Shown piece after piece: positions 1-64,000 of a stretch of 64,000 nucleotides of DNA. Source of the stretch: Parasitella parasitica NRRL 2501 (Eukaryota > Fungi > Mucoromycota); assembly GCA_025201805.1 (NCBI GenBank), contig MU619310.1, forward strand, positions 86,124 through 150,123. Direction: 5' to 3'. Every line of letters begins with the position of its first letter. Within the stretch, counting starts at the first letter, position 1. Both the position numbers and the translations under genes were made by a program. Under the pieces are notes generated by a model that worked only from the letters and a program-made list of their open reading frames with translations, was not told the origin of the DNA and did not search any database.

Positions 1-26
1 GTATCTATGAGCAAGCGTTGCCATAG

Positions 27-1784
<1,758 letters not shown>

Positions 1785-3027
1785 ACGTAAAATGAAGAAG
1801 GAATCTCTCTCTCTTTTTGCCTTGCTGGAGATTGACGTTTCTTCCTTAATATATATATATTTTTTTTTTTATATGCTATCTTCTACATTAAAAAAATCAA
1901 CAAACTTGACTACTACATATCCCCTTATAATTAAATCCCTCGACTCCATAACGCATGTTTTGTTGTTTTGATTTGAACCCAAAAGCAAGCACCCTCTCAT
2001 TGAATGTCAATTTGACGGGGTTATTTGCATTTAAATCACATTTTAAGAAGCTTGGAGAAAAAAAGAAAAAAAAAAAAAGACTTTACATTGCCCAGTGGAA
2101 ATCAAGTAAATGCCTAAATAACCTTATGGATATTTACTTTTTCATCCATAGAAAGGCTTTTATTAGATAGCGCCAGCTTTTCGCTATGTTTTGCATGTTT
2201 GGCCTTGGTTCTAGTGTTCATTTATCTCGTTTTTTTTAGGCCCAAGTCTGTCGATCTTATCTCTACATCACCCTGATTAAACAGTGATAAAAGAGTATTT
2301 TTGCTTTTTAAAGACTTTTTTTTTTTCTCACACACTCTCTTATTGAAACCATATAAAAAGAAGCCATTTTTTCAATTGTTTTCTTTCAAGGAAAATGCTC
2401 AAGTCTGTTTAGCAGAAGTTATGAGCAAACGTCTCCTAATAATGAAAGTAAAAACAATTTTTGCGCATAGCTTTAGCTAGATACATCGCCGAATAAAATC
2501 CAAGTAATGCTCAAATAGCCCTGAGCATGGCGGCATTAATCAGACTTAAAACAGGTGTTATTTTGCTTTGTATCAAGACGTATATGCAATTATCTGTGAT
2601 TTTCATATGAAAATTGCTGATAACTTGTTTTTATTAAAAGTTGTTTGATCTAGTGTTGTTTCGACTTGAAGTTGGCTTTTACTACATAATTCCCTACAGT
2701 AAACAGGGTTATATAGTTGCATCAACTTAAAAGTACAAGTAAAGCTTGTGGTTATCGTCTTTGAGTCTGTTCGTTGCATTTTACTCAATCACCATAATCT
2801 TCATTGAAATATCTTCGAGAGACCAATGGCTAATTGATGTTAATTAACTATTTTCCTTTTTTTACGGTGTTAAATTGACTCATGCAAAATCATCATAAGA
2901 AGCTATGGCTTTGGAGGGTAGAGTGGAAGAGTGATTGCTGAAGAATTTCTGACGCAGGCTCTGGTTTTCTTGGCAATCTCTTCAATGATGGTATATTCTG
3001 CAGAATATCAACGAGGCAGAGTTTACT

Positions 3028-3029
<2 letters not shown>

Positions 3030-3087
<58 letters not shown>
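3030..3087. repeat. 58-nt poly(A)/poly(T) homopolymer
   Basis: Directly visible. On the minus strand it runs into TGCAG like a polypyrimidine tract. Confidence 0.9.
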
Positions 3088-3089
<2 letters not shown>

Positions 3090-3432
3090 CGTCGGTTATT
3101 ACCTAAACCTGCATCTGTTTGACCAAAAAGTTCAGTGGATTACCATAACTGATGTTGGCGTCTTCTATATGGTCGTATTGCTCGCCATTTGTGTTGGTGT
3201 CATTTTGCGTATGACCGATTTTATTAGCCTTTCGAGCGTGCAAGAAATTTCATCCAACATGGCAATCGATATATATTACTCAGGGGCGCTTTATATCCAT
3301 CGCGATCCCTTTATACGTTACTGCATACAGTGATAAATTAGCAAACAACTGATTCAGTTTAACTTTTGCGTGGAATTACAAATTAGTTTTATTTGGAACT
3401 GAGATTTAGATATTCCAAATGAAAGAATAGCT

Positions 3433-4059
3433 TTAATTGATGATGAGAGCAAGGCAAGCAGCGATAGCAAACATCAAAGCACCAGTGTAAGTCAAAGAAT
3501 TAGCATTGCTAGGAGACTGAGTGGTAGTGGCAGCTGAGCCTGTAGTAGAGCCAGAGGATGAGGACGAGCCGTCAGCGTTGATACACATGCTGTTATTCCA
3601 GTTGGGAACAATGTCAGCAAGAACAACATCAATACATTGGTATAATTCACCATCGCCGCCATTATAAACAATCTGGATAGTAGCATTGGCGCCAGCTTTA
3701 GCAGCAGAGTTCTTTGTCAGGTCAAGAGACAAACAGGCGGCTTGAGGATAGGAACGAGTGCCCGTGGCGACTGCAACATTAGCAGAGTTGTTTGAGAAAT
3801 CGGCAACGGCAGGCTCGTTCTCAACCAACAAGTTGATCATGTAAGAGTAAGACGTGTGGCCAGAGTTAATTTCAACAAAACCGTCATTCAAAGGAAATTG
3901 CGATCGTGTGCCAACAGAGTCGAAGCCGCCACAGGGAGCAGTAGGCTCCTTTGTCTCGTCGAAACCTCGAGAATTTGGATAGGACACAGTGTAATGAGCC
4001 AACACGCTTTGAACAGAAATCAATGCGACGATAAATGCGATACAGAGACGTTGAGACAT
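3433..4059 (-). CDS. Secreted GPI-anchored copper-binding protein, Bim1/X325 (LPMO-like histidine brace) family, 208 aa
   Basis: 21-aa signal peptide followed directly by His22 (HYTVSYPNSRG). Also PCGG, a second His68, NATIQIVYNGGDGELYQCID, a Ser/Thr stalk and a hydrophobic C-terminal GPI signal. Confidence 0.85.
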   Translation of the reverse strand: MSQRLCIAFIVALISVQSVLAHYTVSYPNSRGFDETKEPTAPCGGFDSVGTRSQFPLNDGFVEINSGHTSYSYMINLLVENEPAVADFSNNSANVAVATGTRSYPQAACLSLDLTKNSAAKAGANATIQIVYNGGDGELYQCIDVVLADIVPNWNNSMCINADGSSSSSGSTTGSAATTTQSPSNANSLTYTGALMFAIAACLALIIN

Positions 4060-4922
4060 GTTGGTGCAATGTAGAAAATTTCAGAGGAAAAAAGAAGGTG
4101 CGAGTACAGAAAAATACCTGGCTATCAGAAAATAAATGGCGCTAACTGGAAAATGATTGGCCGTTTGTTAGCAAATATAACTCATTTTTGCTGTACTTTG
4201 GGCTATGATTGGACAATAATTTGATACGTCGTACTTATTGCGATGCTCTTTTACCATGCGACTTCATCTCAATCTGACATTACTATCTATACATTGGGAT
4301 TCTATAAAGCAAGCTAAATGCAGAAAGAAAAAACAGATGATTTTGATTACTTTTTGTAAACAATTTATAAATCGAAATGTCACTTACCCAATAGTCAACA
4401 TCAAATATGCAGCCCAGCTTCGTAGTATTGATTGTTGTTGATTGTGTGCATCATGAAAGCAAATTGGCTGTTCAAGTGCTGATTAGTCCGCAAGACTGAC
4501 TGATCTGACACTTTTTGTTCTTAATCATCGACAGCAATAAAGCGTCTTTTGCGACCATTAAACGTAAATGACATAGATGACAAGTTATTATTAACAAGAT
4601 TGAATGTGAAAAATAGTAGTTGATATGTACTTTGTTTAATAGAATAAATCGAAAATGTGGAGGTTTACACATGATTTCTAACTTCAGGGCTTTAATAATA
4701 AACGAGATTTCCGGTTTGAATCGAACTGTACTCGAGATAAGATATTAACAAGTCAGGACTTTTTTTTTTTTTTTTCAATGTTAGTTGGATATGCGCAAAA
4801 ATAGTCAATATTCAGCGCATGGTTAATAATTTATATTCAAGGCCGAATGTGGATAAATGTTTTGTTTCTTTACTCGTCAGATGCCAATAGCGACATAACC
4901 ACAAGAGACTTTAGATGACGAG

Positions 4923-6022
4923 CTAGTCACCCCGCCCACTCTGGCGATTTTTACACCTTTGCTACACTACGGTAAAAGTTGACCTTCGTTTACGCGGCGT
5001 CCATCTCGCTCTGCGAGGCTGTCAGTCTCCAAAATAAATGAAAATTTATTGGATTTGTACGGTATAAGAGGAAATAGCCGATAAAGGAAGATTTCAGTAA
5101 AAACGACATTTTTCGTGCATTCAAGTGGAATTCGTTTTTGCTTCTCATCCTCAGATTGCTCTATCAGAACTTTTATAAAAGCCAGGAGTTTGGACTCTCG
5201 AAAGAGCAACGAATAATGGGCCATGAGGGAATACAGGCTTTGGAAGGTATAAACCCTCTTTTTGCAAAGTTTGTCAGTGGGCCTTGTTTACAGACATTGA
5301 AAAGGTAAGCGTTATGGGAAACTGATGTCTTTGGAAGTTGCTGGGGGGGACTCATTAAGCGAATTTAAAGAAATTTTCGGAATAAGGACCACATCACCAA
5401 TTTCCGAACCCGAGATGATTCTTGCAGATATAACAGTTGAGAGAAGGGCCTCGATAATCAATCTTGTGCCATTACAAAGACCGGTAAATGGGCTAATGTT
5501 TCTTAGCAGGGTTAAAGTTTCAGTAGATGAGGAGGAAGACCACCAACATCAATGTTGTTCATCATTTCTAGGAGACACTGCACTTGAGCTACCTCAGAAG
5601 GACATTTATCAGCGCTACGATATATGACTTCTTGGCCAGGAATTTGAGCAAGTATGATATCATTTATGGACATCGGCATTCATTGGTGTCATTACAACTG
5701 AGTTAGTGAGTATGTCTACCCAGGGACGGGATATCATATCAGCACCGACTGTACCCAAAAGAGAGAGTGTGCATTTCTTAAGAGAATACACGTTGGTACC
5801 AGGAATCACCATATCGAATGACATGGGAATATAATCGGTATCAGCAGCAGGAGCAAAATCATTGCCGTTAAACCTGAATCCTGGAACTTTACCATTACCA
5901 ACATACAAAAGATAATTGGCAAAAGTCTGCAGTTGATTAGCAAGCTCATCTGTACTCGTTGGCCTGTTATATCTTTCTTTCTCTACCATCCGCATGAAAG
6001 ATTATAGCTTGAGATTGGGAAG
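4923..6022 (-). mobile_element. Helitron relic: C-terminal PIF1-like helicase pseudogene plus candidate 3' terminus
   Basis: Minus-strand frames give FANYLLYVGNG, VVMTPMNADV, GGLPPHLLKL, LLRNISPFTGLCNGTRLI, QRHQFPITLTFSMSVNKAH*QTL, GLYLPKPVFPHGPLFVALSRV and TKNVVFTEI, with frameshifts and stops. A GC hairpin (4933-4946) lies 6 nt before CTAG (4926-4923). Confidence 0.9.
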
Positions 6023-6024
6023 TC

Positions 6025-7520
6025 TCAGAATTCACGCATTGTTGGCTTGCTGCTCATCTGCTATCTCATGGGCAATTTGGGACATGTCCATACGGATGCA
6101 TTTACCATTCCGTGGACGACGTTCCCGAATCCCTACATCAATCCCGCTTGGAATTTGATCACTCGCGTCTTACACAAGATTATCCAGGAACAGCTTCCTA
6201 TGATGACTCTGGTGGTACCCTTCTGGTCCAGCGCTCTCTGGTTTTCCCCTGGTTCAACGGTTGGCTCTGACGGATCCTTGGTTATTACCTCCTCAATCGG
6301 TACAGACGACATCTCTCCGGACCCAGCACCCTCTAATTCGCAAAATTGGATGCTATCCGTGCAGAAATTATCCGGGCAAAGATTATAAGGTCTGGTCTTA
6401 ATGAAGACGCTTCTACGGCGTTGATTAGTCAACAATTGGCAAATACAGCAACTACCAAACAATACCGATTAAATTAAATCCGTTCTCTAGAATGGGCTCA
6501 AACTAATCGCGTCTCATTTATTCAATTTTCTGGTTCTGATCTGGTGAATTTCTTGGCTTTCATGCATCAAACTCGTAATCTCCAAGTGTCTACTCTCAAA
6601 ACTGTTCGTGTAGCTGTTACTCCTTTTAATGATCACTCACGATCCATCAGTGAAGATCCTTTGGTGAACTCATATTTTGACGCTTTAACTCATCAAGCTC
6701 CACCTATAGAAATATATAAAGACACGGTTGACATGTCCCCATATATGGAATTTGCTCGACTGATCCCATCACGACGCAGTACTTTTATATTACAGCTTCA
6801 ACAGAAATTGGCTTTCTTGCTATCCATGGCGGCCTTTATGCGTCCTTCGGATCTGGCGCAGATTACTTTCGCGTCTTGTCAAGTCGACTCTATACTGGCT
6901 GCCTTAAAATTAAGGTGGTTGCTCCCAAAGAGAAACGCTAGAAACGTACAATCATCAAGCCCTTCACCATACACCCACATAATATGGATATTGAACTCCT
7001 GTCTGGTTCATTTATTTAGGGTTTTAAGACACCATCCAGGTCTCATGTTACGTCCTCAAGATTCTTTACTGTTCGTCAAAGTCTAACAACATCCGGAAAC
7101 CTTTGGCTGCTGCAACAATTTCTTCTTGGTTGCATAAACATTTTATTTCTAAATCTATAGCAGAATCTCGGCTGTCGATTCGGTCGTTGGCTTCCTCCAG
7201 TGCAATGGAGAGTGGGATTCAATTGGACGATTTGGTTACTCTAGGAAACTGGGCATCTTCAGATGCTTTAGCAAATCACTACCAACGTAATCACATGACT
7301 ACCATCGATTTTACTTCTACGACACTTTCGGCTTCTACTACTGAGGGATTCTTTGATGCTGCTGCTTCCTTTGAATGATTCTCTTTAGATCTCTGGATCA
7401 GCACTATAATAACATTTCCTATTTTGTTCGGACTGTCTCGAACAACTCGCAAGAGAATTTTCTCAACCAAGAATTGCAAATTAGACCTGAGGAACAAAAT
7501 AGGAAATGTTAGAGCCCACC
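6025..7520 (+). mobile_element. DIRS-type tyrosine-recombinase retrotransposon, 5'-truncated and degenerate (MT-like domain, YR, ICR-like region)
   Basis: DAFTIPW...YINPAWNLITRVLHKI...LVVPFW is the DIRS methyltransferase-like domain. LAFLLSMAAFMRPSDL and SIRSLASS...LGNWASSDALANHYQR are YR catalytic motifs. There are multiple frameshifts and an inverted-repeat structure at 7410-7511. Confidence 0.88.
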
Positions 7521-7664
7521 CTTCTTTACTTATTTTCTATTTCTTTACTTCTCTTTTTTATTCCGAGCGAAAACATGATTAATAGTTCTAGATATAATTC
7601 TTTATTTCTTTATATAATTTCTAAATTCGCTATTAATAAAGTTCAAGAAGATGTTGGCACTATA

Positions 7665-8824
7665 CAGTCGACGAAAAAAGGTTGGCCCAATAAAAAAAAA
7701 TAATAGGCCAGTTTGAAATGAAAATGGATCACCGATTTTGAAAATGGGTCAACCAATGAAAATGGGTCATAATTTGAAAATGGGTCACTAAGACGAAAAT
7801 GGTTCATTGTTTTGAAAATGGGTCACCCAGTACGAAAATGGGTCACCAATACAGAAATGTAATGAGGATTGGCCGAATTCTCTCTTCTTTTTCTCTTCTT
7901 GAATTTTTTCATATTGCTCGACATGAACGAAGAATACAATTTTGACAGTGAGACAGTACCTGTGATGATATACAATCATATATGGACTGGGAAGAAACTG
8001 CAGCAGTAAATGCAGCACAAAAAGAAGCTAAGAGGAAGACCAAACCTCACTCCAAGGAGCCCTTCCTTGATGTAGTGAAGAAGGAAAGGGGATCATACAT
8101 TACCAAGAACGAAGTAAAGGTAGTCAATTTGATCAATTTGTTGCAAGAGTTTGAGAATATGTCTATCAGTGAAGCGGGTAGAAAGGTAGGGCTCTCCAAG
8201 TCAACAGCTATTCGTAAAGTCAAGCAGTGGGATCAAATGACAAGCGAAATAGCTGAAAAAGGGTTCCCTGATTCTATCGCAATCAAAGAAGGAAAGGGAC
8301 GACCCACAATACTCAAAGACGAACATACTGTATTTATCTTTGAGCTGCTGGCTAATGAGCCAACATTGACAGTTGAAGCTGTTACAGACCACCTGTCAAA
8401 AGAATTTAGAGATATACAGATCACCCTTAGATCAGTGGAAAATCATATGAAGAAGAAGAAGTGTCGCCTAACCTACAAGCGTATCATTCCTAGATATTAT
8501 GGCAGGAACACGGATGAAACTGTTACCAAAAGACGAGATGCGGTAGCATACTGGGTTAACCAGAACATAGACTTTATGAATGAATGTGTATTCTTGGATG
8601 AAGCTGGCTTTAACAGGAGTATGCATCGCTCATATGGATGGTCTGAGGCTGGAACACCTTGCAAAATTGATGTTCAAACGAAGGGAGCAAATGTCAGCAT
8701 CTTGGGTGCTATTTGTAAAAGTGGTTTAATCACATTATCCAGAAAACAAGTTGTACTTGGTGCTAGGAGTGGAAAACGAACTCGAACTGGTGAGAAATCT
8801 CAGGCCCCCAAGAGGAAAGGTACT
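7665..8824 (+). mobile_element. Tc1/IS630-family DNA transposon copy 1, intact 5' TIR, 3'-truncated
   Basis: TA|CAGTCGACG terminus at 7665. The ORF from 7982 is identical to the 14213-15430 transposase up to KRKGT (about 8824), then runs into unrelated sequence. Confidence 0.93.
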
Positions 8825-9516
8825 TTCTGCTGCCTCTTCAAATTTAATAAAAATTCCAACCACGGCTATACAGCCGAACAAAGCAGAAATGAGACGAGTT
8901 CATGTGATAATGATGATGATAAAATAATACAGAAAGAATTCTTGATACTTAAAATAAAGATACTGTTGTATCTATGGTCAATATATCGAATATCTAATAG
9001 AATGATACTCAATGCTTGCATATTACAGATAAGTAAGAGTTTGTTGACACAGACTTCAACTTGTAATACATAAGATCTACAATCACTCGTTGTACATAGT
9101 CAAAAACTAAGATGGGACGACTTTGCAGAACAAAAACAATCAAGAAGTTTATAAAGAGTAGTATTATTCATCAAATAAAGACCACCTAATTTTTATAAAG
9201 TCCTGTCGTCATTTACCGACTCTTTTATTTAATCTTAAGATAAAACAGATACACGATGGCAACCAACAGCGGATAATCGACACCACAAAATGCAAAGCGG
9301 TATTTCCTGGTAGCAATACAATATGACCAATATAGTATGATCTTGTCTTCCAAATCATCTAGGCCTAATCTCAATTATGTTATGAAACCTAGATTGAGTC
9401 GTTTATCTACAGATACCAAGAAAAAAAGTGAGAAACAAGAGTTACCCGTTAACTGAAAATGTTAATCGGAAATTTGTTACCAAAGCAATCATTTTTCAGT
9501 TCGCACCGTGCAACCT

Positions 9517-9790
9517 TACTAGCCTAAGCATCTTGGACACGTAAAAGAACCTGTTACTAAGTTTCCCGCCTTCCAACTCATACTAAAGGCCGTCCTGCAA
9601 AGTACAGTCGCAATGGCGTTCTGTTGGTGAGTAACCAATATACTAGCCCAAAGCATCTTTTACACGTAAAAGAACCTGTTACTAAGTTTCCCGCCTTCCA
9701 ACTCATACTAAAGGCCGTCCTGCAAAGTACAGTCGCAATGGCGTTCTGTTGGTGAGCAGCCAACATACTAGTCCAAAGCATCCTTTACGC
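9517..9790. repeat. Tandem repeat, about 125-bp unit, about 2.2 copies
   Basis: Units start at TACTAG at 9517, 9641 and 9766. The cores are near-identical (GTAAAAGAACCTGTTACTAAGTTTCCCGCC...). Confidence 0.92.
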
Positions 9791-10525
9791 TTGCCCAAGA
9801 TGATAAAAAGAAGTGATCCTGTGATTTTAACCAAGGCATTTGAAAAAGGAAGATGAAAGGCATTATTAGGAATATATAAAAGCATAATAAATAAGTAGTT
9901 ATCTTACATTAGTATTGTCTTCGCTAGCGCTAATCATATAAATAGCCTTATTCATATCGACTTTCAGTCCATGTGCTTATCAATAACCGATTCCATCTAC
10001 CATTTTCATCTACTAAAGATTCAAGATTAAATAGATCATGGTTTACGTATTTCCAGTTATAAACAACTTCATCCTCTCCGTTTGAAAGTATTTTTTGTTA
10101 AAATACATAGTGCATCAAACCTGGATTGAAACAACAGTTTTTTTTTATGACGACAGGTGTCCTGATCATACTAGTAGCTAATTATAAAATACGCGTTTAA
10201 TACAGAATAAAAAGCATCTAATACAACTATTACCTTTCACTTTTACAGAATGAGGAAACCCACTGTGGTCAAAAACTATTCTTGTATTTCTTCATCTTCG
10301 TTTGCAACATTCTTTTGCTTAAATAACCATGTGAAATGCTTATCAGCAGTTTAAAAAAATTAAAAAAAAAATTCAGTGTACGTCACAAATATATTTAAGG
10401 CTGCGATTGAGTTTGCGGAAGTACGGTATTAGTAATAACGCGCATCTTAGTTTTTTTCTGTTGTTGATGGGCTATGTCTTCCAAGAGAAAAACGACGAAC
10501 TATTGCTGCTGATGCACAGTGGTGC

Positions 10526-12325
10526 ATGGACAACAGAAATATTCTTACCTGCAAGGTTTTTGTGGATAAACACAAATTACTAGATTCTCAATATTCTGTC
10601 GCCAGATACAAATCCATTATTTCTAAATATTTACCTCAAGAAAAAGATCGACTGATTCAGGACTATGATCATTGGAAACGTAGCAGTGACTACAAATTGT
10701 ATTGGTTGGAAAAATCACGTACCTCTGTACAGCTGGACACTCGTGTGGAGTGTTCCTCCTTTGCAGGAGACGTGTTACGCCAGGAAACCGCAGCCATTAC
10801 CACAAGCATCAATGATGATTATGCAAACATTGACCCAAACAACAACATGGGCATGGCTGCCTCTTCCTCTTTCTCTTCTTCAACAGCCATTCAGGATAAC
10901 GAGAGCATTCTATCAAGTCCTATACCCACAACTTCCTTAGCAACAACCCCACTTGATACTATTGCCACCATCACCACAGAAGGACCTCCTATACCCACAA
11001 CTTCCTCAGCAACAACCCCACTTGATACTATTGCCACCATCACCACAGAAGGACCTCCTATACCCACAACTTCCTCAGCAACAGCCCCACTTGATACTAT
11101 TGCCACCATCACCACAGAAGGACCTCCTTGTCTTCCTTGGTTGATTGGTGACTTTGACGTGGCTGATGCATTTTACCGGTACAGATGTCATGTGATACAA
11201 CAAGCAAACGATAGGCTTCTTCAAATTGAAAAATCTGTGCACGAATTGTTGTCTCTGTCTCATATCCTCTTGCTATGCCCCAATCAACACAGTGATACTA
11301 TGCTGCATTTTTTCGATTTAGCCCAACTCCAGAAACTACATTATTCCCTCCTGACAGAATCATTGAATGATAGCATCACATTGCCAGATGACATTTACTT
11401 GAAATTGGTCTATGCCGTCACTGATGTTGATGCCAAGGTCAAGACAAGAGGTCAAGTAGAATTGCTTTTGCTTACTATGGCTCAAGACTTGGATATTCGC
11501 CAGCAATCAGTAGTTTGGGGGATTACAGCTGCGTAAGTTGTGTGATTGAGATTTATGACAACATAGGATTAGATACTAATGGTAGATATTACATTTCTCA
11601 CAAGTATAGTTTGAAGAAACTGCCATTCACTGCCATCAAAGATAAAACAACTATTGGAGAGGGAGAACTTCTGACTACATACTTTGATCCCATCCTTGCT
11701 AACATTTTGGCCAACCCAGATGAAAATGTACTTCTACGTTGGGCAAACGTCACTTGTGATGCAACCGGAGATAAGAGACCAGATGCAACCATCAGCAAGC
11801 TTACGCAAATGTCTTTTGGACCAAGCCTTGGATTTGGCGAGGCAAAAGTGGCTCAACCAACATGCGATAAATACATGCTTTGCCTCGACTTGACACGTTT
11901 GGCCACTTTTTCAAAAGATACGATTGACGAAAACAAGTTGAACGCATCTTTATCATTCCAAATACATGGTAAGCAAAGGAAAATGGAAGAAAGAATAAAT
12001 ATGTAAAGAACCGCTTCATTTTCTTGTAATAGGCTTTAGCGTTACTTTTTTTATCACCCGTTTACGACACGATGGCATCTATATCATGCAAGAAATAGCC
12101 CATATGACGTTTCCGCGATCGATTGAAGAATTAGCCACTTTCATCAGCATGAAAAATTTGAAGATGCTGCTCAAAGTCACTGATGTATTTTGGCGATTAT
12201 GTAAACCATGCGACAACGAAGAGCTGATTAAAGCAAATGGTCGTGCCACACATCCTTCGTTGCACTCATTGATTGATATATCCAAAGATCGACGTCGTTT
12301 ATGTTCATTACGATTTGGATCATAA
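10526..12325 (+). CDS. Uncharacterised protein of about 552 aa with a C-terminal PD-(D/E)XK nuclease-like domain. Exons 10526-11532, 11610-11968, 12033-12325.
   Basis: Two canonical introns (GTAAGT...TAG, GTAAGC...TAG) join three ORFs in frame with no stops. Motif E-LLTTYFDP...KRPDATI-x(10)-GFGEAK...DLTRLATFSK...FQIHGFSVTFF. Confidence 0.8.
10919..11128 (+). repeat. Three 69-bp in-frame coding repeats (PIPTTSSATTPLDTIATITTEGP)
   Basis: Units at 10919, 10988 and 11057 differ by 1-2 nt. Confidence 0.95.
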
Positions 12326-12549
12326 TATCTTTTGGCTTCTTTTCCTTCATTATCCTCTCTATGTACTATCTCTCCCTCCCCTCCTTTTCCCTAAACTATG
12401 CATTATACTTGATAATTTGGAAGAAATATTTACCATGTATTTGGAGTAGGCTAGGGTTATACAATGGCACAAAAGTTAAAGAAAAAGAACGTGCCAAGTG
12501 ACAAGTGCTTTTCGCACCGTCAAAAAATATTTTTGGGGTGCAACACACA

Positions 12550-14065
12550 CTACACTTATTTTGTCATACAATGTTTTTATTCAAGCAATCATTGACGGAG
12601 TATCTACAAAAATTTTGAAGGTCATTCAGAAGAATACTATTGCATACATCATGTATTCTTGAGGACAATGTCTCTTCTTACAACAACTGTTCTCGTTTCA
12701 TTTTGCTTTTGTAAACAGACCAAAGCTGCTCGATGGGATTCAGTTCAGGAGAATAAGGTGAAAGATACAAGCAGACATAACTGCGCTTCTTGATCTCTTT
12801 TTCAATATTACCATTTTTTTGTGGATAAGTACAATGTCAATCACAACATAGTGTCCCTTAAATTGCTCATATTTTTCAAAACATCCATCGTATTGCACAT
12901 AAAGTTGAAGTAATGTACTGCCTATCATAGTGCCACATCTACCTAGATTCTAGCAAGCAACCGTACAGATTCTTGACCTCCTCTTTTTACTCTGGACCAA
13001 AGCTCCCAATCTTATTTTCAGGATAATAATACCAATAATAGTACATATTTCTCGCTGACTTTGCTTGAAACTTTAATAAAACTATCTCCGCACAAGTATC
13101 AACCGTCAACCAAGTTATTATTTTTTTCATATTGACATAAAAAGCAGCCTCGTCAATAAATACACAGTTGCTTAAATATCCATATCGGTCTGTTGCCATC
13201 TGGTTTCCCGGCTGTGTCTTTTTTCCAGGTTTTCAGGTAAATTTGGTTTGATTGAGTGAAAGGGAGCTTTCTTCAAGCCGATTCTGCATTTTTCCCCCGT
13301 GAAATCATATAATGCAGTTTTTGACACTTCTAGTCCCATAAAATTACTCTTTAAATCATCTATTATTTGGTCTAAAACTAATGCTGGTTTCTTGTCAGCT
13401 CAACCAAAAGGTCTCTATGCTCTTCATGCAAATTTGATGAGTCTTTCGAAAAGAGTGTATTTTTCTTCACGTTTGGTAAGTTATGCTCTAGTATTCTTAC
13501 ATTATGGTTAGTTATATTTTAATTTAATTCACCTGGAGTCACCCTAGCTGGCCTTCATAGTCTGTATTTGTCCTCTGAGGCAACTTTCACTGGCTTTGAA
13601 GTAGTTGACTTTTTGTTTCCAGTTGGTTGTTTTTCCAATGGCTTATTCTTCATATAAGAAGAATGATTAACCAAAGTTTCAAGAACAATATTAGGATCGT
13701 CGATACTTGACATGACATCTTCCATAGGATCATACGTTAATTGACCGTTTTCATTATAAATATTGTTTTGTCCATCTTCATAAAAAAAAGAGTTCTTCAT
13801 CTCGAAAGGCTACAATAGACATTATAAGAAAAAGATAATCAAAAGCCTCCTCAGAAAAACTAAGAAGGTCGTTTTATTCCTGTGGCAGCGAAAACTTATT
13901 TCTGATTGGGCGACATTTTGTTCCTGTAAGAGCGAAATTTAATTCCTGATTGGCCGATATTTTACTTCTAATTAAGCGACATTTTATTTCTGATTAGGTG
14001 ACATTTTATTTCTGATTGGGTGACATTTTGTTCGGCCCGGACAACATAATTTATTGGATCAACTG
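12550..14065 (-). mobile_element. Old degenerate Tc1/IS630-like transposon of a second family
   Basis: Fragments FFYEDGQNNIYNENG, NCVFIDEAAF, and LSPYSPELNPIEQLWS. The 5' TIR begins CAGTTGATCC at 14065 (minus strand) and contains about 22-bp subrepeats (AAAATGTCACCCAATCAGAAAT). Many stops and frameshifts. The left boundary is approximate. Confidence 0.85.
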
Positions 14066-14067
14066 TA

Positions 14068-15696
14068 CAGTCGACGAAAAAAGGTTGGCCCAATAAAAAA
14101 AAATAATTGGCCAGTTTGAAATAAAAATGGATCACCGATTTTGAAAATGGGTCAGCCAATGAAAAATGGGTCACCAATAAAGAAGTGTAATGTATGCTTT
14201 TTATTTTGTTTCTTATAATCCTTTTTCACAATTCAAACATCTCTGCCAGAACGTCAAAGAATGCTTTATCCAATTCTCGCAATCTTCTCTGTTGATGTGA
14301 AGTGCTGCGTTGCGAATACGATCAGAGATTTTTTCATTCTGCCTGACAGAAGAAGGATCGTTATTTACAACAGTCTTTAGCTTGGACCAAAACTCTTCGA
14401 TCGGATTTAAAAAAGGAGAATAAGGTGGCAAAAAGAGAAGTTTATAACCACGTTGCCCAACCCAATCTTCAATAAGTGCAGCCTTGTGAATGGATGCATT
14501 GTCAAGAACTAGATATTTGTAGCTCATGTTAGCCGCATCCAGTGTCGTAAGGACCTGCTCTATGTATTCAAGGAAGTCACTGCTGGTAGTACCTTTCCTC
14601 TTGGGGGCCTGAGATTTCTCACCAGTTCGAGTTCGTTTTCCACTCCTAGCACCAAGTACAACTTGTTTTCTGGATAATGTGATTAAACCACTTTTACAAA
14701 TAGCACCCAAGATGCTGACATTTGCTCCCTTCGTTTGAACATCAATTTTGCAAGGTGTTCCAGCCTCAGACCATCCATATGAGCGATGCATACTCCTGTT
14801 AAAGCCAGCTTCATCCAAGAATACACATTCATTCATAAAGTCTATGTTCTGGTTAACCCAGTATGCTACCGCATCTCGTCTTTTGGTAACAGTTTCATCC
14901 GTGTTCCTGCCATAATATCTAGGAATGATACGCTTGTAGGTTAGGCGACACTTCTTCTTCTTCATATGATTTTCCACTGATCTAAGGGTGATCTGTATAT
15001 CTCTAAATTCTTTTGACAGGTGGTCTGTAACAGCTTCAACTGTCAATGTTGGCTCATTAGCCAGCAGCTCAAAGATAAATACAGTATGTTCGTCTTTGAG
15101 TATTGTGGGTCGTCCCTTTCCTTCTTTGATTGCGATAGAATCAGGGAACCCTTTTTCAGCTATTTCGCTTGTCATTTGATCCCACTGCTTGACTTTACGA
15201 ATAGCTGTTGACTTGGAGAGCCCTACCTTTCTACCCGCTTCACTGATAGACATATTCTCAAACTCTTGCAACAAATTGATCAAATTGACTACCTTTACTT
15301 CGTTCTTGGTAATGTATGATCCCCTTTCCTTCTTCACTACATCAAGGAAGGGCTCCTTGGAGTGAGGTTTGGTCTTCCTCTTAGCTTCTTTTTGTGCTGC
15401 ATTTACTGCTGCAGTTTCTTCCCAGTCCATATATGATTGTATATCATCACAGGTACTGTCTCACTGTCAAAATTGTATTCTTCGTTCATGTCGAGCAATA
15501 TGAAAAAATTCAAGAAGAGAAAAAGAAGAGAGAATTCGGCCAATCCTCATTACATTTCTGTATTGGTGACCCATTTTCGTACTGGGTGACCCATTTTCAA
15601 AACAATGAACCATTTTCGTCTTAGTGACCCATTTTCAAATTATGACCCATTTTCATTGGTTGACCCATTTTCAAAATCGGTGATCCATTTTCATTT
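14068..15696 (-). mobile_element. Tc1/IS630-family DNA transposon copy 2: intact 3' TIR, outer 5' TIR lost
   Basis: TA|CAGTCGACG at 14068. The 5' TIR matches copy 1 up to ...TGATCCATTTTCATTT (15696) and is then replaced by other sequence. Confidence 0.95.
14213..15430 (-). CDS. Intact DD34E transposase, 405 aa
   Basis: HTH (SISEAGRKVGLSKSTA), GRP, FLDEAGF, VLDNASIH and LPPYSPFLNPIEEFW. There are 34 residues between the second D and the E. Confidence 0.95.
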   Translation of the reverse strand: MDWEETAAVNAAQKEAKRKTKPHSKEPFLDVVKKERGSYITKNEVKVVNLINLLQEFENMSISEAGRKVGLSKSTAIRKVKQWDQMTSEIAEKGFPDSIAIKEGKGRPTILKDEHTVFIFELLANEPTLTVEAVTDHLSKEFRDIQITLRSVENHMKKKKCRLTYKRIIPRYYGRNTDETVTKRRDAVAYWVNQNIDFMNECVFLDEAGFNRSMHRSYGWSEAGTPCKIDVQTKGANVSILGAICKSGLITLSRKQVVLGARSGKRTRTGEKSQAPKRKGTTSSDFLEYIEQVLTTLDAANMSYKYLVLDNASIHKAALIEDWVGQRGYKLLFLPPYSPFLNPIEEFWSKLKTVVNNDPSSVRQNEKISDRIRNAALHINREDCENWIKHSLTFWQRCLNCEKGL

Positions 15697-15748
15697 GTTC
15701 CTCAGGTCTAATTTGCAATAGGAGGGAGTGAATTAAGTGGGAGATTTT
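15694..15748 (+). mobile_element. Isolated DIRS terminal (ITR-start) fragment
   Basis: TTTGTTCCTCAGGTCTAATTTGCAA (15694-15718) is the exact reverse complement of 7474-7498, just downstream of the DIRS YR. It begins with TTT, as DIRS1-like ends do. Confidence 0.65.
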
Positions 15749-16405
15749 TGATCTTTGACGTGGTGTCTCTCTACTATTAAAGGGCGATAACGTCTTGATA
15801 TTATCGATTACAAGTCTTCTTTCAAATTCTACTGCATCGCAAATATATGGAAAACAGTCAATTACTCTTTTCTCGATTGTATCATTATCACTATGAAAAC
15901 AGGCGTAATTAGCATTTAACAAAGCTTTAATCTTTAAACAAAAAAAATATTTTATGAATTGCTGAATGTTAACCGGGCCAGTAGAGAGACCAGCATAGTC
16001 TATAACGACTAAGCAAACTTTTTGTTGTGACGAGGAGATAAAATCGATCATTCCTAAAGTAGCATTGACTTGGCACTATCAGGCAACAATATTTGCGTCG
16101 ATGTTTTTATCGATATCTACTAAAGTAAAAAGTTGATTTATCGAAATTAATGCTTTTAAACTTAATGGAAATATACTTATATTATATATACCTTGATGTT
16201 GCTATGAACATTTCTTATCTTTTTCTAGTGTTTCGATTTCATCTTTAAAGTCTCTTGTGGTGATTTCGCTATTGGCATCTGACGAGTAAAGAAACAAAAC
16301 ATTTATCCACATTCGACCTTGAAATAAATTATTAATCTTGCGCTGAATATTCTTGGCCCGATATTGTGCTGATTTGACTGACTTTTGCACATATCCAACC
16401 AACTG
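15748..16405 (-). pseudogene. Decayed intron-containing serine-recombinase/resolvase-like gene
   Basis: VGYVQKS (compare the resolvase GYARxS nucleophile motif), SSDANSEITTRD, VCLVVIDYAGLST and FNSRETPRQRS. It has a frameshift and two intron relics (about 16191-16054, and about 15950-15891 with branch point TGCTAAT and a mutated donor). Confidence 0.55.
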
Positions 16406-16439
16406 CTAAGTCTATAAATGAATGCTATATTAGATTACC

Positions 16440-17305
16440 AATCTCTTCAGATGATAACTTGGCAGACCATCGTTATGATTTGAAGCCAATGGAAGGGTTC
16501 AGCAACGTATTTCCCGGCACTGATACCCGAGCCGGTAGAAGCACAAACCACTTCAACGCGTATAAGAGAATGCATGGTCTGCTGTATTATGATGAATCAT
16601 TAGATGCACCTGACTTTGATCTTTTGTCCTTCAATGAGCTCCAAGCTTTGGTTTTTGGTGTTATCAAAACATTTGCTTTCCTCGGAAACGCCCAAGAATC
16701 TCGCATCTTCTTTGTTGATGGTCGAGGTGTTGCTGGTAAGACATTTGTGTTTAATTTAGGCCTTGATCGTGTCAGAAGAGAAGGCCATATTGCGATTATT
16801 GCTATGGCATCGAGTCAAACTGCTGCATTGTTGCTCAAAGGCGGACGCACTGCTCACTCTACCTTTAAGATACCGTTAGAGATTACCAATACCAACATGT
16901 GCGACATTTCGCCCTGCTCTGGCATAGCATCATTTATCCAAAGAGCAAAAATTGTTGTTTGGGATGAATGCTCAATGATCAACAAGGACTTGATAGCAAC
17001 AGTTGATCGCTTATTTCGTGAGTGCTTGAACAAAGCCAGCTTTTGGCCAGTGGTAGTCTCAATGCAATTGCGTACAAACATGAGAGTTTGACAGGCCCTT
17101 CAGACTGACAATCCAGGTCTTGCTAATGAACTTCAACAATTTTCTGATTATCGACTTCAGATTGGTCAAGGCACTGTTCCTACAATTACTCTGCCCCAGA
17201 GACATATCTTCAGATTTTATCCAAATTCCTGAAGAGGTGCTCATATCTGGAGATGATTTGATTAATTTGATGAAAAGCATTTTTGATATTGCCACTGCGG
17301 ACTAG
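16440..17305 (+). mobile_element. Helitron PIF1-like helicase relic (N-terminal motifs, internally deleted)
   Basis: FFVDGRGVAGKTF (Walker A), ASSQTAALLLKGGRTAHSTFKIP, VVWDECSM (Walker B) and LRTNMRV, with stops and frameshifts. Confidence 0.88.
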
Positions 17306-17978
17306 CATTCAACGCTCAAAGTACTGTATTTGCGACAACAGGCCTAGATTAGGACAGCTGCTGCGAGCTTTGAAGACTAGAGATTCACATAATCGACTCG
17401 GGACTAAGAAGGGCACTAGTAGGCTTTTGTCGGATCTGCTATGTTGAGCCATGCTAAGGTCAGTTGCATCCTGTCTACACAATCCGAGAAAAGGAAAATG
17501 TAGCAGAGTGTCGCGGGATTCTTCCAAACAATAAGTACATTGCATAGTCACGAGAAACGTACCATTGTCTACCCTGTTTTTATCAGGCTTGAATCTGTCT
17601 ACCGCGTATTTTTTTTTGCTCTGACCTTTGGTATACCAAATCCACATCTTGCTTCTAACCAATTGACTTTCGTTTTTTTTTTTTTGAATGCGAAATCCGG
17701 TATCTTGTTTGCAAATTATATCCAGAGTTTCTTGCTTTTTGGGTCCTTGATTGTAATGAGCATGTTGTTTCCGTAAACCTGAATGCTGCAAAGCATATTG
17801 CATTGTACAGAAAAAAGCAGGCATTTTACAGGAATGGTGTAACAAACAAGGTTCGAGGGATTTTAGCTTTCCCTAGTCGACTGATTGGGAGTTGCAGTTT
17901 TAGAGCAGTCCATTTAAGGGCATTCAATGTTTCCTCTTCCTTTCCGCCTTCTTTTTGAAAAACAAAAAACAGGCCAGG

Positions 17979-19721
17979 ATGGACATGGATATGGATATGA
18001 GCTCGCAGGGAACGCCTCCCAACATCAACGAGCCCTATGCTAAAAAGCTGATTACCATCATAGCCTCCATCGTAGCCTTCCTTACTGTACGACATTTATT
18101 TATTTACATTCACAACAAGACCAAAACAACATTTGGATTTCGATGGATGCACCAAATGTCATCCTCTTATGCAAGCATAGAGAATTTTGTGGTAAACAAA
18201 CTTTCATATACGGCGCTGTATGGGGCATCCCCGCCTTTGGGGGCTCTATTGCTGTTGCTGGCCCTGGTTTCTGCTGTATTACCTTTGCTTTTATTAAACG
18301 TTGACTTGGCTGTCAATTCGAATCGTGCCGGCTTTTTATGCCTTGCCATGGTGCCCTTCCTCCTCTCGTCCACCGGAAAAAATTCAGCTATATCTCTGCT
18401 GACAGGAATATCCAGTGTTAAGCTTAACTTTCTGCATCGCATATTGGGCATGGCACTGTTTATATGCGCCACTGTACACATGTCGACAATGCTTCATTCG
18501 TGGTCAAGATTCCCAACGTTCCTAAAATCCGAGCTGCAGCTGTCCAAAGTGCAGTATGGTCTGGCTGGCTACGGATGTTTATGCGTAGTGATCCTGGGCA
18601 GCATCTTGCCGGTGCGCATCTTTTGCTACGAAGCATTTGTAGTCACTCATGTGCTGGGCATTGCTTTCATCGGCTGTATTGCCGTCCATACGCCTTACGC
18701 TATGCGCTATTTCTTCTCAGGCCTGGTCTGCTACATGCTCAACTTGCTAGCTGTATGGTTTGTCAAGACCTATGTTGCCCAGGCTCGGTTTGAAGTATTA
18801 CCTGAAGGATGCACAAAGGTCTCGATCCGGCTCGCAAGCCCCATCAAGACGCATTATATTGGACAACACATTAATTTATGCATCCCAGCCATCTCACCCT
18901 TTCAATGGCACCCGTTCACCATCACAAGCGTGCAGCAGCAAAATGCCGCTTATCAAAACTCTATAGAAGTATGCGTTTGCTCTCGCGGCAACTTCACAAG
19001 AGCTTTGTACAATAAGGCTCTCCCCAATCAAGATGTGCGTGTGTTTGTCAGCGGTCCATTTGGCAGCAATAGCATCAGGGCAACTCGAGTGCTTGATAGC
19101 CACTCTTCTGTTGTCATTGCATGTGGCGGCTCTGGCATTACATTCGGCATGCGCTTGCTGCGTGAATTGACGGACACCTTGATATCGCACGATGAAGAAG
19201 CCAGTAAATCTTCTTTACTCAATCACTACAAGACCAAGGACATTTACTTTTATTGGTGCGTGCGACGCGCATTAGAGATTGAATGGTTCAGAGAAGAGCT
19301 GGAGCAGATCAATTATCTTTATGACGCACATGGGCAATTCCCCAATCTCCACATTCGATTCCATATCACTGCTAATGGTACGGATAACACGACTGAAGAA
19401 ACCACTGTGGATGAAGAGCCTGGCATCAATGAAACGGCCGACTCTGGCGATACTGCGAATCTGTATACGACCGAACATGGCTCAAGAAAAGACATCGATG
19501 TGGTCTATGGACGTCGCTTGGATGCTAAAGCTGTCCTCGAAACTGTAGACGGAGATATGGGCGCTTTTGGTAAGTCTTGGAATAGATGTACTTTGCACTA
19601 TGCTAATCGCCTATTTATTGATATAGTGTGCGGCCCTGCAGGATTCAATGCTGCGTTCAAAAACGTAGTAGCCTTGCACAAATCAAATGCTTATCTTCAT
19701 TGCGAAAGTTTTGGATATTAA
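17979..19721 (+). CDS. Ferric/cupric reductase (FRE/NOX superfamily) with N-terminal MDMDMDM; intron 19570-19626
   Basis: Heme His pairs (FLHRILG...VH; TH...VH), HPFT (FAD), GPFG, GGSGITF (NADPH), VCGP after splicing and terminal HCESFGY. Confidence 0.92.
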   Translation: MDMDMDMSSQGTPPNINEPYAKKLITIIASIVAFLTVRHLFIYIHNKTKTTFGFRWMHQMSSSYASIENFVVNKLSYTALYGASPPLGALLLLLALVSAVLPLLLLNVDLAVNSNRAGFLCLAMVPFLLSSTGKNSAISLLTGISSVKLNFLHRILGMALFICATVHMSTMLHSWSRFPTFLKSELQLSKVQYGLAGYGCLCVVILGSILPVRIFCYEAFVVTHVLGIAFIGCIAVHTPYAMRYFFSGLVCYMLNLLAVWFVKTYVAQARFEVLPEGCTKVSIRLASPIKTHYIGQHINLCIPAISPFQWHPFTITSVQQQNAAYQNSIEVCVCSRGNFTRALYNKALPNQDVRVFVSGPFGSNSIRATRVLDSHSSVVIACGGSGITFGMRLLRELTDTLISHDEEASKSSLLNHYKTKDIYFYWCVRRALEIEWFREELEQINYLYDAHGQFPNLHIRFHITANGTDNTTEETTVDEEPGINETADSGDTANLYTTEHGSRKDIDVVYGRRLDAKAVLETVDGDMGAFGKSWNRCTLHYANRLFIDIVCGPAGFNAAFKNVVALHKSNAYLHCESFGY

Positions 19722-20160
19722 GCTGTGCAATGCTCTTTTTATATTCCCTTCCCCCCTCCCCCACTTCCGCCACTTTTATCTGTCCTTTGAGCTTCACCTG
19801 TATATATCTAAGTATTATGTTCCGCATAAACCACCTTTATTTATTTTTGTGCCACTTACTGAGACTTTAATTATTACAAGACTGCACACTAGGGTCGTTG
19901 TTCGGAGCGGCTTGATTTCCTTACTCTCATTCTGTTTAGCTAACGGAAAGATTGATATCTTTCTCCCAATGTGACGCTATTAAACATTGCATTGCAGGAA
20001 ATAATAACATCCTTGCACAAACTTCAAGACGCAATATCAAAATATAGACCATTAGACAAACATTTGGATGTTTTATTTTTAAAAGAGTGATCTGGATTCG
20101 ATCACATTGAGAAGCTCAATTACATTGTTATACGTTCAAATTTATATTGTTGATGTGCGA

Positions 20161-22607
20161 TTACTGGATTTGTTTTTCCTTCGAAAAGAGCTGAAGTTCA
20201 GGAACAGACAGATTAGATGAGTGGTCTGATAGACCGGATGGAGAAGAAGAGGAGAAATAAAGCAAAGATTGTGCATCGCTTGTGCTTGGCAGTGATGATG
20301 GAAAATGTTCATGATCATTTGGCGGATCTGCTGTAGCTGAGTGACCTTTGGCTGTTGAAGTGGACGCAATGCTCACAGCATAATCTTCATTGCTTAATTG
20401 TGGGTGAAAGTAATCAATCAAGACGCTTGTTGTTTGCTCAATGTCAATGATCTCGTCGTCTTCGAGATATGGATTATCACTGTCGTCTAGTCGAGCAGTT
20501 ACAAAAGACTCAGAATCTGTGCTGTAGATGTCTTCCTCGACAATAATGTCTGAGAGGGGTGTCGATGTTGCAAAGGTGGTTGCAGTTGGAGGTGGAGTTG
20601 AAGACTTGTTATAGGCAGCAGGCTCGTTGAAAGACTCCTCTGTTCGGACCGACCGTAAGCTTCTGGCAGGCGAAGAGTTTACCGCAGAGACAACACTTAT
20701 TTTCTTGGTATCGATATTGCTGCTACGATCAAGTTTCGCTATTTGCACAGTTGATGGGTGGCTTTCAAGCTCGTTAAATGATAGCAGAGAGTTCCTAAAT
20801 GCTGAATCATCGTCCAAAGACGACAACAAGCTGATGCCACTAGCTATATTTACAAGCAACCGACACCAAGCTACCAATTCTGCTCTTGTTGATGTGCGGA
20901 ATACAGAGACTTTATCAGTTTGGAGAACGTTTGTTGCGGGTCTGCATATTTCAAATGTATTGCTTGCATCCCCTGTGTAGTCTGTCAAGACCGCGTCCAA
21001 TTGGTTGAAGGCGATCGAAGGCACAATGGTTGTGCCAGGTATATAGATTGTCTTTTCAGGCGACACCTTTTCGTCCAAGCTAAATTGATGAAGATAGCCG
21101 CCTAGCAAGGTACTTAATACTGGTCATTTCAACCTGGCAGAGGCAACTTACCTTGGCTGAGAACGTAGTTTCTTTCAATAAACTGCTTTCTGACGCCGAC
21201 TTTTCGTTCCATCTTGCCCTTCAGTAATGTCATGACCAAAGGATGAAACTTGTTTGGGTAATTGATTTTGAGGTAGTCCTTGGTGGGGCTCTTTTCATTG
21301 ACGAGGTTTGCTTTATTCTCTCGAGCAAATTGTTCCCAAGTTTGCTGAGGTGTGATTTGGTCCATTAAAAGCTCAAAAGACGCAGTGCCTTTATCCTCTG
21401 ATCCATTCCAGGCACCAGGAGCCAAAAATTCAAAACAGTGCTTGACGGCAGGTTTAATCTGATTTATGACTTGTTCCTCGAATTCCTCGGTATCCTTTTG
21501 TATCGGAATCATGAGTAGCCGTAGGCGATTCTCTTCATCGACTTCTCGCTTCAGCTGCCTCAGCACCACTAACATATTCAGTGCGTTAGATGATAGAGCC
21601 AGGTTGCAGATTTCACCTCACTTACACAAATTGGCAACCCAGGGGTCCATCTCAACTTGGCCGTTTGCTTTATCAGCTTCCTTACAGCAGCGATTCAGAT
21701 GCGTCATTTTGCTTCGTGTTACTTCTGCTCGACGTAGCAGTTCATCTAAAACTAGCGTCGAATCATTCTTCAGCTGATGGATTCTGTCTTTTACCTGCCT
21801 TCGCAGCTTGACCAATGCCGGTAAATGGTCTTTCTCCAGACATTTGCTGAATGCCTGCTGTTCTGCTGCCATCTGCATCGTTAAAGACCTGAACCCTGCC
21901 TGTATGGTGCGGATAGATTCGCTGGCATTGTCATGCAGGCTCTGATCTACATGCGGATATGCCTTTTGGGAGAATCCTCGGCTGCTCTGTAGGCTGATTT
22001 TGGCGGTCTCCTCCACCCAATTAGTGACAGATTTTAGACATTGATGCCAGGTTTCTAATCGGGCTATAATGAAATCAGCACGATTTAAGCTAACATTTTT
22101 CAGCGCAGGATGATGGCTTCCACTTGACTTTGTCGAGAAAACGGACCCGTCGCTGCCATATTGGTGAGACTGAGGCAATTGGAGGGGAGCAGACGCCGCA
22201 GACAGCAAGTGATTTTGCCGTTCAGGACGAGGGCCGCTGCTGGATGAGGACAGAGATCGGTCCAATTTGTGAATCTTTTGTAAGGATGGCAATGATGCAA
22301 TGGTGTTGAGGCTTTTGGATGATGTGAGTGTTTCGGATCGCTTTTGTTGTTGGCCATCGAAATGCTCTGTGAATCGGCTACGGTACTCTGACTTGGCAGG
22401 ATTGGCTGAATCAATAGACACAGCATCGTCGCCTTGAAGAGGAGAGGATCCTTCGCTCGGCGACACAAGGGAGTTGATGGACTGAGCTGACGAATGTACC
22501 GACATTTGATCCGCTGCTGACATTGTTCTCAATCTGCTTTTGTGGGGTCTGCGAGGCGGTGGCGGTGCTGGATTTGTGGATGGACTTGGTGTTAAAACTT
22601 CTGTCAT
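20161..22607 (-). CDS. BAR + PH domain protein, Slm1/Rgc1(Ask10)-like. Exons 22607-21626, 21568-21152, 21101-20161.
   Basis: Helical region ARLETWHQCLKSV...DPWVANL, followed by the PH start KGKMERKVGVRKQFIERNYVLSQGGYLHQF. Canonical introns join the ORFs in frame. Confidence 0.75.
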
Positions 22608-23304
22608 GGCAAGTTGGGAGGAAAAAGAGGAGAAAACAGCTTTGGGCGAATTGCAATTAAAATGAGATTTACCTTCATGTTGCACTTGCACTACATGAAG
22701 CTAGATGTACTTATTGGGGAGTTCCCATCATATGGTGAATGCTGTAATTTACTTTTTATTTAATTTTTTTTTTTTTTTTTTTTTTTTTGACCTCTGCTCA
22801 AGAAGGCGCGCATCTATAGCATGTAGGCCGCACATGATGGTCAGTAAACTGTAGCTGTATCACTGTGTTGAACCTGTTTATATGTAGAGAACGCTAGATG
22901 TTGATGCCGCAACCTCCTCTTACAAAGAACAAGCAAGACGAAAATTTCGACATACACGTCCAGCCTAAAAGATACGTGTAACCTGTTGCACTGTCATGTG
23001 AAGATGATGTGCATGCATATAATATATATATATACGTACATACATACATGCTACAGCTGAAAAAGCAAGGTGGTGTAAACAAGAGACGATTAAATCAACA
23101 AACAAACAGTAATTGATCACAATCCACACCCAACAATGGGTTTTCTGCTTCCATTGTTTTTTTGTTTTTTTTGACGTGAGTCCCCAACTCAAATTTCTAA
23201 TTTTAGATTCGTAAGCGCACAGATGTCTGTTTGAATATAAATAAGCTTTTCTTGCCCTGATTTCGTTTCTTTCTCTCTCTCTTTCATTTTTCTTTAAAAT
23301 CGAC

Positions 23305-24683
23305 ATGTCTGATTTTTCCGCTTTCCTTGGCGGTGAAAACCGAATACTTTTACCGTTTTTCGCCTATCCAGCCCTAGCGATTGCGCCTATGGTTGCCTTG
23401 GTTGGCGGCATCGTTATTCCACCTGAAAGATTTTCGAGTTCGGCAAAACACATGGCATCTATTCCACTGCTCTTGGCAGTAGCCTTGATACCTTTTGGAT
23501 TCACAAATGGAAACAAAAGTAAGTGCATTGCAGACTGCAGTATATCGCCCTTCTTTGATCGCTAAACACACCTTCTTGCTTGTGTCTAGTTATCGACCTG
23601 GTTGTAGGTGTAGCAGCTTACAATCTTTTTTTGAGGTTTGTAGAGCTGTACTGGGTGGGGCCTTCAGTGCAGGGTCGGCCAGTTTATGCCTCAACAGAGA
23701 GTCTTTGGGTGGACTTCTGGAGCTGTATGCGCGCCTTTCCGAAACCAGCCAAAGAGGATACACCAGAGTTGAAAAAAGGACAAGTTAGAGTGTATAAAAA
23801 AGACAAGGTAAGCTTGGTTTTACGGGAAGGCGCACATCACTGGATGAGCTCATTGTAATGAGACACTTTATAGAAATTCTATCATGTCATTTTGTACATG
23901 ACGGGTCATATGGTTGTCACAGATGTGCTCGCCAGCTGGATTGCTTCATTTACTGGAAGCGAGATACGCCAAATGGCAGAAGAGAGGCCCGGCTTGTTTT
24001 TAATCTATTTTATCCTTGTCAACGTCCTTCTACATTCTGCCTTTAACTCTGTTGGCTACGGTCTCCAGCTGTTTTGCTGCATCACTTACGAAGGCGGCTC
24101 TTATTCATCTGAGCAGTGGAGGTCTTTGATGCTGAACCCGCTCAAGTCACAGTCTTTAGACGAGCTCTGGTCTCTTCGCTGGCATCAATTCTTCAAATCC
24201 ACCTGGCTCGCATTTCCATTTCGGCCTGTTCGTGTCCTAGTTGAACGTGCGCTCACAAAACGAGTGAGAAACGCAAAGGCTGTTGCGTTTCTGCTAGCTT
24301 CTATTTCTGTCTTTGCAGCATCCGCATTCATGCACGAGTACGTGATTGCTGCCAACGTGGGTTTACCTATTTATAAACGTGTGTTTGCAGGTGAGCAATG
24401 CATATTTTTTATCGGTCATGGCTTGGGCGTATTCTTTGAGCATGTAGTGCAGATGATGGTCATTGCAAAACTGCCCAAAAGCTTTCAAAATTCTGCGCTT
24501 CACGGTGCCCTGGGTCGTTTATGGACACTTGCTTTTGGCTATGCTACATTTTACTATATCGCTAATGGGTTCGTCTCCTGGGGCTTTCAATGTGATATCC
24601 CACTTGCATTTTCAAAGCCTTATATCGCCGATTTTGTGCAATCTCATCCTCGTCTTCTTGCTGTTTGGGGAAGTCGCATTTAG
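23305..24683 (+). CDS. Membrane-bound O-acyltransferase (MBOAT_2, wax-synthase type). Exons 23305-23518, 23590-23807, 23874-24683.
   Basis: Multi-TM protein with NPLKSQSLDELWSLRWHQFFK and FAASAFMHEY (catalytic His). Confidence 0.88.
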
Positions 24684-24922
24684 ATTCAATATTAACCATT
24701 ACAACTATAGACACCAAATATCATCTCATGGAAAAAAAAAAAGACTTTTAAAAAATAGACAATCGCATGTACATAAAAAAATATATATATACAAAGGCAT
24801 ATAATAGTATCAATATAAACTGGATTTAACGCCTACTCTACCTGTGTATGCTATAACGTTGAACGTTTGTCTGGTTATTAGCTAGACTAAGTCTGAAATA
24901 AATCAAATTTTATTAAAAGGAA

Positions 24923-27823
24923 TTATGCTACAATTTTTTCAAGAATGATTGCAGCTACATGCGAGCCGATCTGTAGCAAAATTTGGAACAGAAACCTGGG
25001 AGCAAAAATCTTCCATGTCATTAAATGTCTCCTCAAGACAAAGATAAAGATGGCGCTCAGAAAGGTAGGTATAGATTGAAGCAAAACAAGTAAATGCAAT
25101 GCTTGGCGCTGGTGGGGATTTTCAGATAGTAAGACGAACCAGCCAAGCCAAGTAATTATATAGCCTGCCATCATTGCGACTGTCACTAAAACCATGCCTC
25201 CATAATAATTCATTTCATCGAACCCCACAAAGGCAGCTTTCCAGGGCAACGAAGTGAACGCAGCCTGGTGTCCGGTACCAAAGAACAAATGGTGGCCCAA
25301 GAAATGCAGCATCGTCAGTCGAATCAGCAGGCTGTTGGGTTTGCCTGTTGTTAAAAGCTTGATTATCCAAGGTGAGACAAGAATAAGAGCAGCGCCCAAG
25401 GGACGCTGCACGATCGCTAGCACTGGTGTCCATAGAAACAGCAATGTCCAGCTCAAGACATAACGGGAGCGACTATTAAAATACCAATCTGCCAGCGTCA
25501 TATTGTTGCCTACAAAGATCAAGCCATACACCAGGCGGGGCATGTATATATCGAGTACATGATGCACCATCAAGGCTGTCTCGCTCTTTTTATTCTCGAT
25601 ATCAAGAGACTTGGCGCCAATCTCGTAAAAGATCCTAAAGAGAACCATGATGCAAGATACAATATAACAAGCGCCTACTGTTAGCCCCGCGAGTTGGTTC
25701 AATGTGGTCGTAGAGAAGATGGTCATGCCATACAAGACGACAACGAACGCAATAGTAAGGTAACCCGTGTAGTTTTCGAGGTTGAATTCAAGCATGCCGC
25801 TGTGTAAATAATCACAATGAGGAAATTGTTCTTCGCGGCATTGGCCAATGTTGCTAGTAACTCGCAAGACGACCACAAACAAGGTGGGATACAGCAAGGC
25901 CAATGCATACTCTGTTTTCGTAGAGGCCGCTTGCAGGTTGCGCGCGATCCAGATCAAGGTCAAAGTAGCCAGCACAAAGCGAGTGCCACGGTCTTCCCAG
26001 ATGACAAAGCTGTTGGATCCCAAAGTACACGCCTGCACGATCTGAGCGATCAAAATGATATACCAATCGGACAAGGCAGACGATTCTGGCTTCAACGTAA
26101 ATGCCATGCAGCAGACAGCTACAGCGGCAGACACGCCGATCCAGTCTACGTGCACAGTCTTTTCAAACCATCCTTGCATCGCTACTTCAGGATGGTAGCG
26201 CGCATACGAAGCTGCGAAACTAACAGCAGCAGCCGAGACGCCAACCATGGACAGGCGCTTGTAAGAAGCACTGAGCTCAGGATGCATCAACCACAAGGAA
26301 GCCAAAGTGCCCAGTCCCAACAGCACAATACCCAGCAACATACAGCCTGTGTCGAACTGAGCCCAGATGCCTTCACAATACTTGATTGTGCCAAGCATGA
26401 AAGCATCGTACTCCAAGATGGCCTCTTCCAACTGTGGAAGATAGGTTGTGTGATCATTTGCAATTGAAGCTGAAAAATCAGACTCCTTGGTGGTCTGCGC
26501 CATAATCTCCTCGGCAGCAAACAGATGGTGTGTGATGAATTGAAGCCTATCTGGTGAAAAGTCCAACTGATGCGTTTGTTGAGAATACTGGTCGAGGTAG
26601 TTTTTAACCTGCAAAGCGTTTGTCCGGAACTCTTGAGCCATGTGCAAGACATTGCGCATTCTTTGGCCTGCATCAGGGTGCTCTGGCATAAGGATATCTG
26701 GGATAATGGCTCCCAAGCTACCGAAAGGGATAGGTGTACCAAGCAGGTAGGCCAGAGTAGGCGCCAGATGGATTTGCGCTACGATGGGATAGGCTGCTGC
26801 ATCGTAACCGAGTCTTTGCGAAATGCCAGGAATATCGTAGCCAAGCCTCAGAGCTCGTGCTTCATGAATCCGACGGTAAAAAGCTTGGTAATAGTCGGAT
26901 GTAAAAGTCAATGGTCTGCCTGAATACATGAACAATGTACTGACAAGCTCCTCTATGCTTTCGCCTCCGTGGTCCCCCTCTACAGACATGCCGTGGTCGC
27001 CCATAACAACCAGCAGTGTATCTTGATCCACGTAATCCGAGGCTAGGCGTGCAATGACGCTGTTCATTTGATTCAGTTTGCGCTTCATGTTGGGGTCTGA
27101 GGGGCCGTAAGTATGTCCACAGTGATCTACGCCCAAGAAATGAGCAATCATGACCTCCCAGTCATCGCCATCAGCCACGTCCCATAGACGAGATAAGATG
27201 GCATTGTCGACAGAATCTAAATCAAGCATTTTGAAACTATCGCTGTCAAATGTACGCTCAGAGACAAAGCTCTCTGGGAACAGGCTGACCCATGTATCAT
27301 CGCCCAAAAAGTACATGGTCTTGTTCTGGATATGGCGCAACAGATGATCCTCGGCAACAGCAGACGAAGCAAAGTTTGAGCCGGCGTCAATGAATGTGGG
27401 CAAAGAGCCTGTCATTAGGCCCTTGATACGCTGCATGGTAGTAGTGGGTGGATCAGCACGAAATTGAAACAACAAGGATGATTCTGGCTGAGCAGCTGTG
27501 ATCTGTTGCATGACGGGGAGTTGGTTGAGATAATGTGCCGTGCTTGTCGCGTTGATGGTAAAATCAAAACGAAGCGCATCCACCAGGACAATGATAGTAC
27601 GTCGATAGGGTTTTCTAGACGGAACGGTAGGTGGCTGCGTGATAGATGAGGACTCTGTCTGGTGGAGAGGAAAATCCTCCCAGGGCTCAAGAACAGTGCC
27701 CCGTATATCAAGTGTTTGGCGTGTGAGTAGAAATCCTTTGAGAAATAGGTAAAGGCCAAATATCTGTAAAAACGTCAGTACAGTGAACGTTAGGCCCTTT
27801 GAAGGCCTAAAATTGGGGTGCAT
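24923..27823 (-). CDS. GPI13: GPI ethanolamine-phosphate transferase 3 (Gpi13/PIG-O)
   Basis: DALRFDF, ADPPTTTMQRIKGLMTGSLPTFIDAGSNF, HFLGVDHCGH, GDHGM..GDHGG, TGHQA and LRRHLMTWKIFAPRF. The likely start is MHPNF at 27823. Confidence 0.93.
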   Translation of the reverse strand: MHPNFRPSKGLTFTVLTFLQIFGLYLFLKGFLLTRQTLDIRGTVLEPWEDFPLHQTESSSITQPPTVPSRKPYRRTIIVLVDALRFDFTINATSTAHYLNQLPVMQQITAAQPESSLLFQFRADPPTTTMQRIKGLMTGSLPTFIDAGSNFASSAVAEDHLLRHIQNKTMYFLGDDTWVSLFPESFVSERTFDSDSFKMLDLDSVDNAILSRLWDVADGDDWEVMIAHFLGVDHCGHTYGPSDPNMKRKLNQMNSVIARLASDYVDQDTLLVVMGDHGMSVEGDHGGESIEELVSTLFMYSGRPLTFTSDYYQAFYRRIHEARALRLGYDIPGISQRLGYDAAAYPIVAQIHLAPTLAYLLGTPIPFGSLGAIIPDILMPEHPDAGQRMRNVLHMAQEFRTNALQVKNYLDQYSQQTHQLDFSPDRLQFITHHLFAAEEIMAQTTKESDFSASIANDHTTYLPQLEEAILEYDAFMLGTIKYCEGIWAQFDTGCMLLGIVLLGLGTLASLWLMHPELSASYKRLSMVGVSAAAVSFAASYARYHPEVAMQGWFEKTVHVDWIGVSAAVAVCCMAFTLKPESSALSDWYIILIAQIVQACTLGSNSFVIWEDRGTRFVLATLTLIWIARNLQAASTKTEYALALLYPTLFVVVLRVTSNIGQCREEQFPHCDYLHSGMLEFNLENYTGYLTIAFVVVLYGMTIFSTTTLNQLAGLTVGACYIVSCIMVLFRIFYEIGAKSLDIENKKSETALMVHHVLDIYMPRLVYGLIFVGNNMTLADWYFNSRSRYVLSWTLLFLWTPVLAIVQRPLGAALILVSPWIIKLLTTGKPNSLLIRLTMLHFLGHHLFFGTGHQAAFTSLPWKAAFVGFDEMNYYGGMVLVTVAMMAGYIITWLGWFVLLSENPHQRQALHLLVLLQSIPTFLSAIFIFVLRRHLMTWKIFAPRFLFQILLQIGSHVAAIILEKIVA

Positions 27824-28436
27824 GATTTGGAAAGAATGAGGAAAACAGTGGCACCCACCCACCCACTCCCCCCCCCTCACAAAACCGCAAGAGTGGCATG
27901 AATCTCATAAAGACACACCCATCAACACATCCAGATGTTGAACAACGAAAAGCAGTCTTTCCAGTACAAGACAAAGGTGTTGGATGCAATGTCTGTAAAA
28001 TACTGTACCACACACGACTTGGAAAGAGGCTCGAGAGGGGGGGGGGGGGGCAATAGTTGAATGACTGTAAAAGACTTTAGTAGTGTCCCATTACAACGAC
28101 AATGGTGGCACGGCTCATTGGTGCACTTGATTTGGCCGTCAGGATGGTATGACTGTGATGGTTTTTTGTTCGATAGGCATTTTTACAGTACTTTCCATTC
28201 ACAAAATTCTGCAATCGAATAAAGCTGCTCTAGGCATTTCGTTTGATGCGTTGGTCTCTTTGATTTTCCTGGCCTGATTACCTTATCACCTTTTGGTTTG
28301 ATCCAGGCTGACAGTGGCTCATTTACGCGACAGTCACCGTATGTGTGTGCTTCTTTTTATTCATGAAAAAAATTCGAACTCGTTCTCTTTTTTTTTTTTT
28401 TTTACTGTGAACAAGCGCACACACATAATCAATACA

Positions 28437-29349
28437 ATGGATGCCAACAACAACGAAGCCACTAGATTATGGAGGGTTTTCCGCACTGCACATCAAATGG
28501 TTCATGACAGAGTAAACTACCTTGAAGACGGAATCAAAATTACCAAGCCAACTAAACTACTGACTCAAATTAGGGCTATCTCGTTTCTCAATCAGAGCTC
28601 GACATGGATTTGGAATCTTTCAAGCGCTCGTTTGCCCTTTTTTTTGTTTTTGGCTATGCCTTTAGAAAACTAAATGCTAAATGTGTGTGTCCAGTCGCGA
28701 CCAGTTGACATTTGTTGTTCAAAAGAAGGACGACCCTATTGATCAGTTGCTTGTTTTCTTTCCCAAAGACAGTTCGGTTGGTGTCAAACCTTTAAGAGTG
28801 TAAAGTCAAATCCTTGCTGTGATGTAATGCATGTGGTGCCTAACCTTTCATATAGCTATGTCGAACGTATGGCACAACAGCAGATCCCCAAGGGTGTCTG
28901 TATTTACCAAAAGAGCATGACTTCTTCAGCCAACAAGGTCATCCAATCTTTGCCTTCAAAGCACACTTTAGAGTCGTTCCAAGAGAATGAATTATTAGTC
29001 AACATCACACACCATGTGCTGGTACCTAAACATGAGGTTTTAACTACAGAGGAAAAAGCAACCTTGTTGCAAAGATAGTAAGTGTCTGGGTCGTGTGTTG
29101 TGTATGTGCATGCTGGACATTTACCATTTGTTCATGGTAGCCGTTTAAAGGAGACTCAATTGCCTCGTATTCAGCACACTGATCCCGTTGCAAGATACTA
29201 TGGCTTGAAGCGTGGACAGGTACGTACAAGGCGGTTATGGTAAAGGGGGGGGGTATTGTGGAGGCTGATTTTTGTTTCGTTAGGTTGTCAAGATTTTAAG
29301 AGAAAGTGAAACTGCCGGTCGCTATGTCAGTTATAGATTATGTATTTAA
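28437..29349 (+). CDS. RPB5: RNA polymerase I/II/III common subunit Rpb5, 6 exons; exon-2 donor uncertain
   Basis: RLWRV...[73 protein letters not shown]. Confidence 0.95.
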
Positions 29350-30576
29350 GAAAAGGAGAGGAGAGGAAACGCTGCTATTCGACCTATCACCACACACAAA
29401 ACACACAAAACACTCGCCATCTCGAGCTTTTTCCTACTTTCTTTTATATATTATCACTTTTTACAATACTTCATCATTAAAAATGCCAATCCCCATATAT
29501 TGCTGTGTGTGCGTATATAAAGATCGCAATGTCAACATGGTATCCAGGATCCGCAGAAATTAGATTTATGCTATAATAAACGTTTAGAATTGTTAGGTTG
29601 TCTAGGCAGTCAAGGAAATTTCGTTTTACATCTTGTTATTTGCCGAATTTATATATCAGAACAAACATGTTGTGGCATTACACGACACACCGTGTTTTTA
29701 TCATTCCTTTTCTTGGGTTGATTTTTTATTATTATTATTATTATTATTCTGCCTATAATTCCTGATCTGTTGTGTTTCTATTATTTTATGTTTCGCTCTT
29801 ACTATTCATTACTCTCTGGCCAACAGTTGGTAAGCTTTATTAGTCCTTCATCAACATTTTTTTATTTTTAGATATAAATCATAACGCATTACAATTTATT
29901 CAATCTTTTCAGACTCAAACATGGCAGAACTTGGCCATAAAAGCATATGTCCATACCGTTAGATTTTTTGCAAGTAATAGATCCAACCTTACAGTTTTTT
30001 ATTGAAACTGTTTTGTTGCCGCTTCAACACGGTTGGGACATTTCTGAGCATATCTTTTAATTGCAAAGGCCACAGTTATTGATCAAGGTGTTTAGACCAT
30101 TTATTTTGACTAATTTTTGTTAAAGGTACAGTATGCTTTTACAGAAAAAAGAAAGACATCAAAGCCAAAATACGAAAGTCCTTTAGTAAGCTTAACTGAG
30201 AGGTAAAGGAACAAGAGAATTTGAGCATTCAAATCAAAGATGCCAAGTTTGATTCTCCTTTTTCTATTGGAAAACATTTGATCAATCTTTCCCGACACCT
30301 GCAAGAATACGAAACGAACCTTTAAAGTGATGCAACCATTCCTAGGGCTTGCTGGGACTTTATTTATGAATAGCATCCTTCTGAATAATCAAGACAGCAT
30401 ACTTAATATGCCTTTTTTATTAAAAAATAAATAAATTTATAAAAAGGCAGTGATGCTATACAGCGACAGGTAAAGAACAAGAAAAATGCGTTAAAATGAA
30501 GGAAAGGCCACTTGCAATGATTCAACATTTTATTATGGTTATACTGTCATGTTATATGTATATGCCATCCGAGCTT

Positions 30577-31715
30577 TCAGACTACATTGGAGCTCCTTTT
30601 CGTGGGTAATCTACTTACATAATGCTGCTGTTGAGTTGTGGTCGCTGTCGAAGCGGTTACTTTTGGAATATCATGGTTAGCCAATGCTATACCAAACGCA
30701 GCTTTTGGGATTTTACTTTGCTGCTGAGTTGTGTGTGATTTGGCTATAGATGGTCGCTTTTCTTGGCTTTTGTCGTCCTGTTGGCTATGGCGGCTACAGG
30801 AGCTGCTTGTGCTGCCACTAGAGACTGAATTCCTTTCCAATGACAGGTTAGATGAGGAAGAAGAAGCACTCCAAGTAGCAGCAGGTGCTGCTAATACGTC
30901 TTTGTTTGTTGTATTATTGGTATGCTGACGAGCAGGCACAGGTATAAAGCTGCCGCTTGACCCTCGTCTATCGCTTTTAAGCGTTGTAGAAAAGGTCGAC
31001 TTTTGTAATGGTTCTTCTGTTAAAACTGACTGCTGCTTACGAGGAATTAAGGATACCACTGATTTTCTCTTTGTCATCTTTGAGATTTCCTTGGGTAGCG
31101 AGGCATCTTCTTGTTGATTTCTGCCTGTGCTTGTCTCATTCGATTGCAGGAGCTGCGGTGATGGTTCTGGTTGCACTGCTTGTGGGGGTTCTACCTGTGA
31201 TTGCTCTGCTTGTGCTGATGCTGCAAGTTTTGGCGTTATGGCTGTACTGGCTATTGGCGTTTCTGCGATTAGTAAATCATGGGATCCTTGATCAACAATA
31301 ACGCAATTTTCCAAAAGTGATGTTATTGTAGTTGGTAGCTGTTCGTGCTCTTTTAGCTGTTCTAAAACTGGTTGATCTGTCTCTTCTCCTACTGCCATGA
31401 CCTTGTCTTCTGCTGCTGAATTAGGAGTATGAGCTTCAACCTCTTCAAAGGCTGAATCTTCTTCCCTGTCTTGTTCATTGTTCTCTTCAGCCTCAACCTC
31501 TTCTGCTGATGGTCCAGTCCCATTAACAAGCTCTGCTTGCTGAACATCATCAGTTAGGCGCAATGTTGTATCAACCAATGCGGGCAAGCTTTCGCAATTG
31601 TCATTTAGAGTTGCTCCTTGTTTCTCTACATGCAAGGGGCTAGTAAAAATTTTATCAAGTTTCGAGTTCGTATTAGTAACAGGCAAACCCAGTGGGCTAT
31701 TTACTTTCTTTTTGT

Positions 31716-31754
<39 letters not shown>

Positions 31755-32231
31755 ATCGTTTGATGGTGAATCAAGCATCGAAGGCTCTGAGGATGGAGAT
31801 GAAGCAGCGGTTGCCAACGCATCGTCATTGTCGGCCGTGGTTGTTTCTTTCCCAGCAGTTGTGTCGATATGATTGTCAGGATAGGAGGGCGAATAGCACT
31901 CCGTAATATCCTCAACCTCTTGGCCAGATGTTTTACTATTGATTTGAGGTGGGATTTCAAGCTTGTCACTTGGCAGCTCCTCTTCCTTTAATTGTGAACT
32001 GCCGAGCAAGCTCGAGTCATCATTTTGCAAGTTTAACTGACGCCGACTATCATGATTTGTTTGGGTATTTTCTGTCGCTGACAGTGATGGTTTTGGCTGC
32101 AATGGCGTTGAAGAGGGAGATGGCGGGAGAGGCTTATTGGTATCCGTATTAACAGAGGCTATTGATGCTGCTGCCTCTGTGGAAGATTTCGCCTGCTTGA
32201 TTTTTGATAATCTCTTTTTGAAAAATTTCAT
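30577..32231 (-). CDS. Uncharacterised low-complexity, probably disordered protein (about 550 aa) with an apparent frameshift in a poly(A) run
   Basis: The MKFFKKRLSK... ORF and the downstream 369-aa ORF join through frame NYKKKVNSPLGLPVTN if the homopolymer at about 31718-31750 is adjusted. Rich in S/T/E/Q. Confidence 0.65.
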
Positions 32232-32421
32232 GTTTTGATCTTGCAGCAATAAAATTGAAAATGGAAAAATACGAAAGAGAAAGAGGAGCTGATAGAAAAT
32301 CATGAGAAAAAAAACAAAAAAAGAAAAAAGGTATCATCGTCGCCTGCATTATACATGTAGTTTATAATAAACTTTCTTTGTAGTAATAAAAAAGGGGGGG
32401 GGGGAGGGTTAAACCAAAAAA

Positions 32422-34005
32422 TTATATATAGAAATTAGAAAGGCCTTGATCATCAATAATGGAAGCGTTATACACATAACCAATGACTACAGAATTTGTA
32501 TTCAAATTTGATATCAAACAGATACGAGATCCTGGATTAATAGGGTCGTCGCCATCCATTCCAATTGACTCCAGATGCTGGTCTACTGAATCCGCTGAAG
32601 ACCCGAGGCTAGATGCCAGTACCCGGCCACTAACTGAGCGTAATAATAGGAATGATAAGCCTGTGCATGGAACAGGTGGTGGCGGTAAATCAACGTTGCT
32701 GTTATCCAGAGGTACCAAGATAGGCATTCGATGATCTTTGAATGCCATATTGATGCTATCAAATGCTTTGGCGGTTTTTGCATTACCGCTGTTTAATTGC
32801 TCTAAATATTTGGATGTAGCTTGGCCGTATGTAAGGCCATTCAAATACTGCACCGTATTTGAATATGCATAACCTGCATCCCAGATCATCACACCGCCAA
32901 AACTTCTGCTACGTCTGATATCGTCCAAGATCACTGTTAATTTCTCGTAGCTGACATAGCCTGTATCCATATGATTTTCTTTGCCCAGTATACCGAGATA
33001 GATCTTGGTACGTCCTTTTGTTCGTTGCTGAGCCCAAGTATCCCAAACATCAAAGTTGAACTGCGTAGATCCTCTGGTTTGGTGTGCTGAAGCAGAGCAG
33101 TAATTGTTGTAGAACTGGACGAATACCATGTCTGGATAAGCATCGTATTTGGGCGCAGGATGAAGTATGTTGTACACTGCGTTTTTTGGATAGTAATCTA
33201 AATCTGGACATTGTGGTGCAGCTGTAATCAGGTATTCGCGAGGTGGGTACTGTGTCTTGTATAACTGACGCAGCGTATCGATATGACGATCGTAGCCAAG
33301 TCCATCAACAGCTATAACTAGCTTAGTTTTTTTTTTTTTTTTTGATATTCCACGGGTCATACATCTACTTACATTCAGGATCATAATCAACGCCATCAAG
33401 AATGGCATCTCCAAAAGGCCTTGGCACTGTTTTGTCTGTGCCGCCCAAGAATTTGTTCCACATCCACCAAGCAAAAAGGTCCGGATCCCAATTTTGTTTG
33501 TGGTAGGGGCCTGCAGCACCACCAACAGACATGAGTACTTTAATACCTTTTTGTTGACAGTATTTGATATCGTGTGCTGCTTCAATACAGTTTTCTACGT
33601 TGTTGCAATTATCTGAAAGGTTCAATATGGGTGATTTTCTAGGTCCACCTATAAAGTCAACCACAAAACCAACGACCACAATAGATACACCTTCTTGATC
33701 GCAATAGTAAGACAGCCGTCTTTCTCCAAAATCGCCTTGGCCCCAATACAAAACAGTATTATTGATATTATTTCGTTGCTAGAGAATTCAAACGATTAAA
33801 ACACTTGTCTCCATAGAAATTTGATATGCAAAGACTTTACAGTATCATCTGATGCTCTAAACAAAGGTATGCTTGACACTGCATTGTCTAGGTCTTGCTC
33901 GATGGCTACACTTAACGAGTTTATATCATTATCTATTTGAGCAAATGCAAAGTGTTGTAGAACAGTGGCGGAAATGTAGATGAGCGTCCATGCTATGCTC
34001 TTCAT
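32422..34005 (-). CDS. Secreted GH18 class III (Cts1-like) chitinase with a C-terminal LysM-like module. Exons 34005-33841, 33778-33373, 33311-32422.
   Basis: Signal peptide, YWGQ, KVLMSVGGA, catalytic LDGVDYDPE, ITAAPQCP, FVQFYNNYC and FGGVMIWDA. Confidence 0.92.
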
Positions 34006-34451
34006 TTTTGTGTGCAAGGTTAAATAAAAAATAAAAAAAAAAAAGGCATAGGAAATATTTTGTCTTGCACAAGGTATATGTATATTGTTGATGGCTTCAT
34101 GTATCAACGAGACAAGAGGAATGGTTAACGGAATGCAAATCGACTGATATCCTCGGCACTACATTATCTAATCAGTAGCATAGCGAGTTCATAGCTAGTG
34201 TTTTGCGTTTTTCGGTAGATTATGAAATGCTGGAAACGCTCAATTGCCATTTCAACGGAACGTCTTGACCGCCCAGTTTAATGTGTACAAATATATTTGG
34301 ATAGCAACCAGGCACAAAGCTTCCAGGAACAGGATTCCAAAAATAGAAAGGAGAATTTCTCTGCTTTGCAACAAAAAAAGCTGTAAAAATACGTGCGATT
34401 TTATTAAATGTGCTAGAATATAATTTATCCCAGAGTACAGTAATAATACTG

Positions 34452-35932
34452 TTAAAAGATAGTTCCGTCGCTCTATTTGAAATTTTCTCGTATGAGTATA
34501 CATGTTATCAAGTAGTATCGATTAAGCATATGTTCATACCTGGATGACAATAGGTGGTCCGCCGTCCTTGGGTCTTAGCTTGGCAGCAATTTCTCTGCCA
34601 GCTGTCCAGGTGCCTCCCTCCAGAACTTGAGCTAATCGAAGCTGACGGCCTAGCTTAGCTTCTAGGCGCTCTTTGATTTTGTCTAGATATACTACAGTCA
34701 AGGCACGCCATTCCACAATCACACGATCAGAGCCCTCAAATGAAGGCAAGTCTCCAGAAGAGCTAAGCATGCCGCGCTCAGCTTCTGCAGGCTTTAGCTT
34801 CAAAAGACCATAGTCTATTAGCAACCCGCCATTGCGATATTCAGGCAAGCCTGTCATTTGCTCCACGCCATCCACAGCAAGGCCCAAAGAAAGCTCCATG
34901 GCTTCAATGAGTGAATACGTGAGCCATTGAGACAGCTTATGGAAAGGTACCAAGTTTTCATGGTCGCCAGCATCCTTCAATGAGGCACAAGGCCAAACGT
35001 CTCCGAGCTGGATACCGTTGATTTGCACTCGAGCAGGCCAGATTTCTCCCAGACTCATCACGGCCTCCCATAACTTTTCAATGCGTACATTTTTTGCTTG
35101 GGAGTCATGTTCGACAGAAGACAAGACGTAGTCTTTTGTGCGCATGTGTCAGAGTGAATGCAATATGGATAGTGTAGACATTTGGAGCACTTACCGATAA
35201 GGTTGCCAGGTCTAGGTGATTCGCCATTGATGGAAGGAAAGTACGTGGGCTGATTTTCGACAGCTTTGGATAATTTCTTTAGTAAGTTGGAACGACCTTC
35301 TAGACCTACCATAGGGTTCTCTTCCGTGACTTGGAAGCCCTCAGTCATACGCTGCAACGTAATAGCATCCAATCCATTCACTAAAAATAAACAAGAAAAA
35401 TAAGCAGTCTGTATTTGTTGTTGGGCATCATGCTAGGAGACAGTTTTCTCACGGTAGACAACATACCGTCAACACGATCTAGGGCCTCCTTTGAGCTAGA
35501 AAAATCGCCTTTCAAGAACATATCAAAGGAGGCTAATGCAAGGCCTTCAGACCTTCCGACTAGCTCGCCGCCACTTGTCTTGTAGCGCCAAGCTTGGCCA
35601 GCACCAGCGTCCACCAGCACAGAAACAATGACCAGATCAATCAACCGACGTGCTTGTTCAACAGCATCGACTCCTTCTGTCTGCCAACGGTTGCGAAGAG
35701 CTTGGAGCTGCTTGGCGTCAAAGTGTCTCAACCTCGAATGAGGCGGGGTTTTATCAAGGTCTGGATAGCGACGTTGAGTGGTTTCAGCGACGTGGTCCAC
35801 AATAGCATCCAAAGCAGTTTCGTCCAGCTCAAAACAGGTCAACTCTCCAAGCAGCCCTTTCTCATATACCTGCAAACATCTATCACGGATAGATTTGAGA
35901 GTACGAAGGTAATCTTGCGCCAGAATAGTCAT
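34452..35932 (-). CDS. URC4: DUF1688 family / uracil catabolism protein Urc4-like, 4 exons
   Basis: PPHSRLRHF, VSVLVDAGAG, GRSEGLA, PFHKLSQWLTYSL, TGLPEYRNGGL, IVEWRALTV and LEGGTWTAGRE. The last exon, SDGTIF*, is at 34472-34452. Confidence 0.88.
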
Positions 35933-36244
35933 CTATTTTTTTTTTTTTTTCAAGTGAGGGGGAGAGAAAGAAGAGCAAAGAAGCATGGCTACCCAACGGA
36001 TTAGAATTAATATTGCAATCAGATTACGTTTTGCATGATAAACACGCTCCCCACGTCGCACAATATTTGTTCTTGCATAAACGTAAACATGCAACTTACG
36101 GAATATGCTCCAAGATTGGACATGTCATCCCTTATACTTTTTTTTTTTGCAAGAGACTACTTTGTAGTTTGTCTATCTAGCAGACATTACCGAGGTATGT
36201 TTTAATAATCTATGGGGTTTTTTTTTATTCTCATTGTACAAAAA

Positions 36245-39200
36245 TTACAAGCTCGTTACCCAACGAGTGCCTTCTCTACGCTGCTCCACTTGAATCGGCG
36301 GCAATGGCCAGCTCTTTGGGCCAAAACTAGGCACAACATAGACCAGTTTGCGGTCCTTTTTATCCGAGGTGTATTTTGGTAATGGGAAATCCAAGGGTCT
36401 ACCAAACGAGCAGAGGTCTTTGCCAATCTTTGCTATCCACTTGGGCTCCACTGCAGTCACTCCCTTGAGCCAGGTCTTTCCTCCTTTGTACAATTCACTG
36501 TAAATCAGCATGGCAGGAGGCTCTTGGCCGTAGAGAACAGAACTCGGGTGGATAAAGGCTTCCTCGTCGCTCCACAGCAGCTTGTAAACAACATTTCTCG
36601 AGTTTTTGTAGCGGATGCCCTTACCGCCGCCAGTGTCTAGTACATCTTGACGGATGGCTACCGAGTCTATAAAGCCAGCAGAGAGCACTTGTCGCAGCAC
36701 TTTGAGCTGAACGTTGTTGGGAGGCTTCATTTTGGGATCTACGCAGACGTCGATCTCGGGAAAGTTGCTGGACACCAGGTTGGTGAGCTGGCGTCTTAGT
36801 TTGCGGATTTCCTCCATGGCTTTTGGCCGTAAAAAGTTGTCGTTGCAAAAGGAAGCAGTTGCACCAGCAAATTCATAAGCCCCGACTACATTCAGTAGTT
36901 TTAAAATGTCGCTGGAAGGGTCTAATCCAGCATGCTTCATTCGAGAAGAATAGTAATTTTTTCTGACAAGCTTTCGTCTTTCCTTTTCAGCAACCGATTC
37001 ACTGGTAATGTTGTGTAATTCACGACGACCTAAATCGTCCTCGTCGCTGTCTTCCGGCTGGTTTTCATCCAAATGATAATCCTGAATGAAGGGATCACCA
37101 ACTGAGAGAGCAGAAACAATGGCAATGACAAAGGGCAAGCAGTCGTGCTGTTGCCCAATAATGAGCATCTTTGCAAATCGAGGTGTGATGGGGAATAGCG
37201 ACATTGTTTGTCCGAATTCGGTAATGTGTTTTGTCGTTGTGTTGATTGCTCCAAGATAGCCCAAAAGCTTCTCTGCCTTGAACAAGTTCTCTCTTGGCGG
37301 CGGTGTAGGAAAAGGAAAGTTGACGACATTGTCAATGTTCATTGCCTTCATGCTCAAGACTACGCCTTCAATGGGCATACGGTGGATTTCAGGCGTAGAA
37401 AACTTGTCGAATTCGTTGTCAAAGACAGCAGAGGAGAATAGTCTGTAACAATGGCCAGGACCAGTTCTACCAGCACGGCCTGCACGCTGTCCAGCAGATG
37501 CCTGCGATGTCCAGTCAATCTCGAACGACTGCACTCCCGTCTCTACATCGTATTTGCGTTCTTTGGATTTACCGCAATCGACCACATAGCGAACGCCAGG
37601 GATTGTCACGGATGTTTCTGCAACATTTGTCGCAATGACACAGAGACGTGTTCCCTCGGGTGGAGGCTCAAACACACGAAGCTGCGCTTCAGTTGGCAGC
37701 ATAGAGTACAACGGAAGCACATGTAATGGCGCTATTGGGCGTGCTGTTAGAGTTTTTATCGGCATTGCATATAGTTTGCGGCTTACCATCCTTTACATCT
37801 TCAAGCTCCTCGTCTTCAAACCCTTCGCCTATATCATCACCATCGTCGTCGTCGTCATCCTCATCAGATTCCAAGTCGAAATCTTCGTCTATCTGGTTAT
37901 CACCCAGCTCCAACGCTTCATCCTCTATATCAGCTATTCAAGATGAAATGTTAGCACTATGCAGTGCTGACAGCTGCACTCAACATACCTTTCCCAGCTG
38001 GCTCGCTTACTTTTTTCGATTCAATTTCAATAGCACGTTCTTCCTTGTTCATCTCTTTCTCTGTCGCTTTGGGAGGCAACGCAGGGTATCTTTTACGCAA
38101 TTGCTTGCACAGCTGATTGATCTCATTTTGGCCTGTCAGAAACACAAGGATGCCGCCAGTAGGTAGGCGCTCGTGTATCTTGGTGATCTTTTTATAGGCT
38201 TCGCCCACATGGTCTAGTGGCGTTTTCTTGTTAAAGTGGATAGCAACTGGGTATTGTCTGGCATTGACGTTGATAACAGGGGGAACGACGGGAAACAGGG
38301 TCTTGTTCTCTGTAAAATCCGATACACGCAGGGTGGCAGACATGATAACAACACGCAGTGGCTTGATTGTCTCTCTGTCTTCTCGGCTCAATTCGGCCCT
38401 TAGCTTGAGCACACGGCTTACAACACCAATTAGGATATCTGTGTTTAGATTGCGTTCATGCGCTTCGTCGATAATGATGGTAGAATACTTTGTCAGTAGC
38501 AAGTCTTGCGACATCTCGCGTAAAAGCACACCGTCCGTCATGAACTTGATCCGCGTCTTTTCAGAGACAGTGGCATCGTAACGGATCTGATACGACACCT
38601 CCTTGTCTGTCAAGTTGAGCTCTTGTGCCACACGTTTAGCCATGCTTACTGTGGCTACACGGCGAGGCTGTGTTACACCGATCAAGCCAGGATTGTCAGA
38701 GTCAGGGTGCGACCAGCCTGCTTCGTACAAAAATTGAGGAACCTGCGTAGTCTTACCAGAGCCTGTCTCACCGCAGATAATGACAACCGTGTTGTTACGG
38801 ATGGCTTCCATGATGGTCTGCTCTTCGCCACACACTGGCAATTTAAGGCGCGCTGCCTGGATCTCGGGTGTGCGGTTGACGGAAACATAAAACGGCTTTG
38901 CGACGTCTTGGGCTAAATCACCTTCACGATTACTCTTTAAAAGCTGCATTTTGATATCGTCAAATTCCTCTTCTTGTCGTGGAGCAACGTCGCCTACAAT
39001 ATGTTTTGCTGCTTCTGTCACAGCTTCGATCTGCGTGGGCCCTTTGTTTGTCACTGTGTCTAAAAGATCCGCCACCTTTGCGTGCTGTCTATGCTGCTGC
39101 TCTTGATCTGAGTCGTCGTCGTTTTCTGAATCAGAACTGTCAAAAGAGGAATCAGAGTCCATTCCTTTTCTTTGCTTGTATCTCTTTTTAGCGATGCTGG

Positions 39201-40077
39201 GGATAGTGGATTGCTTCTTCTTTCTCTTGCGCATCACAGGCGGTAGTCCGCCACCTGCTGCTAATGCGCTGCCCACAACTGGCTGCTCTTTGGGTGCTTC
39301 AGCTGCATAGACGATTTCTGGCATAGGAGGTAGCTCATCACTATCCTTTTCAACAAGCAGTGGCACAGTCTCATCGCTCATAGCAACCCCGGCCTTTTGC
39401 TCCAACATGGCTTGTCGCAGCTGCTCACGCAATGTTTGTCCAGATCGACCTATCAATTTGGATGACTTTAACAAATCTGACGACCATGAAGCGGTTCTAT
39501 GCAAACAAGTTGTGAGTTACATGTGTCTAATTGCGAAAGGGGGTCATACTTGCGAGAGCTTTTCGATCAAGCCTGCTCTAGCATCCTTCTTCAATTTTTG
39601 TTCCTGTACAAGATGGTTTTGAGACGCTGCGTGCAAAAATATGCAAAGGTGGTACTCACAATGTATTTCTCCATCTTTTTCCTCTTCTTTTTTGACATGT
39701 ACTTTTCGGGCTACTCGATAGAAAACTTTAGAATACTGTGGTACAACGGTAGAATGTCAAAGTGTTTACCTCTTTGAAAGACTCTGTGGGCTTGGGATTA
39801 GCGGGTTGGTTTGGATCCAATTTGTTGGAATCACCGGGCACAATCATCAGCTCATTTGAATTGCTACTGCATGATGGGATGAGTATTTTTTTTTTTTTTT
39901 CCATGTTGTTATGACATACCTTTCATTGCGCTCTAGCGGTTGACATGTTGTTGGGTTTGATGAATCATACGTGTGCTGTCCCAAACCTCCGTCTCTAGCC
40001 TTTGGATGAGGTCTTTGATTAGGCTTTCGAGAAGACGCCCTAGCCTTTTCGTTAAAACGAGGTCTTGACTTGCCCAT
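36245..40077 (-). CDS. DHR1: DEAH-box RNA helicase Dhr1/Ecm16 (DHX37), SSU processome, multi-exon
   Basis: N-terminal MGKSRPRFNEKAR, GETGSGKTTQVPQFLYEAG, DEAHER, MSATL, TNVAETSVTIPG, QRAGRAGRTGPGHCYRL and an acidic insert. Confidence 0.93.
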
Positions 40078-40207
40078 TCTTTTGCAAGTTTTATCAGAAA
40101 GAAAAGTGTGTCGGTCGAAAACAATCGCAAAAATCATGTAAATGCTTACATTCATGTGACATTTTTTACTCTTTGAGGGCTTTTTTTTTTGCGCCTATTC
40201 CACGCCA

Positions 40208-40298
40208 NNNNNNNNNNNNNNNNNNNNNNNNNNNNNNNNNNNNNNNNNNNNNNNNNNNNNNNNNNNNNNNNNNNNNNNNNNNNNNNNNNNNNNNNNNN
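40208..40298. other. Assembly gap (91 N)
   Basis: Run of N. Confidence 1.
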
Positions 40299-40312
40299 TT
40301 TCCAACGACATT

Positions 40313-41428
40313 ATGTCTGCAAAGGACAGGAAACAAGATTTATTCGGTCTTGAGAACGATAGTGAAGAGGAAAATATCGCTGTGGAGCAAGAAGAAGAGC
40401 AAGAGGACAGTCGCTTCTCTGCTTCTCGTTTGCAAATGCACTCCTTTGACAGCGATGACAGTGATGATGGCAGTGACGATGGCAGTGACGATGGCAGTGA
40501 CGATGGCAGTGACGATGGCAGTGATGATGGCAGTGACGATGGCAGCGATCAAGATCAAAAAGACGAGCAGAAAAAAGACGCAAAATCTGACGAGAAACAA
40601 GACATGAAAGCTGATCAGAAGCAAGACGAGAAGGAATCAAAAAATACTATACCTGATTATCTGTCTTCCTCTTCCGAGAACGATTTGGAAGACGAAGAGG
40701 GATTCGATGCTGCGGGCAAAAAGATGCAAAAATCCAAAAAGCTCAGAAAATTATCACCCAAAGAACTTGAAGAATTTGAAAGGGCTAGAAACAGAGCTGG
40801 AGTTTGTTATCTATCTCGCATTCCGCCGTTTATGAGACCCAAAAAGGTGCGATCTCTGCTGGCCAAGCATGCTGAAATTGGGCGTATCTTTCTTGTTCCT
40901 GAGGATCCCAAGACGACAGCCCGCCGTAAAAAGTATACAAAAAGCAAGGGGACCTGTTTTGTAGAAGGATGGGTTGAATTCAAAGACAAGAAACGAGCAA
41001 GAGCACTAGCCGAGTATCTGAACACAAGGCAAATGGGTGGAAAACGAACAAATCCTTACTATGATGAATTGTGGAGCATTAAATACTTGCCAAGGTTCAA
41101 GTGGCACAATTTAGCAGAACACTTGGTTCATGAAAGACAGGCTCGCAAACAGCGTCTTCGTGCTGAAATTGCACAAGCGACCCGCGAAAACAAAAACTAT
41201 ATTCAAAATGTGGAGCGTTCTAAAATGTTGCAAAATATGGAACAAAAGAAGCGCAAACGCCAATCTGCAGCTGAGGGACAACAGCAGCCTCAGAAAATAC
41301 AGCGAACATTTGCACAGAGATCCAAAGTCAATCGTCAAGTCGACCCGTCAAAATCAGGCAGACAGGCATTTGAAAAGATGGATTCAGACGTCAAGAATAT
41401 CATCGGCAACATATTTTCCAAGAAATAA
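40313..41428 (+). CDS. ESF2: Pre-rRNA processing factor Esf2/ABT1
   Basis: GVCYLSRIPPFMRP, EGWVEFKDKKRAR, WSIKYLPRFKWHNL, RLRAEIAQATREN and an acidic N-terminus. Confidence 0.93.
   Translation: MSAKDRKQDLFGLENDSEEENIAVEQEEEQEDSRFSASRLQMHSFDSDDSDDGSDDGSDDGSDDGSDDGSDDGSDDGSDQDQKDEQKKDAKSDEKQDMKADQKQDEKESKNTIPDYLSSSSENDLEDEEGFDAAGKKMQKSKKLRKLSPKELEEFERARNRAGVCYLSRIPPFMRPKKVRSLLAKHAEIGRIFLVPEDPKTTARRKKYTKSKGTCFVEGWVEFKDKKRARALAEYLNTRQMGGKRTNPYYDELWSIKYLPRFKWHNLAEHLVHERQARKQRLRAEIAQATRENKNYIQNVERSKMLQNMEQKKRKRQSAAEGQQQPQKIQRTFAQRSKVNRQVDPSKSGRQAFEKMDSDVKNIIGNIFSKK
40457..40548 (+). repeat. 12-bp coding microsatellite (GATGGCAGTGAC), about 7 copies, encoding (DDGS)n
   Basis: Directly visible within ESF2. 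Confidence 0.92.
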
Positions 41429-41553
41429 CACATATAATTACCGCTCTCTCTTTCGTTTCTTTTCTTTTCTTTTTTTTTTTTATATATATACATATATATA
41501 TATATATAATATATACATACAATATATACATTCATCGCATCCACACATCAGCC

Positions 41554-42835
41554 ATGTTGGCAAGGTTGGTCAAGCAAAATAATGCACTAATAAAGCAATC
41601 CTTTATACACACAAACACTCGCCAACTGCCTCCTCGAATCGCCTACATGAAGCCAATAGTCTTTGGCGCTGTTTCTTGCACCACAATCTTTTTTACGGCC
41701 GCTTGCATCCATGAAAGGGAAAAGGAAACTCTGTGGCAGAAATTAAGAAAGCAAGCAGGCAACACTTTACGCGATATTATTACAGATGACAGCCTTCTGT
41801 GGTCAGACGTATACGAGGAGAAGAAAAAGCTGTTTAGAGAGTACCAGAATCAATTATTGCAGGACTTGCAACATCGATTAGAACGCTACAATGCTCTTCC
41901 TGTGCAACTTAAAAAATCGCTGCTGGCAACGGCAGAAACCGTTTTTTATATGCCCGAATCAGAAAAAACCCTCAGCGCATTAACGTCGATCCATGTCGCC
42001 GTATTTATCTGCTGGAGAATCCCTGCTTTACAAAAATACATGATGAAATATTTTGTGCACAGCCCAGCAAGTGGACGTCAAATGACACTGCTGACGAGCT
42101 GCTTCTCTCAGCGGACTTTGGTTCATTTAACTGTCAACATGGTAGGATTATGGTCTCTTGGCCCTGTGTTGCATGACATTTTGGGCAGGGAGCAATTTGT
42201 GGCATTGTACTTGTCGTTGGGTGTCGGAGCCAATGTACTGTCGCATCAACTGCAGCTGCTTCAAAGACATGCAAGGCCAATGATGCCGAGTATGGGCACA
42301 AGCGGCGCACTTTATGGTCTATTGACGAGTACAGCCTACCTGTATCCTGATTCGATAGCATTCATTGTCTGTCTACCTTGGATGCCGTTTAAAATCAGGT
42401 ATGTGTGTACAATCTCTCAAGGTCGGCGTCTCTAAAATTACAATTTAGCTACGCAGTCCCAGCCCTTTTAGCTGTTGATGTTGCAGGAATTTTGATGCGC
42501 TGGCGCATGTTTGATCATTTTGTATGGTTTTTTATTCTAAACGTTAAAGAAAAACGCAAAAGCATGACTAACTCTGTGAACATACTCATACACAATAGGC
42601 TCATGTCGGTGGTGCTGCTTTGGGCATTGCTTACATGCAGTTTGGACCTAATTACATGTGGCCGCATATGCTAAAGACAGTTCGCGATATGAAGAATTCT
42701 GTAGGAAAAGGAGGGGGCAGTAGTAGTAGTAGTAGTAATGGAGGAGACAAAACATCCAGTGCATTGATGGAAATGCCTGAAAAAATTCGTGCAAGGTTAT
42801 TAGGCAAGAAAGCTGCCGTCCCTGAAAAACAATAA
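41554..42835 (+). CDS. Mitochondrial rhomboid protease (Pcp1/PARL-like). Exons 41554-42398, 42449-42521, 42599-42835.
   Basis: Basic presequence-like N-terminus, HLTVNM, catalytic GTSG and FDHFAHVGG after splicing. Confidence 0.88.
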
Positions 42836-42979
42836 CAGCATTCGTTGTAGTAGTGTACTGCACAGCAATAAAGTCTTTTTATCAAGCTATTATCTTTTTA
42901 CAGCTGGCGGCTATGGTATTCAAAGCAGTAGCTATGGGCGGGTAAATACCTTGGATTCTCTAGATAGTGTAGATATTTC

Positions 42980-43789
42980 AGAGGGGTTCCTCCATTGCCG
43001 CATTATCTTGCCCTGTCTCTTGCTATAGTGTTTCGTTTTGTGATGTTGCATCTTCCGATAGAGATATTTCTGACCCATGTTCATTATTCTCATCTTTTTC
43101 TGCTGCTGATACATCGTCAATTGATCGTTTTCATCCATGATTTTGTACAGAAATATGCAATATATTATTATCTTTGCTAATAGCATCTTCCTTTGGGTTA
43201 CTCGAATTCTATCAGACACCAGTATCCACATGCATTAAAGATAACATCTCGTATGACCAAGATAAGCAGCTCCTTCCACTCTATTGCGGAACGCAATCGT
43301 CTCTTGCCCAAGCGCTTTCGCTGTAAACCAGGGCTTGTATATATCCATGAGTTGACGAGACTCTTTAATTCCTGCCATTTTTCCTGGACTTGGCCATATC
43401 TAGCAGTAAACTGACGTATGACCACGTAGCCATCTGGAAGAATCTGCTGACCATCTTCCCCGTTTTGTGGGTTTTTGGTTTCTGTGACATTTGGCCTGCT
43501 GCTGCTGTTTCTATCGAAGACTCTATTTACTTCTCCATCATCTAGCTCGTATTTTCACTTGCTCAACTACCTCCTTGGCTAACTCTTTCTGCTGATTCTC
43601 TGCTACCATACAGGGAGAGATGTGTATGTTTTGGTGGTTTTTACCTATTAATTTCTTTTGCGTTTTCAAAGTACTTGTGTCTGTTATAGGCCCTGCTGAT
43701 GGTAATGGGCCGTCATCTGCCTGGGTCGTTTTCTGTACATTTGGTTTATTGGCATCGCTAGGACTGCCGTCAGATGCATTGAACGTCAT
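42980..43789 (-). pseudogene. Probable pseudogene of an unknown hydrophilic protein
   Basis: Two intron-like GT..AG segments, one frameshift near 43550 and in-frame stops in the last exon (HG*KRS, ETL*QE). Confidence 0.45.
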
Positions 43790-45337
43790 GTTTTATTTCG
43801 TGTCAATTAATCTTTTTTTGCAAAGAGGCTGGATGATAAAGCTGCGCTACAATAAGACTGTGTCAGTGATGGAGCTTTGAGGAAACTGTTTGTTTCAGGA
43901 AAGAGCCGAGAAAAGTTGATAATGAATAAAGACATTGATTCATTGAGCGTTAGTATAGTGCTAAAACCCTTCCTTTCTCAAGCATACTTACGCAGAATAA
44001 CCGTCGCGAGCGTTTGATACTCTGATTAATGGAATACTTTGGGATGTTCATTGGGAAACCCTATCATTGCAAAAACCTGAATATTGCGTGCAGAGTTCAC
44101 ATCTCGCTGCCATACACGTCCACAGTTTTTATAGACTAGGATGGAATGCAAGGTAGATGCTTTGCTGCTCCCAAATTTCAGGGTTCCAAGTTCTTTTCTC
44201 CTGCAACCGCTTTATCTTTGTATAACGATCATTGATATATTAGCAGTAGACGATCTTGCTTTTCGGCTTCGTGCAATAGCTTTTTAAAGGTCCTTGCCAA
44301 ACCATGCGGGTGTCTACGAATTGTTTTTCTTCCAAAATTACCGTCGCTTAAGCATACGACAGGAATCACATCTTCTGGGGTTAGCAGAAATTCAAGCTGC
44401 CTTCATCTATTTCTACGGTAATATTAAAACCGTAAACATGCAAGAAGTGAAACTTATTTTTTTTTTTTTTTTACTAATGATTCAATTAATGTATCTGCAG
44501 GTGGTGTTTTTCTTCTTTTTCGCTTCCTGTTGAGCAGTTTAGGGTATTTAACCGTTGAACGTCAAGGTCATGAAATGAGACAATTCTGTTCTATCGACCA
44601 AGTACATCCACAATTTACTGCTTGACCTTGTCAATGCTGATTGTTTTTTTATGGTAAAATTTATAATTCGAATAACATCAATTCCCTGATCCTTTTTAAT
44701 GACATATCCTTGCATTGGTATAGTCCCAACTAGGTTATTTAGTATATTTATTTCGCCACAAAAGTAACCTCAGTAGTTTGACGAGCAAACACCGCTGCTG
44801 ATAAACTCTTCGTTCTAGTATTATTAATGATGATACTTCATTCCATTTCTCTAAAGTCTTATCGACTAAAAGTTCAATAGTTTGACATAATTTTTCATCA
44901 ATGGAGTCGCTGGTTTTGGCCATTTCGAAGCAATCTAGCTTAGGATACTGATAGCTCCTTTAAAAAAAAATTAATCCCTTGATTTTGATATGTTTATACA
45001 AATTTCCGAAACATTTTGAAGAAGACAGCATTGTATATAAAGCATATAGAAGGTATTGAAAATCTCACCAACATGGTTTGCCCCCAACCCTGCTTGTAGC
45101 ACATGTATCAGCAGTTGATGAAAGTATATCAGTAAACCCGTAAAGTAGGCGGTTGGCATGGTAAATTTTTTTTTTTTCTTTTAATGAATCTTTTTGTAGG
45201 TCGAGACATTGTAATAATACCATGTAGAATTATATATAAAATAATATACATAATAACGAAACCGTTTCTCATTTTCTGGAAAAGACAGTTAAAAAAAAAA
45301 AAAAAGGTTTATTCGTATGTTATTATACACGTCTTAT

Positions 45338-47963
45338 TTATTCGTTGGATGAGGAAGATTTATCCGACTTGATGGACAATCTCATTTTCCTTGCTTTTTC
45401 CTTTAAATACTTGGTAAAAGCTAAATAGAAGCGTAAGATTTACAATTTAATAGAGATTGAATTGCTTTCACTTACATCTGCGATAAAAGTTCGGCCTGGT
45501 TGCAGCCATGTACAGTGAATATGATCTTGTTTGTCCATCGTCTAAAGCGATATGCCTCAAAATAGGGTAAGCTGCAGCAGGGTTGATGACTGCATAATTC
45601 ATGTATAGTACACCTGCCCATGGGCTATCGATAGTTGGCGCCACATTTGCTAGTTTTTGATCCCATTCTTGAGATACGAATTCAGGGGTACGTATGTAAT
45701 CTGCCAAGATGGGCGTCATTGGAAGCTGTTGGATGCCATGAATATATTCCAGATATCTTCCGAAATACGTAGTCTATTGCTCAAAAATCAGTAAAATTCG
45801 AGATTGTTGGTCTTGTCGTATATACTTGCATAGTCTGCTTTTTGTTCGAAATAAATGCCAACAACCTTGTTCTTTACCATTTCTTTGGGTCTATTTTTAT
45901 TGTCGTCCAGCATCCAAAAATACTCGTATGTGGTTCTCTTGGTAATGGCTAGTTGAAGGTTGGCCAGATCCTCCATCTCTTTATTTCTGGTAGCAAGACC
46001 CCATAGCTTTGAGCCCCAATAAAAGTTGACAGACTACATGTATGTCTAGCTGTTAGCCTCTATAATGCCAAATGAACAGCATCTCACCTCGGGTACAGAC
46101 TCTTGATCTTTGCCATCCAGTGCTCCATCAACTTTGATACCACCAGCCCAACTGTGGCCTGCAAACCAATCCCAATTTCTGAATTGAGCAAAATAGGTAT
46201 CGTTTTCTACAGGATTATTAACATCACGAATCAGAGTTTCAGTCCAGGCTTTCAGTTCTTGAGTTCTCCACGAGGGGTCCAGATGATGAATAATTGCAGC
46301 TAGGGAGATTGTATATTTAGCCATTACATGATATAACGATAGCTTAATGTCGTTGTTACCTGTTACTATAAAATATCCTTGGTGATAATGATGATCGTTA
46401 TAGTATGAATGACCAAAAGACGCATCCTTGTTCCCAGTACCACCCATAGAAACGGGAAGACCATCACGAGAAACGATGCCTTTATAAACAGTATCATAGC
46501 GAAAGGGATCCTGCTGGCGATTCTCCAAATAGGGCACGAAAGCTCGCTTTAACTTGTCTAAAGCCGTTCGTGCTAATTCAGAATTGCGTAAGCCAGTTAC
46601 ATCTGGCTCGTTCAGAATTAGGGCTGTTAAGGCAACCTTTTGAAGCCCTTTACCAGAAAAGTAATTGTCGCCACGTTGTGTGTGCTCTGTGTAGTTACTT
46701 TCAACATCGGCCGCAAGTTGCTGTAAAATTTCGTTATGAGTAGAGCGTTCTGGCGAAGGTATTTGTGGAAACCATTCTGTACGACTAAGATCCGACTCTT
46801 GGAGTGTCCATTGATCGCCAATAACAGCTTGCATGAGACCTTTGGAGCTGGATTGCAACCTAAGGTTTGTTTTCTTTACAGACTGCGATGCAAAACTCTT
46901 CAAGTGGTGAGGATACGCATAGGTGAGTAATGATTTAGATGTGTCACCTGTCTTGTGCCACTGTATGGTATATTTTGTTCTAAAGATAACATTAGATCAA
47001 GTAGGTAGAAACATGGCATTACTTGCCCGTCTCTACTAGTATCAAGGCTTCCTCCAGTTGGCCAAACACCGTGATAAGCGTCAAGGATAGCCTCATCTTC
47101 TTCGGATGGCAGTTTTGCTATTTGGATCACACCATTGTATTTACTCGAGGCAACTAAATTATTCATATCTCGCTTGGTTAATGTAAGAGTGTCGTTCAAA
47201 GCGTAAATCAAGTAGGTGCTCGTGGGATTGTCATTGAAAGAGACTTTGAATTTCCTTCCCGTGTAAATATCACCTTTGACTTGATCTGCATTCACATTGA
47301 TGATGGCATGTTGTGTAAAAAATTGAGGGGTTAAATGGTGATACTCTGCAGTAATAAAAGATTGGCCCCTGACCAGAGGAAAATTGACATGCCCATCTCC
47401 ACCACTTAAACGCAAATTAGCACTAAAAAGGCCCCAGTTGGTCACTAATGGTTCCGGTGTCTTTGTCCATTCCTGAGCAGTAATACGCAAGTCTACGACG
47501 ACACCATTGATAATATAGCCAGCAGGAGAAGCAGGAATGTTGTTCATAGCTGGATAAGATCCAATCACCTGGTATTTGTCAGTGGATATTTAAATAAACT
47601 CAGGATGATGTTACAATATACCTTGTCATGAGGTTGAGAGATCGATAAGCCTGGGTTGCCACCAAAATCATCCAATAGTCTCAAGATGTAGGGATCGGGT
47701 GTAGTAGGCGCTAGATTATTGACACTTGGATAGAATAGATTACTGATCCAAGACGATGTAGGTACGACTGATTTAAAGTTAGGGTCTGCATAAATTGGAG
47801 GAAATGGGTGTTCTATAGTTGGAAATGCAGGTGGTGGTGCTGGACTTGAAGCGTCGACTGGATAGAGCAAATGCTTTGACTTTCTCATGGCGTCTACGAA
47901 ATTATAACTATTTCCACACAACAAGATACTTGCCGTAAGCACAATGCTCACCGAAAGCTTCAT
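45338..47963 (-). CDS. Secreted GH81 endo-1,3-beta-glucanase, multi-exon
   Basis: Signal peptide, [39 protein letters not shown], catalytic [17 protein letters not shown] and [11 protein letters not shown]. Confidence 0.93.
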
Positions 47964-48182
47964 TATTTTTGTGTTTTATCAAAGAAGAAAAAAACAAAGA
48001 GGAAAATATGCATCTAACAGGCATATTATATGCATTGCCGTATTTCAAGTTTGACTAAATAGAAAACGAAGGGATCTAGACAGCAGTTCAGTTACATACA
48101 TATTTGAGCATTTTAATTGAAACCTCATTTCGTGAAGAATATGTGTATATCAAGTATTTACAATTGTAATCTATATATATAA

Positions 48183-49533
48183 TTAGCCTTCCAGAGTGTC
48201 CTTTAATGAGACATTCGCCGATCCACGTTTTTTTGGTAATGGTGTGTTTTCTGAAGGTTTCCATCCAATCTGATTATACAATGTCAGTATATAGTATAAA
48301 TGCGCAACAGGGTACATACAAGGTAGATGACAGAAAATGTAGCAGGAATCGACCCATCAGGGTTGCCGTGTAATTCTATTGAAGAGCCATTTTCATAAGC
48401 AGATGTACATTGCTAATTCTATAGTCGAGATTTACCTTTGTAGATCGATGCTGCTGCTAAAAGTGTGTCTCTTTTCAAAAATGGTCGTCTGCGCACATAC
48501 ATATAATAAACATTTGATATTTGAATAAATAAACAAATCAAACGAACCTCGTTAATACAGCATTGCTCTCCCCCATTGCTCGGAGATCCTGCATCAACTC
48601 AAATGCACTTGGATAATTGACTTGAACCTCATCTACATCTACAGTGGTTAATGTAAAGCCTGCACGAGTCAAAATGCGAGACATGTCACTTGAATCTAGA
48701 CGGGGCATTCATTAGTTTGCACTTGATCGCTTGGAAAGAAAAACGACATACCAGCCATGGGCGATATGCGTGGTGAAATGCCACTCTCTCTTTCTACTTC
48801 AGCTAGCTGTAATGAAGTTCTCAATTCAAATAGTGTGTCGCCACCAAACATGGCACCAATAAAAACCCCATCAGGCTTCAATGAGTTCTTGATTTGAATC
48901 AGCGTTCCAGGCAAATCATTGACCCAATTCAGTGATAAAGAGCTCACAACCGCATCTAATGAATTTTCTGCAAATGGCAAATTCTCTTCATCTACCACTC
49001 GTCTCTCAACATGAACTAGTAAAATGCGTTGAGCTTTTTTTTTTTTTTTTTGTGTGTGTGTGAAACTATGCATCTCATACCATCATACGGTACTTCGACA
49101 TCACGGTTCAGTGATTTCTCTATCCAGAATTTTAATATCTCGTAGAAACAAGGCTCCTGTTCATTTTACCCGAAATGTCACACATGATTAGTTTTTTCAT
49201 CATCTCTTTTGTGGCATGCTTGACAACATGTCCACATCCTGAACCCAAGTCCACTACTGTATCGAAATCTCGATTGATGTCCTACTCTTGAAAACCTTAA
49301 TATTTGTGCTCAAAGCGAAAGATATCTTCATTTACCAATAATCTATCGGCTACACGAGCTGCTATTTCGTCTTTCAGATAGTCTACCGTACGACTCTCTT
49401 CTACGTTCATGGCAGCACGATCTTTTTGTAGCCTTTTTGCGTCACGATTAAACACATGGAAAGCCTGCGGTGTAGTAGCATAATAGCGCTGCGTATTCAC
49501 TCGAATGGATTGCTGAATAATGGTCTTAAACAT
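48183..49533 (-). CDS. NDUFAF5: Mitochondrial complex I assembly SAM-dependent methyltransferase-fold protein NDUFAF5, multi-exon
   Basis: [66 protein letters not shown] and IGWKP...KRGSA. Confidence 0.92.
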
Positions 49534-50325
49534 GATCAAAGTGTGTTGCGAAAATCCGGGGTGCTTGCTTTTAATAAATACAGCAGCTGCTTTCTAAATT
49601 TCGCTGCAATATTATAGAGTTGTCCGAAAATGAGGTCTATTCAGTGCAGGTTATCTGCCAACCCGCTTTACTCGATGGGGCACCTGTTCGGATAATCAGG
49701 TGCCTTCTCACCAATGTATACTTTTCCAATGAGAATGGATTTTGAGGCGATATCAATAATTATATTCTTTATGTGATCTTATAGCAAAAATTTGCAATCT
49801 TTAGATCAGATTTGAAACAACTAAATAAGAATACACTTTCTGAAGGGTCGTAGTGGGAATGCACCAGATGGCGACTACGGATTCCCGAGAAATAATATTG
49901 TGTGTTTCTAAGTATTAGACTAGATAAAAACAGTGTAAGTTTTTAAAAAAAAAACCGCAACAAAGTGTCATGCTCTCAGTAATGTCTTTATGACGATGAT
50001 ATTTGCAGCACAGAAAGAGATGTTGATTTTTGTTCACCATTTAAAACCCTTTTTTTTTGGTTTTTTTTATAGAATTATAAGATACTGACGCATTTGACGC
50101 ATTAATTGATTGTTGTACAATGCTGTATATACACTGTTTCCATGATGTAGTTGACATTATACGCAAAGATGGATTTACACATTTCCGACATGTTTTCAGG
50201 TGTTATATAACAAACGCATTGTGTGTCCTACAAACAAAAAGCAGTAAAGGAGAGCACAAGAACATAATAACTGAGCAGTTCCGTTTTACCCTCTTTCTTC
50301 CTTCTTTCACTTTTTTTCTCAAACT

Positions 50326-50719
50326 ATGTACCATCAAACATATAATCAGCAACCAGGAAGTAATCCAGGGCAGTACTATAGTGCCTCTCCGCCAGGACAA
50401 TACTATAGTGCTCCTCCACCAGGACAATACTATAGTGCTCCTCCACCAGGACACTACTATCATCAAGCGTATTTACATTCTTATCAAGATACTACATGAA
50501 ACTAAATTACAACTATTACTATGTATATTGTAGGCTAGCACCATAGCCTATTGTTATTCAGCAAGAAAGGCCTAGACAGGATGATCATTCATGTTGCTGG
50601 GGATGGTAAGACGTACATTATCATCTTGATAAAGCTATTGCAGAAATCTAAATGCCATCTTTGATACTCTTAGTTTGATAGCTCTATGTATTTGCTGTGC
50701 TATCGATGAAATATGCTAG
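50326..50719 (+). CDS. Small CYSTM-family (Pro/Tyr/Gln-rich, Cys-rich TM) protein with an in-frame TAG. Exons 50326-50468, 50534-50605, 50674-50719.
   Basis: Spliced translation MYHQTYNQQPG(PGQYYSAPP)x3...ALAP*PIVIQQERPRQDDHSCCWGCLIALCICCAIDEIC*. The ORF track misses it. Confidence 0.8.
50365..50460 (+). repeat. 27-bp coding repeat, about 3.5 copies (PGQYYSAPP)
   Basis: CCAGGACAATACTATAGTGCTCCTCCA units. Confidence 0.9.
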
Positions 50720-51319
50720 AATAGATTCACTTTGTATGTTCTTATACAAATAAAGACATCTAAATGGACAAATCTATCATCACACCTGCGATATCAGTTG
50801 TTACCCTATACATGTCAAGACCTCCTCTACTCCTGTCCCTTAAAGATAGAACTATAATTCGTCGTTCCATAGCAATATCCTTGTTTTAGACAAGAAATCC
50901 TTACAAAAAAACAGAATCAAGGTCATACTTTTACCCCGTATGCCTAAAAAACTGTTCAAATATCTACAGTTTGCCATGTAAGCAACCGATCAGAAAACAA
51001 ACAAAACTGGTGACCACCGTGCTTCGCATGCATAAATCAGCTTTTATGTTATGATAACGCCCAGGCATCAGCGAACAGTACGCAAATAGTACCATGCATC
51101 ATATGATGAAGGAAAATATGATAATGTGTTTCAAGATGCCTTCAAGTAAAGAATGCCATCACTGGGTTAATTTGTTGTAGGACAACTACCGTGAATCTTA
51201 AACCCCCTCTTTTTCCTTTTTTTTTTCATTATTTCTTTCTCTTACTTCTCCTTATTTCATTTATTTTGTCCGAGCTTCATAGGCCAGAAAGTATTCTTTT
51301 TCTTCCATAACTTTATACC

Positions 51320-53628
51320 ATGTCTTCTTTTCAAAGAAGATTCTCATCTCTATTGAGTCCTGGCGATTCACAACCTACACAGCCGCCAAAATCTGCTTCT
51401 TCGACATCAAATAATTTATCTCCAGACATGACTTTATTCAGCTCTTCAAGCAATGGTAGTAATTTGCAACTCTCACCTACGGATCATCACCATCAAAGAC
51501 CTGTTTCCGAAATTTTAAAACCTGAGAATTTCATTTCTCCTGAAAGTAAGGCTGTCATTTTAAATTGTAGGTCCATGTCTTGATCCTCTGATTCACTATA
51601 GCTAAAGTGCTTGATGAATGGTTTGAAGATCTACAGCAATATGAAAGCAGTCTTGAATCAATGGCTACAGCTAGCTTGGATCCCAATTACAAAGAAGAAA
51701 TACAGCATGTTGATCAATGGTTTCGGTACCTAAATGAAGCGGAGCGCACTGCAACAATTTATACTCTTCTTCAACATTCAACTCAGATTCAGATAAGATT
51801 TTTCATTGCTGTCTTGCAACAAATGGATAAAAAAGACCCAGTAGGTGCTTTATTATCACCGGCTCATCCGGAAAAAGGTAAGCAGCATTGAATATCAAGC
51901 ATATACTTTTCTGAACAAGAAAAAAAAAAAAGTTGATATGCAGGCACAACTAACAGGAGCAATGAAGAAGGCTGAATTAGAAGCCAGTCAGATGCTGCTC
52001 TCTGTATTACCATATCAAACAGGCCAAGTCATTGCTAGAACGAATGGAAATGCTATAAGGCGACATCAGATTGATAGGCATTCGTTTGCCCTGGGCGATA
52101 CGCAGGAATATGACCGCCTCTTCCCAAGAACCCCAGGAGATTATTCAAGAAATCCTAATGGAAATTTTTTGACGGAAAGTAACAATATGCAACAGCAAAG
52201 AGGAATTTTCGACCAGCCTATACAAAGCACTAGACCAAAATCAGTCATTGAGGGGAGCACTGATCTTTCTTCTATCTTTCATAATGACTGGCTTTATGGG
52301 GGTTTTGGTCAGCATCAACATCAACATCATCAACAACAGCAACAACAACAGCAGCAGCAGCAGAGACAGATTCCGGTAGGCTCTAATAGACCAAAATCAG
52401 CTGATATTACAAACTGGTCATTTGGAATCACTTCCTCAGTTAGTTCGAAAAGTATGCGTGATAACATCAAAGATCCATTGGTGTCGCCTTGGTCAGGAAT
52501 TTCTCCTACTGTAGCCACATTTGGTGAAAAGCAGCAATTGCAGCAACACCAACAGAATACGACGGCATCAGAAATGGATCAGCTATCTATGATGACTAAT
52601 AATTGGAACTTGGGTAGTGGTATCAATGCTATTAAGGCTAACAAGAGATCTTCTGTCATCTTAAGTGATGATGCCAGCGGATTTCGACGACGCACAACAG
52701 CAATGAACAGAACTAGTATTCCTGGGACATTACCTGAGATAGTAGATGAGCATTTTTCAAAGCATCACACACCGCCTATGACACCTGTGCCTAATAATAC
52801 AAATAACCCCCCTACCAATATTGTTTTATCTTTATATGATGAATCTGCTACTACTCCCTCGACCTCTACTCATTTATTTGGAAACGGTGAAATTGGCAAG
52901 AATGGTAGCAGTCCAGAGACTTACTATAAACTACAACAGCAACATGAATCCCCTGCATTATCCCAATCTAATTCTGTGAGCTCATTCAATCGTGTGGCCC
53001 CCGTACCTAAACATTCTAGTTTTGGTCAGTTTTTGAATCCAAATGATCGTGTAGTTACCAATGATTCCACAGAGACTGGATACTACAGTGATCATAGTGA
53101 CACTTCAAATAGAAGCAATGGATCTAAATCAAGCTACAACAAGAGAAAGAGCGCACATTATGCAGGAAATAATGTTGTTTATGGAGGATATTACAACACC
53201 CCTGTATTGAGAAATGCCACAAACTTTGCTTCCAATATCAGTAGCAATGGTATTAACGGCAATGTAAAGGACAAGAAGAGTTTAGACGTCGTTGATATAA
53301 GTCTATTGGAAGGTACGTCAGTATATGTGCATGTCAAGGTTCTGCGAACCAAAATCATCCGGTAGATATTCCTGCTTGGCTCAGAAGTCTTCGTTTGCAT
53401 AAATATAATCCTATTTTCGAACCCATGAAATGGCGGGAAATGTTGAAAATGGATGATGAAGCTCTTTTGAATAGAGGTGTTGCGGCCTTAGGCGCAAGAC
53501 GCAAGTTGTTGAAGGTTTTCGATCAAGTTAAAGCCCATTGTGATACACATGTAAGTCGCTGGTATAGAGTTATGCAGTAGCATCAATACTTATGTGTTGC
53601 CCTTTCGTGATAGAACATTTCATATTAA
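51320..53628 (+). CDS. VTS1: Vts1/Smaug-family SAM-domain RNA-binding protein, multi-exon
   Basis: WFEDLQQYE...[29 protein letters not shown], repeated RPKS motifs, poly-Q, and the SAM domain [14 protein letters not shown]...[15 protein letters not shown]. Confidence 0.92.
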
Positions 53629-53804
53629 AATTTATTCATTATTTTTTTGATTTATTATCCTTCTTAATCAGCTTGTACGAATCTCCTCATTGAATCTGCA
53701 TATAATAACATTCTACAAAATACGATGATTTTTGGTACTACAAGCGATAAAGATGTACCATAGACGGTTGAAAAAAACCTCCCCAACAGATAGATGTAAC
53801 TCCT

Positions 53805-55638
53805 TTATCTAGGGGAAATACCGAAATCCAACACTTGAAAGGATGTCTTTTCTTGGCTACGTAAAAATAAAAGAAATAAAAAAAAATGAATATTATAGAA
53901 AGAGGAAATCAAACAAAAAAGAAACTTACTTGTGGATGGCCACAATGCATTTACTTTTGTTAAAGGTGACCCACCACACGCCTTTAACATCGCTTACTAA
54001 ATCGTAAAGATACCTGCCAGTCTTGATGTCCCACATTTTCAATCCACCTTCGGAACCTGATATCACCTTTTCATCGTCGTGCTTGAAGCAAGTAATGGCA
54101 CCTTCGTGTCCATGTTTGCCAGCCAACACATGTTCGCAAACCCCAGTTTCGGGATTCCAAATGCGCAAGGTCTTGTCAGCAGCAGCACTTACTAAATGTT
54201 GACGGTTCAGTCCCAGTAAACCAACAAGAATGGAATGGCCATCTAATTTGTGTAAACATTCACCAGTGACTAGATCCCAGATATAGATGGTGCTGTCCAT
54301 ACTGCCACTCATGCACTGCTGTCTCCACGGGTCGATGACTACGGAATACACATTGCTGGTATGTCCTTCCATGCGGTGGATCATTCGCCCTGTTTCCAAA
54401 TTCCAAACAGCAACTGTATTATCATAACTTCCGCTAACCAGCGTATTTCCATGAGCAGCAATTGAGCGAACTGAATTGGTGTGCCCAACAAACAAAAATT
54501 TGAACCATGGATTAGTTCCCTCTCCTAAATATTGTGCAGCTTCTGTTTCAACATCTGGTAAATTCCAAACGCGGATAGAAAAGTCTCGAGAGCCCGTTAC
54601 AATAAGTGGCTGACTTGGCTCTAATTTACCATTTGTCATTACTGGCATGACGATTAATAGGCACCGAACAGTTGAGGTGTGCCCCTTGAAGATATGTGTA
54701 CATTTACGTTCACGCATGTTCCAGACACGCACTGTACGGTCTATGGAGCCACTCACCAATGTGTTATCTACATACTGTAATGCCCACACTCCTCCTCCAT
54801 GACCATCCAACTGATACATCTGAGAAGGATCATTTGTATTATAGACGTTAATCATAGCATCTGTAGCACCACTGACGATTTTATCTTCGTCAAACTGCAG
54901 ACAGGTTACAATGTTGTCAGTGTGTCCTTGAAATTCTGTGCGTTTAAAACGCCCTTTTTTCCAGTTCAGTTGTAATGTGTATTGATACTTGTAATGATCT
55001 TTAAACGCCTTTGTAGTGTGAGTTGAAGGTAATTCGAATCCACTTTTTTCTAGCAGACGTTGCCATGTATTTTTATCCCCGTCAATGATATGCTGCCATA
55101 TTTTACTAACACTTGAGGCTGTGCATAAAGATTGAACATCCAAATAGCTAATCACTTGGAGTTTTAATTCGTATGGTAAAGAAGCCAAGAAATCCCTTTT
55201 AAGTACGGGCATGATAAGGGAATTTAGCAGTTGCAGCGTATTGATATTTGAACGCTTTAACAGGTGAAATAGAGTGGTAGACTGAGCGTGGGGTGATAAG
55301 GATTCAAATTCCTTCGCTAGTTGAGGCATATTTTGAATAGCTTCCAATACTTTTGGGATAGCTGAAGGGGAGGGGATAGACGTTTGACAGTATGTAACTT
55401 GCTGTTGCTGCGAGCTGCAGTGGTTTATGCTTTCGTATAAATCCTTTGAAAGTTGTTAGTATAATTAACCTATCCTTTGATTTATAACATTCACCAGAGA
55501 AAGACGAGGCGGTATGCTTGCGTTTATTAATGGGTATTGGTGATTTTTAGGTGATGAATAAGAAGAATTGTTTTCATTTGGATCAATAGTTATTTGTACA
55601 ATAGAAGTGGATGGTTTCCTTTGTTGGTTTTCTGGCAT
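53805..55638 (-). CDS. F-box/WD40 SCF substrate receptor, Cdc4/Fbw7-like
   Basis: F-box LKRDFLASLPYEL...VSKIW followed by WD40 repeats (VTCLQFD, GHGGGVWALQY, GHTSTVRCL, SGSYD, SGSMD). The last exon ends VLDFGISPR*. Confidence 0.9.
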
Positions 55639-55722
55639 CTTATGGTATTTACAATAGTTATTTTCTGTTTGTTGAAAAAGAAGAAAGAAAAAACGCTTTA
55701 AAAATTTACCCTTTTTTATTTT

Positions 55723-57088
55723 TTAATGAAAAATTATGTCTCTGCTTTTTTTTGGCGATGGGGAATATCGTCGGTAACCTTCTCTTTCTTTGACGATATC
55801 TAGGGTTTACGTCTTTAGTTACTATCCATAGTTTAATGAGAACTTATTTTACCAAAATAAGGATGTGACATGGCTTCTCGTGCAGTTAATCTTTCTTGAT
55901 GGTCATATCTCAATAATTTGTCTAGAAAATCAAATAATTCGGCCGACATGTATCTTTTGTTGTGAGGCCCAACAAATTTGGACCAAGGTATAGGTTTGCA
56001 TCTGCAAAAAAAAAAAAGGCGTGTCTGTAATTACCAAGACTAACTAATATAATCACTTACTGTTTGATTAAACCATCATATTGTCGACTTAGGGTAAGTT
56101 GGTATTTTTTCAAGTATGTATTAAATGCCGTTGTTCCAAGCACTTTAGTTATGACAACTAGCTGGTCATAATTGTCCTGGCCATTGAAGAAGGGGTCTTT
56201 TCGAAATACTATGCCAGCCAGCATTGCTCCATAGCTCCATAAATCTAGACTGTAATCGTAGAGTTTCAAGTCCACTAATAATTCAGGACCTTTGTAACAG
56301 CGAGATGCCACACGAACGTTGTATTCAGTCTTGGGCAGATAAAAATCGGCCAATCCCCAATCAATCAACCGCAACTACCATTATGCATTAGATAAGCAGC
56401 ATAGTCGACAATGATTTATAAATCTAATCCGAAAGCCTTACTTTGCGATGTTCATGGTCAATCATGACATTGTGTGGTTTAACATCACGATGCATTATAC
56501 CATGTGAATGGCTATATTCCAATGCCTTTAGTAGTTCAAACATATAAAACCGGACATCGTAATCTGTGAATCGAGGATAAAGTATCTTGAATTCCATGTT
56601 ATTAATGTGCTCAAATATCAATGAGGGAGTTTTCGACTAACACGCTGCTATTACTCGACATGCATATTTCATATCTACATTGGATTACCTACCTGAGGGT
56701 CTCGCACGATGTCCAATAATTCAATAATGTTAGATCCACCAGACAAATTTTGAAGTATCTTTATCTCTCGCTTAATCTTCTTTTTCTTGACTGGCTTCAG
56801 GACTTTGATCACTACTTGAGTTTGTGATGGTGTATGCCTACCCTCGAACACTTCAGAATATTTTCCTCGGCCTATTTTTTTGCAGATTTCATACAAGTCT
56901 TGGTTGCTATAAAAGATTTTAAGTACTTTTTGGCTTATACATACAATCAATTTGTACAAAATCAATTACCCCCAAACGACCTGCAACATGTCGTAATCGT
57001 AATATTTGGGCGATCTTTCCAAACTTGCGTTAGTGTAAACTCGCGCGATACTTGGATCAAAGGCACTCTCGCTCATAGGAGCATCCAT
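55723..57088 (-). CDS. Casein kinase II catalytic alpha subunit (divergent paralog), multi-exon
   Basis: [51 protein letters not shown] and HPYF. The 3' end assumes a final intron; without it the stop is near 55834. Confidence 0.92.
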
Positions 57089-58294
57089 GGTACTTTTAAG
57101 TGAGTGTTTATTTAAGGAAAGGGGAGAACGACAGCAAAGCTGCATTATTTATATTTAAACAATGTGACGTAACTTCTCTTCAAGTGCAGGCCAAAAATGT
57201 GCAAAATTTCAATATAGGAGGTGAGTTGAGATAGTTATTCTTATGATGCTTTACTCCATGATCAACTTGAGACACATATCGTCTTTAAACTCTTTTTAAC
57301 AATTTTCTTTGCCTTCTCTGGACGGGTCACTTCATATTACACCCGCTCCTTTCAAATATTCAATTCAATAATATTTTTTTTATGAGTTTATTTCTTAATA
57401 AATCTTCATACTTACAAACAAAAAAAAAAAAATTATGATGCTTTAGAATATAATGTACAAAATTTAAGGTGTAGATACTGTATCACAATATAGGTAATGA
57501 TTAGACAGTTATTTTCAAGAAGCCAATGGTTCAACTAACATAATACGTATTATGACTAGTTCACTAATTAATTGACAAAGTATACAATCTTGAAGATAGT
57601 TTTTTCAAGGGAAACAGGCCAGCTTTATATTTACTTCTATAGTAGGTATTTCAGTGGCTCAATCATAGTTCTTGTGTCATTCGTAAATTTACTAGACTTC
57701 AATCTCTAAAGCTATTGTCTCTAATGACTCCTCCTCATACAATGAACCTATTTTAATATTACCAAGAACTTGAAAGACAGAGAAAGCTCGAACTTTACAT
57801 ATAGAATAATCTACTACCTTTATGTAATCTTAATAAAGATATAATGAATATTACATATTGAGCTGCTCTTTTACCGTAATTGTATATCATCTGATAGTAT
57901 AATTTTGTATTCATGTTGATTAAAAATATATTGGATGACTCCCTTTATTATATTTTGAATGAGAAGTATTCATTGATGAAGTCCGAAAATTTCTTGTCGA
58001 CCAAGTTCATACATTGTGTAATATTTTTAGGTTTACTATAGAAGAATTATTGTTAAATAGAATAAAGATTTATAAATATAATATAAATGGGTATTTATAC
58101 TAATTGATTCTGATAAACTATAAGAGATGGATGTGATAATATATATAGATTCGGGCACGTAGATATAATGGTTGAGGGACATGGAATATACTTGGTAATA
58201 TTCAGTAATGTATGATGACCATGTCAAATGACATAAGCCAGAGACAACACATCTTTATTTAACTAGTTAAATCATCAATGTAGAACCTGCCAAT

Positions 58295-58616
58295 TGTTGT
58301 GATCTGCAAGATCGAAAATAAGAAAAGTGTTATGTCAAAAGTCTGATAAAATAAATCTGCCAAAAAATTACCCTTTTATTCATAATACATCTCTCGATGT
58401 ATTATATACACATTCATTACACTAGGTTTCTACTGTCTAGCTGCATAATGTAAATCATGACTACCCATGATTTACTGTAAGACCCTAGGACTGATCTGAG
58501 ATCCTGATGTGAGACCTTGCCATGTTATTGATATAACAAAAAGTATAAAATAAAACGCTGAATTAACGAAAAACGAAGACTTGAGATTATTTTATTAGAG
58601 ATTCAACTTTGCATCT
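58295..58616 (-). mobile_element. Partial solo LTR (family A), interrupted by another solo LTR
   Basis: 58295-58327 plus 58544-58616 align with the LTR at 59273 onward. Confidence 0.8.
58328..58538. mobile_element. 211-bp solo LTR (family C) with AAAAG target-site duplication
   Basis: TGTTATGTCAA...TTGATATAACA termini, with AAAAG at 58323-58327 and 58539-58543. The empty site is visible in the copy at about 59300. Confidence 0.85.
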
Positions 58617-58845
58617 TGATCTGCTATAATGTAGGATAGGAGATCATGATAATGTACTTCAATTAAAGATTGGAGGTTGTCCAATGATGTGTTGTTATAT
58701 TTGTCAAAACAGGAGAATAAAGTCTTTGTTTCAAATCAAGAAGGCTATCTGTAGCACAGATCTGTATGATTGACAAACAATAAGGTACTGTCCGATCAAA
58801 GATCAATAGCCTTGTAGTATAATAATACATTGTACATAAGGTTAT
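58617..58845 (+). mobile_element. Partial family-A LTR in the opposite orientation
   Basis: Starts TGATCTGC and is the reverse complement of about 59490-59704, with scattered mismatches. Confidence 0.82.
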
Positions 58846-59272
58846 ACAACAAGGGCTACACACGTCTGATGTATACGCACTGCTACATCTTCACTATATC
58901 AATTCCTACTGCAATGGAATGGTATAACTAAAAGCAAGTAACTAAAAAAAATAAGACTCAAATGTCACACATAGTCGACTCATGCCATTCGAGTTCGCAT
59001 AACATATAAAGTCATATAAATCGAATCGAATTACAAATACAACAATTTAAGACCTTATCAATGAATGTCGTGTGAAGGAAAACACTCCTGATGATCAAAG
59101 TGCTTTCCCTTACACAATAAACATTCAGTATAAGAACAATAATGACAAAGATATCAATTATGGCAGCTCGTCATTCAATGAGTTTTTCTCATCATTCTAG
59201 ATAAGGATATCTTTAACAGAATAACTAAAGTATGACGATAGCCATCCTAACACGGCCAACTAATATTACGCA

Positions 59273-59704
59273 TGTTGAGATCTGCAAGATCGAAATAAGA
59301 AAAGTATAATATAAAACGTTGAATTAACGAGATACGAAAACTTGAGATTACTTTGTTAAAGATTCAACTTTGCATCTGCTATTTATACTTTTTACAACAA
59401 CATAAATTTTTGGTGACTTATTTAAAATACTAGTCGATAGTAATCGATAAGAATAATTTGCAAGCAACATCATATCCTTAACAGGGTACGATATATTATT
59501 ATACTACAAGGTTATTGATCTTTGATCTGACAGTACCTTATTGTTTGTCAATCATACAGATCTGTGTTACAGATAACCTTCCTGATTTGAAACAAAGACT
59601 TTATTCTCCTGTTTCGACCAGTATAACAACACATCATTGGACAATCTCCAATCTTTAATTGAAGTACACTATCATGATCTCCTAACCTAAATTATGGCAG
59701 ATCA
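59273..59704 (-). mobile_element. Complete 432-bp solo LTR (family A) with ACGCA target-site duplication
   Basis: TG...CA termini, ACGCA at 59268-59272 and 59705-59709, and TATAAATAG on the minus strand. Confidence 0.88.
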
Positions 59705-60614
59705 ACGCAAATCTCCTTCAATGGTGAAAGCATTCAGCATAATTTGCTTCTCCTTAAAACTTAAAATTAAACAACGACAAATTAACGCATTGACTCTCAG
59801 ATCAATGCTTCATCCATGAGAACTGATATACAACAATTCGAATCCTGTAAATACTAAGATGTTTTTCTCTAGATAAAACCTCAGCATACTTTTATAATAA
59901 AGAACCCCAAACTTGATTATAATTGTAATTTCATATCGCTTTTATTTTTATTTTTTTTATTTTCGTAAATCTTTCAAATTTACTGCACCTACAAGTAATA
60001 CGCTTGCTGGTTTACTGCGAATATATTATATGATTGTATCAGAGATACGAATCAGTATAAAATCTCAACTGTCACTGGATATCGCAATGTCTCGGCTGCC
60101 ATGACATCAATAAGATATGCGGACTTGCTCAAATGTCAAGGTGCGAACAAACTATTTGATATATGTTACATCAGCTCATATTCTTGGATCGATCTCAACA
60201 ATGAAACATACCAAAAGCAATTGACAATGCTAACACGGTGTATTTTTTATTCGTTCATCGACAGTGACAACATAGTATTACATTAATCTATTGGTTATTA
60301 CAGCCACCATCTCACTCGTAGTAAATAATTGGAGATATATGCGATAAAAAAATATAATAAAAAAAGCGGAAAGGATATACAATTATAACTCTTCGATATT
60401 TATTCAAAGTTAAAAATGTAAGCCAAGATCCATCAAGTTGAAAGATCTTGGATGTATTTATATAAAATATAATCTGTATATTTCATGTTACTAATGCAGT
60501 AACTGGATTGTCTCCAATTTAGGCTTCATGGGAAAGCAGTAACGACTGTGGTTTATAAGGAGTACAAAGGTGTACAATTGTCTTTATATGTTGAATGTTA
60601 TAAATGATGATATT

Positions 60615-62950
60615 TGTCATGTTCAATGTTGTTCTCAAGGACACGGTTCTTAATAAAGAAATTTCTTCCTAATTCAAATAAGAAGGCTATGATTTAATAA
60701 GGGAAAGGTGGGGAAAGATAAGAAGATTGCTAGGGATATTTAATAGGGGAATTCGATGAGAAGATCTGACGAAGAAAACTCTTCTTTGCTGGTCAAAATG
60801 GCCTCTATTTACACCTTTTTGCGAGCTGTCTAGTTCACTGAAATGTGAACTAGACTATTTACTATAATGTGAATCAATTACAGTAGGTAGATAGGATATC
60901 GTGGATCAATAAGTCAATAGTATAATGTGGATGAGTAAGGCAAGAATGACAGTGTGAATCAGAGAGGCAAGAATGCAATGTGGATTGATTAGGGAAGAAC
61001 GAGGTGATATATATTTTTAGATCAAGATGTATAATTGTTTGGGCTTGAAGGCTCGACAGGTTCATGACAGAACTTCCCCCTTGAGCTCGAGCTCCGTAAA
61101 AGTTGGACTCTTGGCTTGGTAGGATGTTCTCTGTGGAAGTTTTCAATAAGTGTTCTACAGTTCTTTAGATTTTCTACTGGTTCCCAAGTTCTATCCATAA
61201 TGGAGTAATTTCGCCAATGTACCAAGTATTGTNNNNNNNNNNNNNNNNNNNNNNNNNNNNNNNNNNNNNNNNNNNNNNNNNNNNNNNNNNNNNNNNNNNN
61301 NNNNNNNNNNNNNNNNNNNNNNNNNNNNNNNNNNNNNNNNNNNNNNNNNNNNNNNNNNNNNNNNNNNNNNNNNNNNNNNNNNNNNNNNNNNNNNNNNNNN
61401 NNNNNNNNNNNNNNNNNNNNNNNNNNNNNNNNNNNNNNNNNNNNNNNNNNNNNNNNNNNNNNNNNNNNNNNNNNNNNNNNNNNNNNNNNNNNNNNNNNNN
61501 NNNNNNNNNNNNNNNNNNNNNNNNNNNNNNNNNNNNNNNNNNNNNNNNNNNNNNNNNNNNNNNNNNNNNNNNNNNNNNNNNNNNNNNNNNNNNNNNNNNN
61601 NNNCCGACATCCCGCGATCTGATCTAGATGTATTCTTTGAATAAGCCTGGAACCTTGCAAGAGGTCCAATTATACAACTTGTAGCTTATTCCTTATTTGT
61701 AAAAGAATTACCAACAATTAATATCATGATCCGTGCATTATGACTAAGTTAGATATGACATATGTAGTCTTTATATGGATACAACATCATATTGTACTTT
61801 TTGTCTGTGGATGCGGGAATCTACTATGTAATCTACTTCGTATTCTTCATGATCGTCTATGATGACAGGAGGTAATTCTTTGGGTGTTCGTCCTGGAATT
61901 GTATCCTTAACAAAAGGTTCTAATAGGTTGATATGAAATACTGGATGTATTTTCATTGTCTGAGGTAGCTCCAGTCTATAACTTCTTGAACCAATCCTTT
62001 CTTTAATTGTGTATGGTCCTAATCTTCGGTAGTCTAGTTTTGCAGTTGGCCTTTGCGTCTTGATGTTTTTTGAGAGTAACCAGACTTTATCACCAACATT
62101 AAATGTGGGCCCAGGCAACACTTTGTTGTTATAAAATTTCGCTTGAGTTTCTTGTGCTATCGCAATGTTGTATTTTAATTCCTCATGCAGTTGTTTTAAC
62201 AGCTTTGCTTTGTCAATTGCTGGTGAGCTTCCTTTTGTGGTGTGTGGCAGGGTTAATGAGAAGTGTGGTTCATAACCGTAATTTGCAAAGTGAGGAGTTA
62301 CACCAGTGGTTGAATGTGTTTTCGAGTTGTATGCAAATTGAGCAATGCATAGGAATTTACTCCAATCTGATTGATGGTAGTTGATGTAGCAGCGCAAGTA
62401 TTGTTCGAGTATGGAATTTATGCGTTCCGTTTGTCCATCTGTTTGTGGGTGAAAAGCTGTTGACATATTCTGTTTGACGTTGAATATTTTTAGCAGGGCT
62501 GTTGTGAACTTTGATGTAAACGTAACACCTCTGTCTGAAACAATGTCGGCAGGGAATCCGTAATGGCAAAATACATGTCGTAACAATAGATCACAAGTTC
62601 CTTCCGCATCGATGGTATTGTAAGTTGGTAGGAATATGGCCATCTTTGTGAATCTGTCTACAATAACACAAATAGCTGTATAACTATCTGATGGCGGCAA
62701 TTCTGTAATAAAGTCCATTGAGATAGATGTCCAAGGTTTTTCAGGTATCTGTAATGGTTGTAACAAACCGTATGGTTTATGATGGGCATTTTTGTTTCGT
62801 AGACAAGTATCGCAGCCTGTTACGTATCGCTTTACGTATGATCTCAAGTCAGGCCAGTAATATTCTCTTGCTACTCGTTCGTATGTTTTCGTAATACCGA
62901 AATGACCAGCTGTTGGGCTGTCATGGCATTGTTCTAAAATGGTTTTCTTC
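60615..62950 (-). mobile_element. 3' half of a Ty3/Gypsy chromovirus: integrase + chromodomain, PPT and 455-bp 3' LTR (60615-61069)
   Basis: HHCC (HDSPTAGH...CDTC), SMDFI / VSDRG / TERIN DDE, GPY, chromodomain EEYEVDYIVDSR...QY|LVHWRNY..TWEP, PPT AAGGGGGAAG and LTR TGTCATG...CATGACA. Confidence 0.93.
61232..61789. mobile_element. LTR-type insertion within the chromodomain, partly inside the assembly gap 61233-61603
   Basis: TATTG is duplicated at 61227-61231 and 61790-61794. The insert ends in CA at 61789. Confidence 0.7.
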
Positions 62951-62951
62951 T

Positions 62952-63425
62952 GGCAGAAATCGAGATACTTAAAGCAGGCAAACATTGGCGAGAACAGGGA
63001 GGGACATCTGCAGGTTATATCCAGCGTTCTGTGGCTATTCGAGATCACCAACAAAATATAAATGCCTTTCGGGACCCTGCTACTCAAGAAGTATTTACTG
63101 ATCAAGCATGCAAATGATTGACTCTTCCTTCTACACACAACTTTTCACACCAGATCCACTTGATTATGTTGCTTTAGAAGAACTCTTTTTATCCATTCCT
63201 TCTTCATTGAAGCTTACGCGTTATTATCGTGACCTATTACTTGGACCTATCGATTTTGAAGATATTTTAGAGGGTTGCAAATCGGCTCCTCGACAATCTA
63301 GTCCAGGTTCGGATGGCATTCCTTATGAGATTCTCAACTTGGTTGTTCGATTTCCACCCTATAAGGATTTAATTACTACTGTATTCAACGATGCTCTTAA
63401 TAGAGAGGCATATTTTCAGACTCCT
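62952..63425 (+). mobile_element. Non-LTR retrotransposon (L1/Tx1-like) ORF2 fragment, linker to RT start
   Basis: LKAGKHWREQGGTSAGYIQR, SFYTQLFTPD, SSPGSDGIPYE and VFNDAL, with frameshifts. Confidence 0.85.
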
Positions 63426-64000
63426 GTGACATGAGAGAAATGGTGTTTGTAGCATATTTCTTTTTATTTTTGAAGCTCAGTAGGATATTGACAGTTGATG
63501 TTTAATTTCTTTGATGTTATTATGGTCGAATTGGTGGAAAGGGTTCAAAATATGGAATGAAAGGCTCTCAATTTGGATTTCATCTATTTAACAATAGCAA
63601 TAACAACATATATATCTTTCTTACGACAAACTCAACAAGAATAATGTCAACAAAATCATCTCTTCAATCACATTCTTTTATTTTATTTTATTTTATTTTA
63701 TTTTAATTCCTTATCATATTCAAGCATCTGCCGCACAGATTGCAACATTTTCTAGTTAGTCATTTAGTATAAATATCTCTTTCAATTGCAAGATTCTAAT
63801 AAAGATGTAACATTCGATTCTTATATTTTTTTGCTTATTGGTTTCATTTGACAAGACAACATTTGGCGTTAAAATCCTGTGTTGCTTTATTATTTGTAAG
63901 TTACATCACCATGGCCAACTTGTGTGATAAAATCCTAACTACTGGTGATGCTTTAGCAACTAGGTGTCCAAAATAAGCACCAGTGATTAGATTTTACACA

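What the first reader, a model, noticed from the sequence alone, without database searches (positions are those of the whole stretch)
3433..19721. Candidate head-to-head copper-acquisition gene pair (His-brace Bim1-like protein + Met-motif metalloreductase) pried apart by a 12.4-kb transposon island
Seen: the only recognisable host genes flanking the island are the Bim1/X325-like gene (minus strand, ATG 4059) and a FRE-type reductase starting MDMDMDM (plus strand, ATG 17979). They are divergent. Removing 4923-17305 would leave about 1.5 kb between the ATGs. TTTGCT cores occur at 4170, 4187 and 4458, and TTTGCTC at 17615. Established: Cryptococcus Bim1 is a copper-starvation-induced surface Cu binder that works with Ctr1; FRE enzymes reduce Cu(II) for Ctr uptake; MxM motifs bind Cu(I); Mac1 binds TTTGC(T/G)C(A/G). 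Inference: this is an ancestral bidirectional, copper-regulated capture-and-reduce module, which I do not know to be described in Mucorales. The hexamers are common in AT-rich DNA, so they are weak support.
Basis: partly seen in the sequence, partly recalled or inferred. Interest (0 to 1): 0.8.

Follow-up and report, generated by a model that had tools for sequence, protein, structure and literature searches.

The report
Split Bim1–reductase copper gene pair
A copper-binding surface protein gene and a metal-reductase gene that sit head-to-head about 220-350 bp apart in most related moulds sampled have been separated here by a 13.7-kb transposon pile, which cuts the copper-binder gene off from a promoter element that it shares with copper-transporter genes.

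Summary
Both genes are real. There is one BIM1/X325-like gene (3433-4059, minus) and one FRE-type reductase (17979-19721, plus, with a 57-bp intron), and they are divergent.

The orthologs are adjacent and head-to-head in Parasitella, Mucor lusitanicus, M. hiemalis, Cokeromyces, Backusella and Radiomyces. The start codons are 217-353 bp apart (959 bp in M. hiemalis), and the outer neighbours differ at depth.

The details need correcting:
- The insert is 4115-17804 (13,690 bp), flanked by an 11-bp duplication. It is not 4923-17305.
- The restored spacer is 218 bp, not 1.5 kb.
- All four cited TTTGCT sites lie inside the insert, at chance frequency.
- No canonical Mac1 site occurs in any of the seven shared promoters.

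The conserved promoter is CCAATCA, 16 bp, AGCNAAAAYCNCKC ("box 3"), then a TATA box. It lies upstream of BIM1-like genes in 12 Mucorales. Box 3 also lies upstream of the two Ctr genes I could examine.

Here all of this module stays with FRE. BIM1 keeps 44 bp of native upstream DNA, yet still shows purifying selection.

Copper co-regulation is inferred, not shown. Verdict: a new variant of the known divergent copper-uptake gene pairs.

The parts
3433..4059 (-). BIM1/X325-like gene. One exon, 208 aa: signal peptide, mature N-terminal His, Ser/Thr linker and a hydrophobic GPI-type tail.
   Evidence: PF20238 E 3.8e-30. Aligns from His22 to His1 of LaX325 6IBH, E 8e-22, with the second brace His kept. 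86% identical to Parasitella P0002. It is the only copy in the genome. dN/dS is 0.09.
4060..4103 (-). The 44 bp of native upstream DNA left attached to the BIM1-like gene.
   Evidence: Aligns to Parasitella L001 about 9973-10000.
4104..4114 (.). Left copy of the 11-bp direct repeat GTACAGAAAAA, a putative target-site duplication.
   Evidence: Sequence read. Parasitella has a single copy of the matching stretch.
4115..17804 (.). Inserted block of 13,690 bp made of nested transposon DNA. It holds a high-copy repeat at 4412-4767; inverted arms at 4807-4913 and 16246-16351; a truncated Tc1 at 7982-9073 and an intact Tc1 transposase at 14213-15430, within 99% identical inverted arms at 7716-8839 and 14573-15696; and a PIF1 helicase fragment at 16459-17091.
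   Evidence: Absent from the Parasitella, M. lusitanicus, Cokeromyces, Backusella and Radiomyces spacers. Pfam hits, repeats, own-genome copies. The type of the founding element is unresolved.
17805..17815 (.). Right copy of the 11-bp direct repeat GTACAGAAAAA.
17822..17831 (-). Degenerate TATA-like box that faced BIM1. It reads TGTAAAATG here and TATAAA in relatives.
   Evidence: Position matches the TATAAA boxes of the other species. Its function is inferred.
17852..17870 (-). Box 3, the candidate copper-responsive element. It reads AAAGCTAAAATCCCTCGAA toward BIM1. The core is AGCNAAAAYCNCKC.
   Evidence: Core columns are invariant in 12 Mucorales BIM1 promoters (alignment A2). A matrix built from the pair species ranks the BIM1-upstream site 1st, 1st, 1st, 1st and 2nd of about 41,000 positions in five independent loci. 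It also lies upstream of two Ctr genes.
17882..17888 (-). CCAATCA box, 16 bp from the AGC core of box 3 (13 bp from the 19-mer listed above).
   Evidence: Invariant CCAAT in all 12 promoters.
17904..17911 (-). Box 1, GGACTGCT, found only in the species that have the FRE-BIM1 pair.
   Evidence: Present in the window, Parasitella, M. lusitanicus, M. hiemalis and Radiomyces, and as GGACTTCT in Backusella. Absent in Cokeromyces and in the species without the pair.
17979..19569 (+). FRE-type metalloreductase, exon 1. N-terminal MDMDMDM, 7 hydrophobic segments, and bis-heme His pairs H153/H167 and H224/H237. HPFT and GGSG motifs are present.
   Evidence: PF01794, PF08022 and PF08030. Motifs and hydropathy. 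85% identical to Parasitella P0084. Own paralogs are far more distant. dN/dS is 0.07.
19570..19626 (+). Probable 57-bp in-frame intron (GTAAGT...ATAG).
   Evidence: Removing it restores the family's GAFVCGPAGF end motif. The Parasitella gene call is 565 aa from 1755 bp.
19627..19721 (+). FRE exon 2 and stop codon.

Best explanation
This is a conserved head-to-head gene pair of core Mucorales, most likely a copper capture-and-reduce module. In this genome a transposon insertion has split it.

Shown:
- The BIM1-like gene and its specific FRE partner are divergent neighbours with a 217-353 bp spacer in five of six other genomes (959 bp in M. hiemalis).
- The spacer holds a conserved module: CCAATCA, then 16 bp, then AGCNAAAAYCNCKC (box 3), then a TATA box facing BIM1.
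- The same module precedes BIM1-like genes in Mucorales that lack the pair.
- Box 3 also precedes two Ctr transporter genes.
- Here a 13,690-bp block with an 11-bp duplication sits 44 bp upstream of the BIM1 ATG, between the TATA-like box and the gene. The whole module therefore remains with FRE.

Inferred:
- The GPI-anchored His-brace protein binds Cu(II) at the cell surface.
- The 7-TM flavocytochrome reduces it to Cu(I). Its outward-facing Met/His-rich N-terminus passes Cu(I) on to Ctr.
- A copper-sensing factor acting at box 3 co-induces BIM1, FRE and Ctr when copper is scarce. The genome has six copper-fist loci.
- In this strain FRE keeps that control, while BIM1 must use transposon-borne or cryptic promoter DNA.

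The confidence given (0.6) is for the whole statement including the inferred copper function. The ancestral pairing alone is about 0.95.
For: - Synteny: FRE(-)/BIM1(+) are adjacent in Parasitella (217 bp), M. lusitanicus (276), M. hiemalis (959), Cokeromyces (291), Backusella (353) and Radiomyces (339). In Backusella and Radiomyces every other neighbour differs.
- Orthology: the partner FREs are 46-86% identical over their full length. The three in-genome paralogs give no tblastn hit at 1e-5.
- More cases, inferred: both genes lie on the same short contigs or carry adjacent locus tags in M. bainieri, Pilobolus, Mycotypha, Benjaminiella and Cunninghamella echinulata, and on unnamed contigs of 5-35 kb.
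- Breakpoints and duplication.
- Promoter footprint.
- Box 3 in Ctr promoters: the own-genome Ctr on contig C52 and the Phycomyces Ctr share 17 of 19 bases.
- Box 3 is absent from the FTR1/FET3 iron-uptake promoter.
- Other copper links: a Gongronella model fuses this FRE type to a Ctr domain, and Phycomyces has Ctr-BIM1-COX17 in a row.
- The N-terminal MDMDMDM, MDMMGHDM or MDHNHG motif is conserved across the FRE orthogroup.
- Both genes have dN/dS of 0.07-0.09.
- Precedent: in Fusarium oxysporum, Mac1 binds the shared promoters of the divergent pairs ctr3/fre9 and fre12/ctr1b (bioRxiv 10.1101/2024.04.23.590778).
Against: - I found no expression, binding or transport data for any Mucorales member.
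- No canonical Mac1 site is present in any of the seven shared promoters.
- The strict box 3 pattern is not enriched genome-wide: 15 hits against 9 for the reversed control.
- Only one of the three own-genome Ctr genes carries box 3.
- The fixed CCAAT spacing also fits a CBC/HapX-type (iron) arrangement.
- The pair is missing in Lichtheimia, Phycomyces and Syncephalastrum.
- Databases name the reductase ferric-chelate reductase or Frp1.
- The N-terminus being outside the cell rests on a hydropathy count in which one of the seven segments is weak.
- The base-level breakpoint rests on a single close relative, Parasitella.
Confidence: 0.6

Rival explanations
1. The reductase is an iron (reductive iron assimilation) enzyme. 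The shared promoter is then controlled by iron through the CCAAT-binding complex and a HapX-like partner. BIM1 is linked to it because copper is needed for the Fet3 ferroxidase.
For: Sources annotate the protein as ferric-chelate reductase or Frp1. An invariant CCAAT box sits at a fixed distance from box 3, which resembles the bipartite CBC:HapX sites known from Aspergillus (my own knowledge). Two of the three Lichtheimia FRE genes are induced by iron limitation (PMC8065604), though I could not map them to this orthogroup.
Against: Box 3 is absent from the own-genome FTR1/FET3 promoter. It is present in two Ctr promoters without the fixed-spacing CCAAT. This FRE type is fused to Ctr in Gongronella. 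The N-terminus is Met/His-rich, like Ctr ectodomains.
Confidence: 0.2
2. The adjacency is a passive relic. A very short spacer offers few places where a rearrangement can break it without harming a promoter, so the pair persists without any functional coupling. On this view box 3 serves BIM1 alone.
For: The CCAAT, box 3 and TATA module faces BIM1 and exists in species without the FRE neighbour. The pair has been lost or was never formed in several families.
Against: All other neighbours have turned over in Backusella and Radiomyces while the pair stayed. The same FRE type and BIM1 are each independently linked to Ctr or COX17 elsewhere. Chance adjacency in this genome is about 0.003.
Confidence: 0.1
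3. The reductase is the electron donor for the His-brace protein itself. It reduces BIM1-bound Cu(II) to switch on an oxidative, LPMO-like cell-wall activity rather than to feed copper uptake.
For: BIM1/X325 proteins share the LPMO fold and His brace (PMC7924993). LPMOs need an external reductant (established knowledge). Cryptococcus Cbi1/Bim1 loss alters the cell wall (PMC9258870).
Against: I recall that no polysaccharide-cleaving activity was found for X325 proteins, but I could not read that paper here. Box 3 is shared with Ctr promoters. The FRE-Ctr fusion points to transport.
Confidence: 0.08

Closest known systems
Divergently transcribed copper-uptake pairs ctr3/fre9 and fre12/ctr1b of Fusarium oxysporum, driven by shared Mac1-bound promoters (bioRxiv 10.1101/2024.04.23.590778)
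   Same: A plasma-membrane FRE metalloreductase sits head-to-head with another copper-acquisition gene across a short shared promoter.
   Different: The partner here is a BIM1/X325-like surface copper binder, not a Ctr transporter. The lineage is Mucoromycota. No TGCTCA or TTTGCKCR Mac1 site is present in the shared module, and the conserved element is different (box 3). Regulation is untested.
Cryptococcus neoformans Bim1/Cbi1 working with Ctr1 (Garcia-Santamarina et al. 2020, cited in PMC9258870)
   Same: Same protein family (PF20238), with a signal peptide, N-terminal His brace and GPI-type tail. It is a surface copper binder induced by copper limitation that works with Ctr1.
   Different: The papers I could read describe no reductase partner and no FRE adjacency. 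The 2020 paper itself was not held, so I cannot exclude that it mentions gene neighbourhoods.
LaX325 of Laccaria bicolor (PDB 6IBH)
   Same: The 141-residue domain aligns at E 8e-22, from the mature His1 through the second His and the GGDG...YQC block.
   Different: Basidiomycete protein. Identity over the domain is modest.
Saccharomyces cerevisiae Fre1/Fre7, the Mac1-regulated cupric/ferric reductases
   Same: Same three-domain flavocytochrome architecture with bis-heme His pairs.
   Different: No close orthology: the nearest non-Mucoromycota hits are 24-30% identical. The N-terminal Met/His cluster and the BIM1 linkage are features of this orthogroup.

Membership tests
BIM1-like / X325 His-brace copper proteins (PF20238) | Match to the family profile above the curated cut-off | tested here: met
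   105.6 bits against a cut-off of 27, covering profile positions 2-139 of 140.
BIM1-like / X325 His-brace copper proteins (PF20238) | Histidine as the first residue after signal-peptide cleavage, plus a second brace histidine | tested here: met
   Query ...VLA|HYTV aligns His22 to His1 of 6IBH, and the SGH of the query aligns to His49 of the chain. The cleavage site itself is inferred.
BIM1-like / X325 His-brace copper proteins (PF20238) | Third (Asp) copper ligand | tested here: inconclusive
   Both candidate Asp residues (in GGDG and in IDV) are conserved in the alignment. I could not confirm from a held source which one is the ligand.
BIM1-like / X325 His-brace copper proteins (PF20238) | GPI-anchor signal at the C-terminus | tested here: inconclusive
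   A Ser/Thr-rich linker and a hydrophobic tail are visible in the translation. No GPI predictor was available.
BIM1-like / X325 His-brace copper proteins (PF20238) | Binds Cu(II) and supports Ctr-dependent uptake | not testable with these tools
   Needs biochemistry and genetics.
FRE/NOX ferric-reductase-domain flavocytochromes | Ferric_reduct TM domain plus FAD- and NAD-binding domains | tested here: met
   PF01794 E 1.8e-19, PF08022 E 1.8e-12, PF08030 E 2.8e-12.
FRE/NOX ferric-reductase-domain flavocytochromes | Two His pairs in two TM helices for bis-heme binding, plus HPFT, GxGxG-type and CGP motifs | tested here: met
   H153/H167 and H224/H237; HPFT at 311, GGSG at 383 and CGP at 551 of the unspliced ORF.
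FRE/NOX ferric-reductase-domain flavocytochromes | Substrate preference (cupric versus ferric) | not testable with these tools
   Only context points to copper.
Mac1-type copper-regulated divergent uptake gene pair | Two copper-acquisition genes transcribed divergently from one short spacer | tested here: met
   Met in six relatives. Disrupted in this window by the insert.
Mac1-type copper-regulated divergent uptake gene pair | Mac1 consensus sites (TTTGC(T/G)C(A/G), or TGCTCA in Fusarium) in the shared promoter | tested here: not met
   There is no TTTGCKCR match in any of the seven spacers. The Fusarium core TGCTCA occurs once, in the extra DNA of M. hiemalis.
Mac1-type copper-regulated divergent uptake gene pair | A copper-fist transcription factor is encoded in the genome | tested here: met
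   Six PF00649 loci above the cut-off.
Mac1-type copper-regulated divergent uptake gene pair | Co-induction under copper limitation | not testable with these tools
   No Mucorales copper transcriptome was found.

The most novel reading that the evidence does not exclude
Box 3 (AGCNAAAAYCNCKC; its reverse complement is a T-run followed by GCT) is the copper-responsive element of Mucorales. A copper-fist factor reads it, and it defines a small regulon of BIM1, its partner FRE and one Ctr. The FRE hands Cu(I) from BIM1-bound copper to Ctr through its external Met/His cluster. On this reading the strain is a natural promoter-disconnection mutant of BIM1.
Probability: 0.35. Interest if true: 0.7.

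Novelty: new variant of a known kind. Interest (0 to 1): 0.55.

Why it matters
Copper uptake is a virulence trait in Cryptococcus, Aspergillus, Candida and Fusarium, but I found almost nothing on it for Mucorales, the agents of mucormycosis.

A conserved BIM1-FRE pair with a very short shared promoter gives three concrete things to test: a candidate cupric reductase partner for Bim1-type proteins, a candidate cis-element shared with Ctr promoters, and a tractable species that carries the pair (M. lusitanicus).

The split locus in this genome also shows where a transposon can land. It sits between the TATA-like box and the coding sequence, yet the gene has not visibly decayed.

Tried and rejected
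They lie inside the insert and occur at chance frequency.
- A genome-wide scan with the strict box 3 pattern gave 15 hits against 9 for the control. It has no power, and I did not inspect the other 14 hits.
- Box 3 in the other two Ctr loci and the other three FRE loci: no convincing upstream site.
- Type of the founding transposon: no terminal inverted repeats, poly-A or other signature at the outer ends. The arms at 4807-4913 and 16246-16351 have no matching flanking duplication.
- Literature: no paper describing BIM1-FRE linkage or Mucorales copper regulons was found. Garcia-Santamarina 2020 could not be read.
- Mapping the Lichtheimia FRE ortholog to the iron-regulated LcFRE5 genes failed, because the identifiers differ.
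Cunninghamella, Pilobolus, Rhizopus and non-Mucoromycota BIM1 loci were therefore not inspected directly.
- Searches used the unspliced FRE ORF by reference. The joined two-exon model was translated in one script, only to check the reading frame, and was not sent to any search tool.
I rebuilt the same matrix from coordinates in the loci instead.

Full report
**What is in the window**

ORF 3433-4059 (minus strand) encodes a 208-aa protein that matches the BIM1-like copper acquisition domain PF20238 (E 3.8e-30). It aligns from His22, which follows a signal-peptide-like VLA, to His1 of the solved X325 protein 6IBH. The second brace histidine and the GGDG...YQC block are kept (E 8e-22). It ends in a Ser/Thr-rich linker and a hydrophobic tail.

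ORF 17979-19721 (plus strand) starts MDMDMDM and carries Ferric_reduct, FAD_binding_8 and NAD_binding_6. It has His pairs H153/H167 and H224/H237, the HPFT, GGSG and CGP motifs, and seven hydrophobic segments. A 57-bp in-frame intron at 19570-19626 is likely, because removing it restores the family's GAFVCGP end motif. All searches used the unspliced ORF by reference. The joined model was only translated inside one script to check the frame and was not sent to any search tool.

The genome (32.8 Mb) has one BIM1-like gene, four FRE loci and three Ctr loci. An FRE within 14 kb of BIM1 has a chance probability of about 0.003.

**Is the pair ancestral?**

Yes. Twelve gene-context look-ups were run on BIM1 orthologs. 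The divergent FRE(-)/BIM1(+) arrangement is present in six other genomes:

| Species | Distance between start codons |
|---|---|
| Parasitella parasitica | 217 bp |
| Mucor lusitanicus (two assemblies) | 276 bp |
| M. hiemalis | 959 bp |
| Cokeromyces recurvatus | 291 bp |
| Backusella circina | 353 bp |
| Radiomyces spectabilis | 339 bp |

In the Mucor-Parasitella-Cokeromyces group a Sec24 gene also stays next to BIM1. In Backusella and Radiomyces every other neighbour is different, so only the pair has survived.

The partner reductases are true orthologs. They are 46-86% identical to the window's FRE over the full length, whereas the genome's own three paralogs give no tblastn hit at 1e-5.

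The cases are M. bainieri (tags 000422/000423), Pilobolus umbonatus, M. velutinosus, Mycotypha, Benjaminiella, Cunninghamella echinulata (both genes on one 31,980-bp contig) and several unnamed contigs of 5-35 kb. I could not inspect these directly.

The pair is absent in Lichtheimia ramosa, Phycomyces nitens, Syncephalastrum racemosum and the Mortierellomycotina species Lobosporangium. It is also absent from a second BIM1 lineage that lies next to a P4-ATPase in Gilbertella and M. mucedo. A protein tree separates an FRE-linked clade from that second clade, with Backusella and Radiomyces outside both.

**Where the insertion really is**

The window is collinear with Parasitella over 26 kb, except between the two genes.

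The whole 217-bp Parasitella spacer is accounted for by window 17978-17805 on the FRE side and 4103-4060 on the BIM1 side. The 11-mer GTACAGAAAAA occurs at both junctions (4104-4114 and 17805-17815), while Parasitella has one copy of the corresponding stretch. I read this as a target-site duplication.

The inserted block is therefore 4115-17804 (13,690 bp), and the restored spacer is 218 bp.

The block contains:
- an intact 405-aa Tc1/DDE_3 transposase gene (14213-15430);
- a truncated copy (7982-9073), with both copies lying within 99% identical inverted arms;
- a PIF1 helicase fragment (16459-17091);
- other debris.

The type of the founding element is unresolved.

**The promoter**

TTTGCT occurs 21 times in these 14 kb. 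The Mac1 consensus TTTGCKCR is at or below chance in the window, 9 against 12.1 expected. It is absent from all seven shared spacers.

The spacers do share a clear footprint, in this order:
1. GGACTGCT (box 1, found only in species with the pair).
2. CCAATCA.
3. Sixteen bases further on, AGC(T/G/A)AAAA(Y)C(N)C(K)C (box 3).
4. A TATA box facing BIM1.

A matrix built only from the seven pair species was scanned over five independent 20-kb loci from Mucorales without the pair. The site just upstream of BIM1 ranked 1st, 1st, 1st, 1st and 2nd of about 41,000 positions. In a 12-species alignment the CCAAT and box 3 cores are invariant (A2). Lobosporangium has no such site.

Box 3 also lies about 110 bp upstream of the ATG of the own-genome Ctr gene on contig C52, and about 135-155 bp upstream of the Phycomyces Ctr gene. 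The two sites share 17 of 19 bases and have the orientation that FRE sees. Box 3 is absent from the own FTR1/FET3 iron-uptake promoter and from the other FRE paralogs.

Read on the other strand, box 3 is a T-run followed by GCT. I recall this as the general shape of copper-fist sites, and the genome has six copper-fist loci. This identification is an inference. The strict pattern is not enriched genome-wide. The fixed CCAAT spacing could also fit a CBC/HapX-type site.

**Consequence in this genome**

The insertion lies 44 bp upstream of the BIM1 ATG, on the gene side of the TATA-like box (17822-17831). As a result box 1, the CCAAT box, box 3 and the TATA box all remain 68-157 bp upstream of FRE. 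BIM1 is 13.7 kb away from them.

Even so, BIM1 is intact. Its dN/dS against Parasitella is 0.09, and its distance to M. lusitanicus is no greater than that of Parasitella. Either the insertion is recent or the gene is still expressed some other way.

**Other evidence for a copper role**

- The N-terminal MDMDMDM, MDMMGHDM or MDHNHG cluster, followed by TPPNINEPYA and the first TM helix, is conserved across the FRE orthogroup. With seven TM segments it would face outward, like Ctr Mets motifs, but this rests on hydropathy alone.
- A Gongronella butleri gene model joins this FRE type to a C-terminal Ctr domain.
- Phycomyces nitens has Ctr, BIM1 and COX17 in a row.

**Comparison with what is known**

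- Bim1/Cbi1 of Cryptococcus is a surface copper binder induced by copper starvation that works with Ctr1 (PMC9258870).
- In Fusarium oxysporum, Mac1 binds the shared promoters of the divergent pairs ctr3/fre9 and fre12/ctr1b, and co-expressing ctr3 and fre9 rescues a mac1 mutant (bioRxiv 10.1101/2024.04.23.590778).
- I found no paper on a BIM1-FRE pair or on copper regulons in Mucorales. The original Bim1 paper was not held.

I therefore class this as a new variant of a known kind. The head-to-head logic is known. What is new is the BIM1 partner, the Mucorales element and the transposon split.

**Verdict**

- The ancestral pairing is established (confidence about 0.95).
- The corrected insertion limits are well supported but rest on one close relative.
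- The copper capture-and-reduce reading, with shared regulation, is the best explanation at about 0.6.
- An iron-reductase reading is about 0.2, passive linkage about 0.1, and a redox-partner reading under 0.1.

Noticed in passing
L005:8521-11145 (Phycomyces nitens JAJDOM010000008.1): Three copper genes lie in a row: Ctr(+), BIM1-like(+) and COX17(-). Box 3 is upstream of both Ctr and BIM1.
   Followed up: partly
P0148 (Gongronella butleri KAI8060925.1): A 747-aa gene model joins an FRE of this orthogroup (residues 105-565) to a C-terminal Ctr domain (596-728). It is either a real fusion or two merged neighbouring genes.
   Followed up: partly
L007:9290-10000 (Mucor hiemalis): The spacer is 959 bp. 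Box 3 and the TATA box stay near FRE, and about 700 extra bp lie between the TATA box and the BIM1 ATG. This is the same spot as the insertion in the window, so it may be an independent hit at a favoured site.
   Followed up: no
window 7716-8839 and 14573-15696: Two Tc1/mariner copies in inverted orientation are 99% identical over 1,124 bp. One has an intact 405-aa DDE_3 transposase ORF (14213-15430) and the other is truncated, which suggests recent activity.
   Followed up: partly
window 10526-12006: ORFs without a Pfam match sit between the Tc1 arms. One has three 69-bp in-frame tandem repeats at 10918-11128. Other first-stage notes call this a nuclease gene, which I did not test.
   Followed up: no
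window 9523-9772 and 13872-14055: A 125-bp tandem duplication (94% identical) and an array of six 22-bp units lie inside the island.
   Followed up: no
P0153, P0156, P0164 (ascomycete Frp1-like reductases and an unnamed contig): Distant FRE relatives (24-25% identity) also begin with MxM repeats such as MSMSMDMDMS or MDMSGMSGMDMS. A Met-rich N-terminus may mark an old FRE subfamily.
   Followed up: no
L008:9840-9900 (Cokeromyces recurvatus): The FRE-BIM1 spacer holds a poly(A) tract of about 60 bp directly after box 3 and lacks box 1.
   Followed up: no
G000 contigs C24, C71, C10, C44, C26, C139: Six loci carry a copper-fist DNA-binding domain (PF00649). That is a large set, and these are candidates for the factor that reads box 3.
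   Followed up: no
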